Shown here piece by piece: positions 1-64,000 of a stretch of 64,000 nucleotides of DNA. Position numbers and translations under genes: made by a program. Within the stretch, counting starts at the first letter, position 1, and each line of letters begins with the position of its first letter. Origin of the DNA: an uncultured bacterium (GTDB taxonomy: Bacteria; Desulfobacterota_D; UBA1144; Nemesobacterales; UBA2774); assembly GCA_963825135.1 (NCBI GenBank), contig CAWGRW010000009.1, positions 704,001 to 768,000 on the forward strand. The letters are read 5' to 3'. The notes under the pieces were generated by a model. The model did not search any database. It saw nothing but the letters and a program-made list of their open reading frames with translations, and was not told where the DNA came from.

Positions 1-398
1 GCGAAAGACTTTTTAAAGACATTCGTTATCTTTTTGCCGCCGACCCCTTCCGGCGTGCTTACCCTTACGTCGCTATACTCCCATTTGATGCCGCCCTCCG
101 CCCTTTTATATGCCTTTTTCGACTCGATGTCCTTGATCGAAATACCGAGGTCAAAGAAAGCGCCCGCGATAATACGGTCCGCCTCTTTTACGGCGGTGCT
201 CATTTTTTGTGTTGTAACCGCGGGAGTGGACTCGCCGGAGGGTATATACTTTTTTAACTTATACAGACCGTAAAGACCCAATATCAGGACTACGACGAAC
301 GAGAAGGCAAAGATGAAAATCCTGCCCGCATTCGTCTTCCTTCCGCCCTTTTTTCTTTCAGATCTTCTGGACTTGCTGTTCCGTGTCGATTTCGACAA
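1..398 (-). CDS. Partial membrane-anchored protein running off the window start; possibly divergent polysaccharide deacetylase family by position after ctpA
   Basis: Manual translation from TTG at 398: basic N-terminus (SKSTRNSKSRRSERKKGGRK), TM helix (IFIFAFSFVVVLILGLYGLY), open to position 1. Family assignment from synteny only. Confidence 0.55.
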   Translation of the reverse strand, partial: MSKSTRNSKSRRSERKKGGRKTNAGRIFIFAFSFVVVLILGLYGLYKLKKYIPSGESTPAVTTQKMSTAVKEADRIIAGAFFDLGISIKDIESKKAYKRAEGGIKWEYSDVRVSTPEGVGGKKITNVFKKSF

Positions 399-412
399 AA
401 GAAGGGCGCTCC

Positions 413-1570
413 CTAGCCCTTTGGAATTGTTTTACCGGATTCAGATGATTTTAAGATATTAACCGCGCTTTGAAGCTGCTTATCCTGGTCCTTGGGATTC
501 TCGACAATAATATCCGGCGTCACTCCCACCTTGTTTATCGACCTGCCGCTCGGAGCATAGAATTTGGCTGTCGTGAGCTTGAGCCCCGAACCGTCTTCGA
601 GCTTTATGATGGTTTGCACGGACCCTTTACCGAACGTCTTTGTGCCGAGTATCACGGCCCGCTTGCTGTCCTGGAGCGCCTCCGCGACCACCTCCGATGC
701 GCTCGCGCTGCCTTCGTTTACAAGCACGACGACCGGGAAAGTCTGAAAGCTCCCGTTCTTTGTAGCGTAGTATTCCCTTGTCTGGTCCTGGGTCCGTCCT
801 TTGACGCTCACAATCAGGCCTGTGTCGATAAACTCATCGACTATGTCTATCGCCTCTGTCAGAAGACCCCCGGGGTTGTTCCTGAGATCGAGTATCAACC
901 CCCTGAGCTCCTTCCCGTTCTTCGCTTCGAGCCCGGCAATGGCCTGCCTTAGCTCATCGGAAGAATGGTCCTGAAACTGTGCCAGCCTTATATACCCGAT
1001 CCCGTTATCAAGGAGCTCGGATTTGACGCTTTTTACGACTATCTTGTCCCTTATGAGGGTTACGACTCTGGGTTCCGGCTCCCCTTCCCTCCTGATCGTA
1101 ATTTTTACAGCGGTCCCGCTGGGGCCCCTCAGGAGCTGGACCGCCTCCTGAACCACCATGCCCTGTGTGGATTTCCCCTCGATCTCGATTATCTGGTCCC
1201 TCGGCTTGATACCCGCTTTTTCGGCAGGGCTGCCCTCTATGGGCGTAATGACGGTGAGGAACCCGTTTTCTTCCGAGACCTCCATTCCGACGCCGCCGAA
1301 TTCCCCGGACGTGCCTATCTCGAGCTCTCTGTACCGCTCCGGGCTCAGATAGGTCGAGTATGGATCGAGGGTCTTGAGCATACCGTCGATCGCGCTTGTC
1401 GTAAGCTTCTCGGAATCGACCTCTTCGACATAATTCCTCTCGACGATATCGAGGACCCTCGTGAAGTTGGAGAGCCCCTCGTATGTGGCATCGTCCGCAC
1501 CCGCTCGATAGGAACCCGGGACACTCAGAATTAAAAACAGATATAAGATAATAACCCTTTTCATTTTCAC
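413..1570 (-). CDS. ctpA: S41 family C-terminal processing protease with PDZ domain
   Basis: LDPYS, DLRNNPGG, SASASE (catalytic Ser), TFGKGSVQ (catalytic Lys); signal peptide. ATG at 1564 is an alternative start. Confidence 0.95.
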   Translation of the reverse strand: MKMKRVIILYLFLILSVPGSYRAGADDATYEGLSNFTRVLDIVERNYVEEVDSEKLTTSAIDGMLKTLDPYSTYLSPERYRELEIGTSGEFGGVGMEVSEENGFLTVITPIEGSPAEKAGIKPRDQIIEIEGKSTQGMVVQEAVQLLRGPSGTAVKITIRREGEPEPRVVTLIRDKIVVKSVKSELLDNGIGYIRLAQFQDHSSDELRQAIAGLEAKNGKELRGLILDLRNNPGGLLTEAIDIVDEFIDTGLIVSVKGRTQDQTREYYATKNGSFQTFPVVVLVNEGSASASEVVAEALQDSKRAVILGTKTFGKGSVQTIIKLEDGSGLKLTTAKFYAPSGRSINKVGVTPDIIVENPKDQDKQLQSAVNILKSSESGKTIPKG

Positions 1571-2034
1571 TGTTAAGCTACCTCTCTAATAGAGATTAAC
1601 CAAACATGCCCGAATCGGCAACCCGAAATACTGTGTTATTACAGCCGCGCGGCATGAATCGGCGGAACGGAAGGGGGGGACGTATAAGATATTAATAGGA
1701 TTTCCGGACGCTTATTCGGTTGTCGATAGACACTCGCCTGCGGATTGACACGCTCCCGCAGTGATAAGCATACCCGGACAACCGGCTCGAAACCGGGCCG
1801 GCTCTACATTTAATGTTCAGTATTACGACGAAGAGGAGCGTTCTAACTTGCCGTATACATTCACAACACGCAGCATGAAACGACCGCCGCAGGGGGCACG
1901 CGGCCTCTATTGTCATATGCAGGACGGCTTCGATAAAGGCACGTCTTTTAATCCGCTCGGGCCTGGTCGGCTGATACAGGGAATTTGAAGAGTCCCCAAG
2001 ATTGATATAAATTAATCCGGGGGAGGCAGACTTA

Positions 2035-2265
2035 ATGCTAGAGATGGTATCCACGGTTCTAAGCAGATTCATACAAAGCTATACCTCTGTAGTCCTTCAG
2101 CTTTCAAAGGATTGGTTCTTTCCGTTCAAGATACTTTTCGTCCCCCTCTCTTTCTTTATCTATTGTCTGACATTCCTCGTGATCGCGGCAGTGCTGCTGA
2201 TAGTAGTGATGATCGTATTCCCGCTGTCCTTCTTCTCCAAACTGGTGTTCAGGCTGCAGGTCTAG
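2035..2265 (+). CDS. Small hydrophobic membrane protein (76 aa), unknown function
   Basis: GGGAGG SD upstream of ATG; long hydrophobic stretch. Confidence 0.55.
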   Translation: MLEMVSTVLSRFIQSYTSVVLQLSKDWFFPFKILFVPLSFFIYCLTFLVIAAVLLIVVMIVFPLSFFSKLVFRLQV

Positions 2266-2335
2266 CCCGGTTTACTATTCCGCGAACCGGTGATAACTTT
2301 TTTAAAGATAGTGAGGTGATATACTTAATAAGTTT

Positions 2336-3088
2336 ATGAAGGGGAAACTGGAATCATTCATAGACAAAGACAAGCTTCCCGCGCACATCGCTATAATAAT
2401 GGATGGGAACGGAAGGTGGGCGAAGAATAAGAACCTCGACCGGATCAGCGGGCACAGAGAGGGCATGAAATCCGTCCGGGCCGTCGTCACCGCGGCCAAA
2501 GAGCTCGGCATCGGGCATGTGACGCTTTACGCATTCTCGGCGCAGAACTGGAAAAGACCGAAAAACGAAGTCGATGCCCTGATGGAGCTGCTGAAGCACT
2601 ATCTTCTCAACGAGCGCGGCAAATTGATAGAGAACGGTATCAAACTCAACGCCATAGGCAGGCTCCGGGATCTCCCGCAATCCGTATCCGATGTGCTCGG
2701 GGAAACGACGGAGATGACGAAAGGCGGCCGGGAGATGACCCTCACTCTCGCTCTCAGCTACGGCGGGAGGGAAGAGATTGTCGACGCCGTTAAAAAAATC
2801 CTCGCCGGGGACAGGATATCTCCCGAATCGATAGACCAATCGAATTTCTCTCAATTTCTCTACACGAGCGACATGCCCGAGCCCGACCTGTTGATACGCA
2901 CAAGCGGCGAAATGAGGCTCTCCAATTTCATGCTCTGGCAGATCGCCTACGCGGAGATCTACGTCACGAGGACGCTCTGGCCCAATTTCAGAAAGAGACA
3001 CCTCGTGAAAGCCATACTCAATTACCAGAACCGGGAACGGAGATTCGGGCTTACCGGGGAGCAGATAAAAAAAAGGGAAGCCATTTGA
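2336..3088 (+). CDS. uppS: Undecaprenyl diphosphate synthase
   Basis: HIAIIMDGNGRWA, SYGGREEI, PDLLIRTSGEMRLSNFMLWQ, ERRFG. Confidence 0.97.
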   Translation: MKGKLESFIDKDKLPAHIAIIMDGNGRWAKNKNLDRISGHREGMKSVRAVVTAAKELGIGHVTLYAFSAQNWKRPKNEVDALMELLKHYLLNERGKLIENGIKLNAIGRLRDLPQSVSDVLGETTEMTKGGREMTLTLALSYGGREEIVDAVKKILAGDRISPESIDQSNFSQFLYTSDMPEPDLLIRTSGEMRLSNFMLWQIAYAEIYVTRTLWPNFRKRHLVKAILNYQNRERRFGLTGEQIKKREAI

Positions 3089-4245
3089 AAAACATTTCCA
3101 TCCTCGGCTCCACGGGCTCCATCGGGAAGCAGACCCTGGATGTAATATCGCAGTACCCGGAGAGATTCAGGGTCCTGGGTCTTTCGGCGGGCGAGAACGT
3201 CGTGCTCCTCGCGGAGCAGGTACGTAAATTCAGACCGGAAGCGGTATCGGTCAGGGACGCCGGGCTCGCGGACGCGCTTCGGGCGATAATAAGAGATACG
3301 GGTACAGAAATCCTGTACGGCACGGACGGGGCCGGCGAAATCGCGTCGCTTGACGGTAACGACCTGGTGGTATCGGCCATGGTGGGGGCGTCAGGCCTCC
3401 TGCCCACATTATCGGCGGTCATGGCGGGGAAGGACGTGGCGCTCGCGAATAAGGAATCGCTGGTAATAGCGGGAGAGATACTGACCGGCGAGGCGGAAAA
3501 AAACGGGGTCAGGATAATTCCGGTCGACAGCGAGCACAGCGCTATATTCCAGGCGCTCGAAACGTGCGGGAAGGAATACGCCAGACGGCTCATCATTACC
3601 GCCTCAGGGGGGCCGTTCTTAAACACGCCCGAAGAAGAGCTCCGGGACGTTACGGTGGAGGGTGCGCTAAACCATCCGACGTGGAAGATGGGGGACAAGA
3701 TAACCATCGATTCGGCTACACTAATGAACAAAGGATTCGAGGTAATCGAGGCCAAATGGCTTTTCGGGTTCGAACCGGAGCGTATTTCCGTCTGGATTCA
3801 CCCGCAGAGCATAGTGCACTCTATGGTAGAATATATAGACGGGTCTCTCATATCGCAGATGAGCGTTCCCGACATGAGGATACCTATCGCTTACGCGCTT
3901 TCCTATCCGGAGAGAATCCCGGTGAACGGGCACAGGGTGATGCCGGAGAGCTTCAGGGAGCTGACCTTCAGGGACGTCGATACGGAGAAATTTCCGTCGA
4001 TCTCGCTCGCGTTCGGCGCTCTTAAGGAAGGAGGCACCCTGCCCGCGGTAATGAACGGCGCAAACGAGGTCGCGGTAAGGGCTTTCCTGGCGAGGGAGAT
4101 CGGCTTCACCGATATTGTAAGAATCGTGGAAAAGGTAATGAGCCTTCACGAGACCGTGTCCGCTCGTTCGCTCGAATCAGTCCTCGAAAGCGACGCCTGG
4201 GCAAGGGATAAAGCCCGCACACTAATAAGAAATCGGGAGAATTGA
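3085..4245 (+). CDS. dxr: 1-deoxy-D-xylulose 5-phosphate reductoisomerase
   Basis: LGSTGSIG, LANKESLV, PVDSEHSA, TASGGPF, HPTWKMGDKITIDSATLMNKG; TTG start overlaps the uppS stop. Confidence 0.97.
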   Translation: MKNISILGSTGSIGKQTLDVISQYPERFRVLGLSAGENVVLLAEQVRKFRPEAVSVRDAGLADALRAIIRDTGTEILYGTDGAGEIASLDGNDLVVSAMVGASGLLPTLSAVMAGKDVALANKESLVIAGEILTGEAEKNGVRIIPVDSEHSAIFQALETCGKEYARRLIITASGGPFLNTPEEELRDVTVEGALNHPTWKMGDKITIDSATLMNKGFEVIEAKWLFGFEPERISVWIHPQSIVHSMVEYIDGSLISQMSVPDMRIPIAYALSYPERIPVNGHRVMPESFRELTFRDVDTEKFPSISLAFGALKEGGTLPAVMNGANEVAVRAFLAREIGFTDIVRIVEKVMSLHETVSARSLESVLESDAWARDKARTLIRNREN

Positions 4246-4248
4246 GAA

Positions 4249-5847
4249 ATGACGGCAATCATAGCTTTTATTTTCGTAATAGGGATATTGGTATTCATAC
4301 ACGAGCTGGGGCATTTTCTCCTGGCCAAGTGGAGCGGAGTGAGGGTGGAAAAGTTTTCCCTCGGCTTCGGAAAAAAAATATTCGGCGTCAGGAAGGGCGA
4401 GACCGAATATCTGCTCTGCGCGCTTCCCCTGGGCGGCTACGTAAAGATGTACGGCGAAGGCTCGGAGGGGAATTTCATCGTGGACAAGGTTGACCCGGGC
4501 TCGGACGCCGACAGGGCCGGATTCAGAGCGGGGGACAGGATCGTAAGCATCGAAGGGATCGAGCTGACCTCATTTCCGCGCTGGAAACAGCTTGAGGCTT
4601 CTTTGGAGAAAGAGCCCGCAAAGGATTATCAGTTTGTCCTTGAAAGGGACGATAAAAAGATAGATGTTGCGGCAAAGGCGGGGAGCCTCGAAGGCGCGGA
4701 CACGTATTCGGAAAAGGAATATCCGAGGGGCTTTTCGAACCAGCCCCTCTTAAACAGGCTCCTGATAGTAGTGGCGGGCCCTTTCATGAACTTCCTCCTC
4801 CCGTTCTTTTTCCTGCCCATCGTTTACATGATAGGCATCTCCGTGCCGGCGTATCTCGAACAGGCGCCCGTCATCGGATACATTAAGCCCGGCTCCCTGG
4901 CCGAGGAAGCCGGTTTCATGAAGGGCGACAAGATACTGGAGATCGAAGGAACGGAGGTATCCGACTGGAAGGACGTGAATATCGAGCTCCAGACAAACCC
5001 CGACGCCCTCCTCAATATCGAAGTAGACAGGGGCGGGGTGAGGAAGGACATTCCGGTAAAGGCGCAGGCTTCGTCCGAAGGGATGGTCGCGATCGGGTTC
5101 GGCGAGCCCATCAAGGCGCGGGTCGGGACCGTAGTAGCCGGCACCCCGGCGGAGAAAGCGGACCTGCAAAAGGGCGATGAAATACTGGAAGTGAACGGAG
5201 CCAGGATACAGGATTGGGACCACATGGCTTCGATCGTGAAAGAGAATTCGGGCAAGGAAGTAACGCTCCTGATAAAACGGCAGGGCAAAGAGATGACAAA
5301 GCTCATAACCCCGGAGACCTCGGTCGAGACTGGGAAAGGGGCGATCGGAATCTCCCCGTATCAGGATGAGATCGTAAAAAAATACGGATTCTTCCAGGCC
5401 ATTGTTAACGGGGTGAAAGAGGCCGCGAACATGATAGCTGAGGTCGTGGTGCTCCTGTTCGGCTTCCTTTATAAGCTGGTCACGGGCAAGATCGCGTTAG
5501 GCACCGCGGGAAAGAGTCTCGCGGGCCCGATACTCATAGCGAAGGTCTCCGGGGCGGCCGCGGAAAACGGCATAGCGCAGCTCCTTCAGTTCACGTGCTT
5601 TATAAGCATTAACCTCGCGGTTATAAACCTTTTCCCGATCCCTATGCTGGACGGAGGCCACGTCCTGTATTTGATAATAGAGAGCATCAAGAAGAAGCCG
5701 CTCAGCCAGAGGACGCTCGAGATAAGCCAGAAGATCGGATTGACGATACTTATATTCATTATGTTCGTTGCGATCTATAACGACCTCTCGAGAGTGAAAG
5801 GGGATATACTCAACTCGCTTAGCCGTCTCGTCGATGTCGTAAAATAA
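4249..5847 (+). CDS. rseP: RIP metalloprotease RseP (M50) with three PDZ-like domains
   Basis: HELGH, PLGGYVKM, AGPFMNF, NLFPIPMLDGG; follows dxr. Confidence 0.95.
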   Translation: MTAIIAFIFVIGILVFIHELGHFLLAKWSGVRVEKFSLGFGKKIFGVRKGETEYLLCALPLGGYVKMYGEGSEGNFIVDKVDPGSDADRAGFRAGDRIVSIEGIELTSFPRWKQLEASLEKEPAKDYQFVLERDDKKIDVAAKAGSLEGADTYSEKEYPRGFSNQPLLNRLLIVVAGPFMNFLLPFFFLPIVYMIGISVPAYLEQAPVIGYIKPGSLAEEAGFMKGDKILEIEGTEVSDWKDVNIELQTNPDALLNIEVDRGGVRKDIPVKAQASSEGMVAIGFGEPIKARVGTVVAGTPAEKADLQKGDEILEVNGARIQDWDHMASIVKENSGKEVTLLIKRQGKEMTKLITPETSVETGKGAIGISPYQDEIVKKYGFFQAIVNGVKEAANMIAEVVVLLFGFLYKLVTGKIALGTAGKSLAGPILIAKVSGAAAENGIAQLLQFTCFISINLAVINLFPIPMLDGGHVLYLIIESIKKKPLSQRTLEISQKIGLTILIFIMFVAIYNDLSRVKGDILNSLSRLVDVVK

Positions 5848-5935
5848 TCGCCCGGGGAGCCGGATAGGGAATATAATTCCACCGGAGGGGTGCACGGCGG
5901 CATAACGAACCGGCTCCGAGCATGCGCTTTCTCAA

Positions 5936-6856
5936 ATGAGCTTCCTTAAACTGGGCAAGGACAACTGGGCGAGGACGAGCCCTACGAAGGAAGGGCTGAC
6001 CTTCATCGCCCTTAGCCTCTTCGTCGGTTTCGCCGCCATTAACACCGGGAACAACCTCCTCTATCTGACTTTCGGAATCATGATGAGCTTCGTCGCGGCC
6101 TCGGGGATACTCTCGATGATCAACCTCGCGAGGATCGAGGTCAGAATCGACCCCCCCGGAGACGTTTTCGCGCTCACCCCGGCGACGCTTAAGTTCTCGC
6201 TCACTAACGGCAAATCCCTCATCCCCTCATACTCGCTTAACGTCGAATTCGACGAAAAGAAAGCCTACGTCCCTTACCTATCTTCAAAACACCCGGTTAC
6301 CGCCTCGCTGACATACAATTTCAAGGTGAGGGGATGGAACAGGATTCCGGAAGCCAGGCTCTCGACCAGGTTCCCTTTCGGTTTCTTCAGGAAATGGATT
6401 AGGTTAGACCTGGGGGAGGACGAAATTCTGGTATTCCCGAAAATAGATGCAATAGACGCCGGGCATGAATCCTTTAAGGAAGGGCCGGGGGACGGAGGCT
6501 CCGAGAAAACCGGGTTCGGACATGACCTGAGGTCGCTCAGGGAATTCCAGGAGGGCGACAACCCGAGACTTATACACTGGAAAACGACCGCCAAAACGGG
6601 GAGGCTCATGGTAAGGGAAATGGAGGGAGAGGAGATACGGGGAGCGGTTGTCGAATTCCGCCCCGAAAGGGACAGAACGAGGCTCGAACACCAGATAAGC
6701 CGTCTGGCGTCGCTTCTCGTGGAGTTGTTTAAGCTCGGTTTCGAGGTCGAGTTCAAAGCCCCTGATCGTACTTTCCATAGCTCCAGGACAGGAAGGTCTC
6801 CGCGGCCGCTGCTGAGGTACCTGGCATTATTCGGACTTCCGGAAAAAGCCGCATAG
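5936..6856 (+). CDS. DUF58 domain membrane protein
   Basis: AAINTGNNLLYL, TRFPFGFF, LREFQEGDNPRLIHWKTTAK. Confidence 0.88.
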   Translation: MSFLKLGKDNWARTSPTKEGLTFIALSLFVGFAAINTGNNLLYLTFGIMMSFVAASGILSMINLARIEVRIDPPGDVFALTPATLKFSLTNGKSLIPSYSLNVEFDEKKAYVPYLSSKHPVTASLTYNFKVRGWNRIPEARLSTRFPFGFFRKWIRLDLGEDEILVFPKIDAIDAGHESFKEGPGDGGSEKTGFGHDLRSLREFQEGDNPRLIHWKTTAKTGRLMVREMEGEEIRGAVVEFRPERDRTRLEHQISRLASLLVELFKLGFEVEFKAPDRTFHSSRTGRSPRPLLRYLALFGLPEKAA

Positions 6857-6953
6857 GAAGATGATAACCGTCCCGCCCGGCTATGATTCTCATTCCGCTT
6901 TTACGGCGGCGACATCAGAGGGACATTCCCTCTATTTTCAGGTATAAATTCAT

Positions 6954-7391
6954 ATGCCGTCTGATTCCGACAAAGACCTCATACTCGAAGTGAACGAAAG
7001 GTTCTACAGGGCCCTCGGCGCAAGAGACCTTGAGCTCATGGACACTGTGTTCGTCCACGACGAGAGGGCCGGCTGCACTCATCCGGGCTGGGTAATGCTC
7101 AGGGGATGGGAAGCCATAAGACAGAGCTGGGAGAACGTCTTTGACCCCGAAGACAGGCTCGGCATAAAGCTCCACAATATCACCGTCGACATCAAAGGGG
7201 ACGCCGCGTACGTTACCTGCATTCAGGAGCTGACCTACATCAGGCGTGACCCCGTAATGATGAACGTCTCCATATCGACGAATATTTTTGAAAAAACCGC
7301 AGCGGGCTGGCTGATGGTAATCCACCACGCTTCGCCCGTGCCTTTTGTCACGGAAGAAAAAGCGGAAAAAGAAGAAGATAATTTGCAGTAG
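6954..7391 (+). CDS. NTF2/SnoaL-like domain protein
   Basis: NERFYRAL, CTHPGW, GWEAIRQSW, TNIFEK, WLMVIHHASP. Confidence 0.85.
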   Translation: MPSDSDKDLILEVNERFYRALGARDLELMDTVFVHDERAGCTHPGWVMLRGWEAIRQSWENVFDPEDRLGIKLHNITVDIKGDAAYVTCIQELTYIRRDPVMMNVSISTNIFEKTAAGWLMVIHHASPVPFVTEEKAEKEEDNLQ

Positions 7392-7418
7392 GGGTCCTGA
7401 AAAAATCCGTTTCCGGAT

Positions 7419-8165
7419 TCACGAATCCCCGTTGTGGTTGAAGTGGAGTCCGCACTCCTTGTCGGAATCGTTTTCCCACCACCAGCGCCCCGCCCTCTCG
7501 TCTTCCCCGGGTTTCACGGCGCGCGTGCAGGGGGCGCAGCCTATGCTCGGGTAGCCCATGTCGTGGAGCTTGTTGTAGGGGACGCTGCGCTCCTTTATGT
7601 AATCCCACACCTGCTTGCTCGTCCAGTCAACTAACGGATTTATCTTTAATATGCCGCCGTTGAGCTCGTCTATCTCGAACATTTTGGCCTCGGCCCTCGT
7701 CTCCAGCTGGTCCCGCCTTATGGATGTGATCCAGCCGTCCATACCGGAGAGGTAGCGTTTGAGCGGTCTGACTTTTCTGATTTCGCAGCAGAGTCTCCTG
7801 TTTTCCTTCCCTTTATAAAACAAGTTAACCCCGTGCTCGAGCACCATTTCCTCGACCTCGGACTTCTCCGGGAACACGACCTCTATCCGTGCCCCGTATC
7901 TTTTTCTGACCTCGTCCATGACGTCGTAGGTCTCCTGGTTGAGCCTGCCCGTATCGAGCGTAAATATCCTCGCGTCCCGGTTTAACGTCAGGAGCATATC
8001 TATGAGCACCATCCCCTGGGCCTGAAAGCTCGAAGCGAGCGCCACCCTAGGGTGTAGATTATCGAACGACCATTTAAGAATTTCTTCAGCCCCCCTGTCC
8101 TCGAACCTGACGTTCAGGTCCCTGACCTCGTCCGGGGTGAACATTCGTTTATGGCCGTCTTTCAC
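7419..8165 (-). CDS. cysH: Adenylyl-sulfate (APS/PAPS) reductase, [4Fe-4S] APS-type
   Basis: LDTG, CCEIRKVRP, GYPSIGCAPCT, RAGRWWWE, KECGLH; the CC plus CxxC cluster ligands are present. Start uncertain (see findings). Confidence 0.93.
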   Translation of the reverse strand: MKDGHKRMFTPDEVRDLNVRFEDRGAEEILKWSFDNLHPRVALASSFQAQGMVLIDMLLTLNRDARIFTLDTGRLNQETYDVMDEVRKRYGARIEVVFPEKSEVEEMVLEHGVNLFYKGKENRRLCCEIRKVRPLKRYLSGMDGWITSIRRDQLETRAEAKMFEIDELNGGILKINPLVDWTSKQVWDYIKERSVPYNKLHDMGYPSIGCAPCTRAVKPGEDERAGRWWWENDSDKECGLHFNHNGDS

Positions 8166-8248
8166 TCGCGATTTTTTACCGGCAGATCCTGATAAGCTGA
8201 TTTTTAATCACCTCTCCTATTTTGATGTCCCCATTCCTATTATATATG

Positions 8249-9262
8249 TTAATGACCGAAATTCCTGCTTATCATGGCCGCGACATCGTATCTGAAATAA
8301 AGGGAAGACAGGAAATACCCCATAGCCACGGCAATAAACGGTATGACAAACCAGAAGAACGCTATCCTCACTACGTGGCGGTTCTGGGCGGTGGCCGAGA
8401 ACCCCTGCTGAGCCAGGGAAAACCCTATTATACCGGACGTGACTATCTCCGCTAAGGACACAGGTACGCCGAAGAGCGAGGCAACGAGGATTATCGCGGC
8501 CCCAGTAAATTCAACCGAGATCGCCCTCAGTATGCAGATCTCCGTAATTTCCTTCCCGACGCTCTCAAGCACCCTCCCCCCGAAAAGCATTGCCCCGACA
8601 CCCATCGCCACGCCGGCCATGACGGCCCCCACGTTGGCGTTCATGAGCCCGAGGCCTACAAGAGGGCCGACCGAGTTGGCCGAATTGTTGGCCCCCGCGG
8701 AAAAAGCAACAAATACGCCTGAGATAGTTATCAGAATTGAGAGTATTCTATTTATACCCCCTTCCGAATACCGGGCGGTCAGAAACTGCAACGTTTTTAA
8801 ATATAGATACCTTGCAATGAGGTAATTCACCGCTAACGCCACGAGAGGCGTTATCACCCACCAGACTACTATCTCGAAAAATTTTTCGCTGTTGAGCGAT
8901 TTCGAATAAAGTCCGACCCCCACTATCGCGCAGACTATCGCGTGTGTCGTGGCCACGGGAACACGGGATATATTCGCCCAGGAAATGAAAATAATCGCGA
9001 TAATGAAGATGATTATGACGAGCCCTATGTGGGTCGAGAATATAGTGCCGGGCACGAGGCCGTTCCCGAGGGTCTTGATTACGGGCGTGCCCGCCAGAAG
9101 CGCTCCCAGGACCGCGAATATTGCGATCATCGCGGTCGCTTCCCTTTTAGTTCTCACCCCCGCGCCGTAAGCCGTGGCCATCGAAGCCGCCGAATTGTTA
9201 GCGCCTATGTTGAGCGCAAGAAATGCGGACAGAGCAATAGCTATAGGAAGGACGAAATCCAA
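8249..9262 (-). CDS. PiT-family anion permease, probable sulfate permease (CysP-like)
   Basis: Duplicated GANN motifs (IGANNSAASM, AGANNSANSVGP), many TM helices; directly upstream of cysH. Confidence 0.85.
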   Translation of the reverse strand: MDFVLPIAIALSAFLALNIGANNSAASMATAYGAGVRTKREATAMIAIFAVLGALLAGTPVIKTLGNGLVPGTIFSTHIGLVIIIFIIAIIFISWANISRVPVATTHAIVCAIVGVGLYSKSLNSEKFFEIVVWWVITPLVALAVNYLIARYLYLKTLQFLTARYSEGGINRILSILITISGVFVAFSAGANNSANSVGPLVGLGLMNANVGAVMAGVAMGVGAMLFGGRVLESVGKEITEICILRAISVEFTGAAIILVASLFGVPVSLAEIVTSGIIGFSLAQQGFSATAQNRHVVRIAFFWFVIPFIAVAMGYFLSSLYFRYDVAAMISRNFGH

Positions 9263-9322
9263 AGAGCAGTCTCCGTATGAATTAGCAGCTTATGATTTTG
9301 ATTACCGAATCTGATAAATTGA

Positions 9323-9338
9323 TGCAAATTGGGTGCCA
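9323..9338 (-). promoter_or_regulatory. sigma54 (-24/-12) promoter for permease-cysH
   Basis: Minus strand TGGCAC-CCAAT-TTGCA, an exact consensus match about 60 nt upstream of the permease start. Confidence 0.85.
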
Positions 9339-9453
9339 TGATAAATAATTGTGTGATTAAGGGCAATATCTCCAGCCTGTCCACCCGTCATCTTGATTAT
9401 TGAGTAATCACTCCGTATATTTTTGTTACAATCACAAAGGGGATGTTTTAACC

Positions 9454-10851
9454 ATGACAGGTAAAGTCTCAATTCTAACAGAGGATCGGAGCCTCGTAAA
9501 CGAAGTAGAAAATATCATGGGGGGCGGGGCTGTCGAGGTCTTTTCACGCACAGAGGACATAAGCGACGCAGACGTCGTACTGCTGGACGCAGACACCTCG
9601 GGCATAAACAATCTGAGCCAATTAAAAGATAAATATTTCGTGATAGTCGTTACGGCCGAAAAGGGCACCAGATACCTCATCGAATCGATGACCTTCGGGG
9701 CGTTTGACTGCGTATTCAGGCCCTTAAAAAACTCTTCGCTCTCCGAATCCCTCGATAAGGCTCTGGGGATTAAATCGGAGATCAAGGGCCGCCTCGTCGA
9801 GTTCCACGGCAATACGCAGGGTACGAGCGTTACCTGCGCGATAGTCGGGGACTCGCCCATGCTCCAGGAGGTGTGCAAGCTCATCGGTCAGGTCGGGAGG
9901 GTGGACGTCCCGGTCCTTATCACCGGGGAGAGCGGGACGGGTAAGGAATTAGTTGCAGAGTCCGTCTGGAAGGTGAGCACGAGGTGGGAAAAACCGTTCG
10001 TCGTGCTTAACTGCGCCGCCATTCCGGAGAGCCTTTTAGAGGCCGAGCTCTTCGGATACGAGAAAGGGGCTTTTACGGGCGCGACGGCGACCCGCACCGG
10101 AAAATTCGAGGAGGCGGACGGGGGCATAATATTCCTCGACGAAATCGGCGACATGCCGTTTCCGCTCCAGGCCAAGGTGCTGAGGGTGCTCCAGAGCGGG
10201 ACGTTCCACAGGCTCGGCTCCAGCAAAGAGATATCCGTCGACGTCAGGATAATAACCGCGACCAATAAAGACCTCGAAAGGATGGTCAGGGAAGGAAAAT
10301 TCAGGGAGGACCTCTATTTCCGCATAAACGTGGTGAGGATACACCTGCCCTCGCTCAAGGAAAGAAAAGAGGACATACCCCTCCTCTCCGAATGCTTTAC
10401 AAGGAGATACAGCGTACAGATAGGAAAGGAAATAAAAGGGACCACGGGCAAGTTCCAGAAAATGCTCCTCGAATACGACTGGCCCGGCAACGTGAGGGAG
10501 CTCGAAAACGTAATAAGAAAAGCGATCGCGTTCACGAAGACGCCCTACCTCACTTCGTACGACCTCGACCTGAAAGGCAGGCATCAGGCAGCCAAGCCGA
10601 TTGACAACATATCGTTTAAGGACGCCCTCAGGAGCTCGGTCAAGAGCCTTCTCGGCTCGGGGCACGGGGAGAACATATACGACTTGGTGGTGAAGGAAGC
10701 CGAGATAGTCCTGCTTCAGGAAGCGCTCGGCGCAAGCGGGTGGAACCGCTCGAAAGCGGCCAGGACTCTCGGAATCAACAGGCTTACGCTAAGGCGGAAG
10801 CTCGAGGAATACGGGCTCGGGGATAAGACGGGTACGGCGGATACGGAATAA
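9454..10851 (+). CDS. sigma54-dependent enhancer-binding protein (NtrC-like) with atypical receiver domain
   Basis: GESGTGKE, ELFGYEKGAFTGA, FLDEIGDM, FREDLYFR, WPGNVRELEN, Fis-type HTH. Confidence 0.92.
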   Translation: MTGKVSILTEDRSLVNEVENIMGGGAVEVFSRTEDISDADVVLLDADTSGINNLSQLKDKYFVIVVTAEKGTRYLIESMTFGAFDCVFRPLKNSSLSESLDKALGIKSEIKGRLVEFHGNTQGTSVTCAIVGDSPMLQEVCKLIGQVGRVDVPVLITGESGTGKELVAESVWKVSTRWEKPFVVLNCAAIPESLLEAELFGYEKGAFTGATATRTGKFEEADGGIIFLDEIGDMPFPLQAKVLRVLQSGTFHRLGSSKEISVDVRIITATNKDLERMVREGKFREDLYFRINVVRIHLPSLKERKEDIPLLSECFTRRYSVQIGKEIKGTTGKFQKMLLEYDWPGNVRELENVIRKAIAFTKTPYLTSYDLDLKGRHQAAKPIDNISFKDALRSSVKSLLGSGHGENIYDLVVKEAEIVLLQEALGASGWNRSKAARTLGINRLTLRRKLEEYGLGDKTGTADTE

Positions 10852-10861
10852 TTACGCGGGA

Positions 10862-11413
10862 TCAGCTCCCGAGCAGCTCCGAAATTTTAAATATCGAGTA
10901 AAACTCGATCCCCATGTCCTTGATCCTCTCCGCAGCCCCCTCTTCGCGGTCGACCACCACGAGGACTTTCCTCACGAGCGCTCCCGAGTTCCGGACCGCG
11001 TCTATCGCCGTGATAACGGATCCGCCCGACGTGACGACGTCCTCTACTACCGCCGTATTATCTCCGGGCCTCAGGTTTCCTTCTATCAGCTTTCCGGTCC
11101 CGTGTCCCTTCTCCTGCTTCCGGACCAGGAAGCCCTTGATGGGGTAATTTTCCCTCTGACTCGTAGCGAGAAGTGATCCCACTATCGGGTCCGCCCCCAT
11201 AGTCGGCCCGCCGACGGTGTCGATGAGCGGATCACGCCTGATTTCGCCCAGAAATATCTCGGCGACGAGGGAAACCCCTTCGGGGTGGAGCGTGGTAAGC
11301 CTCGCGTCTATGTAGTAATCGCTTTCCTTTCCCGACGCGAGCGTGAATTTTCCCCTGAGTATCGAGCTCTCGAGGAGTATCCGCTTTAGTCTATCTTTCT
11401 TTTCGGACGCCAC
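10862..11413 (-). CDS. pyrE: Orotate phosphoribosyltransferase
   Basis: FTLASGKESDYYID, VRKQEKGHGT, VVEDVVTSGGS. Confidence 0.95.
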   Translation of the reverse strand: MASEKKDRLKRILLESSILRGKFTLASGKESDYYIDARLTTLHPEGVSLVAEIFLGEIRRDPLIDTVGGPTMGADPIVGSLLATSQRENYPIKGFLVRKQEKGHGTGKLIEGNLRPGDNTAVVEDVVTSGGSVITAIDAVRNSGALVRKVLVVVDREEGAAERIKDMGIEFYSIFKISELLGS

Positions 11414-11503
11414 TGCGCTATGAATCTAACCTCAGTTGTAATTTATTGTCAATTTGCCGGCGGGAGGTAATACAGGCGGGCAGAGTGCGGGCGGCGCAGC
11501 GGG

Positions 11504-13969
11504 CTAATCCTTTAGAGACCTCACCTTCCAGATTTCCTCCGCGTATTCCGATATAGTCCTGTCGCTCGAGAATTTCCCGATACGGGCGACGTTCAGAATC
11601 GCCTTCCTCGCCCAATCCCCCGTTTTGAGAAACCCCTGCCCCACGGTTTGCTGCGTCTCGGCATAGGACTCGAAATCCGCGATGTGGAAAAATACGTCGC
11701 CGTTCATGAGAAGATTTTCGTAAATCCATTTAAACAGCCCGCGCTCTTCACTGCAGAATATATCCGACTCGAATGAATCCATTACCCTTTTCAGATAAGG
11801 GTTCCGTTCGTAGATGTCTCTCGGATGATAACTGTGCGACTGTTTCATATTCATTATCTCATCGGCCCTCAGACCGAATATGAATATATTCTCCTCCCCC
11901 ACCTCCTCCCTGATCTCGATGTTGGCCCCGTCCATCGTGCCTATAGTGAGCGCTCCGTTAAGCGCGAGCTTCATGTTCCCGGTGCCCGAGGCCTCTTTTC
12001 CCGCGGTCGATATCTGTTCGCTCAGGTCGGCGGCGGGGATTATCCTCTCCGCCAGGGTAACCTTGTAATCGGGAACGAATACCACCTTTAGCTGATCCCT
12101 CACCCTGGGGTCCGAATTCACGACACCGGCCAAGTTATTGATAAGCTTGATGATCTGCTTGGCCGCCCAGTATCCGGGAGCCGCCTTTCCCGCGAATATG
12201 TACGTCCTCGGCACATCGAGCTCCGCTCCGTCCTCAACGATCCTGAAATACTGATGAATAATGTGCATAATGTTCAGGAGCTGACGCTTGTACTCGTGGA
12301 TGCGCTTTATCTGGACATCGTACAGGCTCTCCGGATTCACGGTGATCCGCGTGATCCTCTGTATCAATTTAGCCAGGCTCTCCTTGTTTGATTTCTTGAT
12401 CCGGATGAATTCCCTCTGAAAACTCTCGTTGTCGGCATAGCCTTCAAGGGGCCTCAGCTTGTAGAGGTCCGTTATCCACCCTGCGCCGACCGTTTTGGTT
12501 ATTAGGCCGGCGAGACCCGGATTGCAATTGAGGAGCCATCTCCTCTGAGTGATACCGTTTGTCTTGTTATTGAACTTCTCGGGCGAGAGCTCGTAAAAAT
12601 CAGGGACGAGAGAGGTCTTGATCAGCTCCGAATGAAGCGCCGCCACACCGTTTACGGAGTGGCTGCCGATAATGGAGAGATGGGCCATGCGGACCCTCTT
12701 GCCGTTACCCTCTTCTATGAGCGACATCCTGCTTATTCGGGCGGGGTCCTGGGGCCATTTCGCTTTAATCTTTTTGAGGAACCTGTCGTTTATATCGTAG
12801 ATTATCTCCAGGTGGCGAGGTATTACGCGTTCGAAAAGCGATATGGGCCACTTCTCCATCGCTTCGGGAAGAAGCGTGTGGTTCGTGAACCCGAACGCGG
12901 ATTCCGTTATCGCCCACGCCCTGTCCCAGGGCATGTCGTTTTCGTCGATGAGTATCCTCATGAGCTCGGTTATGGCCAGCGCCGGGTGAGTATCGTTCAG
13001 CTGTATGGCGACTTTCGAAGAAAAATTCCCGAAGCCGTCGTGCCTTTTCAGAAACTGCCTCACGATATCGCGGACGGCGCACGAGACCAGGAAATATTCC
13101 TGAATGACCCTGAGCTCCTTTCCCTGCTCGACCGTATCCGAAGGGTACAGGACTTTCGATATGGTTTCCGACGACATTTTCAGCTCGACGGCCTTCATGT
13201 AATCGCCGCTGTTGAAAATCTTCATGTCGAACTCATTCGACGACCTGGCGGAATAGAGCCTCAGATAATTGACCGTCCTGTTCCCGTATCCCACTATAGG
13301 CATATCGTACGGAATACCGTAAAGGAATTTCCAGTCCTTCCAGGTCGGTCTATAGTTTCCGTTGACGTCTTTTTCTATTTTCACCTGACCGTATATAGGC
13401 ACGACACATATTTCACCCGGCCTTTCTATGAGCCAGGGCGATTCCTCGCCCAGCCAGTGGTCGGGATGCTCCACCTGATAACCGTTTATGATGTCCTGCT
13501 TGAAGATGCCGTAGTCATAATTAATGCCGTAGCCGAAACCCGGAATGCCGAGTGTCGCAAGCGAATCCAGAAAGCAGGCGGCGAGCCTCCCGAGACCGCC
13601 GTTCCCCAGAGCGGGGTCGGACTCCGTTTCGGATATATCGCACAGATCGACGCCGAGGCTTTTAAGCGCCTCCCTGCAAAGGTCGAATATTCCGAGGTTT
13701 ATGAGGTTATTCGTCAGCGAGCGGCCTATAAGGTATTCGAGGGACAGACAGTAGACCCTCTTCGGGTCCATCCTGTAGTATAAGTCCTGAGTATCGAACA
13801 TCCCGTCTATTATCAATTCCCTTACGGCAAGCGAAATGGAATGAAAGAGATCGTTATTGGAGGCGTCGATAATTTTCTTGCCTATCGAGTATTTCAGGTG
13901 ATAGAGTATCCTGTTCCGGAGGAACCCCGGGTCATAGGACAATTTCAGCGCGGAATCGAACTCAACCAT
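11504..13969 (-). CDS. glgP: Glycogen/alpha-glucan phosphorylase (GT35)
   Basis: LGNGGLGRLAACFLDS, QLNDTHP, KRIHEYKRQ, EASGTGNMK (PLP lysine). Confidence 0.97.
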   Translation of the reverse strand: MVEFDSALKLSYDPGFLRNRILYHLKYSIGKKIIDASNNDLFHSISLAVRELIIDGMFDTQDLYYRMDPKRVYCLSLEYLIGRSLTNNLINLGIFDLCREALKSLGVDLCDISETESDPALGNGGLGRLAACFLDSLATLGIPGFGYGINYDYGIFKQDIINGYQVEHPDHWLGEESPWLIERPGEICVVPIYGQVKIEKDVNGNYRPTWKDWKFLYGIPYDMPIVGYGNRTVNYLRLYSARSSNEFDMKIFNSGDYMKAVELKMSSETISKVLYPSDTVEQGKELRVIQEYFLVSCAVRDIVRQFLKRHDGFGNFSSKVAIQLNDTHPALAITELMRILIDENDMPWDRAWAITESAFGFTNHTLLPEAMEKWPISLFERVIPRHLEIIYDINDRFLKKIKAKWPQDPARISRMSLIEEGNGKRVRMAHLSIIGSHSVNGVAALHSELIKTSLVPDFYELSPEKFNNKTNGITQRRWLLNCNPGLAGLITKTVGAGWITDLYKLRPLEGYADNESFQREFIRIKKSNKESLAKLIQRITRITVNPESLYDVQIKRIHEYKRQLLNIMHIIHQYFRIVEDGAELDVPRTYIFAGKAAPGYWAAKQIIKLINNLAGVVNSDPRVRDQLKVVFVPDYKVTLAERIIPAADLSEQISTAGKEASGTGNMKLALNGALTIGTMDGANIEIREEVGEENIFIFGLRADEIMNMKQSHSYHPRDIYERNPYLKRVMDSFESDIFCSEERGLFKWIYENLLMNGDVFFHIADFESYAETQQTVGQGFLKTGDWARKAILNVARIGKFSSDRTISEYAEEIWKVRSLKD

Positions 13970-14160
13970 CTTCGTTACCTGTATATTAACACTTTTGAGC
14001 CAATTTATTGAAGCAGGGAATATACTTATATATTAGATCACGACATGAGATAATTATACTCTCGCCGGAGAATAAAGTTAAAATTTCTACTTATCCTCAT
14101 CTCCTAACAGTGTATAATAAAAATCCGAAATGCCAATCAGACAGAGCGCCTAACGACATA

Positions 14161-16077
14161 ATGGATCGCACAGAAACAGCCAATAACAAGCCGGGATCGA
14201 TAACGGATTACGACGTGTTCCTCTTCAAGCAGGGCGCTCATACGAAAATGTATGAAAAACTCGGCTCCCACGTTGCCGAAAAAGACGGTATGCCCGGGGT
14301 CCATTTTGCGGTCTGGGCCCCTAACGCCGACCGCGTCTCCGTTATCGGGGACTTCAACGGGTGGAATAAGGGCTCCCACAGTATGTCGCCCAGATGGGAC
14401 GAATCCGGGATATGGGAAACATTTATTCCGGGCCTCGGGAAGGGAGAGGTCTATAAATACTACATCAGGTCGAAATCCCGTAATTATCGTGTCGAGAAGG
14501 CGGACCCGTATGCCAGGCGTACCGAAACACCGCCCAAAACGGCCTCTATAGTATGGGAGCCCGATTATGAATGGCTCGACGCCGGGTGGCTCGATAGCCG
14601 ATACAAACACAACGCGCTTGACGCGCCTATCTCCATTTATGAAGTGCACATAGGCTCGTGGAGGAGGGTCCCGGAGGAGGGAAACAGGTCCCTCACGTAC
14701 AGGGAAATAGCCGGCCGGCTCGCCGAATATGTTAAATCGACCGGGTTCACGCACGTCGAATTCCTCCCGGTCATGGAGCACCCCTTCTACGGCTCGTGGG
14801 GCTACCAGATCACCGGGTACTTCGCTCCGACGAGCAGATACGGAAGCCCGGAGGATTTCATGTACCTGGTCGACGTGCTCCATCAAAACGATATAGGCGT
14901 CATCCTGGACTGGGTCCCCTCTCATTTTCCGGGAGACGAGCACGGGCTTGTCTATTTCGACGGCACTCACCTCTACGAGCACGCGGACCCCAAGAAGGGG
15001 TTCCATCCCGACTGGAGCTCATATATTTTCAACTACGGCAGGAACGAGGTCAGGGCGTTCCTTAAAAGCAGCGCCATGTACTGGTTCGACCTTTTCCATA
15101 TCGACGCCATGAGGGTTGACGCCGTAGCGTCCATGCTCTATCTCGACTACAGCAGGAAAGAGGGCGAGTGGATACCGAACGAATACGGCGGCAACCAGAA
15201 CCTGCACGCGATAGACTTCATAAAGGAATTGAACCAGTCCGTGTACAGCCGTCACCCGGACGTTCAAATGATTGCGGAGGAATCGACCGCGTGGCCGATG
15301 GTCTCCCGCCCGACATACGTCGGCGGTCTCGGATTCGGCATGAAATGGAACATGGGGTGGATGAACGACACGCTCGATTATTTCTCCGCCGACCCCGTTC
15401 ACAGGAAGTACCATCATAATGACCTCACGTTCAGCATCATGTACGCGTTTACTGAAAATTTCGTGCTCCCGTTTTCTCACGACGAAGTAGTCCACGAGAA
15501 GGGTTCTCTGCTCGGAAGGATGCCGGGAGACCTGTGGCGGAAGTTCGCGAACATGAGGGCCCTTTTCGGATACCTTTACGGGCATCCGGGGAAAAAGCTC
15601 CTGTTCATGGGCGGGGAGATAGGTCAATGGAGAGAATGGAGCCACGAGAGCAGCATCGACTGGCACCTCCTCGATTACCCCCTCCACAGCGGCCTGAGAC
15701 GCTGGGTCGAAGACCTCAACCGGTGCTATAGAACGGAGCCCGCGATGTATGAAATCGATTTTTCGTTCGAGGGGTTCGACTGGTCGGACTTCAAAGACTA
15801 TGAGCAGAGCGTGATCAGCTTTCTGAGAAAAAGCCGGGAGGAAACGGAGCTGATGCTGGTCGTCTGCAATTTCACGCCCGTCCCAAGGAGGCGCTACAGG
15901 GTCAGGGTCCCCAGGGCCGGACGCTGGAGCGAACGCCTGAACAGCGATTCCCGCTTCTACGGGGGGAGCGGAATCGGCAATTACGGAGGGGTATCGACGG
16001 TGACGACCGGATATCATTCGCACATAGAGATAGACCTTCCTCCGCTCGGAGTACTATTCTTCAAATACGAAGGATGA
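14161..16077 (+). CDS. glgB: 1,4-alpha-glucan branching enzyme (GH13)
   Basis: FAVWAPNA, SWGYQ, LDWVPSHF, RVDAVASMLYLDYSR, AEESTAWP, SHDEVVH; ATG at 14161 preferred over the longer ORF-track start. Confidence 0.96.
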   Translation: MDRTETANNKPGSITDYDVFLFKQGAHTKMYEKLGSHVAEKDGMPGVHFAVWAPNADRVSVIGDFNGWNKGSHSMSPRWDESGIWETFIPGLGKGEVYKYYIRSKSRNYRVEKADPYARRTETPPKTASIVWEPDYEWLDAGWLDSRYKHNALDAPISIYEVHIGSWRRVPEEGNRSLTYREIAGRLAEYVKSTGFTHVEFLPVMEHPFYGSWGYQITGYFAPTSRYGSPEDFMYLVDVLHQNDIGVILDWVPSHFPGDEHGLVYFDGTHLYEHADPKKGFHPDWSSYIFNYGRNEVRAFLKSSAMYWFDLFHIDAMRVDAVASMLYLDYSRKEGEWIPNEYGGNQNLHAIDFIKELNQSVYSRHPDVQMIAEESTAWPMVSRPTYVGGLGFGMKWNMGWMNDTLDYFSADPVHRKYHHNDLTFSIMYAFTENFVLPFSHDEVVHEKGSLLGRMPGDLWRKFANMRALFGYLYGHPGKKLLFMGGEIGQWREWSHESSIDWHLLDYPLHSGLRRWVEDLNRCYRTEPAMYEIDFSFEGFDWSDFKDYEQSVISFLRKSREETELMLVVCNFTPVPRRRYRVRVPRAGRWSERLNSDSRFYGGSGIGNYGGVSTVTTGYHSHIEIDLPPLGVLFFKYEG

Positions 16078-16129
16078 CGCTGCAATGCCCATAAATCTCT
16101 CTCGGGAATCCAAATAACGACATATAACC

Positions 16130-18319
16130 TTGAACAGATACTCGCTCGAAACCGGTAATACAGCAGGCATTCAGACAGGCAGGCCGGAACCGCTGGGGGC
16201 TACTTGGGACGGCTTCGGCGTCAATTTCGCTGTCTTCTCGGAATCCGCGGAGGGCATCGAATTATGCCTCTTTGCGAAGGGTGTGCCCGATACCGAGACC
16301 GGGAGGATTCCCCTTGCATCCGGGGCTGGCAATATATGGCGCGCTTACGTGCCAGGCCTGAAACCGGGTCAGCTATACGGATACAGGGCCCGCGGTATCT
16401 ACAATCCGTCCCGGGGACTCAGGTTCAATCCGAACAAGCTGCTCCTCGACCCTTACGCGAAGGCAGTTGACGGCGAGATCGCGCTGAGTGAGATACATTA
16501 CGACTGGAGGCAGCCCTCAAAGGGCAGCGAGCTCGAAGCGGATACGAGGGACAGCGCGGCTTATATGCCGAAATCGGTAGTCATCGAAGAGTCGTTCGGA
16601 TGGGGGACAGACGCTCCGCCGGGGGTGCCGTGGAGAAAGACAATAATTTACGAACTGCACGTCAAGGGATTTACGGCCCTCCACCCGCATGTGCCTGAAG
16701 AGCATAGGGGGACTTACACGGGGCTCACCGCGCCGCATGTACTGGATTATCTCCGTTCCCTGGGCGTAACCACGCTGGAATTGATGCCCGTGCACCATAG
16801 CGTGTCTGAAAAGAGGCTCCTCGAAAGCGGCCTCTGCAATTACTGGGGGTATAACTCGATCGGCTATTTCGCCCCGGACGCAAGGTTCTCGAGCACGGGC
16901 ACGAGGGGACAGCAGGTGACGGAGTTTAAAAATATGATTAAGACCCTTCACCGGGAGGGGTTCGAAGTGATACTCGACGTCGTTTACAACCACACCGCCG
17001 AAGGGGGCGCAACAGGGCCGACCCTGTCGTTAAGGGGCCTGGACAACGCTTCCTATTACCGGCTCGACCGAAAAAACAAGGCCCTGTATCAGAACTATAC
17101 GGGCTGCGGGAATACCATAAACTCTGCGAAACCGGCAGTATGGAGATTAATAGCGGACAGCCTCAGATACTGGGTCACCGAAATGCACGTCGACGGGTTC
17201 AGGTTCGACCTGGCGACCGCGCTATTCCGTGACGACCCCGATTACGACAGATCGCACGCCCTGTTCGCCATAATAAACCGGGACCCGGTTTTATCCGGGG
17301 TCAAGCTCATAGCCGAGCCCTGGGACCTGGGACCGGGAGGGTATCAGGCCGGGAGCTACCCCGAACCGTGGTCCGAATGGAACGACCGGTACAGGAACAC
17401 GGTGAGGCGGTTCTGGAGGGTGGAGCGCGGACAGTTAGGCGACCTCGCATACCGTATTAGCGGGTCGAGCGACTTGTACGGGACGAGGTCAAGGGGACCA
17501 TATGCGAGCGTCAACTATATCACATCACACGACGGGTTCACGCTCAACGACCTGGTGACATATGAGAAGAAGCATAACCAGGCGAACCTCGAGAACGGCA
17601 CGGACGGTACGGACTCCAATTACAGTTACAACTTCGGCGTAGAGGGACCCACCGACGACCCCGCTATCAAGAATAACAGAGAGAGACAGAAGCGTAACTT
17701 CATCGCGACGCTCCTGTTGTCACAAGGGGTCCCGATGATCACCGCGGGAGACGAATACGGGAGGACCCAGAGGGGCAACAACAACGCATACTGCCAGGAC
17801 AACGAAATTTCCTGGGTGGATTGGACCCGCGACGGCGCGCAGATTGAGCTCCTCGATTTTGCACGGCTAATGATTGACTTCCGGAAGAATCACCCGATAC
17901 TGAATCAGGGGAAATTCTTTCACGGGAACATAGTCAAGCACAACGGCTTTAAAGACCTTATATGGTTCAGGTCAGACGGAAGCGAAATGACTAACGGAGA
18001 CTGGCAGAACGCGAACCTGCTCTCTCTGGGCCTGATAAAGTCAGGCGACGACCTCAGGAATATCAGGAGGAGACAGAAACCCAGATTCGAAAACACACTC
18101 ATGATACTTCTTAACGCCGACCCCGGGGAAGTCGAGTTCGTTATCCCTTCCTACGGGATTGCGGGGAAATGGGAGATAATCATCGATACCGCTTCTTCCG
18201 GGGGTTCGAATGGATCGGGAAAGATTCGCGCGGGTGAAAAATACAGGACGCTCGGCAAGTCGCTAGCGGTCCTGGAACCTGTATATTCAACAAACACAAG
18301 AGTGAACGGTATCTTCTGA
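16130..18319 (+). CDS. glgX: Glycogen debranching enzyme (isoamylase type)
   Basis: NYWGYNSIGYFAPD, LDVVYNHTAEG, DGFRFDLA, IAEPWD, HDGFTLNDLV, TQRGNNNAYCQDN. Confidence 0.96.
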   Translation: MNRYSLETGNTAGIQTGRPEPLGATWDGFGVNFAVFSESAEGIELCLFAKGVPDTETGRIPLASGAGNIWRAYVPGLKPGQLYGYRARGIYNPSRGLRFNPNKLLLDPYAKAVDGEIALSEIHYDWRQPSKGSELEADTRDSAAYMPKSVVIEESFGWGTDAPPGVPWRKTIIYELHVKGFTALHPHVPEEHRGTYTGLTAPHVLDYLRSLGVTTLELMPVHHSVSEKRLLESGLCNYWGYNSIGYFAPDARFSSTGTRGQQVTEFKNMIKTLHREGFEVILDVVYNHTAEGGATGPTLSLRGLDNASYYRLDRKNKALYQNYTGCGNTINSAKPAVWRLIADSLRYWVTEMHVDGFRFDLATALFRDDPDYDRSHALFAIINRDPVLSGVKLIAEPWDLGPGGYQAGSYPEPWSEWNDRYRNTVRRFWRVERGQLGDLAYRISGSSDLYGTRSRGPYASVNYITSHDGFTLNDLVTYEKKHNQANLENGTDGTDSNYSYNFGVEGPTDDPAIKNNRERQKRNFIATLLLSQGVPMITAGDEYGRTQRGNNNAYCQDNEISWVDWTRDGAQIELLDFARLMIDFRKNHPILNQGKFFHGNIVKHNGFKDLIWFRSDGSEMTNGDWQNANLLSLGLIKSGDDLRNIRRRQKPRFENTLMILLNADPGEVEFVIPSYGIAGKWEIIIDTASSGGSNGSGKIRAGEKYRTLGKSLAVLEPVYSTNTRVNGIF

Positions 18320-18327
18320 CACGAAGC

Positions 18328-19840
18328 TTGAAAGACGTGAAAATGAGAAAAAGCGGCGTACTGCTCCACATCACATCCCTCCCTTCGCCCTTCGGTATAG
18401 GAGACATGGGTCCCGAAGCCTACGTGTTCGCCGACTTTCTTTCGGAATCACGGCAGTCGCTCTGGCAGGTCCTGCCGTTGAACCCGACCGACGAGACATA
18501 CGGCAATTCACCCTACAGCGGCCCGTCCTCCTATGCAGGGAACCCGCTCCTGATTAGCCCGGAGCTTATGAAGGACGCGGGATACATTTCCGATGACGAT
18601 ATGAATTCGAGGACATTCGCGAAAACGGGGAATGTAGATTACGTCCTCGTTTCGGAATATAAAACCGGGATCTTCCGCCGCGCATTCGGCAACGCCGGAC
18701 CGAGTCTGCTTCGCGACGGGGAATTTGCGGCTTTTTCCGAAGCCAATAAGCACTGGCTCGACGATTATGCGCTATACGCCTCGTTGAAAGAATATTTGAA
18801 GTGCGCCACATGGAGAGACTTCCCCGCGGATTTGAGGGACAGGAACGGAAAGTCCCTGGAAGAGTGGAGGGATAAAGCGGGGAACGAAATCCTTTACCAC
18901 AAGTTTCTTCAGTATCTCTTCTTCAGTCAGTGGAGCTCGTTAAAGAAATACGCCAAAGACAGGGGCATAGGCTTCATAGGAGATATTCCTTACTACATTA
19001 ATTACGACAGCTCCGAGGTATGGACAGAGCCCGGGCTCTTTAAGCTCGACGCGGACAAAAAGCCCGGGTTCGTATCCGGGGTGCCGCCCGATTATTTCAG
19101 CAAAACCGGACAGCTGTGGGGAAATCCGGTTTACGACTGGGAAGCCCTGAAAGAGACCGGGTTCGAATGGTGGTTAAGACGCATAGGCCACAACTTGAAG
19201 TTATTCGACGCCCTGAGGCTCGACCACTTCAGGGGGTTCGTTTCGTACTGGGAGGTAAAAGCCGGAGAGAAGACCGCTTTAAACGGCAGATGGGTGGACC
19301 TCGACGCCGTAAGTTTTTTCGATGCTCTATTTTCAAATTTCGATAAATCGAGGTTCATAGCCGAGGACCTGGGCTATATAACCTCTGACGTCAAGAAAAT
19401 CATTAAAGACTACGACCTCCCGGGAATGAAGATACTGCTCTTCGCCTTCGGCAGCGATTTCCCCTACGGCGATTATCTGCCCGGGAATTTCAAAAATAAA
19501 AATTATATCGTATACACCGGCACTCACGATAACAATACGGTCCTGGGGTGGTGGAAAAAAGACGCGGGAAGCGCCGAAAAAGAAAGACTTTTAAAGTATA
19601 TGGGCCGGCGAGATAGATGACGGAGACATTAATTGGGAGTTAATAAGACTCGCGATGTCCTCGATCGCCGACACGGCGGTATTCCCCATGCAGGACATCC
19701 TGGGCCTGGACTCAGGCGCCAGAATGAACAGACCGTCGACCAGGTCCGGGAACTGGAAATGGAGGTTAAAACCCGGCTATTATAAAACTGCGATCATAAA
19801 AAGATTGCGGGAGCTCACGGAAAGCAGCAAAAGGGGATAA
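18328..19840 (+). CDS. malQ: 4-alpha-glucanotransferase (GH77), apparent +1 frameshift near 19608
   Basis: GVLLHITSLP, GVPPDYFSKTGQLWGNP, RLDHFRG, IAEDLG, YTGTHDN; the C-terminus (PMQDILGLDSGARMNRPS, NWKWR) continues in another frame to 19840. Confidence 0.92.
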
Positions 19841-19946
19841 TATTTCGGTTAGTTCATTTCGGGTAAATACAATCTTAATATTTATATTTATACTTAATTC
19901 GAACTTTGGTCCGGTCTGAAGCGCCGTATTATAGAGGAGAAGTTAA

Positions 19947-21422
19947 TTGATAAAGGTTTTATTTATCGCGTCCGAGATGGAGCCCCTGGCCAAGACAGGC
20001 GGGCTTGCGGACGTCATCGGCGTGCTCCCGAAGAAATTGAACGACATCGGATGCGACGTCAGGGTCATCCTCCCGTATTACAGGGAGGTAAAACGAAACC
20101 TGAGACACCTGAAACTCAAATTTAAAAATTTGCCCCAGGAAGTGCTTGTGAGCATCGACTGGCTCGCATATAAGGGCACGATAAAAGAGACCACGGTTGA
20201 AGGAGTAACTGTTTACCTGCTGTGTAACGACGAGTTCTATGACCGCGAGGCCCTCTACACCACGCCTAACGGCGACTATCAGGACAACGACCGGCGGTTC
20301 GGATTCTTCTCCCTGGGCGCGCTTGAAATCGCGAAGGCTCTCAATTTCAAGCCGGACATCATCCACTGTAACGACTGGCAGTCCGCGATGGCCCCGATCG
20401 CGCTGAGGTGGAAAAAACACTATAACAACGACCCCTTCTTCTATGACTCGAAAATTGTTTTCACTATTCACAATATCGCATACCAGGGTGTTTACAGCCG
20501 GGACATCCTCGACAAGTTCGGGCTCAGCCACTCGCTATTCAATACGGAGCATCTCGAATTCTACGGAAGGGTCAACCTCCTGAAGGGTGGGATCATTACA
20601 TCCGATCTGGTTACCACGGTGAGTCCGACTTACGCGAAGGAGATAAGAACGAGGGAATACGGGTATGGCCTCGACGGGGTGCTGCGTGCAATTTCGAACG
20701 AAGGAAGGCTGGCCGGAATCCTGAACGGAATAGATGATGACGATTGGGACCCCGAAAAAGACAAGCAGCTCTTTTATAATTACGGCCCTGATGATCTGGA
20801 CGGGAAATTTCAGAACAAGTCGAAGCTCAAGAGCCTCCTGGGTTTCGAGGCCAACGGACATAAACCGCTTATAGGAGTGATCTCGCGCCTGGCCCTTCAA
20901 AAGGGGGTCGACCTCGTGGTAAGGTCCCTCAACAGCATACTCGACCTGGACGTTGACCTCGTAGTTCTCGGCAGGGGCGACAAGAGATATGAAAAATTAC
21001 TCAAAGACGTTTCCGCTGATTATCGGGGCAATTTCAAGGCTATCGTAGGATACGACGAATCCAAGGCCAGACGCATCTATTCAGGGTGCGATATGTTTTT
21101 AATGCCGTCGAGGTTCGAGCCCTGCGGGCTCGGCCAGATGATTTCACTCAGATACGGGACGATACCTATCGTGAGGGGGACAGGCGGGCTACTCGACACG
21201 ATTACCGATTACACGGAGAACACGGAGTCGGGAAACGGCTTCATTTTCAAGCGTTTTAACGAAGACGATATGATAGATTCGATAGAACGGGCATTACGCG
21301 TATACAGAAACCGCGATGAGTGGCGGCAATTGATAAAAACGGGCATGACGATGGATTTTTCATGGAACAAATCGAGCAGGGTCTACCTCAGACACTACAA
21401 GTCGCTTCTCGGAAAGTCATAA
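19947..21422 (+). CDS. glgA: Glycogen synthase (GT5)
   Basis: KTGGLADV, IHCNDWQ, TIHNIAYQG, PSRFEPCGLGQ, TGGLLDT. Confidence 0.96.
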   Translation: MIKVLFIASEMEPLAKTGGLADVIGVLPKKLNDIGCDVRVILPYYREVKRNLRHLKLKFKNLPQEVLVSIDWLAYKGTIKETTVEGVTVYLLCNDEFYDREALYTTPNGDYQDNDRRFGFFSLGALEIAKALNFKPDIIHCNDWQSAMAPIALRWKKHYNNDPFFYDSKIVFTIHNIAYQGVYSRDILDKFGLSHSLFNTEHLEFYGRVNLLKGGIITSDLVTTVSPTYAKEIRTREYGYGLDGVLRAISNEGRLAGILNGIDDDDWDPEKDKQLFYNYGPDDLDGKFQNKSKLKSLLGFEANGHKPLIGVISRLALQKGVDLVVRSLNSILDLDVDLVVLGRGDKRYEKLLKDVSADYRGNFKAIVGYDESKARRIYSGCDMFLMPSRFEPCGLGQMISLRYGTIPIVRGTGGLLDTITDYTENTESGNGFIFKRFNEDDMIDSIERALRVYRNRDEWRQLIKTGMTMDFSWNKSSRVYLRHYKSLLGKS

Positions 21423-21608
21423 CAGTCACGGAAAAAAAGGTATTAATCTTTCAGGAGCCGGATACCTTCCCGGCTCTTATCAGCTTCGAACTATCCGTAT
21501 ATCATTATCCCCGAGTAAAGTGATTAGAAGCACCTCCCGCTCATTCGAGCATCAATCTCATCAACATAAATCACTTACTCGAAATGATGCTATATTGGAT
21601 TAACGACC

Positions 21609-23876
21609 GTGAACCCGATTAATCATACGTCAGACGGCAAGAGTCCCGGTCCGGAACGGGAAGAAGAGCGGAGTATAGGATTCTTCGGCACCGTCGGTAT
21701 CGGCGTAGGCGCGATCGTAGGGGGAGGCATACTTGCACTCGCGGGCACCGCGTTCGCGGTCACGGGTCCGAGCGCGATTCTCGCTTTCGCTCTTAACGGA
21801 GTAATCGCTATAATAACCGCGCTCAGTTTCGCCGAGCTGTCAGCGGCGTTTCCCGAATCGGGGGGAACATACGTTTTCTCGAAGAAAGTATTGTCTATCA
21901 GGGCCGCCTTCGCGGTAGGATGGATTGTCTGGTTCGCTTCCATTATCGCCGCCGTCCTTTATGCCGTCGGGGCCGGCTATTTTATAGGAATCCTCATCGA
22001 GAGACTGGTCCCCTGGATTCCGGGTCTCGGGTCAGGCCGGATAAGGGCCGACCGGATTGCGGACGGGCTTGCGGCCATCGCCATAGTCTATTACACGCTT
22101 AGCCTCGTATTTAAAAAGGGCGGCGGCAGCGGCTTGGCGAATATAGGAAAGATCGCGGCGTTCTCGATACTTATCGCTGCCGGTCTCACCGCCCTGACAA
22201 GGGAGTCGGCCGCCGGCATCAAAAGAGACTTCACCCCTTTTTTCGCGTTCGGCGCCTTTGGCTTATTCCAGGCCATGGGGTACACGTTTATCACGCTCCA
22301 GGGGTTCGACCTCATAGCGGCGGTCGCGGGGGAGGTTAAAAACCCCGGGAAAACGATTCCGAGGGCTATGATAATCTCTCTGATTATCGCCCTCGTGATT
22401 TATATACCCCTGATCTTTATCATTACGGTCGCCGGTACCAGGACGGGGGAGTCGATAACCGCTCTGAGCATCGCCGATCCTGAAGCCGTCATCGCCACAT
22501 CCGCGGAAACGTATCTCGGGAAGTCCGGTTACTGGATAGTTATAGCCGCGGCGATACTGTCGATGCTCTCCGCCCTGTACGCCAATTTACTCGCCGCATC
22601 GCGCGTCGCTCAGAGCATGGCGAGGGACAGGACCCTTCCGCGTGTCCTCGAAAGGGTCAATGAAAAACTCGGAACCCCGGTCAACTCACTGCTTCTTACG
22701 GCGGCTATAATACTGATCATCGTATTTGCCGTCCCCGACATAGGCTCCGCCGGGGCCGCCGCGAGCCTGATATTCCTCATCACGTTCGCGCTCGCCCAAT
22801 GGATATCCATACTGGCAAGAAAGAGGAGGGGCGCCCGACCGGGGTCGTTCCGAATCCCTCTATATCCCTATATTCCCGTTTTGGGAATTGCAGCATGTTT
22901 GGCGCTCGCCGTTTTTCAGGGAGTCAGGGTGCCGGCAGCAGGGCTCATCGCGGTCGCGTGGCTCGCCGCCGGAGGGTGTTTGTATGTGGTACTCTTCGGC
23001 AGGAGCGCCCGGATTTTCGACGCTTCATCGGAAGGCTTCGATCCCGAGCTGATGAGGCTCAGGGGGAGAAACCCCCTCGTGCTGGTCCCGGTAGCGAACC
23101 CGGAGAACGCCGCCTCGATGGTAACCGTCGCGGGCGCTCTTGCCCCGCCAGAGACCGGAAGGGTGCTCCTGCTTTCGGTAGTGCTCACGAAGAGCGGGCC
23201 CGAGACAGGACGGGACCAGGATCTGGTACTGAATTCGCAGCAGGTACTGAGGGGGGCGATATCAGCCTCGCTAAATATCGGATTATATCCCGAGGCGTTA
23301 ATTACCATGGCCGAGAAGCCCTGGCCCGAAATCATACGCGTATCCGAGACCCACAAGTGCGAAAGCCTGCTCCTCGGCTTAACACAATTTACCGAAGGGG
23401 ACACAGAGAGGAACCTCGAAATGCTCCTCAATAGCGTCGACAGCGACGTGGTCATACTCCGCGCTCCGGGCGATTGGCAAATGCATGACCTGAGACGAAT
23501 CCTCGTCCCCGTCGGAGGAAGGGGCGGCCACGGGGAACTCCTGGCCAGGCTTCTGGGAAGCATATGCAGAACCGGCAGCCCGGAAATCGCCTTTCTCAGG
23601 GTATTACCGGAAGACGCTGACTGGAGATCATGCGATAGAGCGCGAAAGGAGCTGTTCCTCTACGCGGCCGACCAGGCGGTAAAGGGAGAGATCAAGGTGC
23701 AGGTCGAGAAATCAGACGATATCGGGGCTCACATTGTCAGCCGGGCGAGAGAGAGCGATCTCGTAATACTCGGTATCCAGAGACTCGGAAGGCGGCAAAA
23801 ATCATTGGGGGGACTGACGCTCAGGATAGCCCGCGAGACTGAACAACCGCTCCTGATGATCAGCAGAAGGAATTGA
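21609..23876 (+). CDS. APC-family amino acid permease fused to C-terminal USP-like domains
   Basis: GAIVGGGI, FAELSAAFPESGG, GEVKNPGKTIPRA; C-terminal VLVPVANP, ILVPVGG and SDLVILG USP-like repeats. Confidence 0.88.
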   Translation: MNPINHTSDGKSPGPEREEERSIGFFGTVGIGVGAIVGGGILALAGTAFAVTGPSAILAFALNGVIAIITALSFAELSAAFPESGGTYVFSKKVLSIRAAFAVGWIVWFASIIAAVLYAVGAGYFIGILIERLVPWIPGLGSGRIRADRIADGLAAIAIVYYTLSLVFKKGGGSGLANIGKIAAFSILIAAGLTALTRESAAGIKRDFTPFFAFGAFGLFQAMGYTFITLQGFDLIAAVAGEVKNPGKTIPRAMIISLIIALVIYIPLIFIITVAGTRTGESITALSIADPEAVIATSAETYLGKSGYWIVIAAAILSMLSALYANLLAASRVAQSMARDRTLPRVLERVNEKLGTPVNSLLLTAAIILIIVFAVPDIGSAGAAASLIFLITFALAQWISILARKRRGARPGSFRIPLYPYIPVLGIAACLALAVFQGVRVPAAGLIAVAWLAAGGCLYVVLFGRSARIFDASSEGFDPELMRLRGRNPLVLVPVANPENAASMVTVAGALAPPETGRVLLLSVVLTKSGPETGRDQDLVLNSQQVLRGAISASLNIGLYPEALITMAEKPWPEIIRVSETHKCESLLLGLTQFTEGDTERNLEMLLNSVDSDVVILRAPGDWQMHDLRRILVPVGGRGGHGELLARLLGSICRTGSPEIAFLRVLPEDADWRSCDRARKELFLYAADQAVKGEIKVQVEKSDDIGAHIVSRARESDLVILGIQRLGRRQKSLGGLTLRIARETEQPLLMISRRN

Positions 23877-24098
23877 GCCTTGCAAGCCGGCGCGAACGGT
23901 TCTTCAAGGCTGCATGCGAAAATCCGGCCCGTGAACCCGTAACGTGCCTTAATCATTAACATAACAGCCAAAAACGACGGTATGGAGCGGGAATTGATTT
24001 CTTCGGCCTAAGGACCCCGGCCGCCCTGAAAATTCGAGCGGGGATATCGATTCATTCCTGGACCCGTGAACGCTCTGAAAACCTAGTCCCGAGCCTAT

Positions 24099-24137
24099 TG
24101 TGTAAATGCGCACAGTCCGGGAGTGTAATTTCACACA
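24099..24137. promoter_or_regulatory. Tandem enhancer (UAS)-like sites for a sigma54 activator
   Basis: TGT-GTAAATGCGC-ACA (24099-24114) and AGT-GTAATTTCAC-ACA (24122-24137), 23 bp apart, 70-110 bp upstream of a -24 box. Confidence 0.55.
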
Positions 24138-24208
24138 AGTGTGTATAAAATTTGCCTGTCGAGCGGCGTAACCAACTGTAATTATGGACTTATGTTATTG
24201 CCTTGAAA

Positions 24209-24224
24209 TGGCATAAAATTTGCA
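24209..24224 (+). promoter_or_regulatory. sigma54 (-24/-12) promoter for the GT2 gene
   Basis: TGGCAT-AAAAT-TTGCA in an AT-rich intergenic region. Confidence 0.8.
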
Positions 24225-24487
24225 TTATTTTAGAAGCAAATGCAAATAAAGGTGCAGAAATTCGAGGTTGCATCGTTCAAGTTCAAGGCTTCGGCCGTTA
24301 AGAGGCATTGGTTATCGTCCCTTCCCTGAAAAGCGGTCAAATAAACGACCGTGTTACCGCATTAAGCCAATTTCTGTTTTATAACAGCAACAAAAGCGGG
24401 TTGATTGAGATTCGGCGGTCAAAGCGATGGGAAGTTTACACGCAAATCAAAATAATTTTCAGGTTCTGAAAGGAGGATCGTAATCAG

Positions 24488-26395
24488 ATGTTTAATTTTG
24501 GTGAGTTAATTACTGCGGGGTATATATATTCGGCCGTCAGTTTTGCGCTTTCGGTATTACTGATAACCGTAAAAAACCTTATAGGCAAAGACAAACATTA
24601 CTACAGTCTAATAGAGTATTTAAACGTCAATATCGTCGCTGCCCTGATAATATGGCTTCTGGGATATTCCTTGCCCGAGGTTATTATCCTCTCGGCGCTG
24701 GTCGTTGCGACGATGATTATAGCCCACAAGGCCCTTAAGAATTTCACTATAGCGGGACGGCTGCTCCTCGTAACGTACGCCCTCTTTACGCTCTTCGGTA
24801 TGATCTGGGGATTCTGGTTCATAACATCGATAGACGTAACCACCGTTACGCGTGTGCTGATGTACATCGGGTACCCGATCCTGTTCATGACCCTGTTCGG
24901 CGGGATAATCACGGCGTTCGAGCAGTGGGAAGTGCTGGGAAAGGTAAAGTGGGAAAGGCCCAACGCCCCGCTTCCCGCAGGACTGCTGAAAAATTTCCCG
25001 AGGGTGTGTCTCCAGGTGCCGGCTTATTCCGAGCCGCCCGATGTTGTCATAGGCACGCTCGACAGCATAGCGAAGCTCGACTATCCGAATTTCGAAGTAA
25101 TGGTCATCGATAATAACACCAAGGACCCCAACCTCTGGAAACCGGTCGAGGCGCACTGCGCCAAACTGGGGGAGCGGTTCAGGTTCTTCCACGTAGACCC
25201 GATAAAAGGCGCAAAAGCGGGCGCGCTGAACTTCGCGCTCAGGCACACACATTCCGACGTGGAGATCATCGGCGTTGTCGACAGCGACTACCAGGTCGAG
25301 CCCGATTTCCTCGACCGGCTCGTCGGCTACTTTGAAGACCCCAAGATAGGGTTCGTCCAGTCCCCTCACGATTACAGGGAGTGGGGGCAGAACCTTTTTC
25401 TGAAGATGTGCTACTGGGAATATAAATACTTCTTCGAGACGATCATGCCGAGTCTCAACGAGCGGGATGCGACCCTCACGGTCGGAACGATGTGCCTCAT
25501 CAGGAAAAAAGCGCTCGAAGACGCGGGCGGCTGGTCGGAATGGTGCCAGACGGAAGACTCGGAGCTGTCGATACGCATCCACGCGGCGGGCTATTCCTCG
25601 GTGTACACGAACGAAACGTTCGGCCGGGGACTCATACCCGAAACTTTCCTCGGTTACAAAAAGCAGCGCTTCAGATGGACATTCGGACCTGTGCAGGAAT
25701 TAAAGCACCATTTCAAGCTCTATCTTCCGAAGTTCTTGGCGAAGCCGTCGGCCATGACAAGGCTCCAGAAGGTACATCATCTGAACCACGGGTTCGGATA
25801 CCTGAACCTCGGTATCGGCTCCCTTTTTATACCCTTCGGACTGGCCGCCATGGTATCGATAGTGCTTAACCATGAAGTCATAGCTGTCCCGAAGGCCATG
25901 TGGATAACCTCGCTCGTCGTACTCGTTTGCGGATTCACGCTCAGGTGGCTCACGTACCATGTGTACCTCAAGTGCTCGCTCAAGGACACGATAGGCGCGT
26001 TTATCGCTAACAGCGCGCTCACCCATACGTATATCGTCGCGAGCATTATGTGCATGTTTAAAAATGAGATAGCCTGGCAGAGGACGAACAAATTCAAATC
26101 CCTTCCCCTGGGATTGGGGGCCATAAGCTCTGTGCAGACCGAAACGATCATCGGTCTGTTGATTCTCGCGCTGGGGAGCGTTTCATTCCTCCTGCTGCCT
26201 GGCCTAGGCCTGCACTTCATGCTCGCCTCCGTGATGATGCTCAAGGGGTTCGAGTACCTAGCAGCGCCGGCCATGGCGCTACTCGCCGAACACGAATTGC
26301 AGAAATCCCGGGAATCGGAGCGCTTCGTCACAAAACCCGTTCCGAGCGGAAGCCCGAGTCAGTATCAGCCGATTAAGAGGAACATAACGAAATAG
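24488..26395 (+). CDS. Multi-pass membrane GT2 processive glycosyltransferase (NdvB/cellulose-synthase-like glucan synthase)
   Basis: PAYSEPP, IDNNT, KAGALN, VDSDY, FVQSPHDY, TEDSEL, QRFRW; TM helices on both sides; AGGAGG SD. Confidence 0.9.
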   Translation: MFNFGELITAGYIYSAVSFALSVLLITVKNLIGKDKHYYSLIEYLNVNIVAALIIWLLGYSLPEVIILSALVVATMIIAHKALKNFTIAGRLLLVTYALFTLFGMIWGFWFITSIDVTTVTRVLMYIGYPILFMTLFGGIITAFEQWEVLGKVKWERPNAPLPAGLLKNFPRVCLQVPAYSEPPDVVIGTLDSIAKLDYPNFEVMVIDNNTKDPNLWKPVEAHCAKLGERFRFFHVDPIKGAKAGALNFALRHTHSDVEIIGVVDSDYQVEPDFLDRLVGYFEDPKIGFVQSPHDYREWGQNLFLKMCYWEYKYFFETIMPSLNERDATLTVGTMCLIRKKALEDAGGWSEWCQTEDSELSIRIHAAGYSSVYTNETFGRGLIPETFLGYKKQRFRWTFGPVQELKHHFKLYLPKFLAKPSAMTRLQKVHHLNHGFGYLNLGIGSLFIPFGLAAMVSIVLNHEVIAVPKAMWITSLVVLVCGFTLRWLTYHVYLKCSLKDTIGAFIANSALTHTYIVASIMCMFKNEIAWQRTNKFKSLPLGLGAISSVQTETIIGLLILALGSVSFLLLPGLGLHFMLASVMMLKGFEYLAAPAMALLAEHELQKSRESERFVTKPVPSGSPSQYQPIKRNITK

Positions 26396-26435
26396 GGCGC
26401 TATATTTAAATTTTTGACGACAATTATATTCAGAT

Positions 26436-26476
26436 GCGGATGGCGTGTTGTCCCCGACCCGCCATCCGCTTTTTTT
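26436..26476 (+). terminator. Intrinsic terminator after the GT2 gene
   Basis: GCGGATGGCG...CGCCATCCGC followed by a T-run. Confidence 0.85.
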
Positions 26477-26608
26477 CGCAATCAACAAACTTTCCCGGCA
26501 ATGAACCCGGCGGTTATTGAACTGCGGGAACTGAAAGGTTTTAGAATACGCCGTCAGGGGGAGGCCGCCGGCAGTTTCACTCATTTCCGGCGCCGATCAA
26601 TAGCCCTG

Positions 26609-27202
26609 TTAACAGGCTACTAAGAATATCCCCGTCTGCGCGAACAAGTTGGGAAGGAGCCTGATACGCTTGTCGTCGCTGATATACATTGCCCTCTCGA
26701 TGCCGACGTTCTTTAGCCGGCAATAATCGATAAAATCGGTAACGCTAAGGAAATGGAGGTTCGGCGTTTCGTACCACTGATATGGAAGCGCGCCCGTTAC
26801 GGGGGTCCTTCCCCCGAAGAATATCTGCAAGCGGGACTTGTAATACGCGAAATTTGAAAAGCTTATAATGACCTTCCTGCCCACTCTCAAAGCGTCCATC
26901 AGCACCGAATCCGGGCGCTTGATCTGCTGAAGGCTCTGGTTCAGAATCACGTAATCGAAGGATTTATCCTCGTATTCGGCCAAACCGCTGTCTATATCCC
27001 CGTGTATGACGTTAAGGCCCTTCGCCACGCATGCATAAATAGCCTGATCGTCTATTTCCAAACCCTGACCGTGCACGCTTCTTTCCTTAATCAGGAGGGA
27101 AAGAAGGTCTCCCTCGCCGCACCCGAGCTCGAGCACGGTGGACCGGGGCTTAACCAGCTTTAATATGGCTTTGTGGTCGAAGCGGACATTAACGTATGTC
27201 AT
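26609..27202 (-). CDS. metW: Methionine biosynthesis protein MetW
   Basis: VLELGCGEG, FDYVILNQSLQ, LPYQWYETPNLHF; follows metX. Confidence 0.93.
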   Translation of the reverse strand: MTYVNVRFDHKAILKLVKPRSTVLELGCGEGDLLSLLIKERSVHGQGLEIDDQAIYACVAKGLNVIHGDIDSGLAEYEDKSFDYVILNQSLQQIKRPDSVLMDALRVGRKVIISFSNFAYYKSRLQIFFGGRTPVTGALPYQWYETPNLHFLSVTDFIDYCRLKNVGIERAMYISDDKRIRLLPNLFAQTGIFLVAC

Positions 27203-27206
27203 AATC

Positions 27207-28352
27207 TCAGGCTGTCTCGTATTCGTGGAATACTTTTTTTAAAAAGTGCGAGATCAGATGTGTTTCCTCTTCGATCTCCAGTAAGAACGCGTCGTGACCG
27301 TAAGTGGAATCCACTTCGCAGTAGGTCGTCTCGATCCCCGAGCGCTTGCACGCCTTAACTATTTCCTTGGACTGGTAAGCCGGGTAGAGCCAGTCCGATT
27401 TAAACGCTATGACCAGCACCTTTGTCTTCTGGCCCTGTAGGGAGTCCTGAAGAGGCCTCAACTCGGTTACGTCGAAATTATCCATGGCTTTGGTGATGTA
27501 AAGGTAAGAGTTGGCGTCGAAACGTTTTACGAAGCTGTCTCCGCGGTAGCGGAGATAGCCCTCGACTTCGTAGTCCGCCGTGAACTTGAAGGGCTCGGTC
27601 CCGCCCTTCCTCTGTCTTCCGAATTTCTCTTCCATGGACATATCGCTCATGTACGTTATATGTCCTATCATCCTCGCTACCGCCAGCCCCTTCGCAGGGA
27701 GCGGCCCGCCGTAATAATTCCCTGAATTCCAGTGCGGGTCGGCCATTATCGCCTGCCTCCCCACTTCATTGAACGCTATCTGCTGAGGGCCGTGCTTTAT
27801 GGCCGTCGCTATGGGGATTGCGCTCCTGATCCTGTCCGGATACCTTACGAGCCAGGAGAGCGCCAGCATGCCGCCCATAGATCCTCCCACCGCCGTAAGC
27901 AGCTTATCGATACCCATATGGTCTATGAGGCGCTTCTGGGCATCCACCATATCGTTGATCGTGACAATCGGGAAATCGAGGGCATAGTGCCTGCCGGTCG
28001 CGGGATCTATGCTGGAGGGTCCGGTCGAACCCTTGCAGCCCCCGATGACATTCGTACTAATAACGAAGTATTTGTCCGTATCGAATGCCCTGCCCGGGCC
28101 GATCATGGAATCCCACCACCCGGGATTCTTCCGCTCTATATCGAGTCCGGCGGCGTGCGCATCACCGGAAAGGGCGTGGAGTATCATAACTGCGTTAGTT
28201 CTATTTTCTTTAAGAGTGCCGTAGGTCTCGTAGGCGAGCGTTACGTGCTCAAGCTTCTCCCCGCTCTCGAGTGTAAGGCTGTCAATAGTGTAGTACTGCG
28301 GCTCGACGACACCGACGCCCTCCTCGTGTTTATCGATTCTCTTTGTCTTCAC
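27207..28352 (-). CDS. metX: Homoserine O-acetyltransferase
   Basis: HALSGDAH, GWWDSMIGPG, GGSMGG, RFDANSY, GHDAFL. Confidence 0.95.
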   Translation of the reverse strand: MKTKRIDKHEEGVGVVEPQYYTIDSLTLESGEKLEHVTLAYETYGTLKENRTNAVMILHALSGDAHAAGLDIERKNPGWWDSMIGPGRAFDTDKYFVISTNVIGGCKGSTGPSSIDPATGRHYALDFPIVTINDMVDAQKRLIDHMGIDKLLTAVGGSMGGMLALSWLVRYPDRIRSAIPIATAIKHGPQQIAFNEVGRQAIMADPHWNSGNYYGGPLPAKGLAVARMIGHITYMSDMSMEEKFGRQRKGGTEPFKFTADYEVEGYLRYRGDSFVKRFDANSYLYITKAMDNFDVTELRPLQDSLQGQKTKVLVIAFKSDWLYPAYQSKEIVKACKRSGIETTYCEVDSTYGHDAFLLEIEEETHLISHFLKKVFHEYETA

Positions 28353-28406
28353 CCATTGACCTCTTTAACAGCCGGACAGCATAAATGACGCAGCGCCCCG
28401 CGTTGC

Positions 28407-29702
28407 TTATCCCGCCTTTGCGAGCGCCTGATCTATATCGGCGATAATGTCGTCGATGTGCTCGATGCCCACGGAGAGACGGACGAAGTCGGGGGTCACG
28501 CCGGTCGATAACTGCTCGTCCGGAGAGAGCTGCTGATGCGTGGTGGTCGCGGGATGTATCGCGAGCGTTTTCGTATCGCCCACGTTCGCCAGGTGCGAGA
28601 TCAGCTGAAGCGAGTCTATGAATTTCCGCCCCGCATCGAGCCCGCCTTTGATACCGAAGCCCAGTATCGCGCCCGCTCCCTTCGGAAGGTACTTTGCCAC
28701 CCTCTCCTTCTCGGGGCTGTCGTCGAGCCCCGGATAATTGACCCAGCTCACTTTCGGATGCTTCTTCAGATGCTTTGCCACCGCCAGCGCATTCTCCGAA
28801 TGGCGCGGCATACGGAGATGGAGCGTTTCGAGGCCCTGTAAAAACAGGAATGCGTTAAACGGCGACACGGCCATGCCGAGGTCCCTCAGCAGCGTTACGC
28901 GCGCTTTGATGATATAGGCGATATTCCCGAGGGGCTTCAAGGCCTCCACGAAATTGATCCCGTGATAGCTCGGGTCGGGTTCGGAAATGAGCGGGAATTT
29001 GCCGCTGTCCCATTCGAATTTGCCTGAATCGACTATCACGCCGCCTATGCTGGTCCCGTGGCCTCCTATGAATTTCGTCGCCGAATAAACCGTGATATCG
29101 ACGCCGAAATCAAACGGCCTCAATAAATAGGGGGATACCGTATTATCGAGAATGAACGGTATGCCGTTCTTATGGGCCACGCCCGATATCCCTTCGAGGT
29201 CAGCGATATCGAGCTTCGGATTTCCTATGGACTCCGCATAGATCGCTTTCGTTTTCGGCGTTATCGCCTTCTGAAAAGCCTTTAAGTCGTTAGACTTGAC
29301 GAACTTTACGGTTATTCCGAGACGCGGAAAGGTGTAATGGAAGAGATTATATGTTCCGCCGTACAGGTTATCCGCGGATACTATCTCATCGCCCGCCTGG
29401 GCGATGTTGAGGAGCGATATTGTCGTTGCCGATTGCCCGCTCGAAAGAGCGAGGGCCCCGACGCCGCCGTCCATGGCGGCTATACGTTTCTCGAAAGCAT
29501 CCTGCGTCGGGTTCATAATCCTGGTGTAGATGTTTCCGAACTCGCGGAGTCCGAAGAGATTTGCGGCGTGCTCGGTGCTCTTGAACTGAAACGAAGTAGT
29601 CTGATAAATAGGGAGCGCCCTCGCGCCTGTCGCGGGGTCGGGCTCCCACCCGCCGTGCAATGCGAGTGATTCCACTTTCAGCTGACTATCGATTTTACTC
29701 AT
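28407..29702 (-). CDS. metY: O-acetylhomoserine sulfhydrylase
   Basis: [28 protein letters not shown] (PLP lysine), [16 protein letters not shown]. Confidence 0.95.
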
Positions 29703-29789
29703 CTCCGTAACTCCTATGGTCCGTTTTCTTTTTTTATCTTAATCGGGTTTGATAAAAATGTCGAGATGGTTTTACCGAGGTAATCATAA

Positions 29790-29805
29790 GGCAATCTCCG
29801 TGCCA
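29790..29805 (-). promoter_or_regulatory. sigma54 (-24/-12) promoter for metY-metX-metW
   Basis: Minus strand TGGCAC-GGAGA-TTGCC about 90 nt upstream of the metY ATG. Confidence 0.75.
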
Positions 29806-30030
29806 TCTGCTGCCAACTCATATAATTACAGGGGGTTATGATGAGGCAAAGCTTACTATCCCGCCTATATCCCGGATTTCCGGGATATTTAATCACCATC
29901 TGTATATTTATTATGCATTACCGTCGAGGGGAGCGCGGAAGCTCAAAACCGAGAATTATCCCGTCTCCGTGAAATCCGAATCCCGGAAGGTCGGGAGGTA
30001 TAAATACGGCGCACAAATTCCTGATTTTGC

Positions 30031-30074
30031 CGGCGGAGCCGAAGGGGTTTGAACCCTCGACTCCTTGAGTGCTA
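30031..30074 (-). repeat. Degenerate copy of the 3' half of tRNA-Ala(GGC), att-site-like
   Basis: Ungapped manual alignment to 38413-38456 gives 35/44 identity, from the anticodon loop to the 3' end, same orientation. Confidence 0.75.
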
Positions 30075-31037
30075 TACAGATGTCGATAGTTCGTGCGATC
30101 CGTTCTGTTCCAGCCATTCGAGCATTCTGCTGACACTGCCGGTGGCCAGTGCGATGCTCGTATCCGCCGCGCCGTAATACATGCGGATGATGTCGCCGTC
30201 CGGCTCGATGGTGTAGCCGCAGGGAAAGACTACGTTGTCTACATCCCCGGGCTGCTCGTAGAGTTCTTCCGGGCCAAAGAACCATTCGTCGCTGCGTTTC
30301 AGGCAGAGCTCCGGCGTATGTAAATCAAACAGGGCCAGTCCCAGCCGGTAAATGCTGCCGCTCGCCGTCTGACGTACGCCGTGGTAAATCACCAGCCAGC
30401 CCTCCGGGGTTTCGATGGGCGGCGGCGAGAGGCCTATTTTATTGGCATCCCACCACGCGCCCCGGCGGGCTTCGAGCATCAGCTTGTGGTCGCCCCAATG
30501 TCGCAGGTCCGGCGAGTAGGATATCCACATGTGCGCGCGGGGGGCACTGACAGGGCGATGGATCAAGGCCCAATGGCCGCCAATACGATGAGGCAGCAAG
30601 GCCGCATCTTTATCCTCCGGCGACATGATCACTCCGTAGCGCTCGAAACTGACGAAATCTTCTGTGAACGCCAGGGCCACGCCAGGGCCGTCGCGTGTGT
30701 AGGCGGTATAGACAATGGCATACTTTCCTAATTCAGGAACGTAGGTGATGCGCGGGTCTTCGATACCCCAGAGTTCCTCCGGGTAGTGCTCGGGATCGGC
30801 CAATAGTGAAGGCCGGGGATCGATCTGCCAGTTGTCGACGCCATTTGCGGAACGGGCCACGCAAAAGTGGGAATGGCCGCGCCGGTCCTCCACGCGGCAC
30901 AAGAGCAGGGTTGTCCCGTCGGGCAGCAAGGTGGCGCCGGGATTAAAAACGCTATGGACCGGATAGGGCCAATCGGCCGCGGTCAAGATCGGATTGCGTT
31001 CGTGACGGTGAAAGAGTTTAAGGTATTTATTGTTCAT
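30072..31037 (-). CDS. GH130-family beta-mannoside phosphorylase/glycosidase
   Basis: NPIL, VFNPGA, GIEDPRIT, DKDAAL, IHRP, IYHGV, NVVFPCG, YYGAAD. Confidence 0.88.
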   Translation of the reverse strand: MNNKYLKLFHRHERNPILTAADWPYPVHSVFNPGATLLPDGTTLLLCRVEDRRGHSHFCVARSANGVDNWQIDPRPSLLADPEHYPEELWGIEDPRITYVPELGKYAIVYTAYTRDGPGVALAFTEDFVSFERYGVIMSPEDKDAALLPHRIGGHWALIHRPVSAPRAHMWISYSPDLRHWGDHKLMLEARRGAWWDANKIGLSPPPIETPEGWLVIYHGVRQTASGSIYRLGLALFDLHTPELCLKRSDEWFFGPEELYEQPGDVDNVVFPCGYTIEPDGDIIRMYYGAADTSIALATGSVSRMLEWLEQNGSHELSTSV

Positions 31038-32098
31038 TTAGATCGTGCCTCCAGTGTTAGTATAGTACCTTCGGCCAGGCGCAGCTCCAGCAGGGCCTGA
31101 AGAAAGGCCAGCGTAGACTCCGCGCCCTGATTCTCGTTCGGCCGGTCGGGATGCAAGCCGTCCCGGCAGCCGCCCGTCGTCGGATCGTAAACGGAAAGGT
31201 TCAAATCGTTGCGTCCGAGGAACCACTCGAAAGCACGGCGGGCTTCTTTGCGCCAGCGCTTGTCTCCGGTGATCCGGTAGGCTTCGAGGCATGCCGAGAC
31301 CATGGCTTGCGCCTCCACCGGCTGCTGATCGAAGCGGGCGCGCTCACCGCCCCGCTTATAGAAGCCGTTGGAGCCGATGGGGACGAAATGACCCCCCTGC
31401 GCGGCAGCGCGCTGCAAGTCGGCAAGCCAGCCGAGCGACTCCAGTCCTGCTTCGGTCATTTCGTTATTCGGTATCCATTGACCGCACATGAGCATGGCCT
31501 GGGGCAGCACTGCGTTGCAATAGGTCAGCTCATCTTCATACCAGCGCCATTCGTCCGAGCGGCAGTTTCGATACAAGGCCAGCAACCGCCCGGCCAGTTC
31601 TTCGCGCACCTGGCTGGCCCTGCGGTCACCGGCAAAGCGCCGCAGATACTCGTGGATGCCGATGAGCGCGAAGGCCCAGGCCCGTGGGCTGGTCGTGTCG
31701 AGAATGGCTGGAAGCGCCTGCTCGAACACCATGCCCGCCATGCTCCGGAAGGCCGGCATGTTGGAGCGGCCCAATACGGTGCACAACGCCCACAACGCGC
31801 GGCCGTGACTGTCTTCGGAACCGTTCTCCTCCAGCCAATTGCGCTGATAATCCAGAAAGTTGCGAAATCGTCCGGTCTCCGCGTTGAACGCATACCAGAC
31901 AAAGGCGAGATACCGGGAAGCCAGCTCCAGGGCCTCTTCGTTGCCCAGTTCTTCCAGGAGCGTGCTTACCATCAGAGCGCGGGCATTGTCGTCGGTGGTG
32001 TAGCCCTCGTGATAATTGGGCACGGTGAAAATGGCGTGCTGCAACATGCCGGTCTCATCCGTCATGTGACGCAGGTGATCGAGTTTGAGCGGAGGCAA
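31034..32098 (-). CDS. C-terminal helical (alpha/alpha-toroid-like) domain of a split GT4 fusion protein
   Basis: GMLQHA, GYTTDDNARAL, SEDSHGRALWAL, FDQQPVEA, CRDGL, NQGAESTL; joined to the upstream GT4 by a linker that carries two frameshifts. Confidence 0.75.
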   Translation of the reverse strand: MPPLKLDHLRHMTDETGMLQHAIFTVPNYHEGYTTDDNARALMVSTLLEELGNEEALELASRYLAFVWYAFNAETGRFRNFLDYQRNWLEENGSEDSHGRALWALCTVLGRSNMPAFRSMAGMVFEQALPAILDTTSPRAWAFALIGIHEYLRRFAGDRRASQVREELAGRLLALYRNCRSDEWRWYEDELTYCNAVLPQAMLMCGQWIPNNEMTEAGLESLGWLADLQRAAAQGGHFVPIGSNGFYKRGGERARFDQQPVEAQAMVSACLEAYRITGDKRWRKEARRAFEWFLGRNDLNLSVYDPTTGGCRDGLHPDRPNENQGAESTLAFLQALLELRLAEGTILTLEARSK

Positions 32099-32166
32099 TT
32101 CGACCTTCGTGGAGCTTCACTCTAAACCCGGGAGGGACGTAATGCCGGCGTTCCGCCCGGGCCCGT

Positions 32167-33306
32167 TCAAAGCTCTCCATGTACCGTCTGCGCCACCTGC
32201 GGCCAGATCATCTCCCGTCCAAAGAGATACGCCCGCTTGCGCATGGCGTGGCGCTCGGCTTCGTTGTCGAGCAGGTCGATCACTTGCTCGGCCAGCGCCG
32301 CCGGATCGTTGAACGGCACAAGCGTGCCGCGTCCGTCTGCCAGCATCTCTTCCGCATACCAGTACGGCGTCGAAATCACCGCCTTGCCCGCCCCGAGCGT
32401 GTAGGCCAGCGTGCCGGATACGATCTGCGCCGCGTTGAGATAAGGCGTGATGTAAATGTCCGCCGCGCTGATGAACTCGACAAGCTCCTCCAGACTGACA
32501 AAGCGGTTGTAGAAGATCACGTGATCTTCCACGCCTTTTTCCTGAGCCAGCCATTGCAGCGACAACCGGTAGGTTTCGCCCTCATGCTGCATAACATGGG
32601 GATGTGTCGCGCCGAGAATGATGTACACCACGTTCGGATAGCGCTCCACGATGTCGGGCAGGGCGGCGATGACGTTTTCGATCCCTTTGTTGGCCGAAAG
32701 CAATCCGAAACTGAGCAAAACGATCTTGCCCTCGACACCGAACAGGTCTTTGTGAAAACTCGGGTCGACAAACGGCAAATCGGGAATGCCGTGCGGGATG
32801 AGATCGATCTTCTCCGGCAGCACGCGATAGATCTCCCGCAGAAATTCCGCGCCGCGTTCGCTCATGACGACCAATCGATCGGACAGGGCGGCGACTTCTT
32901 CCAACACCCGCCGCTGATCGGGATCCGGCTCTCTCAAAATGGTATGCAGTGTCGTGACTATGGGCATGCGCAATTCGCGCAAGAAGGCCAGTATATGGCT
33001 GCCTGCCCGCCCGCCGAAGATTCCGTATTCGAATTGCAGGCACACCAGGTCGACATTGTTGATATTCAGGAAGTCGGCGGCGCGGCGGTAAGAGTCGATG
33101 TCCTTCTCCGTCAGTTCAAACCGGACGCGGGGCGGATAGGCATAGCCGCCTTCGATGTCGTTGACGGGCAGGGCAATGCATGTCGTATCCGCATATTCGG
33201 CAGCGATGGCCTCGCATAGATCGGTCGTGAACGTGGCGATGCCGCACTGTCGCGGCAGATAGTTGCCGATGAACGCAACTCGACTGATGGTTAAATGTTC
33301 TTCCAT
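32167..33306 (-). CDS. GT4 glycosyltransferase (N-terminal part of the fusion)
   Basis: PRQCGIATFT, QFEYGIFGG, FGLLSANKGIE, YITPY, SGTLAY, STPYWYA; ATG at 33306 with an AGGAG SD. Confidence 0.88.
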   Translation of the reverse strand: MEEHLTISRVAFIGNYLPRQCGIATFTTDLCEAIAAEYADTTCIALPVNDIEGGYAYPPRVRFELTEKDIDSYRRAADFLNINNVDLVCLQFEYGIFGGRAGSHILAFLRELRMPIVTTLHTILREPDPDQRRVLEEVAALSDRLVVMSERGAEFLREIYRVLPEKIDLIPHGIPDLPFVDPSFHKDLFGVEGKIVLLSFGLLSANKGIENVIAALPDIVERYPNVVYIILGATHPHVMQHEGETYRLSLQWLAQEKGVEDHVIFYNRFVSLEELVEFISAADIYITPYLNAAQIVSGTLAYTLGAGKAVISTPYWYAEEMLADGRGTLVPFNDPAALAEQVIDLLDNEAERHAMRKRAYLFGREMIWPQVAQTVHGEL

Positions 33307-33762
33307 AACGTGTATCTCCTTCCTATTACCCCTTATAACAATGTGCAATATAACAAAGTGCTATTTCCGGGCCAATTGGTACTAAATGGCAGTCCGCTAC
33401 CCCTGTAAGATCCAAAAATTTGGAATAGAGTGTTCTATATCTGGGAAACCGAAGTACAAAGAATTATAACATATATATATAATATGACCGCCCGAAATAT
33501 CGGACCGGGCAATTTGAAATGGAGCAACCGGCTTAATTCGTTAAGAAATCCGGTCAATATCGAAGAAAAATTTTGGATCTGTAATATATAGAATGTTGGA
33601 TCAGTAATGTATAGGAGGTTCGATGCAATTCAGTATGTTTCAGTATTTCGGGGGAAAGCAGAACTTAACACAGGATTGATTTATTCGCCCCGCAATACTT
33701 CTCAAGTCAGGTTTACTTTATAAACGACGATACGCTTACTCTTCCGGAAATCGCCTATACTC

Positions 33763-34174
33763 TCATAATTCCCTCGGCGTCACGTTCTCTCTAACCCATC
33801 TGACGATCTCATCCGTAGAAACGCCGGGTTCAAATATAGCTTTGACGCCCTTCTCCCTGAGATCTTCGATATCCTGCTTGGGCACAACGCCGCCGCCGAA
33901 CAAAGTAACATCCTGAATACCTTTCTCTTTAAAGAGTCTTATTATTTCCGGGAATATGTAGTTGTGCGCTCCGGAAAGAATACTTATCCCGACAGCGTCG
34001 ACGTCCTCTTGAACGGCCATTTCCACGACTACCTGCGGGGTGTTATGAAGGCCGGTGTAAATTACTTCATAACCCGCGTCCCTTAATGCCCTTGAAATTA
34101 TTTTAACTCCCCTGTCGTGACCGTCGAGCCCGACCTTCCCGACCAGAATCCTTATTGCTCTCTCATTTGTCCAT
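33763..34174 (-). CDS. Cobalamin-binding small subunit of acyl-CoA mutase (IcmB-like); extra base right after the ATG
   Basis: Reading upstream of the ORF-track start gives [15 protein letters not shown] (DxHxxG), GISILSGAH and GGVVP; GAGGG SD before ATG at 34174. Confidence 0.88.
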
Positions 34175-34208
34175 TATAATCCCTCGGTGTTTATACAGAT
34201 GACCGTAA

Positions 34209-35877
34209 TTAAAAATAACCCGGGTCCCTATAGACCCCGTACACTTCCCTGAATATATCGCATATCTCCCCTAAAGTCGCATATTCCCGCACGGCGTCGA
34301 TGATGGAGGGCATTAAATTATCCCCCCTCCGGGCAGCCGTCAGGACATTTGCGAGTCTTGCTTTCACGGCCCTGTTATTCCTGCTTCGTTTTCAGCCGTC
34401 TCAGCTTCTCACACTGACCCGTCTCTACAGCATCCTCGATTTTAAGGGTCGGTATCGAGACCTCTTCATCAGTAGAATATTTATTAACTCCGACTATCGT
34501 CTTTATCCCGGCGTCGAGCTCCCGCTGGTATTTGTATGCCGCGTCCGCAATCTCCTTCTGCGGAAACCCCGTTTCTATCGCCCTGATTATCCCCCCGAGC
34601 TCGTCTATTTTCTCGATGTATGCGAAAGCCTCCTTCTCTATCCTGTCCGTCAGGGACTCGATGACGTAACTACCGCCGAACGGATCGATTGAATTTACAA
34701 CCCCGCTCTCCTCGGCGATTATCTGCTGTGTCCTGAGGGCTACGGTTACAGCCTCCTCCGTAGGCAGGGCGAGCGTTTCGTCCATAGAATTCGTATGCAG
34801 GGACTGTGTCCCGCCTAACACCGCCGCCAGCGCCTGGATAGTCACTCTGGCTACGTTGTTTAAAGGCTGCTGCGCCGTAAGGCTCGCCCCCGCCGTCTGC
34901 GCATGGGTTTTCAATATCCAGGACTTCGGATTCTTTGCGCCGAAGCGCTCCCTCATGATCCTGGCCCACATCCTCCTCGCAGCGCGGAACTTCGCAATCT
35001 CTTCGAGAAAATCGTTATGAACGTTGAAGAAGAAAGACAGGCGCGGCGCGAACTCATCGACGTCGAGCCCGCGTTTTAAGCTTTCCTCCACATAACCGAT
35101 CCCGTCCGCGAGCGTAAACGCGAGCTCCTGTACGGCAGTGGACCCCGCCTCCCGGATGTGGTAACCAGAGATCGAGACCGGATACCAGTTGGGAACTTCT
35201 TTGGCGCAGAACTCTATGACATCTATAACTATTTTTACGGAAGGCTCAGGGGGTGATATCCATTCCCGCTGAGCGATGAATTCCTTTAACATGTCGTTCT
35301 GCAGCGTGCCCCCGAGCTTTCCCATGCCGACCCCCCTCTTCTCCGCCATGACGATATACATGGCGAACACGATTGAGGCGCCGCAGTTTATGGTCATTGA
35401 AGTCGTCACTTTATCGAGCTCTATACCGTCGAACAGGACCTCCATGTCCTGAAGCGAGGAAACGGAGACCCCTTCCCTGCCGACTTCTCCCCTCGAGCGC
35501 TCGTGGTCGGAGTCATAACCCATGAGTGTGGGCATGTCGAAGGCCGTGCTGAGCCCCGTCTGTCCCTGCCCGAGCAGATATTTAAACCTGCGGTTCGTGT
35601 CCTCGGGTGTCCCGAAGCCGGCAAACTGACGCATAGTCCAGAGCCGGCCCCGGTACATCGTGCTGTGGATACCGCGCGTGAACGGATAGGAGCCGGGGAA
35701 CCCCAATGCGCTCGTGTAATCAAAGCCGTTTAAGTCCTGAGGGGTTACGAGCGGCGGGACACTCATGCCCGATATTGTCGTAAAATCCTCTTCCCTTTTG
35801 GGAACGCTTTTATATTCTCTCTCCCAAAGCTCTTTTGCCTTCTTCAGCCTTTTCATGTCCATATTCTCAAAAGTCAT
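34209..35877 (-). CDS. Acyl-CoA mutase large subunit, isobutyryl-CoA mutase type (IcmA-like); apparent +1 frameshift near 34385
   Basis: [46 protein letters not shown]; the C-terminus [19 protein letters not shown] continues in a shifted frame to the stop at 34209. Confidence 0.9.
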
Positions 35878-36181
35878 CGACTACCTCTCAGCCAAAAATT
35901 AAATTTGTCCGCTAATCGCATGACCGCAACTTTAAGGAACATACCATCCGTATATTTCTGTTAAAGCAGCTTTGATTTAATGTAGAGTCCAATCCGAGAA
36001 CCCATCCAAACGGTTCCCGACCAAGTTACGCCGTCAGTTTATTGAACACACTCTCTTTCACACAAAAAGCGCGGATTTGAATCATGCGGCTCGTATCTGC
36101 AAATAATCTTTTTATCTCATTCCGCTTCCACAATTTTAACTACCCTCGTTTCCGACAAAGTCGGAACCCCGCCTAAATTAA

Positions 36182-36223
36182 TTCCTATCCTGTAAGGCCC
36201 GTGGAGACATCACAGGATAGGAA
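36182..36223 (-). terminator. 12-bp inverted repeat downstream of the adc-family gene, possible terminator
   Basis: TTCCTATCCTGT / ACAGGATAGGAA; the following U-tract is weak. Confidence 0.45.
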
Positions 36224-36321
36224 CAAGAGGCAATCTTGCAATGGGTCTACGACAAATGACTTTATTGGTTCGCTCCTCTATACAAGCCGGCTCCCAATAT
36301 AGCATCATATCTAAAATCCTG

Positions 36322-37305
36322 TTACAGCATCCCGCCCTGACTGTACATCGGAACCATGAAGCGGTGGCGCATGGTGTACTTGAACGGAGTGGAATAAAGA
36401 AGCGATCCGAAATCTTTCTCCGGGTCCCTATTCACAACCTTCGTCCAAATGGTCTTTGCCCCCGGAATAATCAGGTTGAATGTGAAGCTGATTATTCCCA
36501 CGACTTCCTTAGCCGGAATCTGGCCGCCCATATAATCGAACGGCGTGCCCTGCATAAACCAGGAACGGATATCTTTGCCCGTCGTCGTGCGAATGCTCGA
36601 TGCATCCATCATGAAGCGGTGTCCCGTCCCAAAGCCCGGCGGGAGATCCGACGGAAGATAAGTAACTTCATGTATGCTGTTTGTTACATCCGGTCTCGTG
36701 GTAATACGGTAATTCATGCGGCCCCAATCGGTCTTCCCGTAAAAAGCCGGTCTAGCTGAAAGAGGCTTGTCGGAATAACGCCCGTTAGCCGTATGGAGAA
36801 TATAGCCGCGCCTCTCCATAAGCATATTAAAGTAATTATTATTGAGTCCGTGTTCGTAGGCGGCTATATAAGCAGCCTTTTTCGGAAACCCGAACGGCTC
36901 CCTTCCCGCGGAGACACCCGAATCGTTTGAAAGGTACATATACGGATAATACCCCGCTTTATACGTCTCCCCGTCCTGAGCCTTTAACGAAGCAGCGAAG
37001 GTCACACCCATCTCCATATATGGCCCGATCATAGTATTTCTATGAATGACATACCAGAACTCGATTACATCGTCCTCCAGTTTCAGAGGCTCCGGGAGAA
37101 TTGCCTTCATATCCTTTTGATCGGCTCTGATGACGAATGCCATCCACCTGCTCTGCGTATACGTCAGCGGAATGATATCGTAGTCATACAAGGGGTCGGC
37201 AACACCCTGGCTTATGATGTGAATCCGGTCCCTGTCCAATGGCAGGGGCGGCACTTCGCCTTCCGCCAACCAAGGATTACTATATTCATTAGCTTGCAAG
37301 CCCAT
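36322..37305 (-). CDS. Acetoacetate decarboxylase superfamily protein
   Basis: LPEPL, GPYMEMG, AGREPFGFPKK (Schiff-base lysine motif); GAGGAGG SD before ATG at 37305. Confidence 0.8.
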   Translation of the reverse strand: MGLQANEYSNPWLAEGEVPPLPLDRDRIHIISQGVADPLYDYDIIPLTYTQSRWMAFVIRADQKDMKAILPEPLKLEDDVIEFWYVIHRNTMIGPYMEMGVTFAASLKAQDGETYKAGYYPYMYLSNDSGVSAGREPFGFPKKAAYIAAYEHGLNNNYFNMLMERRGYILHTANGRYSDKPLSARPAFYGKTDWGRMNYRITTRPDVTNSIHEVTYLPSDLPPGFGTGHRFMMDASSIRTTTGKDIRSWFMQGTPFDYMGGQIPAKEVVGIISFTFNLIIPGAKTIWTKVVNRDPEKDFGSLLYSTPFKYTMRHRFMVPMYSQGGML

Positions 37306-37349
37306 TTTACTTGTCCTCCTCATATATTATTCTGAACCCACCCTAGGCG

Positions 37350-37367
37350 ACTGAGCGTTCGTTCAGT
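37350..37367. promoter_or_regulatory. TetR-type palindromic operator upstream of the adc-family gene
   Basis: ACTGAGCGTTCGTTCAGT, just downstream of a minus-strand TTGACA-N18-TAATAT promoter; a tetR gene is adjacent. Confidence 0.6.
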
Positions 37368-37679
37368 ATTCCCATATTAGTCTATTTCAAATATCCTTGT
37401 CAAGTATTTTTGCGAGAAAATTTTAGATGCCAAATATGTTCTGTGATTACAGCTAGTTGTACATTCGGAGTCGTCGGATTCTTTATGCGGGAGGGCCGGG
37501 AGATAACGTATTGATCTTTCGACTCGGGTTATGTTTTAATGCCAAACCTGATTATGCGCTCAGTTAGGGCATACACGGAAACGCCCCGTCATCACGACCT
37601 CTCCGGGTATTCCGGTCATTGAAACTAACTGTAACCTGCCGGTATAAAAGAATTTCCGAGCCGTCTGTTTTAGGAGGGT

Positions 37680-38312
37680 CTAACTTGTTCCTGTAAGTTC
37701 TCTAAGCGCTAAGTAGCTCTTTGTTTCGATATACCTTTCAAGGGTATAGTTCTTTTGAAGCACCCAGCGTCTGAACGCCCACATCTGTCCTGTAACCATT
37801 ATATCGTTGGCAATGAGACTGACGTCCTTCTTGTCTACGGAAAATGCACCGTTTTCTATGCCCTGAGTTATTATTTCCTCAAAAATCGCAGTCATTTCTT
37901 CTTCCGCCTTGAATATGTACTTCCTGGACATATAAGGCAGGGATTTAGTCTCCTGATAGAGGAAAAGTATATAGTCCTGCATTTCATCGATAATCACATA
38001 GTAAGAACGTATGGCCCTTTCCAGGGTTTCCCTGGTATCACCGGTTATTTCTAAAGAAGGTCTGACCCTCTCGCTTACGCTCGTGTGTATGTAATCGCAA
38101 ACGAGATATAGTATATCTTCCTTGGTCCTTATATATTCATATAAAGTGCCTATGCTCATTCCGAATTTTTGAGCAATTTCCCTCACGGTCGTCCTGTGAA
38201 AACCCTTGCGTACAAAGATTTCCACCGCGGCCTTAACGATCTCCATCCTTCGGATTTCTATAAGTTGTTTATCCTTAACTTTTGACTCAATATGCTTTAT
38301 GGCTCTTTCCAT
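37680..38312 (-). CDS. TetR/AcrR family transcriptional regulator
   Basis: KGFHRTTVREIA, GTLYEYIRTKEDIL HTH; QMWAFRRW C-terminal motif. Confidence 0.93.
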   Translation of the reverse strand: MERAIKHIESKVKDKQLIEIRRMEIVKAAVEIFVRKGFHRTTVREIAQKFGMSIGTLYEYIRTKEDILYLVCDYIHTSVSERVRPSLEITGDTRETLERAIRSYYVIIDEMQDYILFLYQETKSLPYMSRKYIFKAEEEMTAIFEEIITQGIENGAFSVDKKDVSLIANDIMVTGQMWAFRRWVLQKNYTLERYIETKSYLALRELTGTS

Positions 38313-38412
38313 AGTAGTAATTGCTGCCCGGATCCATGATTATTAATGACAAAATTTAACCGACTGGTAAAAAATAACAAAATACGGGGGTTCCGCGGGA
38401 TGGAGAAATTGA

Positions 38413-38488
38413 TGGTGGAGCCGAAGGGGATCGAACCCTCGACCTCATGAATGCCATTCATGCGCTCTCCCAGCTGAGCTACGGCCCC
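38413..38488 (-). tRNA. tRNA-Ala (GGC), 76 nt, CCA encoded
   Basis: GGGGCCG acceptor stem with G3:U70, D arm GCTC/GAGC, anticodon loop ATGGCAT, T loop TTCGATC, ACCA end. Confidence 0.97.
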
Positions 38489-38593
38489 ACGAACCGGTAT
38501 TAATTTAAGTGCTCGTTCGTTTAAAGTCAAATAAAATAATGTATAATTTCTGGCTTATACTCGCTTTTGCCTCGATTATAAAGGAGAAATTTT

Positions 38594-39895
38594 ATGAAGG
38601 TGGTTAACGTCGGTCTCATCGGCGCCGGTACAGTCGGATGCGGGGTCATCGAGGTCCTGCGCAAGAACAGGGACATTATCGAAAAGCGTACCGGAATCAG
38701 GCTCAACCTTAAAAAAATAGCCGATATAGACCCTGACAGAAAAAGGCCAGTAAAAATCCCGAGAGACAGGATAACCAAGGACGCGAGCGAGCTCCTTGAG
38801 GACGCCTCCATTGAGATTATCATAGAGCTCGTGGGGGGAACGGGGATTGCGAAGGATTTCGTGATGGGGGCGATAAGAAACGGTAAGCACGTCGTTACCG
38901 CCAATAAAGCCCTTCTCGCGCACTACGGCAGAGAGATTTTCGGAGAGGCCGTGAAAAAGGGAATCGACGTCGGGTTCGAGGCGAGCGTAGGGGGCGGGAT
39001 TCCCATTATCAAAGCGATGCAGGAGAGCTTTGCCGCTAACAACATCCTTTCCATACACGGGATAATCAACGGGACGTCCAATTACATACTTTCGAGAATG
39101 ACAGAGGAGGGATCGGAATTCGCCGAGGTATTAAAAGAGGCCCAGAAAGAAGGTTACGCCGAGGCGGACCCTTCTTTCGACGTGGACGGGATCGATGCCG
39201 CGCATAAGCTCTCGATCCTGATCATGCTCTCCTACGGCATATTCATCAGCTTCGGAAAGATTCACGCGGAAGGAATAAGGGGGATCACGCCGCTCGACAT
39301 CGCTTACGCGGACGAGCTCGGATACAGGATAAAGCTCCTTGCAATCGCGAAGTCGAGAAATAACGGGCTTCAGGCAGGCGTATATCCGGCTCTGGTAAGA
39401 AAAGAAACCCAGCTGGCCGATGTATCGGGCGCTTTCAACGCGATATACCTGGTGGGAGATGCGGCGGGACCTGCGATGCTATACGGCAAGGGGGCCGGCA
39501 TGATGCCCACCGCAAGCGCAGTCGTGGGCGACGTGCTGCAGATAGCTAAGGACCTCTCCCTCGGGAACACCCATTCGTCCCCTCCCAGGTTTTACGGCGG
39601 TAAGGATTCATTCCCGCTTATTAAAATGAGCGATACGACGAATAAATACTATTTGCGGTTCCAGGCCGAAGACAGGCCCGGGGTACTCGGAAAAATTACC
39701 GGAAGCCTGGGGAAGCACGGGATCAGCATCGAGTCCGTTATTCAAAAAGGCAGACACCTGGGCGGAGGGGACGTTCCGGTGGTGATAATGACTCATGAGG
39801 CGCTGGAGAAAGACCTCCTGTCCTCGCTCAGGGAAATAGACAGGTTCTCGACGATAAGGGCGAAAACGACATTCATCAGGATAGAAGACCTTTAA
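38594..39895 (+). CDS. hom: Homoserine dehydrogenase with ACT domain
   Basis: GAGTVG, VVTANKA, FEASVGGGIP, GYAEADP, DAAHKL, DRPGVLG. Confidence 0.96.
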   Translation: MKVVNVGLIGAGTVGCGVIEVLRKNRDIIEKRTGIRLNLKKIADIDPDRKRPVKIPRDRITKDASELLEDASIEIIIELVGGTGIAKDFVMGAIRNGKHVVTANKALLAHYGREIFGEAVKKGIDVGFEASVGGGIPIIKAMQESFAANNILSIHGIINGTSNYILSRMTEEGSEFAEVLKEAQKEGYAEADPSFDVDGIDAAHKLSILIMLSYGIFISFGKIHAEGIRGITPLDIAYADELGYRIKLLAIAKSRNNGLQAGVYPALVRKETQLADVSGAFNAIYLVGDAAGPAMLYGKGAGMMPTASAVVGDVLQIAKDLSLGNTHSSPPRFYGGKDSFPLIKMSDTTNKYYLRFQAEDRPGVLGKITGSLGKHGISIESVIQKGRHLGGGDVPVVIMTHEALEKDLLSSLREIDRFSTIRAKTTFIRIEDL

Positions 39896-40000
39896 GATGA
39901 GAAGGCGGGCTGACCGTACGAGGGTCCAGGAATCCTTATACCGGTCAATCGGGGGAAACGACGGCCGCATTACAACCGGTTTTTATCGGCCGCCAATCCA

Positions 40001-41059
40001 ATGACGAAAAAGGTTAATTTCGAAGAGATATTCGATTCGCTTCCGGAATCCATCATTATCATGGACAAGGACCTCCGCGTGCTCGACATGAACGACAACG
40101 CGGAAAGCACATTCAGGATCCCGAGGGAGAAGGCCCGCGGACAGCATTCGAGCGCCTTCATGCCGGAGGAGATAGAGGGCGTCGCGCTTATGGCGATGGG
40201 AGAGGGCAGAACAATAGTGGGCGACGAGATAAAACCGACTCTGAGAAGCGGCGAGCGTATCTCGATCCAGGCCGTGGCCTCGCCGTTATTCACGAATAAA
40301 GGGACACTAAAAGGCGCATTACTGCAGATAAAGGACATGTCCGGCGCGAAGTTTCTCAACAGCAAGAGCATCCAGGAGATATCGGCCTCGAAATTCGAGA
40401 ACCTCATTCTGGGGCTTGCTCATGAGCTTAAGAACCCGCTCAGCGGCATACGGGGGGCAGCTCAGCTCCTGGCCGAAGAAGCTCCCAATAGTGAGGCGCT
40501 GAAATGCGCTCAAATAATCACCAAGGAAACGGACAGGCTCCGGGCCCTGCTCGATACGCTTAAGCAGCTGGAGCCCTTCGCCGAAGAGGTATTCGAGCTG
40601 ATAGACATACACGAGATGCTGATGGAAATCATATACCTCGAATCGATGTCCAGGGCGGGGGGGCTCATACAGTACAGGCAGAATTACGACGTGACCATCC
40701 CGCCCATACACGGCGACAGGAACGCATTCAAGCAGGTCTTCCTCAATCTCATAAAAAACGCGGCGGAGTCGATAACGGGCAAAGGCATGGTAGAGGTATC
40801 CAGCAGGTGGATCACGGAGCATAAGCTCAAGGGCCAGAACTCGATGTCCATAGAAATCAGGGACAACGGAAGCGGGATACCGGCGGATTCCCTGGAAAAA
40901 ATATTCAACCCCTTCTATACTACTAAGAAAGAGGGGTCGGGTCTCGGACTATTCCTGGCATATCAGATAATCGCCAAACACGGAGGAGCAATTTTTGTCG
41001 ACAGTGAATTGGGGGTCGGTACTACACTCAAGGTATACCTCCCGATTACAAACGTATAA
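40001..41059 (+). CDS. ntrB: PAS-domain histidine kinase, NtrB-like
   Basis: LAHELKNPLSGIRGAAQLL H-box, NLIKNA, DNGSGI, GSGLGL; no TM segments. Confidence 0.8.
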   Translation: MTKKVNFEEIFDSLPESIIIMDKDLRVLDMNDNAESTFRIPREKARGQHSSAFMPEEIEGVALMAMGEGRTIVGDEIKPTLRSGERISIQAVASPLFTNKGTLKGALLQIKDMSGAKFLNSKSIQEISASKFENLILGLAHELKNPLSGIRGAAQLLAEEAPNSEALKCAQIITKETDRLRALLDTLKQLEPFAEEVFELIDIHEMLMEIIYLESMSRAGGLIQYRQNYDVTIPPIHGDRNAFKQVFLNLIKNAAESITGKGMVEVSSRWITEHKLKGQNSMSIEIRDNGSGIPADSLEKIFNPFYTTKKEGSGLGLFLAYQIIAKHGGAIFVDSELGVGTTLKVYLPITNV

Positions 41060-41126
41060 TTCTGGAATATAATCCCGGAAGGAAATTGAAAAACCTGATG
41101 AGGCAGAGCTCGATTGAAACCGTAAA

Positions 41127-42563
41127 ATGAAAAAAAAGATACTGATCGTCGATGATGAAGAAAGCATAAGATGGGTGCTCGGGAAATGCCTGGAGAAAGC
41201 GGGCTATCTGGTACGCCATGCGGATAACGGAGCGAAGGCCATACAGAGCGCCTTGTCCGAGGGCTTTTCCGCGATAATACTCGATATCACCATGCCCGAC
41301 ATGAACGGGTTTGACGTGCTCAAGGAATTCAGGTCGAGAGGGATCAACCCCCCTGTAATTATCATCACCGCGCAGAATACGGTAAAGAACGCGATAGACG
41401 CCATGAAGCAGGGCGCCTATGATTACATCGCCAAGCCTTTTGACCTGGACGAGGTAAAAATCACCGTACAGCGGGCGATCGAGAGCTACGAGAATTCGAA
41501 AAAGCTCGAGATGCTCAGGGCGGAATCCGGGGAGGGGGATTCCCTTCAGGACATCGTCGGCAAGTCCCAGGTGATGCTCAACATATACAAGATGATAGGC
41601 AGAGTGGCCGAGCGGGACATTACCGTGCTGGTAATCGGGGAGAGCGGGACCGGCAAGGAGCTCGTGGCGCGGGCTATTCACCAGAACAGCATGAGGAGAG
41701 AGGGAAAGCTGGTCGCGGTGAACATTGCGGCCATTCCCAAGGACCTCCTCGAAAGCGAGCTGTTCGGCTACGAAAAGGGCGCGTTCACGGGGGCTTCCCT
41801 CCCGAAACAGGGGAGGTTCGAAGAAGCCCACAAAGGCACGCTGCACTTGGACGAAATCGGGGACATGCCTCCCGAGCTCCAGACAAAGCTGCTCAGAATA
41901 CTCGAAGAGAGGAAATTCTACAGGCTCGGAAGCGAACGGCCCACCCCTGTTGACGTCAGGATAATAGCGTCAACGAACAAGAACCTCGAGAGGGAGGTGG
42001 CCGACGGCAGGTTCAGGGAGGACCTTTACTACAGATTAAACGCGATCACGATCGAGATTCCGCCGCTCAGAAAAAGAATAGAAGACGTCGAGCCGCTTAT
42101 AGAGCACTTCCTCAATAAATATTCAAAGGAGCTCGGCATCGCCAAAAGGACCATGTCCGACGAAGCGAAAGAGCTCGCGCTCAGTTATAGCTGGCCCGGC
42201 AACGTGAGGGAGCTCGAAAACATAATCAAGCGCGTACTCGTCCTCACGTCGGACAGCATTATCACAAGGGACACCCTTATTGAAGCCGCTCCGCATCTCG
42301 AAGGAAGGGGCAGAAAGGAGCAGGAATCGTTCGACCAGATAATAACGGACGAACTCAATTTCCTGATCGAGTCCGGGAGCGCCGATTCGCAGGGACAAAT
42401 CCACGACAAAATCATAAGAAAGGTCGAAAAACCGCTTATTGAAGCGGTACTCAGGATCACGAACGGAAACAAGAAAAAGGCGGCTCAGATACTCGGAATT
42501 AACAGAAACACGCTTTCAAAAAAGATGGAAGAGCTGGGACTCCAGGGAAAGGATAACGATTAG
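41127..42563 (+). CDS. ntrC: sigma54 response regulator, NtrC-like
   Basis: Canonical receiver (VDDE, LDITMP, KP), GESGTGKE, GAFTGA, GINRNTL HTH; follows the NtrB-like kinase. Confidence 0.8.
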   Translation: MKKKILIVDDEESIRWVLGKCLEKAGYLVRHADNGAKAIQSALSEGFSAIILDITMPDMNGFDVLKEFRSRGINPPVIIITAQNTVKNAIDAMKQGAYDYIAKPFDLDEVKITVQRAIESYENSKKLEMLRAESGEGDSLQDIVGKSQVMLNIYKMIGRVAERDITVLVIGESGTGKELVARAIHQNSMRREGKLVAVNIAAIPKDLLESELFGYEKGAFTGASLPKQGRFEEAHKGTLHLDEIGDMPPELQTKLLRILEERKFYRLGSERPTPVDVRIIASTNKNLEREVADGRFREDLYYRLNAITIEIPPLRKRIEDVEPLIEHFLNKYSKELGIAKRTMSDEAKELALSYSWPGNVRELENIIKRVLVLTSDSIITRDTLIEAAPHLEGRGRKEQESFDQIITDELNFLIESGSADSQGQIHDKIIRKVEKPLIEAVLRITNGNKKKAAQILGINRNTLSKKMEELGLQGKDND

Positions 42564-42574
42564 TTTTATCAGCG

Positions 42575-43249
42575 TCAGGCAAGCTTGTTCAGGCCTTCTA
42601 TATGCTCAAGCCCCTCTTTCGCGGCGGCCTGCTCGGCCTGTTTCTTGTTCCGCCCTATGCCCCTGCCCATGCATTTTCTGCCGAGCTTAACCTCTACATG
42701 GAAGCATTTGTCATGCGGGGGCCCTTCCTCGAGCACAACTTTATACTTGGGCACCTTCTTGAACTGCCGCTGGGCAACTTCCTGGAGCCTGGTTTTATAA
42801 TCCCTGAATATCTCCTCGTCGCCGTTAAGACAGTTCTTCAGGAGCTTGGTGACTATTCTGTAGACCTTCTTGTATCCACCGTCTATGAATATCGCTCCGA
42901 TAACGGCCTCGAACGCCCCGGCGAGGTTCGACTGCCTCTTTCTCCCCCCCGTATTCTCCTCTCCTTTTCCGAGTAGCATCTGTTTGTCTATCTTGAGCTC
43001 TTTCGCGAAGTGGGCAAAATTCATCCTGCTCACAATGGCGCTTCTCATTTTAGAGAGCTTTCCTTCGGCAGCCTCGGGGAAGAGATCGTATAATACGCGG
43101 GCCACGATGAAGCCCAGGACGGCGTCACCCAGGAACTCCATCCTTTCGTTGCTTTCTACGGAAGTCTCGTTCGCAAAAGAACTGTGGGTGAGCGCGGTTT
43201 TAAGAAGCCCGCCGTCTTTGAATTTATAATTGAGCCTCTTTTCTAACAT
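42575..43249 (-). CDS. rnc: Ribonuclease III
   Basis: ALTHSS, NERMEFLGDAVL, FEAVIGAIFID, dsRBD DYKTRLQE and KKQAEQAAA. Confidence 0.97.
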   Translation of the reverse strand: MLEKRLNYKFKDGGLLKTALTHSSFANETSVESNERMEFLGDAVLGFIVARVLYDLFPEAAEGKLSKMRSAIVSRMNFAHFAKELKIDKQMLLGKGEENTGGRKRQSNLAGAFEAVIGAIFIDGGYKKVYRIVTKLLKNCLNGDEEIFRDYKTRLQEVAQRQFKKVPKYKVVLEEGPPHDKCFHVEVKLGRKCMGRGIGRNKKQAEQAAAKEGLEHIEGLNKLA

Positions 43250-43492
43250 GCGCTTAGAAAACTATCATCAAGAGCGACTAAAATCAACAATCAGGGCGTA
43301 AGCCGATTCGCATATATGCTCCGGTCGACAGGATATTATGAAGAGGCGTGGGTCTCGAGCCCGATTGACGGGACGAGGTTGAATTGTATCATCGTGAAAA
43401 AAGCTGAATCGAAATCCGAATGCGATCGTAAATATTAAGTATAATATGAAACATATTTTTGGAAGAGAAATTACAAGCGCTCAAGGAGATAA

Positions 43493-44212
43493 ATGAGAAA
43501 ATTTGCGGCCCCTTTATTTGCGTTATTATTGCTAACATTTGTAGTGGGTTATGCATCCAATGCGCAGGATACCCACAACGAGAAGCGCACATTGAGCGTC
43601 ACCGGAAGCGGAAAGGTCGATGCGGCCCCTGACGTCGCGTATTTGACCCTCTCAGTCGAAACCCTCGCTAAAAACGCCTCCCAGGCGGTAAAGGACAATT
43701 CCGGGACAACGAACAAGGTCATAGAGGCAATAAAAGCCAAGCTCGGCAAGGACGACAAGGTCTCGACTGCCGGATACAGCCTCGCGCCTGTCTACGAATA
43801 CAACAACCAGACTAACAAGACGGATTTCAAAGGGTACAGGGCCAGCAACAGGATCATAGTCGAGGCCCACAACCTGAAAGAAATCGGGAATATCATCGAT
43901 TCCACCGCCGAAGCGGGACTCAACAATGTAGAAAGTCTTTCATTCGATACGACGAAGAGGGATGAAATAAGGAGGGAAGCCATCGTCGAGGCCGTCCGGG
44001 ACGCGAAGGCGACCGCAGAGACCTTATCGAAGGCCGCGGGCGTTACGATAACAAAGATTCTCCAGCTTTCCCCGTCCTTCGACTACCCGGTGCCTGTGTA
44101 CAGGGACTACGCTCTCGCTAAGGAGGCTTCTCCGGCAGCGCCCCCCACGCCCATAGAGCCGGGCGATATATCGGTTAGCGCGTCGGTCAGCATAGTGTTC
44201 GAGATAGAGTGA
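43493..44212 (+). CDS. SIMPL/DUF541 (YggE-like) periplasmic protein
   Basis: Signal peptide, LSVTGSGKVDAAPD, GYRASN, PIEPG, C-terminal VFEIE. Confidence 0.9.
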   Translation: MRKFAAPLFALLLLTFVVGYASNAQDTHNEKRTLSVTGSGKVDAAPDVAYLTLSVETLAKNASQAVKDNSGTTNKVIEAIKAKLGKDDKVSTAGYSLAPVYEYNNQTNKTDFKGYRASNRIIVEAHNLKEIGNIIDSTAEAGLNNVESLSFDTTKRDEIRREAIVEAVRDAKATAETLSKAAGVTITKILQLSPSFDYPVPVYRDYALAKEASPAAPPTPIEPGDISVSASVSIVFEIE

Positions 44213-44216
44213 AGGG

Positions 44217-44558
44217 TCAGTCACCGGAACGGCATTCCTCACAGCTGCACAGCTCCCTCAGGAATTCGTACGTATAAATTCCCGTATCGTGCTTATCGTT
44301 CCAGCTGAACTTAAACGCGTACTGTCCGACGTGCTCGATACCGAGAGGCTTGACCGCCGGGGATTTGGTCCCGAGAGGGATAGTCTTTTTGAAAGGGAGC
44401 CTGCCGTTCTTACTCGCTTTCCGTAACTGCCTGCAGGTAGCGCAGGGGCATTCCTGCCGCAGGTCCTCGTACAGGTAAATACTCTCATGCCCGTCGTCCC
44501 ATAATATCCGTATCGCCGTATCGCTGAATTCCGTTACTTCCCCCGGTTTGCATTTCAT
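44217..44558 (-). CDS. DUF971/GBBH-like N-terminal Zn-binding protein
   Basis: WDDGHESIY, LRQECPCATC, VGQYA, WNDKHDTGIYTYEFLR; ATG at 44558 with a GGGG SD. Confidence 0.85.
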   Translation of the reverse strand: MKCKPGEVTEFSDTAIRILWDDGHESIYLYEDLRQECPCATCRQLRKASKNGRLPFKKTIPLGTKSPAVKPLGIEHVGQYAFKFSWNDKHDTGIYTYEFLRELCSCEECRSGD

Positions 44559-44715
44559 AGATATTTCCCCCTTATCGTAGGACTCGCGAACAGCGCCTGT
44601 ATATTGTACCGAATTCCTCGGCGGATATTTTCTATCGACGCGGATATTTAATAATTTCGGGATATAAACTGTTTCGTTGACTTTTTTTGCCCGAAAATTG
44701 TATAATCCATTCCTG

Positions 44716-45468
44716 ATGAAAAAAGACGCCGCGGGGACGGTAGCGGAGTGGATCAGAGAGACCCGGAAAATCATAGTCCTTACGGGGTATGAATTATCGG
44801 CCGAGTGCGGCCTGCCCGATTTTTCGGATCCCGGACTAAACCCTCATATCAGGGATTTCAGGGAGAAACGGGACGTAAGGGCGGGGTATTGGGCGAAGAT
44901 AACGGACATATACCCGTCTCTCCTGAGCGCCGAGCCCGGTCCCGGCCACCGGGCGATAGTGGAGATGGAAATGCTCGGGAACCTGGACTGTGTATTTACG
45001 CAGAGCGCGGACGGGCTCCATCACCGCGCCGGAAGCACCACGGTCATTGAGCTCAACAGCAGCATCCAATGGATTACTTGCCCCGGCTGCGGCAAGGATT
45101 ATTCGATTGACGAAATCATGAGCATGCTCGAAAAAAGCGCCGGAGTACCCGCCTGCAGGGAATGCGGGAGCGACCAGCTGAAACCCGGGATTTCATTCCC
45201 CGGGCAGCCTCCGCCGCACTGGGAAGCGCGGGAGGCATGGATGAGGCTCCACAACACCGACCTATTTCTCATCGCCGGAGCCTCACTCGACAATGAGCCC
45301 GCAGCCTCGTACCCGTTCGAAGCCAAGGAAAATAACGCCAGGGTAGTCATCATAAGCGAACGTGAAAGCCCGGCAGACGACTACGTAGATGCGGTCATAT
45401 ACGGCAAGCCGGGCCAGATACTGAATTACATTGTAAAGAAGGTTAAGGACAGCATTACCATCTCCTGA
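44716..45468 (+). CDS. Sir2/CobB-family protein with degenerate catalytic motifs
   Basis: Sirtuin motifs recognisable (LTG.ELSAECGLPDF, TQSADGLHHRAGS, CPGC/CREC, LKP, GASL...PAA) but catalytic HG is replaced by NS. Confidence 0.85.
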   Translation: MKKDAAGTVAEWIRETRKIIVLTGYELSAECGLPDFSDPGLNPHIRDFREKRDVRAGYWAKITDIYPSLLSAEPGPGHRAIVEMEMLGNLDCVFTQSADGLHHRAGSTTVIELNSSIQWITCPGCGKDYSIDEIMSMLEKSAGVPACRECGSDQLKPGISFPGQPPPHWEAREAWMRLHNTDLFLIAGASLDNEPAASYPFEAKENNARVVIISERESPADDYVDAVIYGKPGQILNYIVKKVKDSITIS

Positions 45469-45541
45469 CGTGTCCCGGTATAATAAGGACTCCCGATACC
45501 CCTCCGTGACGCTATGTCATCGGACACCCCGAGGAGAAAAA

Positions 45542-47026
45542 ATGGCTGAGGAAAAACCGCTCATACAAGACGTAAAAAGGTACGTATCCAATACGGACAA
45601 GGATATTTACACGGTCAGCAACATCCCGGAAGAGGTCATAGCCGTCATATTCGCCTACGTGAGCAGGAGCCCGAAAGGCTTCAGGGAGAATATCGGGGCG
45701 GTCATTCAGGAAGAGGAGCTCGGCAGGGACAGGGCCTCGAAGTTCCACGAGAAATGGGTGCTAAACTACGGACACGCTTCCGTGGCGGAACACGCCGCCG
45801 TGCACGTGGGCATCGAGAGGGTGTCCCGGCTGTTCTCGTCAATACTCGAGCTGTCAAACGAGTATCTATCGTTCACGGAGTATTCCCAGAGGTATCAGAG
45901 ACCGTCGAGAGGGGATTTTTATATACCGGGCGAGCTCGACAGGGCCCCCGCTCTTAAGAAAGATTATATAAAGCTCAACGACGGCCTCTATACCGTATAT
46001 GCCGGGCTGAATGAAAAGCTCTTCGAGCATTTAAAGAAAACGGAGCCCGCGCCCGAGGGTGCGGATGAGAAGGCGCATTCGAGGGCGCTCGAAAAGATCG
46101 CGTTCGAGGACGCCCGGTACGCCCTTACGCTCGCTACTTTCACGAATCTCGGCATGACCGCGAACGCGAGAGCGATCGAGGACTCGCTCACGAAGCTCCT
46201 TTCGAATAAGTACGCGGAGGTCAGGAGCCGGGCTCGGGAAATAAAGGATGAAGTGCGGTTTTCCGTGCCCACGCTCGTAAAATATGCGAATGAAAACAGA
46301 TACCTCAAAGAGACGAGAGAGGAACTCCTCAAAACTGCGGGCTCGCTGACCGTGCGAAACTATACCGGGTGGTCAACCGAAGGCCCGGCCGTTAACCTCC
46401 TGGACTGGACGGGTAAGGGTTCTCCCGCTCCCGAAGAAGCGGCAGTAGATAAAATGATCAAAGCCATACTGTTCGAGCACTCGGACTCAAGCTATGAGGA
46501 GATAGACGACACGCTCAAGGGGCGGGACCCCGCCTCAAAGCTCGCAATCCTGAAAAAATCACTCGAGAAGCTCGGGAAATACGATAACCCCGTAAACGCC
46601 CTCAGGCTCGTCGGCTACGAGGCCGAGTTCGTCATAAGCGAGGCGTGCTGGCACCAGCTCCTCCGGCACAGGAAGACGGACTGGATCTACAAGGACCCCT
46701 CGGTATCGCACGGCATCACCGTACCGCCGAACATAGAAAACGCGGGGATTGCGGATATGCTCGTAAGGGCAGCCGGGGAGAGTGAGAAACTTTACGCGAT
46801 GCTGATGAATGAAAATTTATCCGAGACCGCGAGCTACGTCGTAACTAACGCTCACAACAGGCGCGTTCTCGGCAGCTTCAACCTCTGGGAGCTCTATCAC
46901 CTCATAAATTTAAGGATGTCCGAAGGGGCCCAGTGGGATATCAAGAACGTAACAGGGATGCTTGCCGAAGAGATAAGCAAACATCATCCGAACCTCGTAG
47001 CCCCCGCGCTGAAGAGGGTAAAATAG
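45542..47026 (+). CDS. thyX: Flavin-dependent thymidylate synthase, tandem two-domain type
   Basis: GHASVAEHA, VSR, EYSQRY, DARY in domain 1; QLLRHR, NLWELYHLINLR, AQWDI in domain 2; GAGGAG SD before ATG at 45542. Confidence 0.88.
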   Translation: MAEEKPLIQDVKRYVSNTDKDIYTVSNIPEEVIAVIFAYVSRSPKGFRENIGAVIQEEELGRDRASKFHEKWVLNYGHASVAEHAAVHVGIERVSRLFSSILELSNEYLSFTEYSQRYQRPSRGDFYIPGELDRAPALKKDYIKLNDGLYTVYAGLNEKLFEHLKKTEPAPEGADEKAHSRALEKIAFEDARYALTLATFTNLGMTANARAIEDSLTKLLSNKYAEVRSRAREIKDEVRFSVPTLVKYANENRYLKETREELLKTAGSLTVRNYTGWSTEGPAVNLLDWTGKGSPAPEEAAVDKMIKAILFEHSDSSYEEIDDTLKGRDPASKLAILKKSLEKLGKYDNPVNALRLVGYEAEFVISEACWHQLLRHRKTDWIYKDPSVSHGITVPPNIENAGIADMLVRAAGESEKLYAMLMNENLSETASYVVTNAHNRRVLGSFNLWELYHLINLRMSEGAQWDIKNVTGMLAEEISKHHPNLVAPALKRVK

Positions 47027-47074
47027 CGTCGAGCGGGCAGGTCACAAAATGCGAGATTTAGAGTAATCCCAAAC

Positions 47075-47569
47075 ATGGCAAACCAGGATCACATGACGAC
47101 AATTAAAAGCGGGGCGGGAGCGTGGAATAAATGGAGGGAAGAGAATCCGGGCGTGAAGCCCGATCTCGCATGGGCCAACCTCGTGGGGATAGACCTGACG
47201 GGGGCTAACCTCGAGGGGGTGAATATGAAGCTCGCGTTCTGTAAAGGCTCCAGATTTAACGGAGCGAGGCTCGGCGGGGCCACCCTGTTCGGCACAAATC
47301 TCGAGGGGGCGGACATGACAGGCGCCGCACTCGAGGGAGCTACTCTCGAAGGGGCGCATCTCATAAAGGCCGACCTCTCCGGGGCGAACCTTGCGGGGGC
47401 TAATCTCAAGCTCGCAAACATGCAGGACGCGGTACTCGAAGGCGCAGACCTCAGGGGCTGCATCAAGCTGACCGCGGAGCAGCTTTCGTCCGTGAAAACA
47501 CTCCGCGACGCAAAGCTCGACCCGGCTCTCTCAGAGCAGTTATCGAATACGCACCCCGAATTGTTCTGA
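47075..47569 (+). CDS. Pentapeptide repeat protein
   Basis: WNKWREENP followed by A(D/N)LxG repeats. Confidence 0.93.
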   Translation: MANQDHMTTIKSGAGAWNKWREENPGVKPDLAWANLVGIDLTGANLEGVNMKLAFCKGSRFNGARLGGATLFGTNLEGADMTGAALEGATLEGAHLIKADLSGANLAGANLKLANMQDAVLEGADLRGCIKLTAEQLSSVKTLRDAKLDPALSEQLSNTHPELF

Positions 47570-47649
47570 GTACTTGATGGCCCCGGACCGTTTCACCGGC
47601 GGATTGTCATTCTTGACTAATCCTCCCCCATCCAAAATACTACATCCGA

Positions 47650-48819
47650 ATGGAAGACACCCCGTCGTTTCAGGACTTATTCAAATCACAGGTATATACG
47701 GTATCCGGGCTCACAGCGCGCATTAAAGAAGCGATCGAAGAGGAGGTCGGCTTCGAGCACGTGTGGGTCACGGGAGAGATCTCGAATTTCAAAGGAAACT
47801 ATACGAGCGGGCACTGGTATTTCTCGCTCAAGGATGAATCGAGTCAGATATCCGCTGTCTGCTTCAAATGGGCGAACCAATCGATAAAATACCTCCCCGA
47901 GAACGGCACGGAGGTCATTTGCTCGGGCCTCGTAGGGGTTTACGAGAAACAAGGGGTCTACCAGCTGAACGTTAAGGATATGGAGCCCAAGGGTGTCGGG
48001 GCTCAGGCTCTCGCGCTCGAACAGTTAAAAGAGAAACTCCTCGCCGAGGGACTATTCAGCCCGGAGAGAAAGCGCCCCCTGCCCTTCCTCCCCCGGAGGA
48101 TCGGCATTGTAACCTCCCCGACGGGAGCGGCGATAAAAGACATTCTTAAGGTCCTCGAAAGCAGGTTCCCCAACCTCGAAATAGTAATATCCCCGGCAAG
48201 GGTCCAGGGAGACGAAGCTCCCGGAGATATTATATCGTCCCTGAAGAAGCTTTACGGTATGTCCGGCCTGGACCTCATCATTCTGGCAAGAGGCGGGGGT
48301 TCCAAGGAAGACCTGCGTGCCTTCAACGACGAGGCGCTCGCGAGAGAGATAGTTAAATCCCCTGTGCCTGTCGTCTCCGCGGTCGGGCACGAAATAGACG
48401 TTACGATTGCCGACTTGGTCGCGGACGTAAGGGCGGCGACACCGTCGAACGCAGCCGAGATCGTGGTCAGGGAGAGGTCAGAGCTCCTTCAGGACCTGGC
48501 AGAGCTCGGCGGAAAACTGGCCTTCGCTCTTCAGAACCGGGTTGAATTCCACGCAAGGGAAATAGATCAGCTGCAGTCGGACATACTAAGGCTCTTTCAG
48601 ATAAAGTACGAGAGCGCCGTATCGGAGACGGGCGCGCTCGCAGGAAAGCTCGACGCTCTGAGTCCCCTCAAAGTGCTCGGCCGCGGATACAGCATCACGT
48701 ACAAGCTTCCGTCCATGAAGACGGTTAAGGATTCGAAGGAGCTTGCGAGCGGAGACAAAGTCCTGATCGCTTTTAACAGCGGAAAGGCCAGGTGCTCGGT
48801 CACGGAAACTGAAGACTAG
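47650..48819 (+). CDS. xseA: Exodeoxyribonuclease VII large subunit
   Basis: GEISN, SGHWYFSLKD, TSPTGAA, RGGGSKEDL, VGHEID, AATPS, LSPLKVLGRGY. Confidence 0.96.
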   Translation: MEDTPSFQDLFKSQVYTVSGLTARIKEAIEEEVGFEHVWVTGEISNFKGNYTSGHWYFSLKDESSQISAVCFKWANQSIKYLPENGTEVICSGLVGVYEKQGVYQLNVKDMEPKGVGAQALALEQLKEKLLAEGLFSPERKRPLPFLPRRIGIVTSPTGAAIKDILKVLESRFPNLEIVISPARVQGDEAPGDIISSLKKLYGMSGLDLIILARGGGSKEDLRAFNDEALAREIVKSPVPVVSAVGHEIDVTIADLVADVRAATPSNAAEIVVRERSELLQDLAELGGKLAFALQNRVEFHAREIDQLQSDILRLFQIKYESAVSETGALAGKLDALSPLKVLGRGYSITYKLPSMKTVKDSKELASGDKVLIAFNSGKARCSVTETED

Positions 48820-49829
48820 CCGAGAAGTAAGTTAAATTCAGGGGCTTCGATGAGCCTCGCTCCCGCGCTTCTGAGAAGACTTTCGGTCTCCCCCGCGGGC
48901 AGAGCATCGGTAATGATGTGCCTCACCCTGTTCCCCATGTCCATACCGAGCTTTTTCCCGGCTGGCCGGCCGTTTAAGCCCGAAAGGGACTTCCTGCATA
49001 ATTCCTCCAGGCCCGCTTTCGTCTCAAACAATACGGTCGGCATTACCTCGACTATATCCTGGTAGAAATCTTTCCTGCCTTCCGCAACCGCGGCCCTGCC
49101 CCCCCTGTAGAGAGTAAGATAGTTTATGAACTTCGAGAACGGGGTCGCGTCCGTCAAATAGGAAAAGGTCTGGTCCTCCGCGTCTAACCCGGAGCACCTG
49201 AGAGACACATTCCGGAGGGCATCCATCAAGCTGCCCTGGGAGACCTCGGTCGGGTGCGGTTTATCCGGACCCGGAGATAAAAAAAGCGCAGCCGGAAAAT
49301 CAGCTTCTACATTTTTATATACAGCGGAAAGCTCGTCCTCGAGCTTTTTTCTTTTCATAAGCCCGAATTTAAGGACCGCCCTGAAGTTCAGGACCTTCTC
49401 GCCGCTTATCTTTGCGTCCGGGAAGACTATAATTCTCTCGACGCTCGTCATCCCGTGAAGAGAATTCAGAACACCTTCCATCGAGGGACTCTGCTCTATT
49501 AGTATCAGCTTTGCATGGAGATCTTCAGCCGCTCCGGCAATCCGCTCGGCGCTTTCATCCGGGGACAGCGGAACAACGATTCCGCCGAGATGAAAAACCG
49601 CGATCTCGGAGGAGATCGCTTCGAGCCTGTTCGAAGAGACGACGAGCGCCCTGTCCCCCCTCCCGAACCCCAGGTCGTGGAAAAAGGCCGCTATATTCTT
49701 TACTTTGCGGTCGAAGTCGAGCCAGGTAATTTGTTTCCAGCTCCATCCGTCCCGCCGCTGGTAGAGGAGCTTCGTACCGTGCTCCTTTACTCGATTTTGC
49801 AGAAGTTCTGGTATAGTCTTTTCGCTCAT
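48816..49829 (-). CDS. Truncated, degenerate AMP-binding (long-chain acyl-CoA ligase-like) protein
   Basis: N-terminus like FadD15/ACSL (WKQITW, LGFGRGDR, SSNRLE, GGIVVP); no TSGTTG loop and no C-terminal domain. Confidence 0.7.
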   Translation of the reverse strand: MSEKTIPELLQNRVKEHGTKLLYQRRDGWSWKQITWLDFDRKVKNIAAFFHDLGFGRGDRALVVSSNRLEAISSEIAVFHLGGIVVPLSPDESAERIAGAAEDLHAKLILIEQSPSMEGVLNSLHGMTSVERIIVFPDAKISGEKVLNFRAVLKFGLMKRKKLEDELSAVYKNVEADFPAALFLSPGPDKPHPTEVSQGSLMDALRNVSLRCSGLDAEDQTFSYLTDATPFSKFINYLTLYRGGRAAVAEGRKDFYQDIVEVMPTVLFETKAGLEELCRKSLSGLNGRPAGKKLGMDMGNRVRHIITDALPAGETESLLRSAGARLIEAPEFNLLLG

Positions 49830-49910
49830 AAGGCCTCGCCGGGAGCGACGTTACAATATCCTCAACCGGATAGAGTGTAAAATATACTATAAAACTATCA
49901 GTTTAAAACT

Positions 49911-51281
49911 ATGAAAAAAGTAATAAAGATTAGACCCTTCGAGAGCGAGCTCTACGACATCGCCAGGAACCTGGTCATTCAGCTGAGGGATTCGGGGTTC
50001 AAGGCGTACTGCGTCGGCGGGTGCACGAGGGATACGCTTATGAGCGTCCCGCCGAAGGAATACGACATAACGACGAGCGCAACCCCTGACGAGGTCGCGA
50101 GAATATTCCCGCACACCATCCCCGTCGGAGCGAGCTTCGGCGTGATCCTTGTGCTCATAGGCCATTACCGGTTCGAGGTGGCCACGTTCAGGAAAGACAC
50201 GAGCTACTCGGACAGCCGCCATCCGGATTCAGTCACCTACAGCACGGACGAGGAAGAGGACGTGCTGAGGCGGGACTTCACGATAAACGGGATGCTCTAT
50301 GACCCGATAGAAGAAGAGGCCATAGATTTCGTAAGCGGAACGGAGGATATAAGGGACGGGATCATCAGGACTATAGGGGTTCCGTATCTGAGGTTCGACG
50401 AAGACAAGCTCAGGCTTATGCGAGCGGTGAGATTCGCTTCGCGGTACGGGTTCGGGATCGAGAAAGACACGTACGCGGCGCTTGAGAGCCTTGCGTCCGA
50501 GATTACTCTGGTGAGTGAGGAGAGGATAAGGGACGAGCTAGTAAAGATTATCTCGCAGAAGAACCCCGGGGACGGTCTCAAGCTACTGAGAGAATGCGGC
50601 CTACTGCGCTCCATACTCCCGGAAGTCGAGGTTATGCACGGGGTGGAACAGCCGCCGGAATTCCACCCGGAGGGGGATGTATTCACGCACACGTGCCTGG
50701 TGTTGGACAGGATATACGAGAACACGGAGGGGTTCGCCTCGCCCGAGCTCGTCATGGGCGGACTGCTGCACGACGTAGGGAAACCCCCGACTTTTTCAGT
50801 CTCGGACAGGATAAGGTTCAACGGGCACGACAGGCTCGGCGCGGACATGTCCCGGGAGATATGCAGGAGGCTCAAATTCTCGAACAAACAGATCGAGCTC
50901 ATCTACGAGCTCGTGCGGGACCATCTGAAGTTCAAGGACGTCTTCCACATGAAAAAAAGCACATTAAAGAGATTCATCGGGATGCCGGGCTTCGAGGAAC
51001 ACATGGTTTTACATCTCTCAGACTGCCTCGCGTCTCACGGCTCGACCGAAGCGTACGACTTCATCATACAGAAGCTGGGCGAGCTCAAGGACGAGGAGAT
51101 TAAACCGGAGCCTCTGATCGGGGGCAGGGAGCTTATCGAGATGGGGTATACCCCGGGGCCGATCTTCTCGGAGATACTGAACTTCGTCGAAGAAGCCCAG
51201 CTCGAGGGTGAGATCAAAAGCAAGGAAGAAGCGGAAGAGATCGTGTCAAAAAAATATCCGATCAAAAGTAAAGACGCATAG
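49911..51281 (+). CDS. cca: tRNA nucleotidyltransferase (class II) with HD domain
   Basis: VGGCTRD, EYDITT, EVATFR, flexible loop YSDSRHP, RRDFTING, EDKLRLMR, SEERIRDE, LLHDVGK. Confidence 0.88.
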   Translation: MKKVIKIRPFESELYDIARNLVIQLRDSGFKAYCVGGCTRDTLMSVPPKEYDITTSATPDEVARIFPHTIPVGASFGVILVLIGHYRFEVATFRKDTSYSDSRHPDSVTYSTDEEEDVLRRDFTINGMLYDPIEEEAIDFVSGTEDIRDGIIRTIGVPYLRFDEDKLRLMRAVRFASRYGFGIEKDTYAALESLASEITLVSEERIRDELVKIISQKNPGDGLKLLRECGLLRSILPEVEVMHGVEQPPEFHPEGDVFTHTCLVLDRIYENTEGFASPELVMGGLLHDVGKPPTFSVSDRIRFNGHDRLGADMSREICRRLKFSNKQIELIYELVRDHLKFKDVFHMKKSTLKRFIGMPGFEEHMVLHLSDCLASHGSTEAYDFIIQKLGELKDEEIKPEPLIGGRELIEMGYTPGPIFSEILNFVEEAQLEGEIKSKEEAEEIVSKKYPIKSKDA

Positions 51282-51292
51282 GTCTTCGTAGC

Positions 51293-51739
51293 TTACTTGA
51301 ACGTCCCCTCGTTGAAATCGGAAGAGTTATACCAAAAGTCACCCTTCTTTATCCACGTGTCCCGCACCATGACGCTCTTCTCGGAGACAGAAGGATACTT
51401 ATAATACGTAAACAGGACCCTTACCTCGCACTCGCCTGTTTCCGCCCCCTTTTTATCCCCCTTGGGATCTTCTTCGGTGAGGTAAACCACTTCTTTTATT
51501 TCATAGCCGGTGATATTCAGGTCCTTCTCGTTTGCAAGGACGAAGGCTTCAAATTCCTTGTAGTTGTCCGGGTCTACGAACTGAACGGCTTTATCGTAAG
51601 ACTTCCACATCAATAGCTTGTAGAAGAAATCGCTCGATTTCGAAAGGGATTCCTGGTCTTCGTTCTGGATAATACCGGTCGTCGTACCGCAACCGGCTAA
51701 AACGAACGCGACGAGGAGACATGATACGGCTTTCTTCAT
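51293..51739 (-). CDS. Hypothetical lipoprotein
   Basis: Lipobox LAGC after a signal peptide. Confidence 0.75.
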   Translation of the reverse strand: MKKAVSCLLVAFVLAGCGTTTGIIQNEDQESLSKSSDFFYKLLMWKSYDKAVQFVDPDNYKEFEAFVLANEKDLNITGYEIKEVVYLTEEDPKGDKKGAETGECEVRVLFTYYKYPSVSEKSVMVRDTWIKKGDFWYNSSDFNEGTFK

Positions 51740-51785
51740 GGTAGAAGGGTAATGCCGCCGGACGAATATATCAAATAACAGAGTA

Positions 51786-51810
51786 CGGGGGGATCGTCTT
51801 GAGCCCCCCG
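51786..51810 (-). terminator. GC hairpin after atpE, probable terminator
   Basis: CGGGGGG...CCCCCCG stem. Confidence 0.5.
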
Positions 51811-51818
51811 CGCCCGTG

Positions 51819-52145
51819 CTATATTTTTCCCTGAAGCAAGAATGCTATGAGAAGAGCATAAATAACGAGAGACTCGATAAGAGCAAGACCGATGATCATC
51901 GGAGTGAGGATCTTGGAGCTTGCGCCCGGGTTTCTCGCAATACCGCTCAATGCAGCCGCGGTCGCGCGCCCCTGACCGAGACCGGCCACACCCGCGGCGA
52001 TCCCTATCCCCAATCCCGCACCGAGTGCGAGGCCGAGCTTTGTAAGCTCTCCGCCGCTGCCTTCCTGCGCGAATGCGGCATCAGGAATAAAAGCAGCAAG
52101 CATAGCTACTCCGACTATCGAGAGAATCGAAAGTGCTGTTTTCAT
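51819..52145 (-). CDS. atpE: ATP synthase Fo subunit c with N-terminal leader
   Basis: GxGxGx[16 protein letters not shown]. Confidence 0.96.
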
Positions 52146-52193
52146 TTTTTACCTCCTTCTGTATAGTAGGTCATTTTTTTTCATGCTCAAATT

Positions 52194-52892
52194 TTATTCA
52201 ATCTCGGCTTCATGCGCCGTGGCAAGAGATATGTATATCGCCGACAGCACCGTAAATATAAACGCCTGAAGAAAAGATACAAATATACCCAAACCGATAA
52301 ATATGGCGGGGATTATATAGTGCACCAGATTAGTGAATACTCCCAGTATCAGGTGATCTCCCGTTATGTTCATGAAAAGCCTGAGCGACAGCGATACGGG
52401 GCGGACGAAATGACTGATCACCTCGATTATGAACATCAGCGGAGCCAGGAAAACCACCGGACCAGCAAAATGCTTTAAATAACCGAGCCCGTTTTCCTTA
52501 AACCCGTAGAAGTTATACATTACGAATATAACGAGCGCGCAGGCAACGGGCACGTTAAAGTTCCCGGTCGGAGGCAGGAAGCCCGGGATTATCCCCAGGA
52601 AATTCGCGAACAAAATGAAGAAAAAAGAGGCTCCAAGGATAGGGAAATATTTCTTCGCGTTTTCCTTCGAGCCGAGCATGTTCGTGAACAAATCGAATAG
52701 AAAATCAATGGTGAGTATTTCGAATATGGTCCTGATCGAGAACTTCTCGTCAGGCAAAACAGAATCTTCCCTGGAAAGAGCTTTCTTTATCGAGAGCCCG
52801 GCCAGGGTCAGAAGAATAAGTACCAGTATCGAACCGAGTATATAGTCGTACTGTCCGAGTCCCATCAAAGAAAACCAGCTAAAGTGTTCCAT
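52194..52892 (-). CDS. atpB: ATP synthase Fo subunit a
   Basis: NFLGIIPG, RPVSLSLRLFMN, LQAFIFTVL. Confidence 0.96.
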   Translation of the reverse strand: MEHFSWFSLMGLGQYDYILGSILVLILLTLAGLSIKKALSREDSVLPDEKFSIRTIFEILTIDFLFDLFTNMLGSKENAKKYFPILGASFFFILFANFLGIIPGFLPPTGNFNVPVACALVIFVMYNFYGFKENGLGYLKHFAGPVVFLAPLMFIIEVISHFVRPVSLSLRLFMNITGDHLILGVFTNLVHYIIPAIFIGLGIFVSFLQAFIFTVLSAIYISLATAHEAEIE

Positions 52893-53265
52893 CTTTACTC
52901 CCCTTGAGACTCTCTCCGATTATGACGATAACGACCCCGGTGACCCCGATGAAAAACCCGTAAAGGTTCACTTTGGCAAATACGAATAAAGCAGCCACTA
53001 TCGCGATAAATACAGCCATTTTGATTATAAACGCGAATATGCCGAAGCGTTTCGGATAGGAATTCGAGATGAGCGCGTTCACCAGGAACCTGATAGCCAT
53101 GAAATTGGCGGTAAACAGAATGCCCCCAGCCGCCGTACCCACGGCGAGCTCTCTTGAACCGACAAAATAACACACGACCATCAGAATCGACGTAACCGCC
53201 AATCCGCTTCTTTCCACTCGCCCTATGCTCGGTATATTAATTAGACTCGCTGTCCTTTCCGTCAT
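52879..53265 (-). CDS. atpI: ATP synthase I chain
   Basis: Four TM helices, directly upstream of atpB. Confidence 0.8.
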   Translation of the reverse strand: MTERTASLINIPSIGRVERSGLAVTSILMVVCYFVGSRELAVGTAAGGILFTANFMAIRFLVNALISNSYPKRFGIFAFIIKMAVFIAIVAALFVFAKVNLYGFFIGVTGVVIVIIGESLKGSKDGTL

Positions 53266-53467
53266 TTACCCGTTTTATCATCCTCAAAAGAATATTGAAC
53301 CCTGCGAACCCGCCGGCTAATAACCCTATTATCGTAAACCAGGGGGTCTTGGTGCCGACAAGTTTATCCAGATATTGTCCGAGCAGTATCCCGGCTATGA
53401 CCGAGAACCCGAGCTCGAAGCCGATGGCGATAAACGTCAGCCATTTATATTTACCTTCGCTCTTAAA
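53237..53467 (-). CDS. AtpZ/AtpI-family small protein, absent from the ORF track; no canonical in-frame start
   Basis: Manual translation: KYKWLTFIAIGFELGFSVIAGILLGQYLDKLVGTKTPWFTIIGLLAGGFAGFNILLR, matching the G..LD....T.PWF AtpZ pattern. Confidence 0.8.
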   Translation of the reverse strand, partial: FKSEGKYKWLTFIAIGFELGFSVIAGILLGQYLDKLVGTKTPWFTIIGLLAGGFAGFNILLRMIKRVNDGKDSESN

Positions 53468-53487
53468 AGTACTCCCCCCCTATTGTC

Positions 53488-54777
53488 TTAGACCTCTTTA
53501 AGAGCCTTATACAAAACGTTAAGCGTGCGATTGACATCCTTCTCCGTATGGGCAAGTGAAAGAAAAACCGCCTCAAACTGAGAAGGCGGAAACATAATAC
53601 CAGCCCTGAGTAGATTTTCAAAGAATTTTGCATACTTTTTTGTATCGCTCTTCAGTACGGTCACGTAATCCACGGGATTCGGCGCCGTAAAGAATATAGT
53701 AAACATCGATTCCACGGAGTTGACAGAAACACTGAGTCCCAGCTTTTTAATAATCTCCTTAATACCTTCAACCATTATAAGCGTCAGCTCTCTGAGCCTC
53801 CTGTAATTCCCCCGCTCGTTGAGTTTCTTAAGGGTGGCGAGCCCCGCAGCCATCGCCAGGGGATTGCCGGAAAGCGTCCCGGCTTGGTACATCGGGCCTA
53901 TCGGGGCAACCATGCTCATAATGTCCTTGCGCCCGCCAAACGCCCCCACCGGGAGCCCCCCTCCGATAATCTTCCCAAGGCAGGTAATGTCGGGCGTAAT
54001 CCCGTATTTACTCTGGGCGCCCCCCATACCGAGCCTGAACCCGGTAATAACCTCGTCGAAAATCAGAAGCGAGCCCGAATCCCTCGTAATCCGTCTGAGG
54101 CCCTCCAGGAAACCTTCGGCGGGCGGCACGACCCCCATATTTGCGGCAACGGGCTCGAGAATCACGCCCGCTATCTTATCCCCGTACTTTTGATAAAGCC
54201 GACTTACCGAGTCAAGATCGTTGTATTTCGCCAGCAGAGTCTTTTCAGTAAAAGCCTCCGGAACCCCGGGGCTGCTCGGTGTCCCGAACGTAGTGGCCCC
54301 GGAGCCGGCCTGAACCAGCAGATAATCGGCGTGCCCGTGGTAACACCCCTCGAATTTAACTATGTAGTCCCTTTTCGTATACGCTCGGGCAAGGCGTACC
54401 CCGCTCATGGTGGCTTCAGTGCCGGAGCTCGTCATCCTGACCATATCAATCGAAGGAAAGGATTTAACTATCAGCTTGGCCACCTCTATTTCATTCCTGC
54501 AGGGCGCCCCGTAGCTTGTCCCTTTTTCGGCTGCGTTCTTTACCGCCCTTACCACCTCGGGCGCTGCATGACCGAGAATCAGCGGTCCCCAGGAAGACAT
54601 GTAATCGGTGTATTTATTGCCGTCTTCGTCATAGATGTACTGGCCCTTGGCCCTTGAAATGAAGACGGGGGTGCCTGAAACGGCATTGAATGACCGGACC
54701 GGACTGTTCACACCGCCGGGCATGAGTTTTTCCGCGGTTTTATAAAGCTTTTTCGATTTCGTGAGTCGGAGATTCAT
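53488..54777 (-). CDS. hemL: Glutamate-1-semialdehyde 2,1-aminomutase
   Basis: MPGGVNSPVR, SGTEATM, FEGCYHGH, FDEVITGFR, GKIIGGGLP, QAGTLSGNP. Confidence 0.97.
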   Translation of the reverse strand: MNLRLTKSKKLYKTAEKLMPGGVNSPVRSFNAVSGTPVFISRAKGQYIYDEDGNKYTDYMSSWGPLILGHAAPEVVRAVKNAAEKGTSYGAPCRNEIEVAKLIVKSFPSIDMVRMTSSGTEATMSGVRLARAYTKRDYIVKFEGCYHGHADYLLVQAGSGATTFGTPSSPGVPEAFTEKTLLAKYNDLDSVSRLYQKYGDKIAGVILEPVAANMGVVPPAEGFLEGLRRITRDSGSLLIFDEVITGFRLGMGGAQSKYGITPDITCLGKIIGGGLPVGAFGGRKDIMSMVAPIGPMYQAGTLSGNPLAMAAGLATLKKLNERGNYRRLRELTLIMVEGIKEIIKKLGLSVSVNSVESMFTIFFTAPNPVDYVTVLKSDTKKYAKFFENLLRAGIMFPPSQFEAVFLSLAHTEKDVNRTLNVLYKALKEV

Positions 54778-54874
54778 ATCCGCAATTAGGAGTGGGAATC
54801 ATAAAACAGCGAGTAGTAAACATGGATTCTTCCGGGGTGTCAAGTGACACTTCCTTCCGACAAACAAATAAGGC

Positions 54875-54910
54875 AAAAAAAAGAGAGAAACCCCGTCAGG
54901 GGTTTCTCTC
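54875..54910 (-). terminator. Intrinsic terminator after the OmpA-like gene
   Basis: Minus strand GAGAGAAACCCC-TGAC-GGGGTTTCTCTC followed by T8. Confidence 0.9.
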
Positions 54911-54993
54911 CGTAATTTACACCTCACCTGTCTCATACTTCAAGAACGATGAGAAACTGTCTTATATTCAAGCGATTAGGTCAAACTTATATT

Positions 54994-55764
54994 TTAGTTT
55001 GCGTACTGAAATATAAGTCTTGCACCTACTTTCGCAGACGGCGATGTTACAACGAAGTGCGCCCTTCTGTTAAGCTGATAGGCTTCTTCCGTTGTTCCCG
55101 CGCCGAACTGTGTTGTTTCGCCGCCGCTTGAAGTTGTTATCCTGGCAGGGTCGATACCCAGCTGGACGAGAAACGCCTTCGTTGAGTCGGCCCTTCTCTG
55201 AGCAAGCTTCAAGTTGTATGCGGGTGTACCTCTGATATCCGCATAACCTTCAATCAATACAGTCAGATTAGCATCTGCCTGTAATGTAGCCGCGTTCTCC
55301 TCGAGCACCGCTGCAGCGTCCGGCCTGACGTTGTACTTATCGAAGTCAAAGAAAATATCTTTGAGCTCAGGTGCGGGCGGCGGGGGTGGCGGGGGTGGCG
55401 GTGGCGGTGGTACTGCACATTTTAATTTCGCTTCGTCTGCCTTTGCCTTGGCATCGATTAGCATTCTGCGAGCTTCAAGCTCACTGCAGAATTCTGACGC
55501 GAGGGCCTTACCCTTAGCTAATGCCGATTCAGCAGCTGCTAGTTCATCTTCACCACAAGGGGCTCCGCAATAATCGCCTCTTGTAGGATCATCACCGCAG
55601 ACTCTCTGCTTACATTGCTCACAAGTAGCTTTTGCCTCAGCTGTTGCCGATTCAGCAGCTGCCAGCTCTTTTGTCGGCGGGGGTGTTGCGCAGCTAGCCA
55701 AATAGAGCAATGCAACGACTAATAAGGGGATACCCAAAAACAGGATTTGCTTATCCCTTTTCAT
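54994..55764 (-). CDS. OmpA/Pal-family lipoprotein with Cys-rich helical N-domain and Pro12 linker
   Basis: Lipobox LASC; IFFDFDK, IEGYADIRGT..YNLKLAQRRA, NRRAHF. Confidence 0.88.
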   Translation of the reverse strand: MKRDKQILFLGIPLLVVALLYLASCATPPPTKELAAAESATAEAKATCEQCKQRVCGDDPTRGDYCGAPCGEDELAAAESALAKGKALASEFCSELEARRMLIDAKAKADEAKLKCAVPPPPPPPPPPPPAPELKDIFFDFDKYNVRPDAAAVLEENAATLQADANLTVLIEGYADIRGTPAYNLKLAQRRADSTKAFLVQLGIDPARITTSSGGETTQFGAGTTEEAYQLNRRAHFVVTSPSAKVGARLIFQYAN

Positions 55765-55824
55765 TCTACTGCACCTCCTTTAAGAGTTTTTTGAGTACTT
55801 AACGAGTACATAATAATAAACAGT

Positions 55825-56562
55825 TTAACGCTCAACTGCAAGCTCCGAAATTTTTTCTTTTGCTGTCTTGGCTTCGTCGGAATTCGGATACTTATCTATC
55901 AGCGTTTGGAAGAACAATTTGGCTTCCTCATTCTTGCCGATTTCGACCAAAGAAAGGCCCTGCTTCAGATAAGCAAGGGGCACTCTTTCGTCTTTGGGAT
56001 AAGTATCTATGAACCTCTGATATTCAAGTATTGATTCCTCAAATTGTCCTTCCCTGTAATAAGATTCGGCAATCCAGTAACTAGCGTCATTCGCCTTGCC
56101 GGATTTGGGGTATTTGGACAAATACTCTTTGAACTTCGTTCTTGAATCGTCGTATTTCCCGTCGCTAAGGTCCGTATACGCCTCATTGAAAATGACTTCA
56201 TCAGTGTTTACGGAAGCCGTCTCAGACGGCATCTGCGTCTGGGAACCGGTCTCGGTAACGGGCGGAGGGGTGGAACCCAGGCTCAGCTGGTTTACCTTGG
56301 ATTCGAGCTTCGAATAAGCCTGGTTTAACTCGTTGATACTGGCCTCAAGCTGATAAACTTTTTCCTGCAGCCCGACATCGGTACCCGTGGCGCTCGCCTC
56401 TTTCTGGCCAACGGCTTCTACCTGATTGGACAGCCTCTCCACCTTGGCTTCGAGCCTGGTTTGGCGGGCATATACGCTGCTCACATCGCCCTGAGTAGCC
56501 ACACAACCAATAGACATAATAGAAGTCACCGCCACCATGATGTTAATCGCTTTAGCATGCAT
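55825..56562 (-). CDS. cpoB: Tol-Pal system protein CpoB/YbgF
   Basis: Coiled coil plus TPR (ASYWIAESYY, YPK, AYLKQG, LIDKYPNS); follows a pal-like gene. Confidence 0.88.
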   Translation of the reverse strand: MHAKAINIMVAVTSIMSIGCVATQGDVSSVYARQTRLEAKVERLSNQVEAVGQKEASATGTDVGLQEKVYQLEASINELNQAYSKLESKVNQLSLGSTPPPVTETGSQTQMPSETASVNTDEVIFNEAYTDLSDGKYDDSRTKFKEYLSKYPKSGKANDASYWIAESYYREGQFEESILEYQRFIDTYPKDERVPLAYLKQGLSLVEIGKNEEAKLFFQTLIDKYPNSDEAKTAKEKISELAVER

Positions 56563-56571
56563 AGATCATAC

Positions 56572-57270
56572 CTAGAAACTCGGAGAACCGACTGCCGGGA
56601 CAAAATGCGCCCTTCTGTTCTGCTCATAATCATAATCAGTTGTACCCGCAGCAAACTGTTCGGTCTCTCCTTTGCTTATAGGCTGCACCTTAGAAGGCGA
56701 AATCCCTAGCCCTATAAGATAATTGGCCACTGATTCGGCTCTTCTTTGGCCTAAGGCCAGATTATATTCCTCCGTGCCCCTTACGTCACAGTAACCCTCT
56801 ATCACGACGACCTGAAACTTGTCGCCGCTGTTCTTAATTATACTTGCATTTTGGTCAAGTACGGGCTTCGCATCGATTCTTACGGCAGACTGGTCATAAT
56901 CAAAGAAAATATCAACTAACCCGTATTGTGATCCGGCAGGGCTTAAGTCCTGCAGGTTCCCTTCGTCAGCCGTCTTCGCAAAAGCCTGGCTCTTCGCCTT
57001 GCCTTCGGCCTCTATAGCCTTGAATCTGGCCTCTTCCAAAAGCTGGCGGGCCGCGTCTTTATTGCCGGCGGCCATCATTTCCTTTGCTTTTTCAATTAGT
57101 TCTTCAGCGGCCTGGTATTCCGGCAAACCCTCTGCGCCCGCATCTTTAGCAGCCTGCAGAGCCGCCTCTGCATCCGCCATTTCCTTATCCAAATTCGAGC
57201 CGCAACCAACAGCAAACACTAGCGTAAATATAAAGCAAATACTCAAAGCCCTTAACCACTGCCTTTCCAT
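56572..57270 (-). CDS. pal: Peptidoglycan-associated lipoprotein with N-terminal helical (DUF4398-like) domain
   Basis: Lipobox AVGC; IFFDYD, EGYCDVRGTEEYNLALGQRRA, SKGE, QNRRA. Confidence 0.8.
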   Translation of the reverse strand: MERQWLRALSICFIFTLVFAVGCGSNLDKEMADAEAALQAAKDAGAEGLPEYQAAEELIEKAKEMMAAGNKDAARQLLEEARFKAIEAEGKAKSQAFAKTADEGNLQDLSPAGSQYGLVDIFFDYDQSAVRIDAKPVLDQNASIIKNSGDKFQVVVIEGYCDVRGTEEYNLALGQRRAESVANYLIGLGISPSKVQPISKGETEQFAAGTTDYDYEQNRRAHFVPAVGSPSF

Positions 57271-57449
57271 TAAGCTCCTCCTGATTGTAATGAAACTTAT
57301 ACCTGAGATAATTACATTATTTTGGTTGTTAAGTCAAGAGATTTTAATCAAAAATGCGTTAAATCTCAAATAAAAATGGAGAATTTTTAAACCAAATAAT
57401 CGCTACCAAAATCAATTCCGGGATGATATTATTAAAATGAGAGGAACAA

Positions 57450-58238
57450 ATGACCAATCCCATAGCCTCCAGGTCGCTTTTTTGGTTTTTCCTATTTGCC
57501 CAGACGCTCTTCATAACGGGCATCATCGAATCAGGTTATTGCGGAACGATAAACAACGACGAGGTGCTCCTGCCCTCAACTCCTCTAAACGACTCGGTAT
57601 TTGTAGATTTAACGGACGATCGCAGGCCGGATATCGTTCTGGAAAAGGAGGCGGACAGAAAGTCGCTCGCGGACTTTGGGGATTTTCTGCAAAACACGCG
57701 CAATGTTTATTTCACCATATGGCTCATACGAATAGCCCAGGTAAACATGTTCGATGTTAACAATAGGGAGCAGCAAATAATAATAAACCCTCTCAGGTGG
57801 TGGAAGGATTTTCTTGGGTTCCAGAACGACGGACGGAGAAGGGGGGATTTCGAGTGGAAGGACGGTGACAGATTTCAAACAAACTGGATCGCCCATCCGG
57901 CATTCGGCGCTTATACATACCTCTATTACAGGGCCAAAGGATACGACCGTCTCACATCCGCCTTTGGATCGGTCGTCCAGAGCACGCTGTTTGAATACAC
58001 GATTGAGGGGGTTATACAATCGCCATCGATACACGACATGGTTATTACGCCGGGAATCGGCGTTCCGGCCGGCATAGTCCTCGAAGAGTCGTCCAATTGG
58101 CTGTTATCGAGAAACAGCGGATTCTTGAACGCCGTCGGTTATGTGCTAAATCCGATGAGAATAATTATCCCCGACCGGGAAAACGTGAACCTCTCTCCAC
58201 TCGTAAGCGGACAAGTCGTTATAGGGTTTCAATGGTAA
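57450..58238 (+). CDS. DUF3943-like envelope protein
   Basis: DGDRFQTNWIAHP, S.LFEYTIE, PSIHDMVITP pattern. Confidence 0.7.
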   Translation: MTNPIASRSLFWFFLFAQTLFITGIIESGYCGTINNDEVLLPSTPLNDSVFVDLTDDRRPDIVLEKEADRKSLADFGDFLQNTRNVYFTIWLIRIAQVNMFDVNNREQQIIINPLRWWKDFLGFQNDGRRRGDFEWKDGDRFQTNWIAHPAFGAYTYLYYRAKGYDRLTSAFGSVVQSTLFEYTIEGVIQSPSIHDMVITPGIGVPAGIVLEESSNWLLSRNSGFLNAVGYVLNPMRIIIPDRENVNLSPLVSGQVVIGFQW

Positions 58239-58320
58239 ATGCGTGCGTTGAGCCGCCATCCCCCTTATCAGATTAAGACGGTCGAATTTACAAATACCAA
58301 AAATAAAACGGTAATATGAG

Positions 58321-58902
58321 ATGAGCGAAGAAGAAGGTCAGGCAGTGGCAGGAGCGTTCTGGTCGCTTTCCCCGGTGGTTGCTATTACCAGCTCCTGGCA
58401 GGGGAAACCAAACGGCCAGATAGCCGTAACCGCGGTCACCTCTTCCATAGTGCATTCCGTGCCGAGGCTCATCGTCGGAATATGGAAGGGCAATTACACA
58501 CACGAATTCATAATAAACAGCAGGGCGTTCACGATTCACCTCCTGAGGCCGGACCAGCTGGGCCTCGTAAGGGACTTCGGTTTCTACACGGGCAGGGAAA
58601 GAGACAAATTCGAGAACGTGCAGTACAGAACGGGCGTTACCGGGAGCCCCGTTCTCAAAGAGGCGCACTCCTATGCGGAGTGCACGGTGATCAACGCGAT
58701 GGACGGAGGGGACATGACCGCTTTCCTCGTGAGCGTCGCGGACGGAGGAATCATGACCAGCGGCCGGTGGATGACGCTCAGCGACTTTTACTCGAACGCT
58801 CCTGCCGAATGGATCGAGGAGTATGGGGAGAAGCTCTCGCGCTCCGTGGCATTTTCTCTCGGCATAATGCACGACATAGACTATTCGCCCTGGAAACCCT
58901 GA
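58321..58902 (+). CDS. Flavin reductase-like (DIM6/NTAB family) protein
   Basis: PVVAIT, NYTHEFI, FG.YTGRERDKF, TGSPVL, ECTV, GGD. Confidence 0.85.
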   Translation: MSEEEGQAVAGAFWSLSPVVAITSSWQGKPNGQIAVTAVTSSIVHSVPRLIVGIWKGNYTHEFIINSRAFTIHLLRPDQLGLVRDFGFYTGRERDKFENVQYRTGVTGSPVLKEAHSYAECTVINAMDGGDMTAFLVSVADGGIMTSGRWMTLSDFYSNAPAEWIEEYGEKLSRSVAFSLGIMHDIDYSPWKP

Positions 58903-58973
58903 CACTTTACGGATAGCGCCGGACCGAAAAAAATCCGCCGCCCCAAGGAACCGCTAAAGATTGGAGAATTGTC

Positions 58974-60776
58974 CTAGCGGGGCTCGGGCACAATATCCAT
59001 CGTCATTTTCTTCCCTTTCCTGAGTATCACAAGTTCAATGGCCGCACCCGGCCGGGATTCCCCGAGCGCGTGTAAATAATCATATACGTTCTCAATCCTG
59101 TTCCCGCCTGCCTCTATTATAGTGTCGTATTTCTCAAGTCCCGCTTTATCGGCGGGGCTTCCTTTCGTGACTCCGGCGAGACTCACTCCGCCTTTAAGAC
59201 TCGAATAATCCGGTATCGTTCCCAGATAAACGCGCAGCCCCTGCGGTCCTCCGTATGCACCCGCTCCTCCCGAGAACTCGATTTTCCGCGCCCCGGCGCC
59301 GAGACCGCTGATGAGGTTCACGATGACACGGAGGACCTTTACCTCCCCTTCGGAATTAATCTTCCACCAGTCATCGCCGGGCGTGTGATAGTCCTCATGA
59401 AGCCCCGTAAAAAAGAGGACGGCGGGTATGTTGTCGGTAAAAAACCCCGTCTGGTCGCTCGGTCCAAACGCCGAATCCATATAGCTCAGGTTCAGACCGA
59501 CCCCGGAATTCGCTTTGTTAATCAGCGCCTCCCACTCCCTCGCGGAGCCTGCGCCCATGACCGTGAGTTTGCTATCTCTGAGCCTCCCGATCATATCCAT
59601 ATTTATCATCGCTATGGTATTTTCCTCGGGAAAGACGGGATGGTCTATATAATACGAGGACCCCAGCAGCCCGATCTCCTCCCCGGAAAACGCTACGAAG
59701 AGGAGACTCCTTTTTAAACGGTGCCTCTCGTCGGCAAAATATTCACTCAATTCCAGCAGGCCCGATACGCCGGACGCATTGTCATCGGCCCCGTTATAGA
59801 CCTCGCCCTTGTCCCTGCCCGGGGCCGAATAATCCTCCCCCCTGCCCAAATGGTCGTAATGAGCGCCTATCACTATCACCTCGTTCCTGAGCACGGGGTC
59901 GCTGCCCGGAACAAAGCCCAGCACGTTCGAGCTCTCGCCACGTCGGGCGATAAGCTCAATACGCAACTCAGCTTTAGAATCCGGAATCGTGAACGATGAA
60001 TTCTTGCCGTCGGCAAGCCCCGCCTCCAGCTTATCGAGGTCCCTTCCCGAGCTATGAATTAGTTCGAGCGCCTGCCGCCTTTTTATTATTACCGCTTCTA
60101 TCCCGGAACCCCCGGGCGGCAATTCAAAGGCGACGCCGCTCAGATCGTCTTCCTCGTCGAGAAAAGAAGGCGTAGTAAAAATTATCCCTTTTGCCCCTTT
60201 CTCCTCCGCATTCTCCGCCTTATACCGGAGAGAGGCAAAATCATAAAAATGACTCCCGTAATCCATATTCTTTGGCAAGCGCCTGAGCACGAGGACGACT
60301 TTGCCCTTCACATCCAGCCCTTTATAATCGTCATAGCCTAGCTCGGGGGCGCTGATGCCGTATCCGGCGAATGCCAGCTCTCCCGAAACGTAACCGCTCG
60401 CCGATACAGCCAGCGGAAAAAAATCCCGCCCCAACTCGAACCGCTCTCTGACGCCGTGTATCGTAATTTCAAGCGTATTACGTTTTCCCGGTACTAACCT
60501 CTCGGGGAGCGGGAAATTCTGAAAGTACGTCCCCGCGTCTCCCATGGGCTCGAGACCCGAAGCCTTGAAACCGCCGGCTATATAGCGGGCCGCCGCTAGG
60601 GCGCCCTTTTCACCCGCCATGCGCCCCTCGAGCTCGTCCGAAGACAGGTAGCGAATGTGCGTCATGACCTCGCCCGGGCTTATTTCAGGGCTCATATCGC
60701 CGGCGCGGTGCTCTTCCGCAAATGACACGGGCAGGATTAAGACGGACAGTATCAGGAGCAGGGATAGTATTCGCAT
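58974..60776 (-). CDS. M28 family aminopeptidase with PA and PDZ domains
   Basis: LSSDELEGR, GAHYDHLG, GADDNASG, FSGEEIGLLGS, NMDMIGR, DYHTP; C-terminal PDZ; signal peptide from ATG at 60776. Confidence 0.92.
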   Translation of the reverse strand: MRILSLLLILSVLILPVSFAEEHRAGDMSPEISPGEVMTHIRYLSSDELEGRMAGEKGALAAARYIAGGFKASGLEPMGDAGTYFQNFPLPERLVPGKRNTLEITIHGVRERFELGRDFFPLAVSASGYVSGELAFAGYGISAPELGYDDYKGLDVKGKVVLVLRRLPKNMDYGSHFYDFASLRYKAENAEEKGAKGIIFTTPSFLDEEDDLSGVAFELPPGGSGIEAVIIKRRQALELIHSSGRDLDKLEAGLADGKNSSFTIPDSKAELRIELIARRGESSNVLGFVPGSDPVLRNEVIVIGAHYDHLGRGEDYSAPGRDKGEVYNGADDNASGVSGLLELSEYFADERHRLKRSLLFVAFSGEEIGLLGSSYYIDHPVFPEENTIAMINMDMIGRLRDSKLTVMGAGSAREWEALINKANSGVGLNLSYMDSAFGPSDQTGFFTDNIPAVLFFTGLHEDYHTPGDDWWKINSEGEVKVLRVIVNLISGLGAGARKIEFSGGAGAYGGPQGLRVYLGTIPDYSSLKGGVSLAGVTKGSPADKAGLEKYDTIIEAGGNRIENVYDYLHALGESRPGAAIELVILRKGKKMTMDIVPEPR

Positions 60777-60969
60777 TCGTTTATAAACTACCACAGGCGT
60801 CTGCGGAGCGATTATGAATAGAAACAAATCGAGGGCATCGAGATAACGATCCCCGGTCGCCCCTGTCCGGAAGTCCGTATCCCCGCGTTCAGCCACGACC
60901 CGGGCGGTGTTTGCAGACAATTCCAAACCGTGTAAGACTTATCTTCCAATACCGCTTCAGGGAGCATAA

Positions 60970-61734
60970 ATGTACCCCGTATTATTCAGGATAGGCGATA
61001 TATCCGTTTCTTCGTTCTCGGTAATGGTCCTTATAGGATTCCTGGTCGCTTACGTGCTCGGAGAATCCGAATTCAAGCGAAAGGGATTGAACGGCAACCT
61101 CGTCGATTTGCTCCTCATAGCCAGTGTGATAGGCGGACTCGGAGGCGCTAAAATTTTATTCCTCTATCAACAGGTCCCCATAACGGACTTTATCGCCGAT
61201 CCGGTCAGATATCTCGCGTCCGGCTTTACATTCTTCGGGGGGCTCATAGGGGCGTTTATACTCGCGTGGCTCGTGACGCAGATGAAAAGGATCAGTTTTT
61301 TATCCGTCACGGATCTGGCTTGCCCGCTTCTCATCATTGCTTACGCGGTGGGGAGGATCGGATGCCTTCTCGTCGGGGACGACTACGGGATCCCGTCCGA
61401 CCTCCCCTGGGCAATAGCCTTTCCGGAGGGCTCGCCGCCGACCAGCCAAACAGTTCACCCTACGCAGGTGTACGATACGATCTGCATGGTGATTCTATTC
61501 GCCGTGCTCTGGAGCATACGCAAAAAAGAGCTCCCTGCAGGATGGATAACCGCAGTCACGTTTATAGCTCTGGGCGTCCAGCGGTTCCTGGTGGAGTTCC
61601 TGCGGCGTACTACACCCAGCTTCATACCCGGAATATCACAGGCCCAGCTCATCGCAGTCGTCCTGGTCTTAACGGGGATCATAATCCTGTGGAAGGGGAA
61701 AAACAGGGCAGCCGGGCCGGCGTCTGCTCCCTGA
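60970..61734 (+). CDS. lgt: Prolipoprotein diacylglyceryl transferase
   Basis: MYPVLF, FFGGLIG, GRIGC..GDDYG, PWAIAFP, HPTQVY, RFLVEFLR. Confidence 0.93.
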   Translation: MYPVLFRIGDISVSSFSVMVLIGFLVAYVLGESEFKRKGLNGNLVDLLLIASVIGGLGGAKILFLYQQVPITDFIADPVRYLASGFTFFGGLIGAFILAWLVTQMKRISFLSVTDLACPLLIIAYAVGRIGCLLVGDDYGIPSDLPWAIAFPEGSPPTSQTVHPTQVYDTICMVILFAVLWSIRKKELPAGWITAVTFIALGVQRFLVEFLRRTTPSFIPGISQAQLIAVVLVLTGIIILWKGKNRAAGPASAP

Positions 61735-61814
61735 CATCACAATTCACCGCTTGGATACCGCTGTTTCAAGTATTGATAAATGCTTTTACTCCGAATATGT
61801 TATGGTAATATTCA

Positions 61815-61973
61815 GGTCGTTTATCATCGGTGAAACGTCACTGACCGCGGCTGTTCCGGTATAGCACGCCGAACAATGATCCGAGTCAGGGCGGTAATGA
61901 TAACCGTATTTGGTGTTCGGCAAGCGCCGCTTACCCGGGGGGCCGACTTACAGTCATAGATGCACGCACGATC
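61815..61973 (+). ncRNA. Structured RNA upstream of ribF (6S-like rod or unknown leader)
   Basis: Nested pairings GGTCGT/ACGATC, CATC/GATG, TGAC/GTCA, CGGCT/GGCCG, GCCGAACA/TGTTCGGC; extended -10-like TGTTATGGT just upstream. Confidence 0.5.
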
Positions 61974-61987
61974 CAGGCAGAAATAGC

Positions 61988-62908
61988 ATGAAAGTTATAT
62001 TCGACCCCGAAGAACCGATAGAGAGCCCGACCTCAGCCACGATCGGGAACTTCGACGGCGTACACGCGGGGCATAAGAGAATATTGAAGGCGGTAAGGGA
62101 AACAGCGGAAAGCAAAGGATTGAGCTCCTGCGTTATAACCTTTCACCCGCACCCCCAGAAAGTCCTCCAGAATATAGACATCCCTCTCCTGATGCCGATA
62201 AGGGAGAGACTCAGGCTCCTCGGGAATGAAGGGATAGACTTCGTCGTGTGCTATACGTTTACGAAGGAAATCTCAAAAATTACAGCTAAAGACTTTATCT
62301 CCGAAATGCTGATCGACAGGCTCAAGGTCAAGCACCTCATCATAGGCCCCGATTTTTCCTTCGGCAGAAAGAGAGAGGGCAATGCGGAGCTTCTCAAAAC
62401 CATGGGCAAGATTTACGACTTCGAAACGAACGTCCTCGGACCGGTCTACATCGACAACGAGGTAGTCAGCAGCTCTGCCATCAGGAACCTTCTCAAAGAG
62501 GGGGACACGAGAAAGGCGGCCAGGTTCCTCGGTTACTTTTATTATATCGAGGGACAGGTTGCCGAGGGAGAAAAAAGGGGGAGACAGATCGGATACCCGA
62601 CCGCGAATCTGGAGACGGACTGGGACATACTTCCGAAAACCGGTGTTTACGCCACGAGGGCCTGTCTCGACGATAAAAAACTGGAGAGCATAACGAACAT
62701 AGGCTACAGACCGACTTTCGGGAGCAGCAAACTGCTCATCGAGACCCACATATTCGATTTCAATTCCGATATCTACGGCAAAAGGCTCAGGCTCGAGTTC
62801 GTGGAGAGGATAAGGGACGAGAAGCGTTTCGAGAGCGTGGACGCGCTCGTCGCCGAAATCAGGCTGGACGTGGAAAAGGTAAAAGAGGTGCTCAGAAATA
62901 CGCGCTGA
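61988..62908 (+). CDS. ribF: Bifunctional riboflavin kinase/FAD synthetase
   Basis: IGNFDGVHAGH, TFHPHP, GPDFSFG, SSSAIR, GYPTAN, NIGYRPTF, ETHIFDF; ATG at 61988 preferred. Confidence 0.96.
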   Translation: MKVIFDPEEPIESPTSATIGNFDGVHAGHKRILKAVRETAESKGLSSCVITFHPHPQKVLQNIDIPLLMPIRERLRLLGNEGIDFVVCYTFTKEISKITAKDFISEMLIDRLKVKHLIIGPDFSFGRKREGNAELLKTMGKIYDFETNVLGPVYIDNEVVSSSAIRNLLKEGDTRKAARFLGYFYYIEGQVAEGEKRGRQIGYPTANLETDWDILPKTGVYATRACLDDKKLESITNIGYRPTFGSSKLLIETHIFDFNSDIYGKRLRLEFVERIRDEKRFESVDALVAEIRLDVEKVKEVLRNTR

Positions 62909-62948
62909 TGTGCTATAACATTATTATTGCTCTCTGTGCGGGTGGATA

Positions 62949-63797
62949 TTGGGAATAAAAGCAACTACGCAAATATACGGCATATTCGGTCACCCGGTCG
63001 GTCACAGCCTGTCGCCCGCCATGCACAACGGCGCTTTCGGCGCGCTGGGGATTGATTCCGTGTATCTTGCATTCGATATAAGTCCCGAAAAAATAGGCCC
63101 GGCCGCAAACGCAGTGAGGACTCTCGGGATAAAGGGAGTAAATATCACCATTCCCCACAAAGAGAGCATAATCCCCTACCTCGACAAAATCTCTCCCGAC
63201 GCAAGGCTCATGGGCGCTGTCAATACGGTAAAGAACGACGACGGAATCCTGTCGGGTTATAACACCGATGTCGGGGGTTTCCTCAGGGCGTTAGAGGAAG
63301 ACGTCCATGCCAAACCCTCGGGGGCGAAGGTATTGCTCCTGGGCGCGGGCGGGGCTGCCCGCGCGGTACTGTCCGCACTCTGCATGAACGGGGCTGAAAG
63401 CGTTTATGTCGCGAACAGGACCCATGATAAAGCGCTCGATCTTAGCGCGGAATTCAAAAAACAGTTCAAAGACATAACGATAGAGCCGGTCGCGCTCGGC
63501 GACGAGAAAACGATAAAAGAAATACTTTCGAAAGCGGACATACTGGTCAATTCCACATCCGCCGGAATGGGGGGGAAGGAAGCTGTGGAGCTCCCGCTCG
63601 AATCCCTCAAAAAATCGGCCGCTGTATACGATCTCGTGTATAAACCCAGTGAGACGCGCCTCGTGACGGAAGCGCGGAGGCTCGGGCACAGTGCTTCAGG
63701 AGGGTTAAGCATGCTCCTTTACCAGGGCGCGCTCAGCTTCGAGATCTGGACGGGCCGGGAGGCCCCGATACGGGTAATGAGAGAAGCCATAGAATAA
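62949..63797 (+). CDS. aroE: Shikimate dehydrogenase
   Basis: HSLSPAMHN, NITIPHK, GAVNT, NTD..GF, GAGGAARA, YDLVY, MLLYQG. Confidence 0.96.
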   Translation: MGIKATTQIYGIFGHPVGHSLSPAMHNGAFGALGIDSVYLAFDISPEKIGPAANAVRTLGIKGVNITIPHKESIIPYLDKISPDARLMGAVNTVKNDDGILSGYNTDVGGFLRALEEDVHAKPSGAKVLLLGAGGAARAVLSALCMNGAESVYVANRTHDKALDLSAEFKKQFKDITIEPVALGDEKTIKEILSKADILVNSTSAGMGGKEAVELPLESLKKSAAVYDLVYKPSETRLVTEARRLGHSASGGLSMLLYQGALSFEIWTGREAPIRVMREAIE

Positions 63798-63942
63798 GAC
63801 GCCCTCCAGCAATCCAATTTTACTCCAAAGTCAATCCGCCCATCTCCGGCCGGGCCCTCATAAAATCCCCACTGGCATATGTCGGGGCTTTATGAGATAA
63901 TGAAACTATAATCTCATAAGCTGAACAGCTATCGGAGGTGTA

Positions 63943-64000
63943 ATGAAAGTTGTAAGCCCCGCAGGAGATTTCGAAATCAAAGTCAATGACTCGTCTGTCG
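63943..64000 (+). CDS. Partial CDS start (MKVVSPAGDFEIKVNDSSV), product unknown
   Basis: GGAGGT SD before ATG; open to the window end. Confidence 0.5.
   Translation, partial: MKVVSPAGDFEIKVNDSSV

Follow-up and report, generated by a model that had tools for sequence, protein, structure and literature searches.

Sirtuins are, to our knowledge, treated as a uniformly catalytic family. In the mechanism given in PMC7696986, the conserved histidine acts as general base, and the FGExL loop forms a beta-staple with the substrate. It is known that a duplicated enzyme, once catalysis is lost, can be retained as a subunit for binding or regulation (bioRxiv 10.1101/2025.10.31.685773). The short sirtuins of the Sir2Af2/Sir2Tm type (CobB-like) resemble the protein analyzed here, pSir (pseudo-sirtuin), in length, in the fold with a Rossmann domain and a four-Cys zinc ribbon, and in sequence (30-37% identity); the best sequence match of pSir is 1ma3 and the best structure matches are 1yc2/1s7g. 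We analyzed the pSir gene in a DNA stretch of 64,000 nucleotides (hereafter, the window). The order that carries pSir belongs to the uncultured Dadabacteria, and its bacteria are widespread. On the whole, and with some reserve, we favour the reading that pSir is a non-catalytic binding or regulatory module, with dTMP synthesis as its likeliest context.

The pSir gene is an open frame of 250 amino acids plus stop at 44716..45468 on the forward strand. It starts with the ATG at 44716, and M1 is at least 90% conserved in the clade alignment (94 rows). A TTG at 44677, which would extend the protein to 263 amino acids, was rejected as the start: the ATG is where translation begins across the family, and a promoter-like site falls within this stretch. 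The promoter-like site (44677..44706, forward strand; TTGACT, 18 nt, TATAAT) scored 11/12 in a consensus scan, as a pattern match only, and 9 nt lie between its end and the ATG.

Pfam SIR2 (PF02146) matched residues 27-193 of pSir with 84.7 bits (cut-off 24). The AF2 model of pSir (pLDDT 93.7, pTM 0.90) matched Sir2Af2 (1yc2/1s7g) in Foldseek with a TM of 0.85, and HMMER aligned pSir with Sir2Af2 (1ma3) at an E of 1.3e-37. By its Pfam score, its Rossmann domain and its four-Cys zinc-binding small domain, pSir is a member of the SIR2 superfamily at the fold level. The zinc ribbon (C122-x-x-C125 and C147-x-x-C150; 45079..45165, forward strand) has four Cys residues that are invariant in the 94-row clade alignment, and the first Cys pair is followed by G126-K-D-Y129, which is clade-specific relative to 109 canonical sirtuins. 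Thus, the open 250-amino-acid frame and the CPGC/CREC zinc site described in the earlier note are both present. All seven sirtuin models of NCBIfam (CobB/deacylase) listed for pSir were below their cut-offs, the best being NF040867 (164 vs 320 bits). The ESM Atlas search with pSir returned only ordinary SIR2 clusters and no new lead. According to the source names of the matches, the automatic annotation of pSir is "NAD-dependent deacetylase", and this label is probably wrong across the whole order.

The motifs were placed by a HMMER alignment to 1ma3 and an alignment with 22 canonical sirtuins, and conservation was compared between the 94-member clade and the 109 nearest canonical sirtuins. 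In the alignment to 1ma3, TGYELS (residues 23-28; 44782..44799, forward strand) stands in place of the nucleotide-binding motif TGAGIS. Glu26, in place of the second Gly of GAGIS, was found in 92/97 clade rows, and Gly in 99% of the 109 canonical sirtuins. We take the replaced Gly to be the one that faces the dinucleotide phosphates. PDFS (residues 34-37; 44815..44826, forward strand) replaces PDFR, and the cofactor-binding loop after it is about 8 residues shorter than in the 22 aligned canonical sirtuins. Position 37 is S, T, L, A, Y, G or M in the clade and never Arg, the residue of 96% of canonical sirtuins. TQSAD (residues 95-99; 44998..45012, forward strand) is in place of TQNID; position 97 is T, A, S or C and never Asn in the 97 rows, as compared with Asn in 100% of canonical sirtuins. 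At the catalytic site, Asn114-Ser115 (45055..45060, forward strand) replaces His-Gly: the window encodes ELNS at residues 112-115 versus the canonical ELHG, and the Asn114 codon is AAC (45055-45057). Ser214 (45355..45357, forward strand) is in place of the late Asn, with Ser in 78/97 and Asn in 13/97 of the clade rows and Asn in 92% of canonical sirtuins. Every substitution listed in the earlier note (TGYELS, PDFS with a short loop, TQSAD, ELNS at 45055, and late Asn to Ser) was placed by these alignments.

Residues 156-175 (45181..45240, forward strand) comprise the FGE loop, which was also remodelled, and the next helix. The FGExL substrate beta-staple loop is absent from pSir, and S-F-P-G-Q is invariant in the clade instead. 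Position 162 is Phe in 94% of canonical sirtuins vs Pro in 100% of the clade; this change had escaped the earlier note. Canonical sirtuins have 48 positions with at least 80% conservation, and 14 of these have changed or become relaxed in the clade, positions 25, 26, 37, 97, 114, 115, 162, 193 and 214 among them. Positions 26, 192 and 215 are enriched in acidic residues.

pSir lacks the NAD+-binding motifs of deacylases (GAGIS, PxFR, QNxD and the late Asn) as well as the general-base His followed by Gly. Across the 97 clade rows, position 114 is Asn (60), His (17), Tyr (8), Leu (6), Cys (3) or Phe (2), and position 115 is Ser in 82 and Gly in 9. In the 99 motif rows listed, wherever this His occurs, the second Gly of GAGIS, Arg in PDFR and Asn in QNID are all missing. 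Because these residues are missing from the His rows, the His-bearing members of the clade do not, as far as the motifs indicate, rescue catalysis. On the clade tree, the minimum numbers of changes were 20 at position 114, 23 at 97, 17 at 37, 31 at 25 and 35 at 193. Since the cofactor and catalytic residues are replaced and several of these positions change freely, NAD+-dependent deacylase activity of pSir is predicted to be impossible.

The 94 clustered relatives (44-97% identical) fall into a single, monophyletic clade (SH-aLRT 100), with a stem of 0.82 substitutions per site vs a median branch of 0.07. In a profile search of 1.84 billion proteins, scores dropped at the clade boundary from 307 bits to 188 bits, and the nearest non-clade relatives possessed the full canonical motif set. 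GYE/QSAD/NS had been suggested as a possible signature of a conserved clade; a discrete conserved clade does exist, but the letters Y25, S97, A98 and N114 of the window protein are not conserved within it. The conserved signature is G-x-E-L-S, absence of Arg37, T-Q-[TAS]-T-D, Ser115, S-F-P-G-Q and Ser214.

A clade-level match (at least 317 bits) was found in 98/101 genomes of the order, including genomes of 1.2-1.6 Mb, and no internal stop was found in pSir in any listed clade-level match of these 98 genomes. The gene is single-copy and vertically inherited. The median dN/dS of pSir was 0.091 (79 pairs), a value far from 1, and those of ThyX and XseA were 0.110 and 0.074. Thus, pSir is not a decaying copy, because it belongs to one conserved clade, its dN/dS is about that of the housekeeping neighbours and it occurs in 98/101 genomes. 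The loss of many catalytic residues at once would be expected of a functionless decaying copy or of a sequencing or assembly artefact. The low dN/dS, the 27 columns that are invariant over 94 sequences with identity down to 44%, the intact frame in every listed match and the confident AF2 model all speak against this explanation, and its probability is practically negligible. That a sequencing error is unlikely, as the earlier note held, agrees with the recurrence of the pattern in 94-97 independent cluster representatives and in 98 genomes. The same note had set against its own reading the case that orthologues keep HG while this copy drifts. His and Gly do occur in 17/97 and 9/97 rows, respectively, but the dN/dS does not fit drift. 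As an enzyme homologue that lacks its catalytic residues and is under purifying selection, pSir has the operational features of a pseudoenzyme. We consider it very probable, from the sequence comparisons, that pSir is a pseudoenzyme under selection.

The genome of the window also encodes a canonical sirtuin of 250 amino acids, which has all motifs and is 29% identical to pSir. The two genes are about 175 kb apart and are not linked. In most genomes of the order, there are additional sirtuin matches of lower score (about 130-143 bits). In the sister group, there are sirtuin matches at the canonical level and pSir is absent. Because its own genome keeps a separate canonical sirtuin, pSir is a paralogue of the ordinary bacterial sirtuin and not a replacement. 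The conserved clade, the low dN/dS and the separate canonical sirtuin support the core proposal of the earlier note, namely a probably non-deacylating sirtuin kept for another purpose.

What the clade conserves suggests where selection acts. Relative to canonical sirtuins, 39 positions have gained conservation of 90% or more, including Glu26 and positions within residues 156-175. Residues 156-175 are the most conserved block of the clade, in which W169, E170, R172, E173 and W175 are invariant; these positions are variable in the 109 canonical sirtuins. No change was counted on the clade tree at positions 162, 169 and 175, and the AF2 model has a helix at residues 168-178. We propose that a paralogue of the ordinary bacterial sirtuin became a pseudoenzyme that retained its Rossmann domain and its zinc ribbon with four cysteines. 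The NAD+-holding residues of canonical sirtuins are replaced in it (Glu for the second Gly of GAGIS, with loss of Arg in PDFR, Asn in QNID and the late Asn), as are the general-base His-Gly and the Phe of FGE. Selection now acts on Glu26, the rebuilt cofactor loop (42-67), Trp119 and the G-K-D-Y turn of the zinc ribbon, and most strongly on the S-F-P-G-Q loop and the helix within residues 156-175. The old active-site cleft and the adjacent surface appear to have been rebuilt as a putative binding site; what is said of the cleft and surface is based on the alignment to known sirtuins and the secondary structure of the model. Since part of the old nucleotide pocket is still conserved in the clade (T23, G24, S28, Q96, D99, H102, G188 and S190), pSir could still bind a nucleotide. 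Judging from the titles of the structures 1m2j and 2h4h, ADP-ribose or NAD is still bound by sirtuins in which the His was mutated to Asn or Tyr.

The same pocket residues bear on an alternative, in which pSir is an enzyme with altered chemistry. Its rebuilt pocket would accommodate NAD(P)(H), ADP-ribose or a flavin as nucleotide cofactor in a novel manner, and pSir would catalyse or assist a reaction, for example the delivery of reducing equivalents to the flavin of ThyX. Besides the partly conserved pocket, this alternative could explain the invariant polar residues S160, Q164 and H168 in the cleft loop and the adjacency of the gene to ThyX, since ThyX enzymes depend on NADPH and FAD. A weak Pfam match of pSir to TPP_enzyme_M (FAD/ADP-binding domain; E 0.018, below cut-off) points in the same direction. 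There is also a precedent: class M sirtuins without the catalytic His have another NAD-dependent activity, according to PMC4518038. However, the same paper describes an absolutely conserved Gln137 and a retained Asn118 in class M, whereas the old catalytic position of pSir is unconserved (six residues, at least 20 changes) and the Asn of QNID is never present in the clade. Furthermore, Glu stands where a Gly presumably faces the dinucleotide phosphates, and the acidic positions 26, 192 and 215 would disfavour a diphosphate. We regard altered chemistry as unlikely.

The neighbours of the gene are a DUF971 gene, ThyX, a pentapeptide protein and XseA. The DUF971 (GBBH-like_N) gene is divergent (44217..44564, reverse strand; 115 amino acids; Pfam PF06155, 94.5 bits) and was found in 37/49 genome loci. 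The most persistent neighbour is a tandem (two-domain) ThyX-type thymidylate synthase of 494 amino acids with two Pfam Thy1 stretches (45542..47026, forward strand), which lies 73 nt downstream of pSir and scores 88.3 against NCBIfam thyX (cut-off 87.9). The two Thy1 stretches are the only Thy1 matches in this genome, and ThyA was not found in it. The tandem ThyX gene is downstream on the same strand in 47/49 genome loci, with a gap of at most 300 nt in 40 of the 47, and the adjacency persists in 8 loci in which neither DUF971 nor the pentapeptide gene was found. pSir was found in 60 of the 67 metagenome ThyX loci that have at least 900 nt upstream. Among 120 genomes of the phylum, pSir and tandem ThyX are both present in 98 and both absent in 22, and the sister group without pSir has an ordinary single-domain ThyX in the five genomes sampled. 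Because pSir is directly upstream of the only thymidylate synthase found in the genome and has the same distribution, dTMP synthesis is the likeliest candidate for its functional context.

The linkage is not strict. One or two other ORFs lie between the two genes in 6 loci, and a promoter-like site lies between them in the window. Linkage is broken with both genes kept in two genomes where they are on separate contigs (G016 and G017); in another genome (G025), 5.5 kb separate them and they are on opposite strands. In a genome locus (L040) and a metagenome locus (L124), the fetched flank contained just one gene of the pair. No sirtuin was found near distant tandem ThyX genes (42-48% identical) in 6 loci. 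The mirror-tree test gave no co-evolution specific to pSir and ThyX (partial r(pSir, ThyX given XseA) = -0.23, 21 loci). Complex prediction for tandem ThyX and pSir, run without controls, gave scores of 0.01 and 0.00 vs a mark of 0.32, which speak neither for nor against binding. The link to ThyX is one of position and co-occurrence in one lineage and hence counts as a single event in evolution, and a functional tie between pSir and tandem ThyX is possible but doubtful. In its most specific form, which we think improbable, pSir would be a dedicated non-catalytic partner that docks on the pseudo-tetramer of the tandem ThyX of this order and tunes dTMP synthesis. Docking would occur through the invariant S-F-P-G-Q loop and the W-E-x-R-E-x-W helix. 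For tuning, the rebuilt cleft might sense a ligand (a nucleotide or a redox compound), or pSir might control the access of the reductant to the ThyX flavin.

The lack of a ThyX-specific signal in the mirror-tree test would also suit a reader or decoy of the acylation system, which binds acyl-lysine or unmodified peptides, the canonical paralogue or its substrates, and modulates deacylation with no catalysis of its own. pSir would then have no tie to ThyX, and the adjacency would be inherited gene order. The canonical sirtuin in the same genome and the weaker matches in most genomes of the order would provide a system to modulate, and the sirtuin cleft is retained with Pro195 of the substrate-facing strand still conserved. 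We take the clade positions corresponding to His, Val160, Phe162 and Val193 to be those that line the acyl-lysine tunnel in Sir2Tm. These positions are replaced or hypervariable in the clade: the His position is variable, Val160 is Ser, Phe162 is Pro and Val193 has 35 changes. In addition, the FGExL staple motif is rewritten, the canonical sirtuin is unlinked, and the sister group has sirtuin matches at the canonical level yet no pSir. Pseudoenzymes that regulate active relatives or metabolic enzymes are documented (bioRxiv 10.1101/2025.10.31.685773). We give this explanation only a small probability, and among the roles offered in the earlier note, the acyl-lysine reader is the least favoured.

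In a full-text search of the literature, neither pseudo-sirtuin nor equivalent phrasings were found, and "inactive Sir2" or "inactive sirtuin" referred to yeast or other eukaryotic proteins or to unrelated topics. The search found nothing that links ThyX with a pSir-like sirtuin, papers naming both being unrelated by title and abstract opening, and nothing relevant on tandem ThyX or on Dadabacteria. As a non-catalytic module, pSir would be a natural example of a sirtuin fold reused for binding after loss of the cofactor and catalytic residues. If the ThyX link is true, flavin-dependent thymidylate synthesis has a hitherto unknown control layer or partner. As a dedicated partner, pSir would be the first case of a sirtuin that became a subunit of an enzyme of nucleotide metabolism, and ThyX would have its first known accessory protein.

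Compared with the Sir2Af2/Sir2Tm type, pSir does not possess the second Gly of GAGIS, the Arg of PDFR, the Asn of QNID, His-Gly, the Phe of FGE or the late Asn; its cofactor loop is about 8 residues shorter, and 39 positions are newly conserved. Defence SIR2 NADases (Thoeris ThsA, DSR and the like) share the SIR2 superfamily and a non-deacylase role with pSir. However, they need NAD+ binding, which seems unlikely in pSir, and pSir is a single-copy, vertically inherited gene among housekeeping chromosomal genes. PADLOC assigned 0 families to pSir and three neighbours, and a defence-system reading was rejected because there is no PADLOC model and the surroundings are housekeeping. The class M sirtuins (SirTM), which are macrodomain-linked protein ADP-ribosyltransferases, have, like pSir, the sirtuin fold and a zinc domain without the catalytic His. 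In SirTM, according to PMC4518038, the His is an absolutely conserved Gln, the Asn is kept and NAD+ is bound in the usual way, whereas pSir has lost the Asn and shows no constraint at the His position. The features that this source gives for class M (Gln for His, the Asn, and a shared operon with macrodomain and GcvH-L genes) are absent from pSir, and no macrodomain, GcvH-like or lipoate-ligase match was found in the six neighbouring genes scanned. In Thermus thermophilus, an inactive alanine-dehydrogenase homologue regulates a CoA transferase (bioRxiv 10.1101/2025.10.31.685773), and the same principle is proposed for pSir. The T. thermophilus pseudoenzyme, as described there, still binds NAD(H), and experiments have shown its partner, whereas pSir is of another family and its ligand and partner are putative.

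The pseudo-sirtuin (pSir) is encoded by an open frame of 250 codons at positions 44716-45468 of the forward strand. A TTG located 39 nt upstream, which would yield a protein of 263 aa, was considered as the start and rejected: the family alignment begins at the ATG, and M1 is at least 90% conserved. A promoter-like site (TTGACT-18 nt-TATAAT) was located by pattern matching, and its end lies 9 nt ahead of the ATG. In the segment 44677-44715, no Shine-Dalgarno-like purine run was seen between the -10 box and the ATG. Little or no leader may therefore be present on the pSir mRNA.

pSir scored 84.7 bits against Pfam SIR2 (cut-off 24), and its closest solved structure by sequence was Sir2Af2 (1ma3; E 1.3e-37). 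The AlphaFold model, with 94 relatives as input (mean pLDDT 93.7, pTM 0.90), matched the structures of Sir2Af2 and Sir2Tm at TM 0.81-0.87. By sequence and by modelled fold, pSir is a sirtuin. It fell far short of every NCBIfam deacylase model; the best score was 164 bits, where 320 would be needed.

The substitutions were placed by HMMER alignment to 1ma3 and by A3, an alignment of pSir with 22 canonical sirtuins (those with ordinary catalytic motifs) and the canonical paralogue of its own genome. The changes listed in the earlier note were all confirmed: TGAGIS is TGYELS (residues 23-28), PDFR is PDFS (34-37) with the next loop about 8 residues shorter, TQNID is TQSAD (95-99), ELHG is ELNS (112-115; Asn codon at 45055), and the late Asn is Ser214. 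The zinc site was also as described, with both cysteine pairs intact. A further change, beyond that list, is the Phe of the FGE-loop to Pro162.

Among 5.8 billion clustered proteins searched, 96 cluster representatives were close to pSir, with 46-97% identity and in most cases a length of 250 aa; the next matches were two canonical sirtuins at 32-35% identity. In a profile search of 1.84 billion representatives, clade members scored 341 and 307 bits, after which the scores fell to 188 bits; the proteins below this drop possess the full canonical motif set. The 94 full-length members formed one clade (SH-aLRT 100, tree with 16 canonical outgroups); its stem measured 0.82 substitutions per site, and the median branch 0.07. 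For pSir, the median of pairwise dN/dS (Nei-Gojobori, 79 pairs, dS 0.05-1.5) was 0.091 (interquartile range 0.069-0.126); at the same loci ThyX gave 0.110, XseA 0.074, the DUF971 gene 0.102 and the pentapeptide gene 0.131. A scan of 120 genomes from the phylum gave matches at clade level, with scores of at least 317 bits, in 98 of the 101 from the window's order, including genomes of 1.2-1.6 Mb; the three without a match are 59%, 80% and 83% complete. In the sister group, none of 19 genomes had a clade-level match, and the best matches were at the level of canonical sirtuins or absent. No internal stop was present in any clade-level match listed. pSir is retained across the order, beside a canonical paralogue: in its own genome, a 250-aa sirtuin with all motifs intact, 29% identical to pSir, lies about 175 kb away. 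Since the clade, dN/dS, order-wide presence and intact frames agree, we rejected the drifting copy, and decay or artefact is extremely improbable.

Conservation was then compared between the 94 clade members and the 109 nearest canonical sirtuins. The canonical set has 48 positions with conservation of 80% or more. At 14 of these, the clade shows replacement or relaxation (25, 26, 31, 33, 37, 75, 97, 114, 115, 162, 193, 214, 218 and 224). The former catalytic His site, 114, is N in 60 of 97 rows, H in 17, Y in 8, L in 6, C in 3 and F in 2. The minimum number of changes on the tree was at least 20 at position 114, 23 at 97, 17 at 37, 31 at 25 and 35 at 193. The earlier note had asked whether the rewritten motifs define a conserved clade under purifying selection: the clade and the selection stood, whereas positions 25, 97 and 114 vary freely. 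It had also named, as refutation, orthologues that keep HG while this copy drifts; the dN/dS is not near 1, and all 17 His-keeping members lack the second Gly of GAGIS, the Arg of PDFR and the Asn of QNID. The sirtuin fold and zinc site are kept, and NAD+ and catalytic residues are systematically lost, with constraint relaxed at exactly those sites and strong elsewhere.

At 39 positions, conservation reaches 90% or more in the clade and not in canonical sirtuins. They include Glu26 (at the site of the second Gly), six residues of the region where the cofactor loop was rebuilt (Asn42, Ile45, Arg49, Tyr58, Tyr66, Pro67), Trp119, the Gly126-Lys-Asp-Tyr129 segment of the zinc ribbon, and a block at 156-175 with an invariant S-F-P-G-Q loop and a helix (168-178) carrying invariant Trp169, Glu170, Arg172, Glu173 and Trp175. 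Positions 162, 169 and 175 show zero changes on the tree.

According to the review PMC7696986, the conserved His is the general base of sirtuins, and the FGExL loop is a beta-staple that grips the substrate and leads acetyl-lysine to a hydrophobic tunnel. Both are rewritten in pSir. The acyl-lysine tunnel of Sir2Tm is lined by His116, Val160, Phe162 and Val193, and the GAGIS glycines face the dinucleotide diphosphate. Given these roles, NAD+ binding and acyl-lysine reading by pSir both appear unlikely. Thr23, Gly24, Ser28, Gln96, Asp99, His102, Gly188 and Ser190 of the old pocket are still conserved, so some ligand binding in the cleft is possible. Given the free variation at 114, altered chemistry, with pSir as an enzyme or a cofactor carrier, seems improbable. 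Less probable still is a reader or decoy in the acylation system that has nothing to do with ThyX. We consider pSir very probably a pseudoenzyme: productive NAD+ binding and deacylation would be lost, the rebuilt cleft with the invariant loop and helix would form a binding surface, and the role would be non-catalytic. The central proposal of the earlier note, an intact sirtuin that no longer deacylates and is kept for another role, gains support from these comparisons.

The wider window is ordinary chromosome, and the neighbours of pSir are housekeeping genes. Upstream are genes for RNase III, a SIMPL-family protein and, divergently, a DUF971 (GBBH-like_N) protein (44217-44564, reverse strand; 151-nt shared intergenic region). 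The DUF971 gene was present at 37 of the 49 loci, among them L046-L051, the six that diverge most, and Cys-rich motifs occur in its product as they do in pSir. Downstream on the same strand are a 494-aa protein with two Thy1 domains (tandem ThyX, 45542-47026), a pentapeptide-repeat protein and XseA. About 3.3 kb downstream of pSir is a short AMP-binding-enzyme ORF (336 aa; 48816-49829, reverse strand). The classic substrates of sirtuins include AMP-forming acyl-CoA synthetases; the occurrence of such ORFs near pSir may be coincidence. At L040, a genome locus, a 497-aa ORF (7003-8496, reverse strand), which we take from its motifs to be a putative AMP-binding enzyme, lies about 1.3 kb downstream of pSir, beyond a MerR-family gene.

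Tandem ThyX scored just above the NCBIfam thyX cut-off (88.3 against 87.9). It gave the only Thy1 matches in its own genome (94% complete), where ThyA was not found. In A4, the tandem ThyX alignment, the N-half keeps H-x-S-x-x-E-H and S-F-T-E-Y-S-Q-R-Y and has no R-H-R, whereas Q-L-L-R-H-R and, late in the sequence, an L-R...A-Q-W-D block are kept in the C-half; none of these motifs varies among 37 sequences. Set against the canonical ThyX motif, the two halves look complementary. When one solved ThyX chain is aligned, its first part falls on the N-half and its last part on the C-half. This alignment and the motif split suggest a pseudo-tetramer with half as many active sites as usual. In three assemblies from the order, the tandem ThyX match has in-frame stops or is in pieces (G093:C7:120580-122025, TGA; G076:C6:762006-763485, TAA; G020:C17:863948-865405, TGA).

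Adjacency of pSir to this ThyX is persistent. In 47 of 49 genome-assembly loci anchored on pSir, tandem ThyX follows on the same strand, with a gap of at most 300 nt in 40 of the 47; at L007, one of the seven loci with a wider gap, the best-aligned piece begins within the gene. The exceptions are L043, whose sequence stops 959 nt past pSir, and L040, the sole locus with full flanks and no ThyX beside pSir. Other neighbours are less persistent (DUF971 37/49, pentapeptide 33/49, XseA 32/49, SIMPL 30/49, RNase III 21/49). ThyX is kept in eight loci where neither the DUF971 nor the pentapeptide gene was found, three of which have less than 1.6 kb of upstream flank. ThyX served as the anchor for 80 metagenome loci; 900 nt or more of upstream sequence is available at 67 of them, and pSir is in 60 of these. 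Across the phylum, the 98 genomes with tandem ThyX are exactly those with pSir, and the remaining 22 lack both. Five sampled sister-group genomes possess single-domain ThyX (open frames 222-236 aa), and no ThyA was found in them.

Other results weigh against a link. The co-distribution is in effect one event because it lies within one lineage. In a mirror-tree test (21 loci), the partial correlation of pSir and ThyX distances controlled for XseA was r = -0.23; therefore, no specific co-evolution signal was obtained. At six loci, distantly related tandem ThyX genes that share this architecture, at 42-48% identity, had no sirtuin near them. Such distant genes of other organisms are at metagenome loci L133 and L136-L141; at L139, GC-rich by eye, ThyX with two Thy1 stretches lies between ORFs whose translations, also judged by eye, look like oligopeptide ABC ATPases. 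The linkage is broken in G016 and G017 (different contigs) and G025 (5.5 kb apart, opposite strands), and at L124 ThyX has no pSir within 3 kb. A second promoter-like site separates the two genes. In six loci of one subclade, a conserved 168-183-aa ORF lies between them on the same strand (L025 6613-7122; L027 2959-3465; L028 3564-4103; L031 6413-6964; L032 6042-6581; L033 2373-2906); its L025 copy had no Pfam match. On the opposite strand, an ORF of 145-185 aa is present at full length in L025, L027 and L033, SnoaL-like in the L025 copy, and as a 79-aa fragment in L031. A functional tie to tandem ThyX, with a role for pSir in dTMP synthesis, is a tentative proposal, less probable than not.

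We conclude that pSir is a conserved, lineage-wide pseudo-sirtuin; its loss of function is well supported by sequence comparison, and any new function is putative. It is apparently undescribed: with the wordings tried, the full-text literature searched contained neither pseudo-sirtuin wording for a bacterial protein of this kind nor a paper linking ThyX with a pSir-like sirtuin. Closest among known proteins are the Sir2Af2/Sir2Tm-type sirtuins, which are short and occur in bacteria and archaea; pSir lacks the catalytic features that define them. pSir is not a defence SIR2, as no PADLOC defence model matched it or three of its neighbours. In class M sirtuins, according to PMC4518038, the His is an absolutely conserved Gln, the Asn is kept and NAD+ is bound normally, whereas in pSir position 114 is variable and Asn97 is gone. 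The proposed working mode of pSir would be similar to that of pseudoenzymes that regulate metabolic enzymes; one example is an inactive homologue of alanine dehydrogenase from Thermus (bioRxiv 10.1101/2025.10.31.685773).
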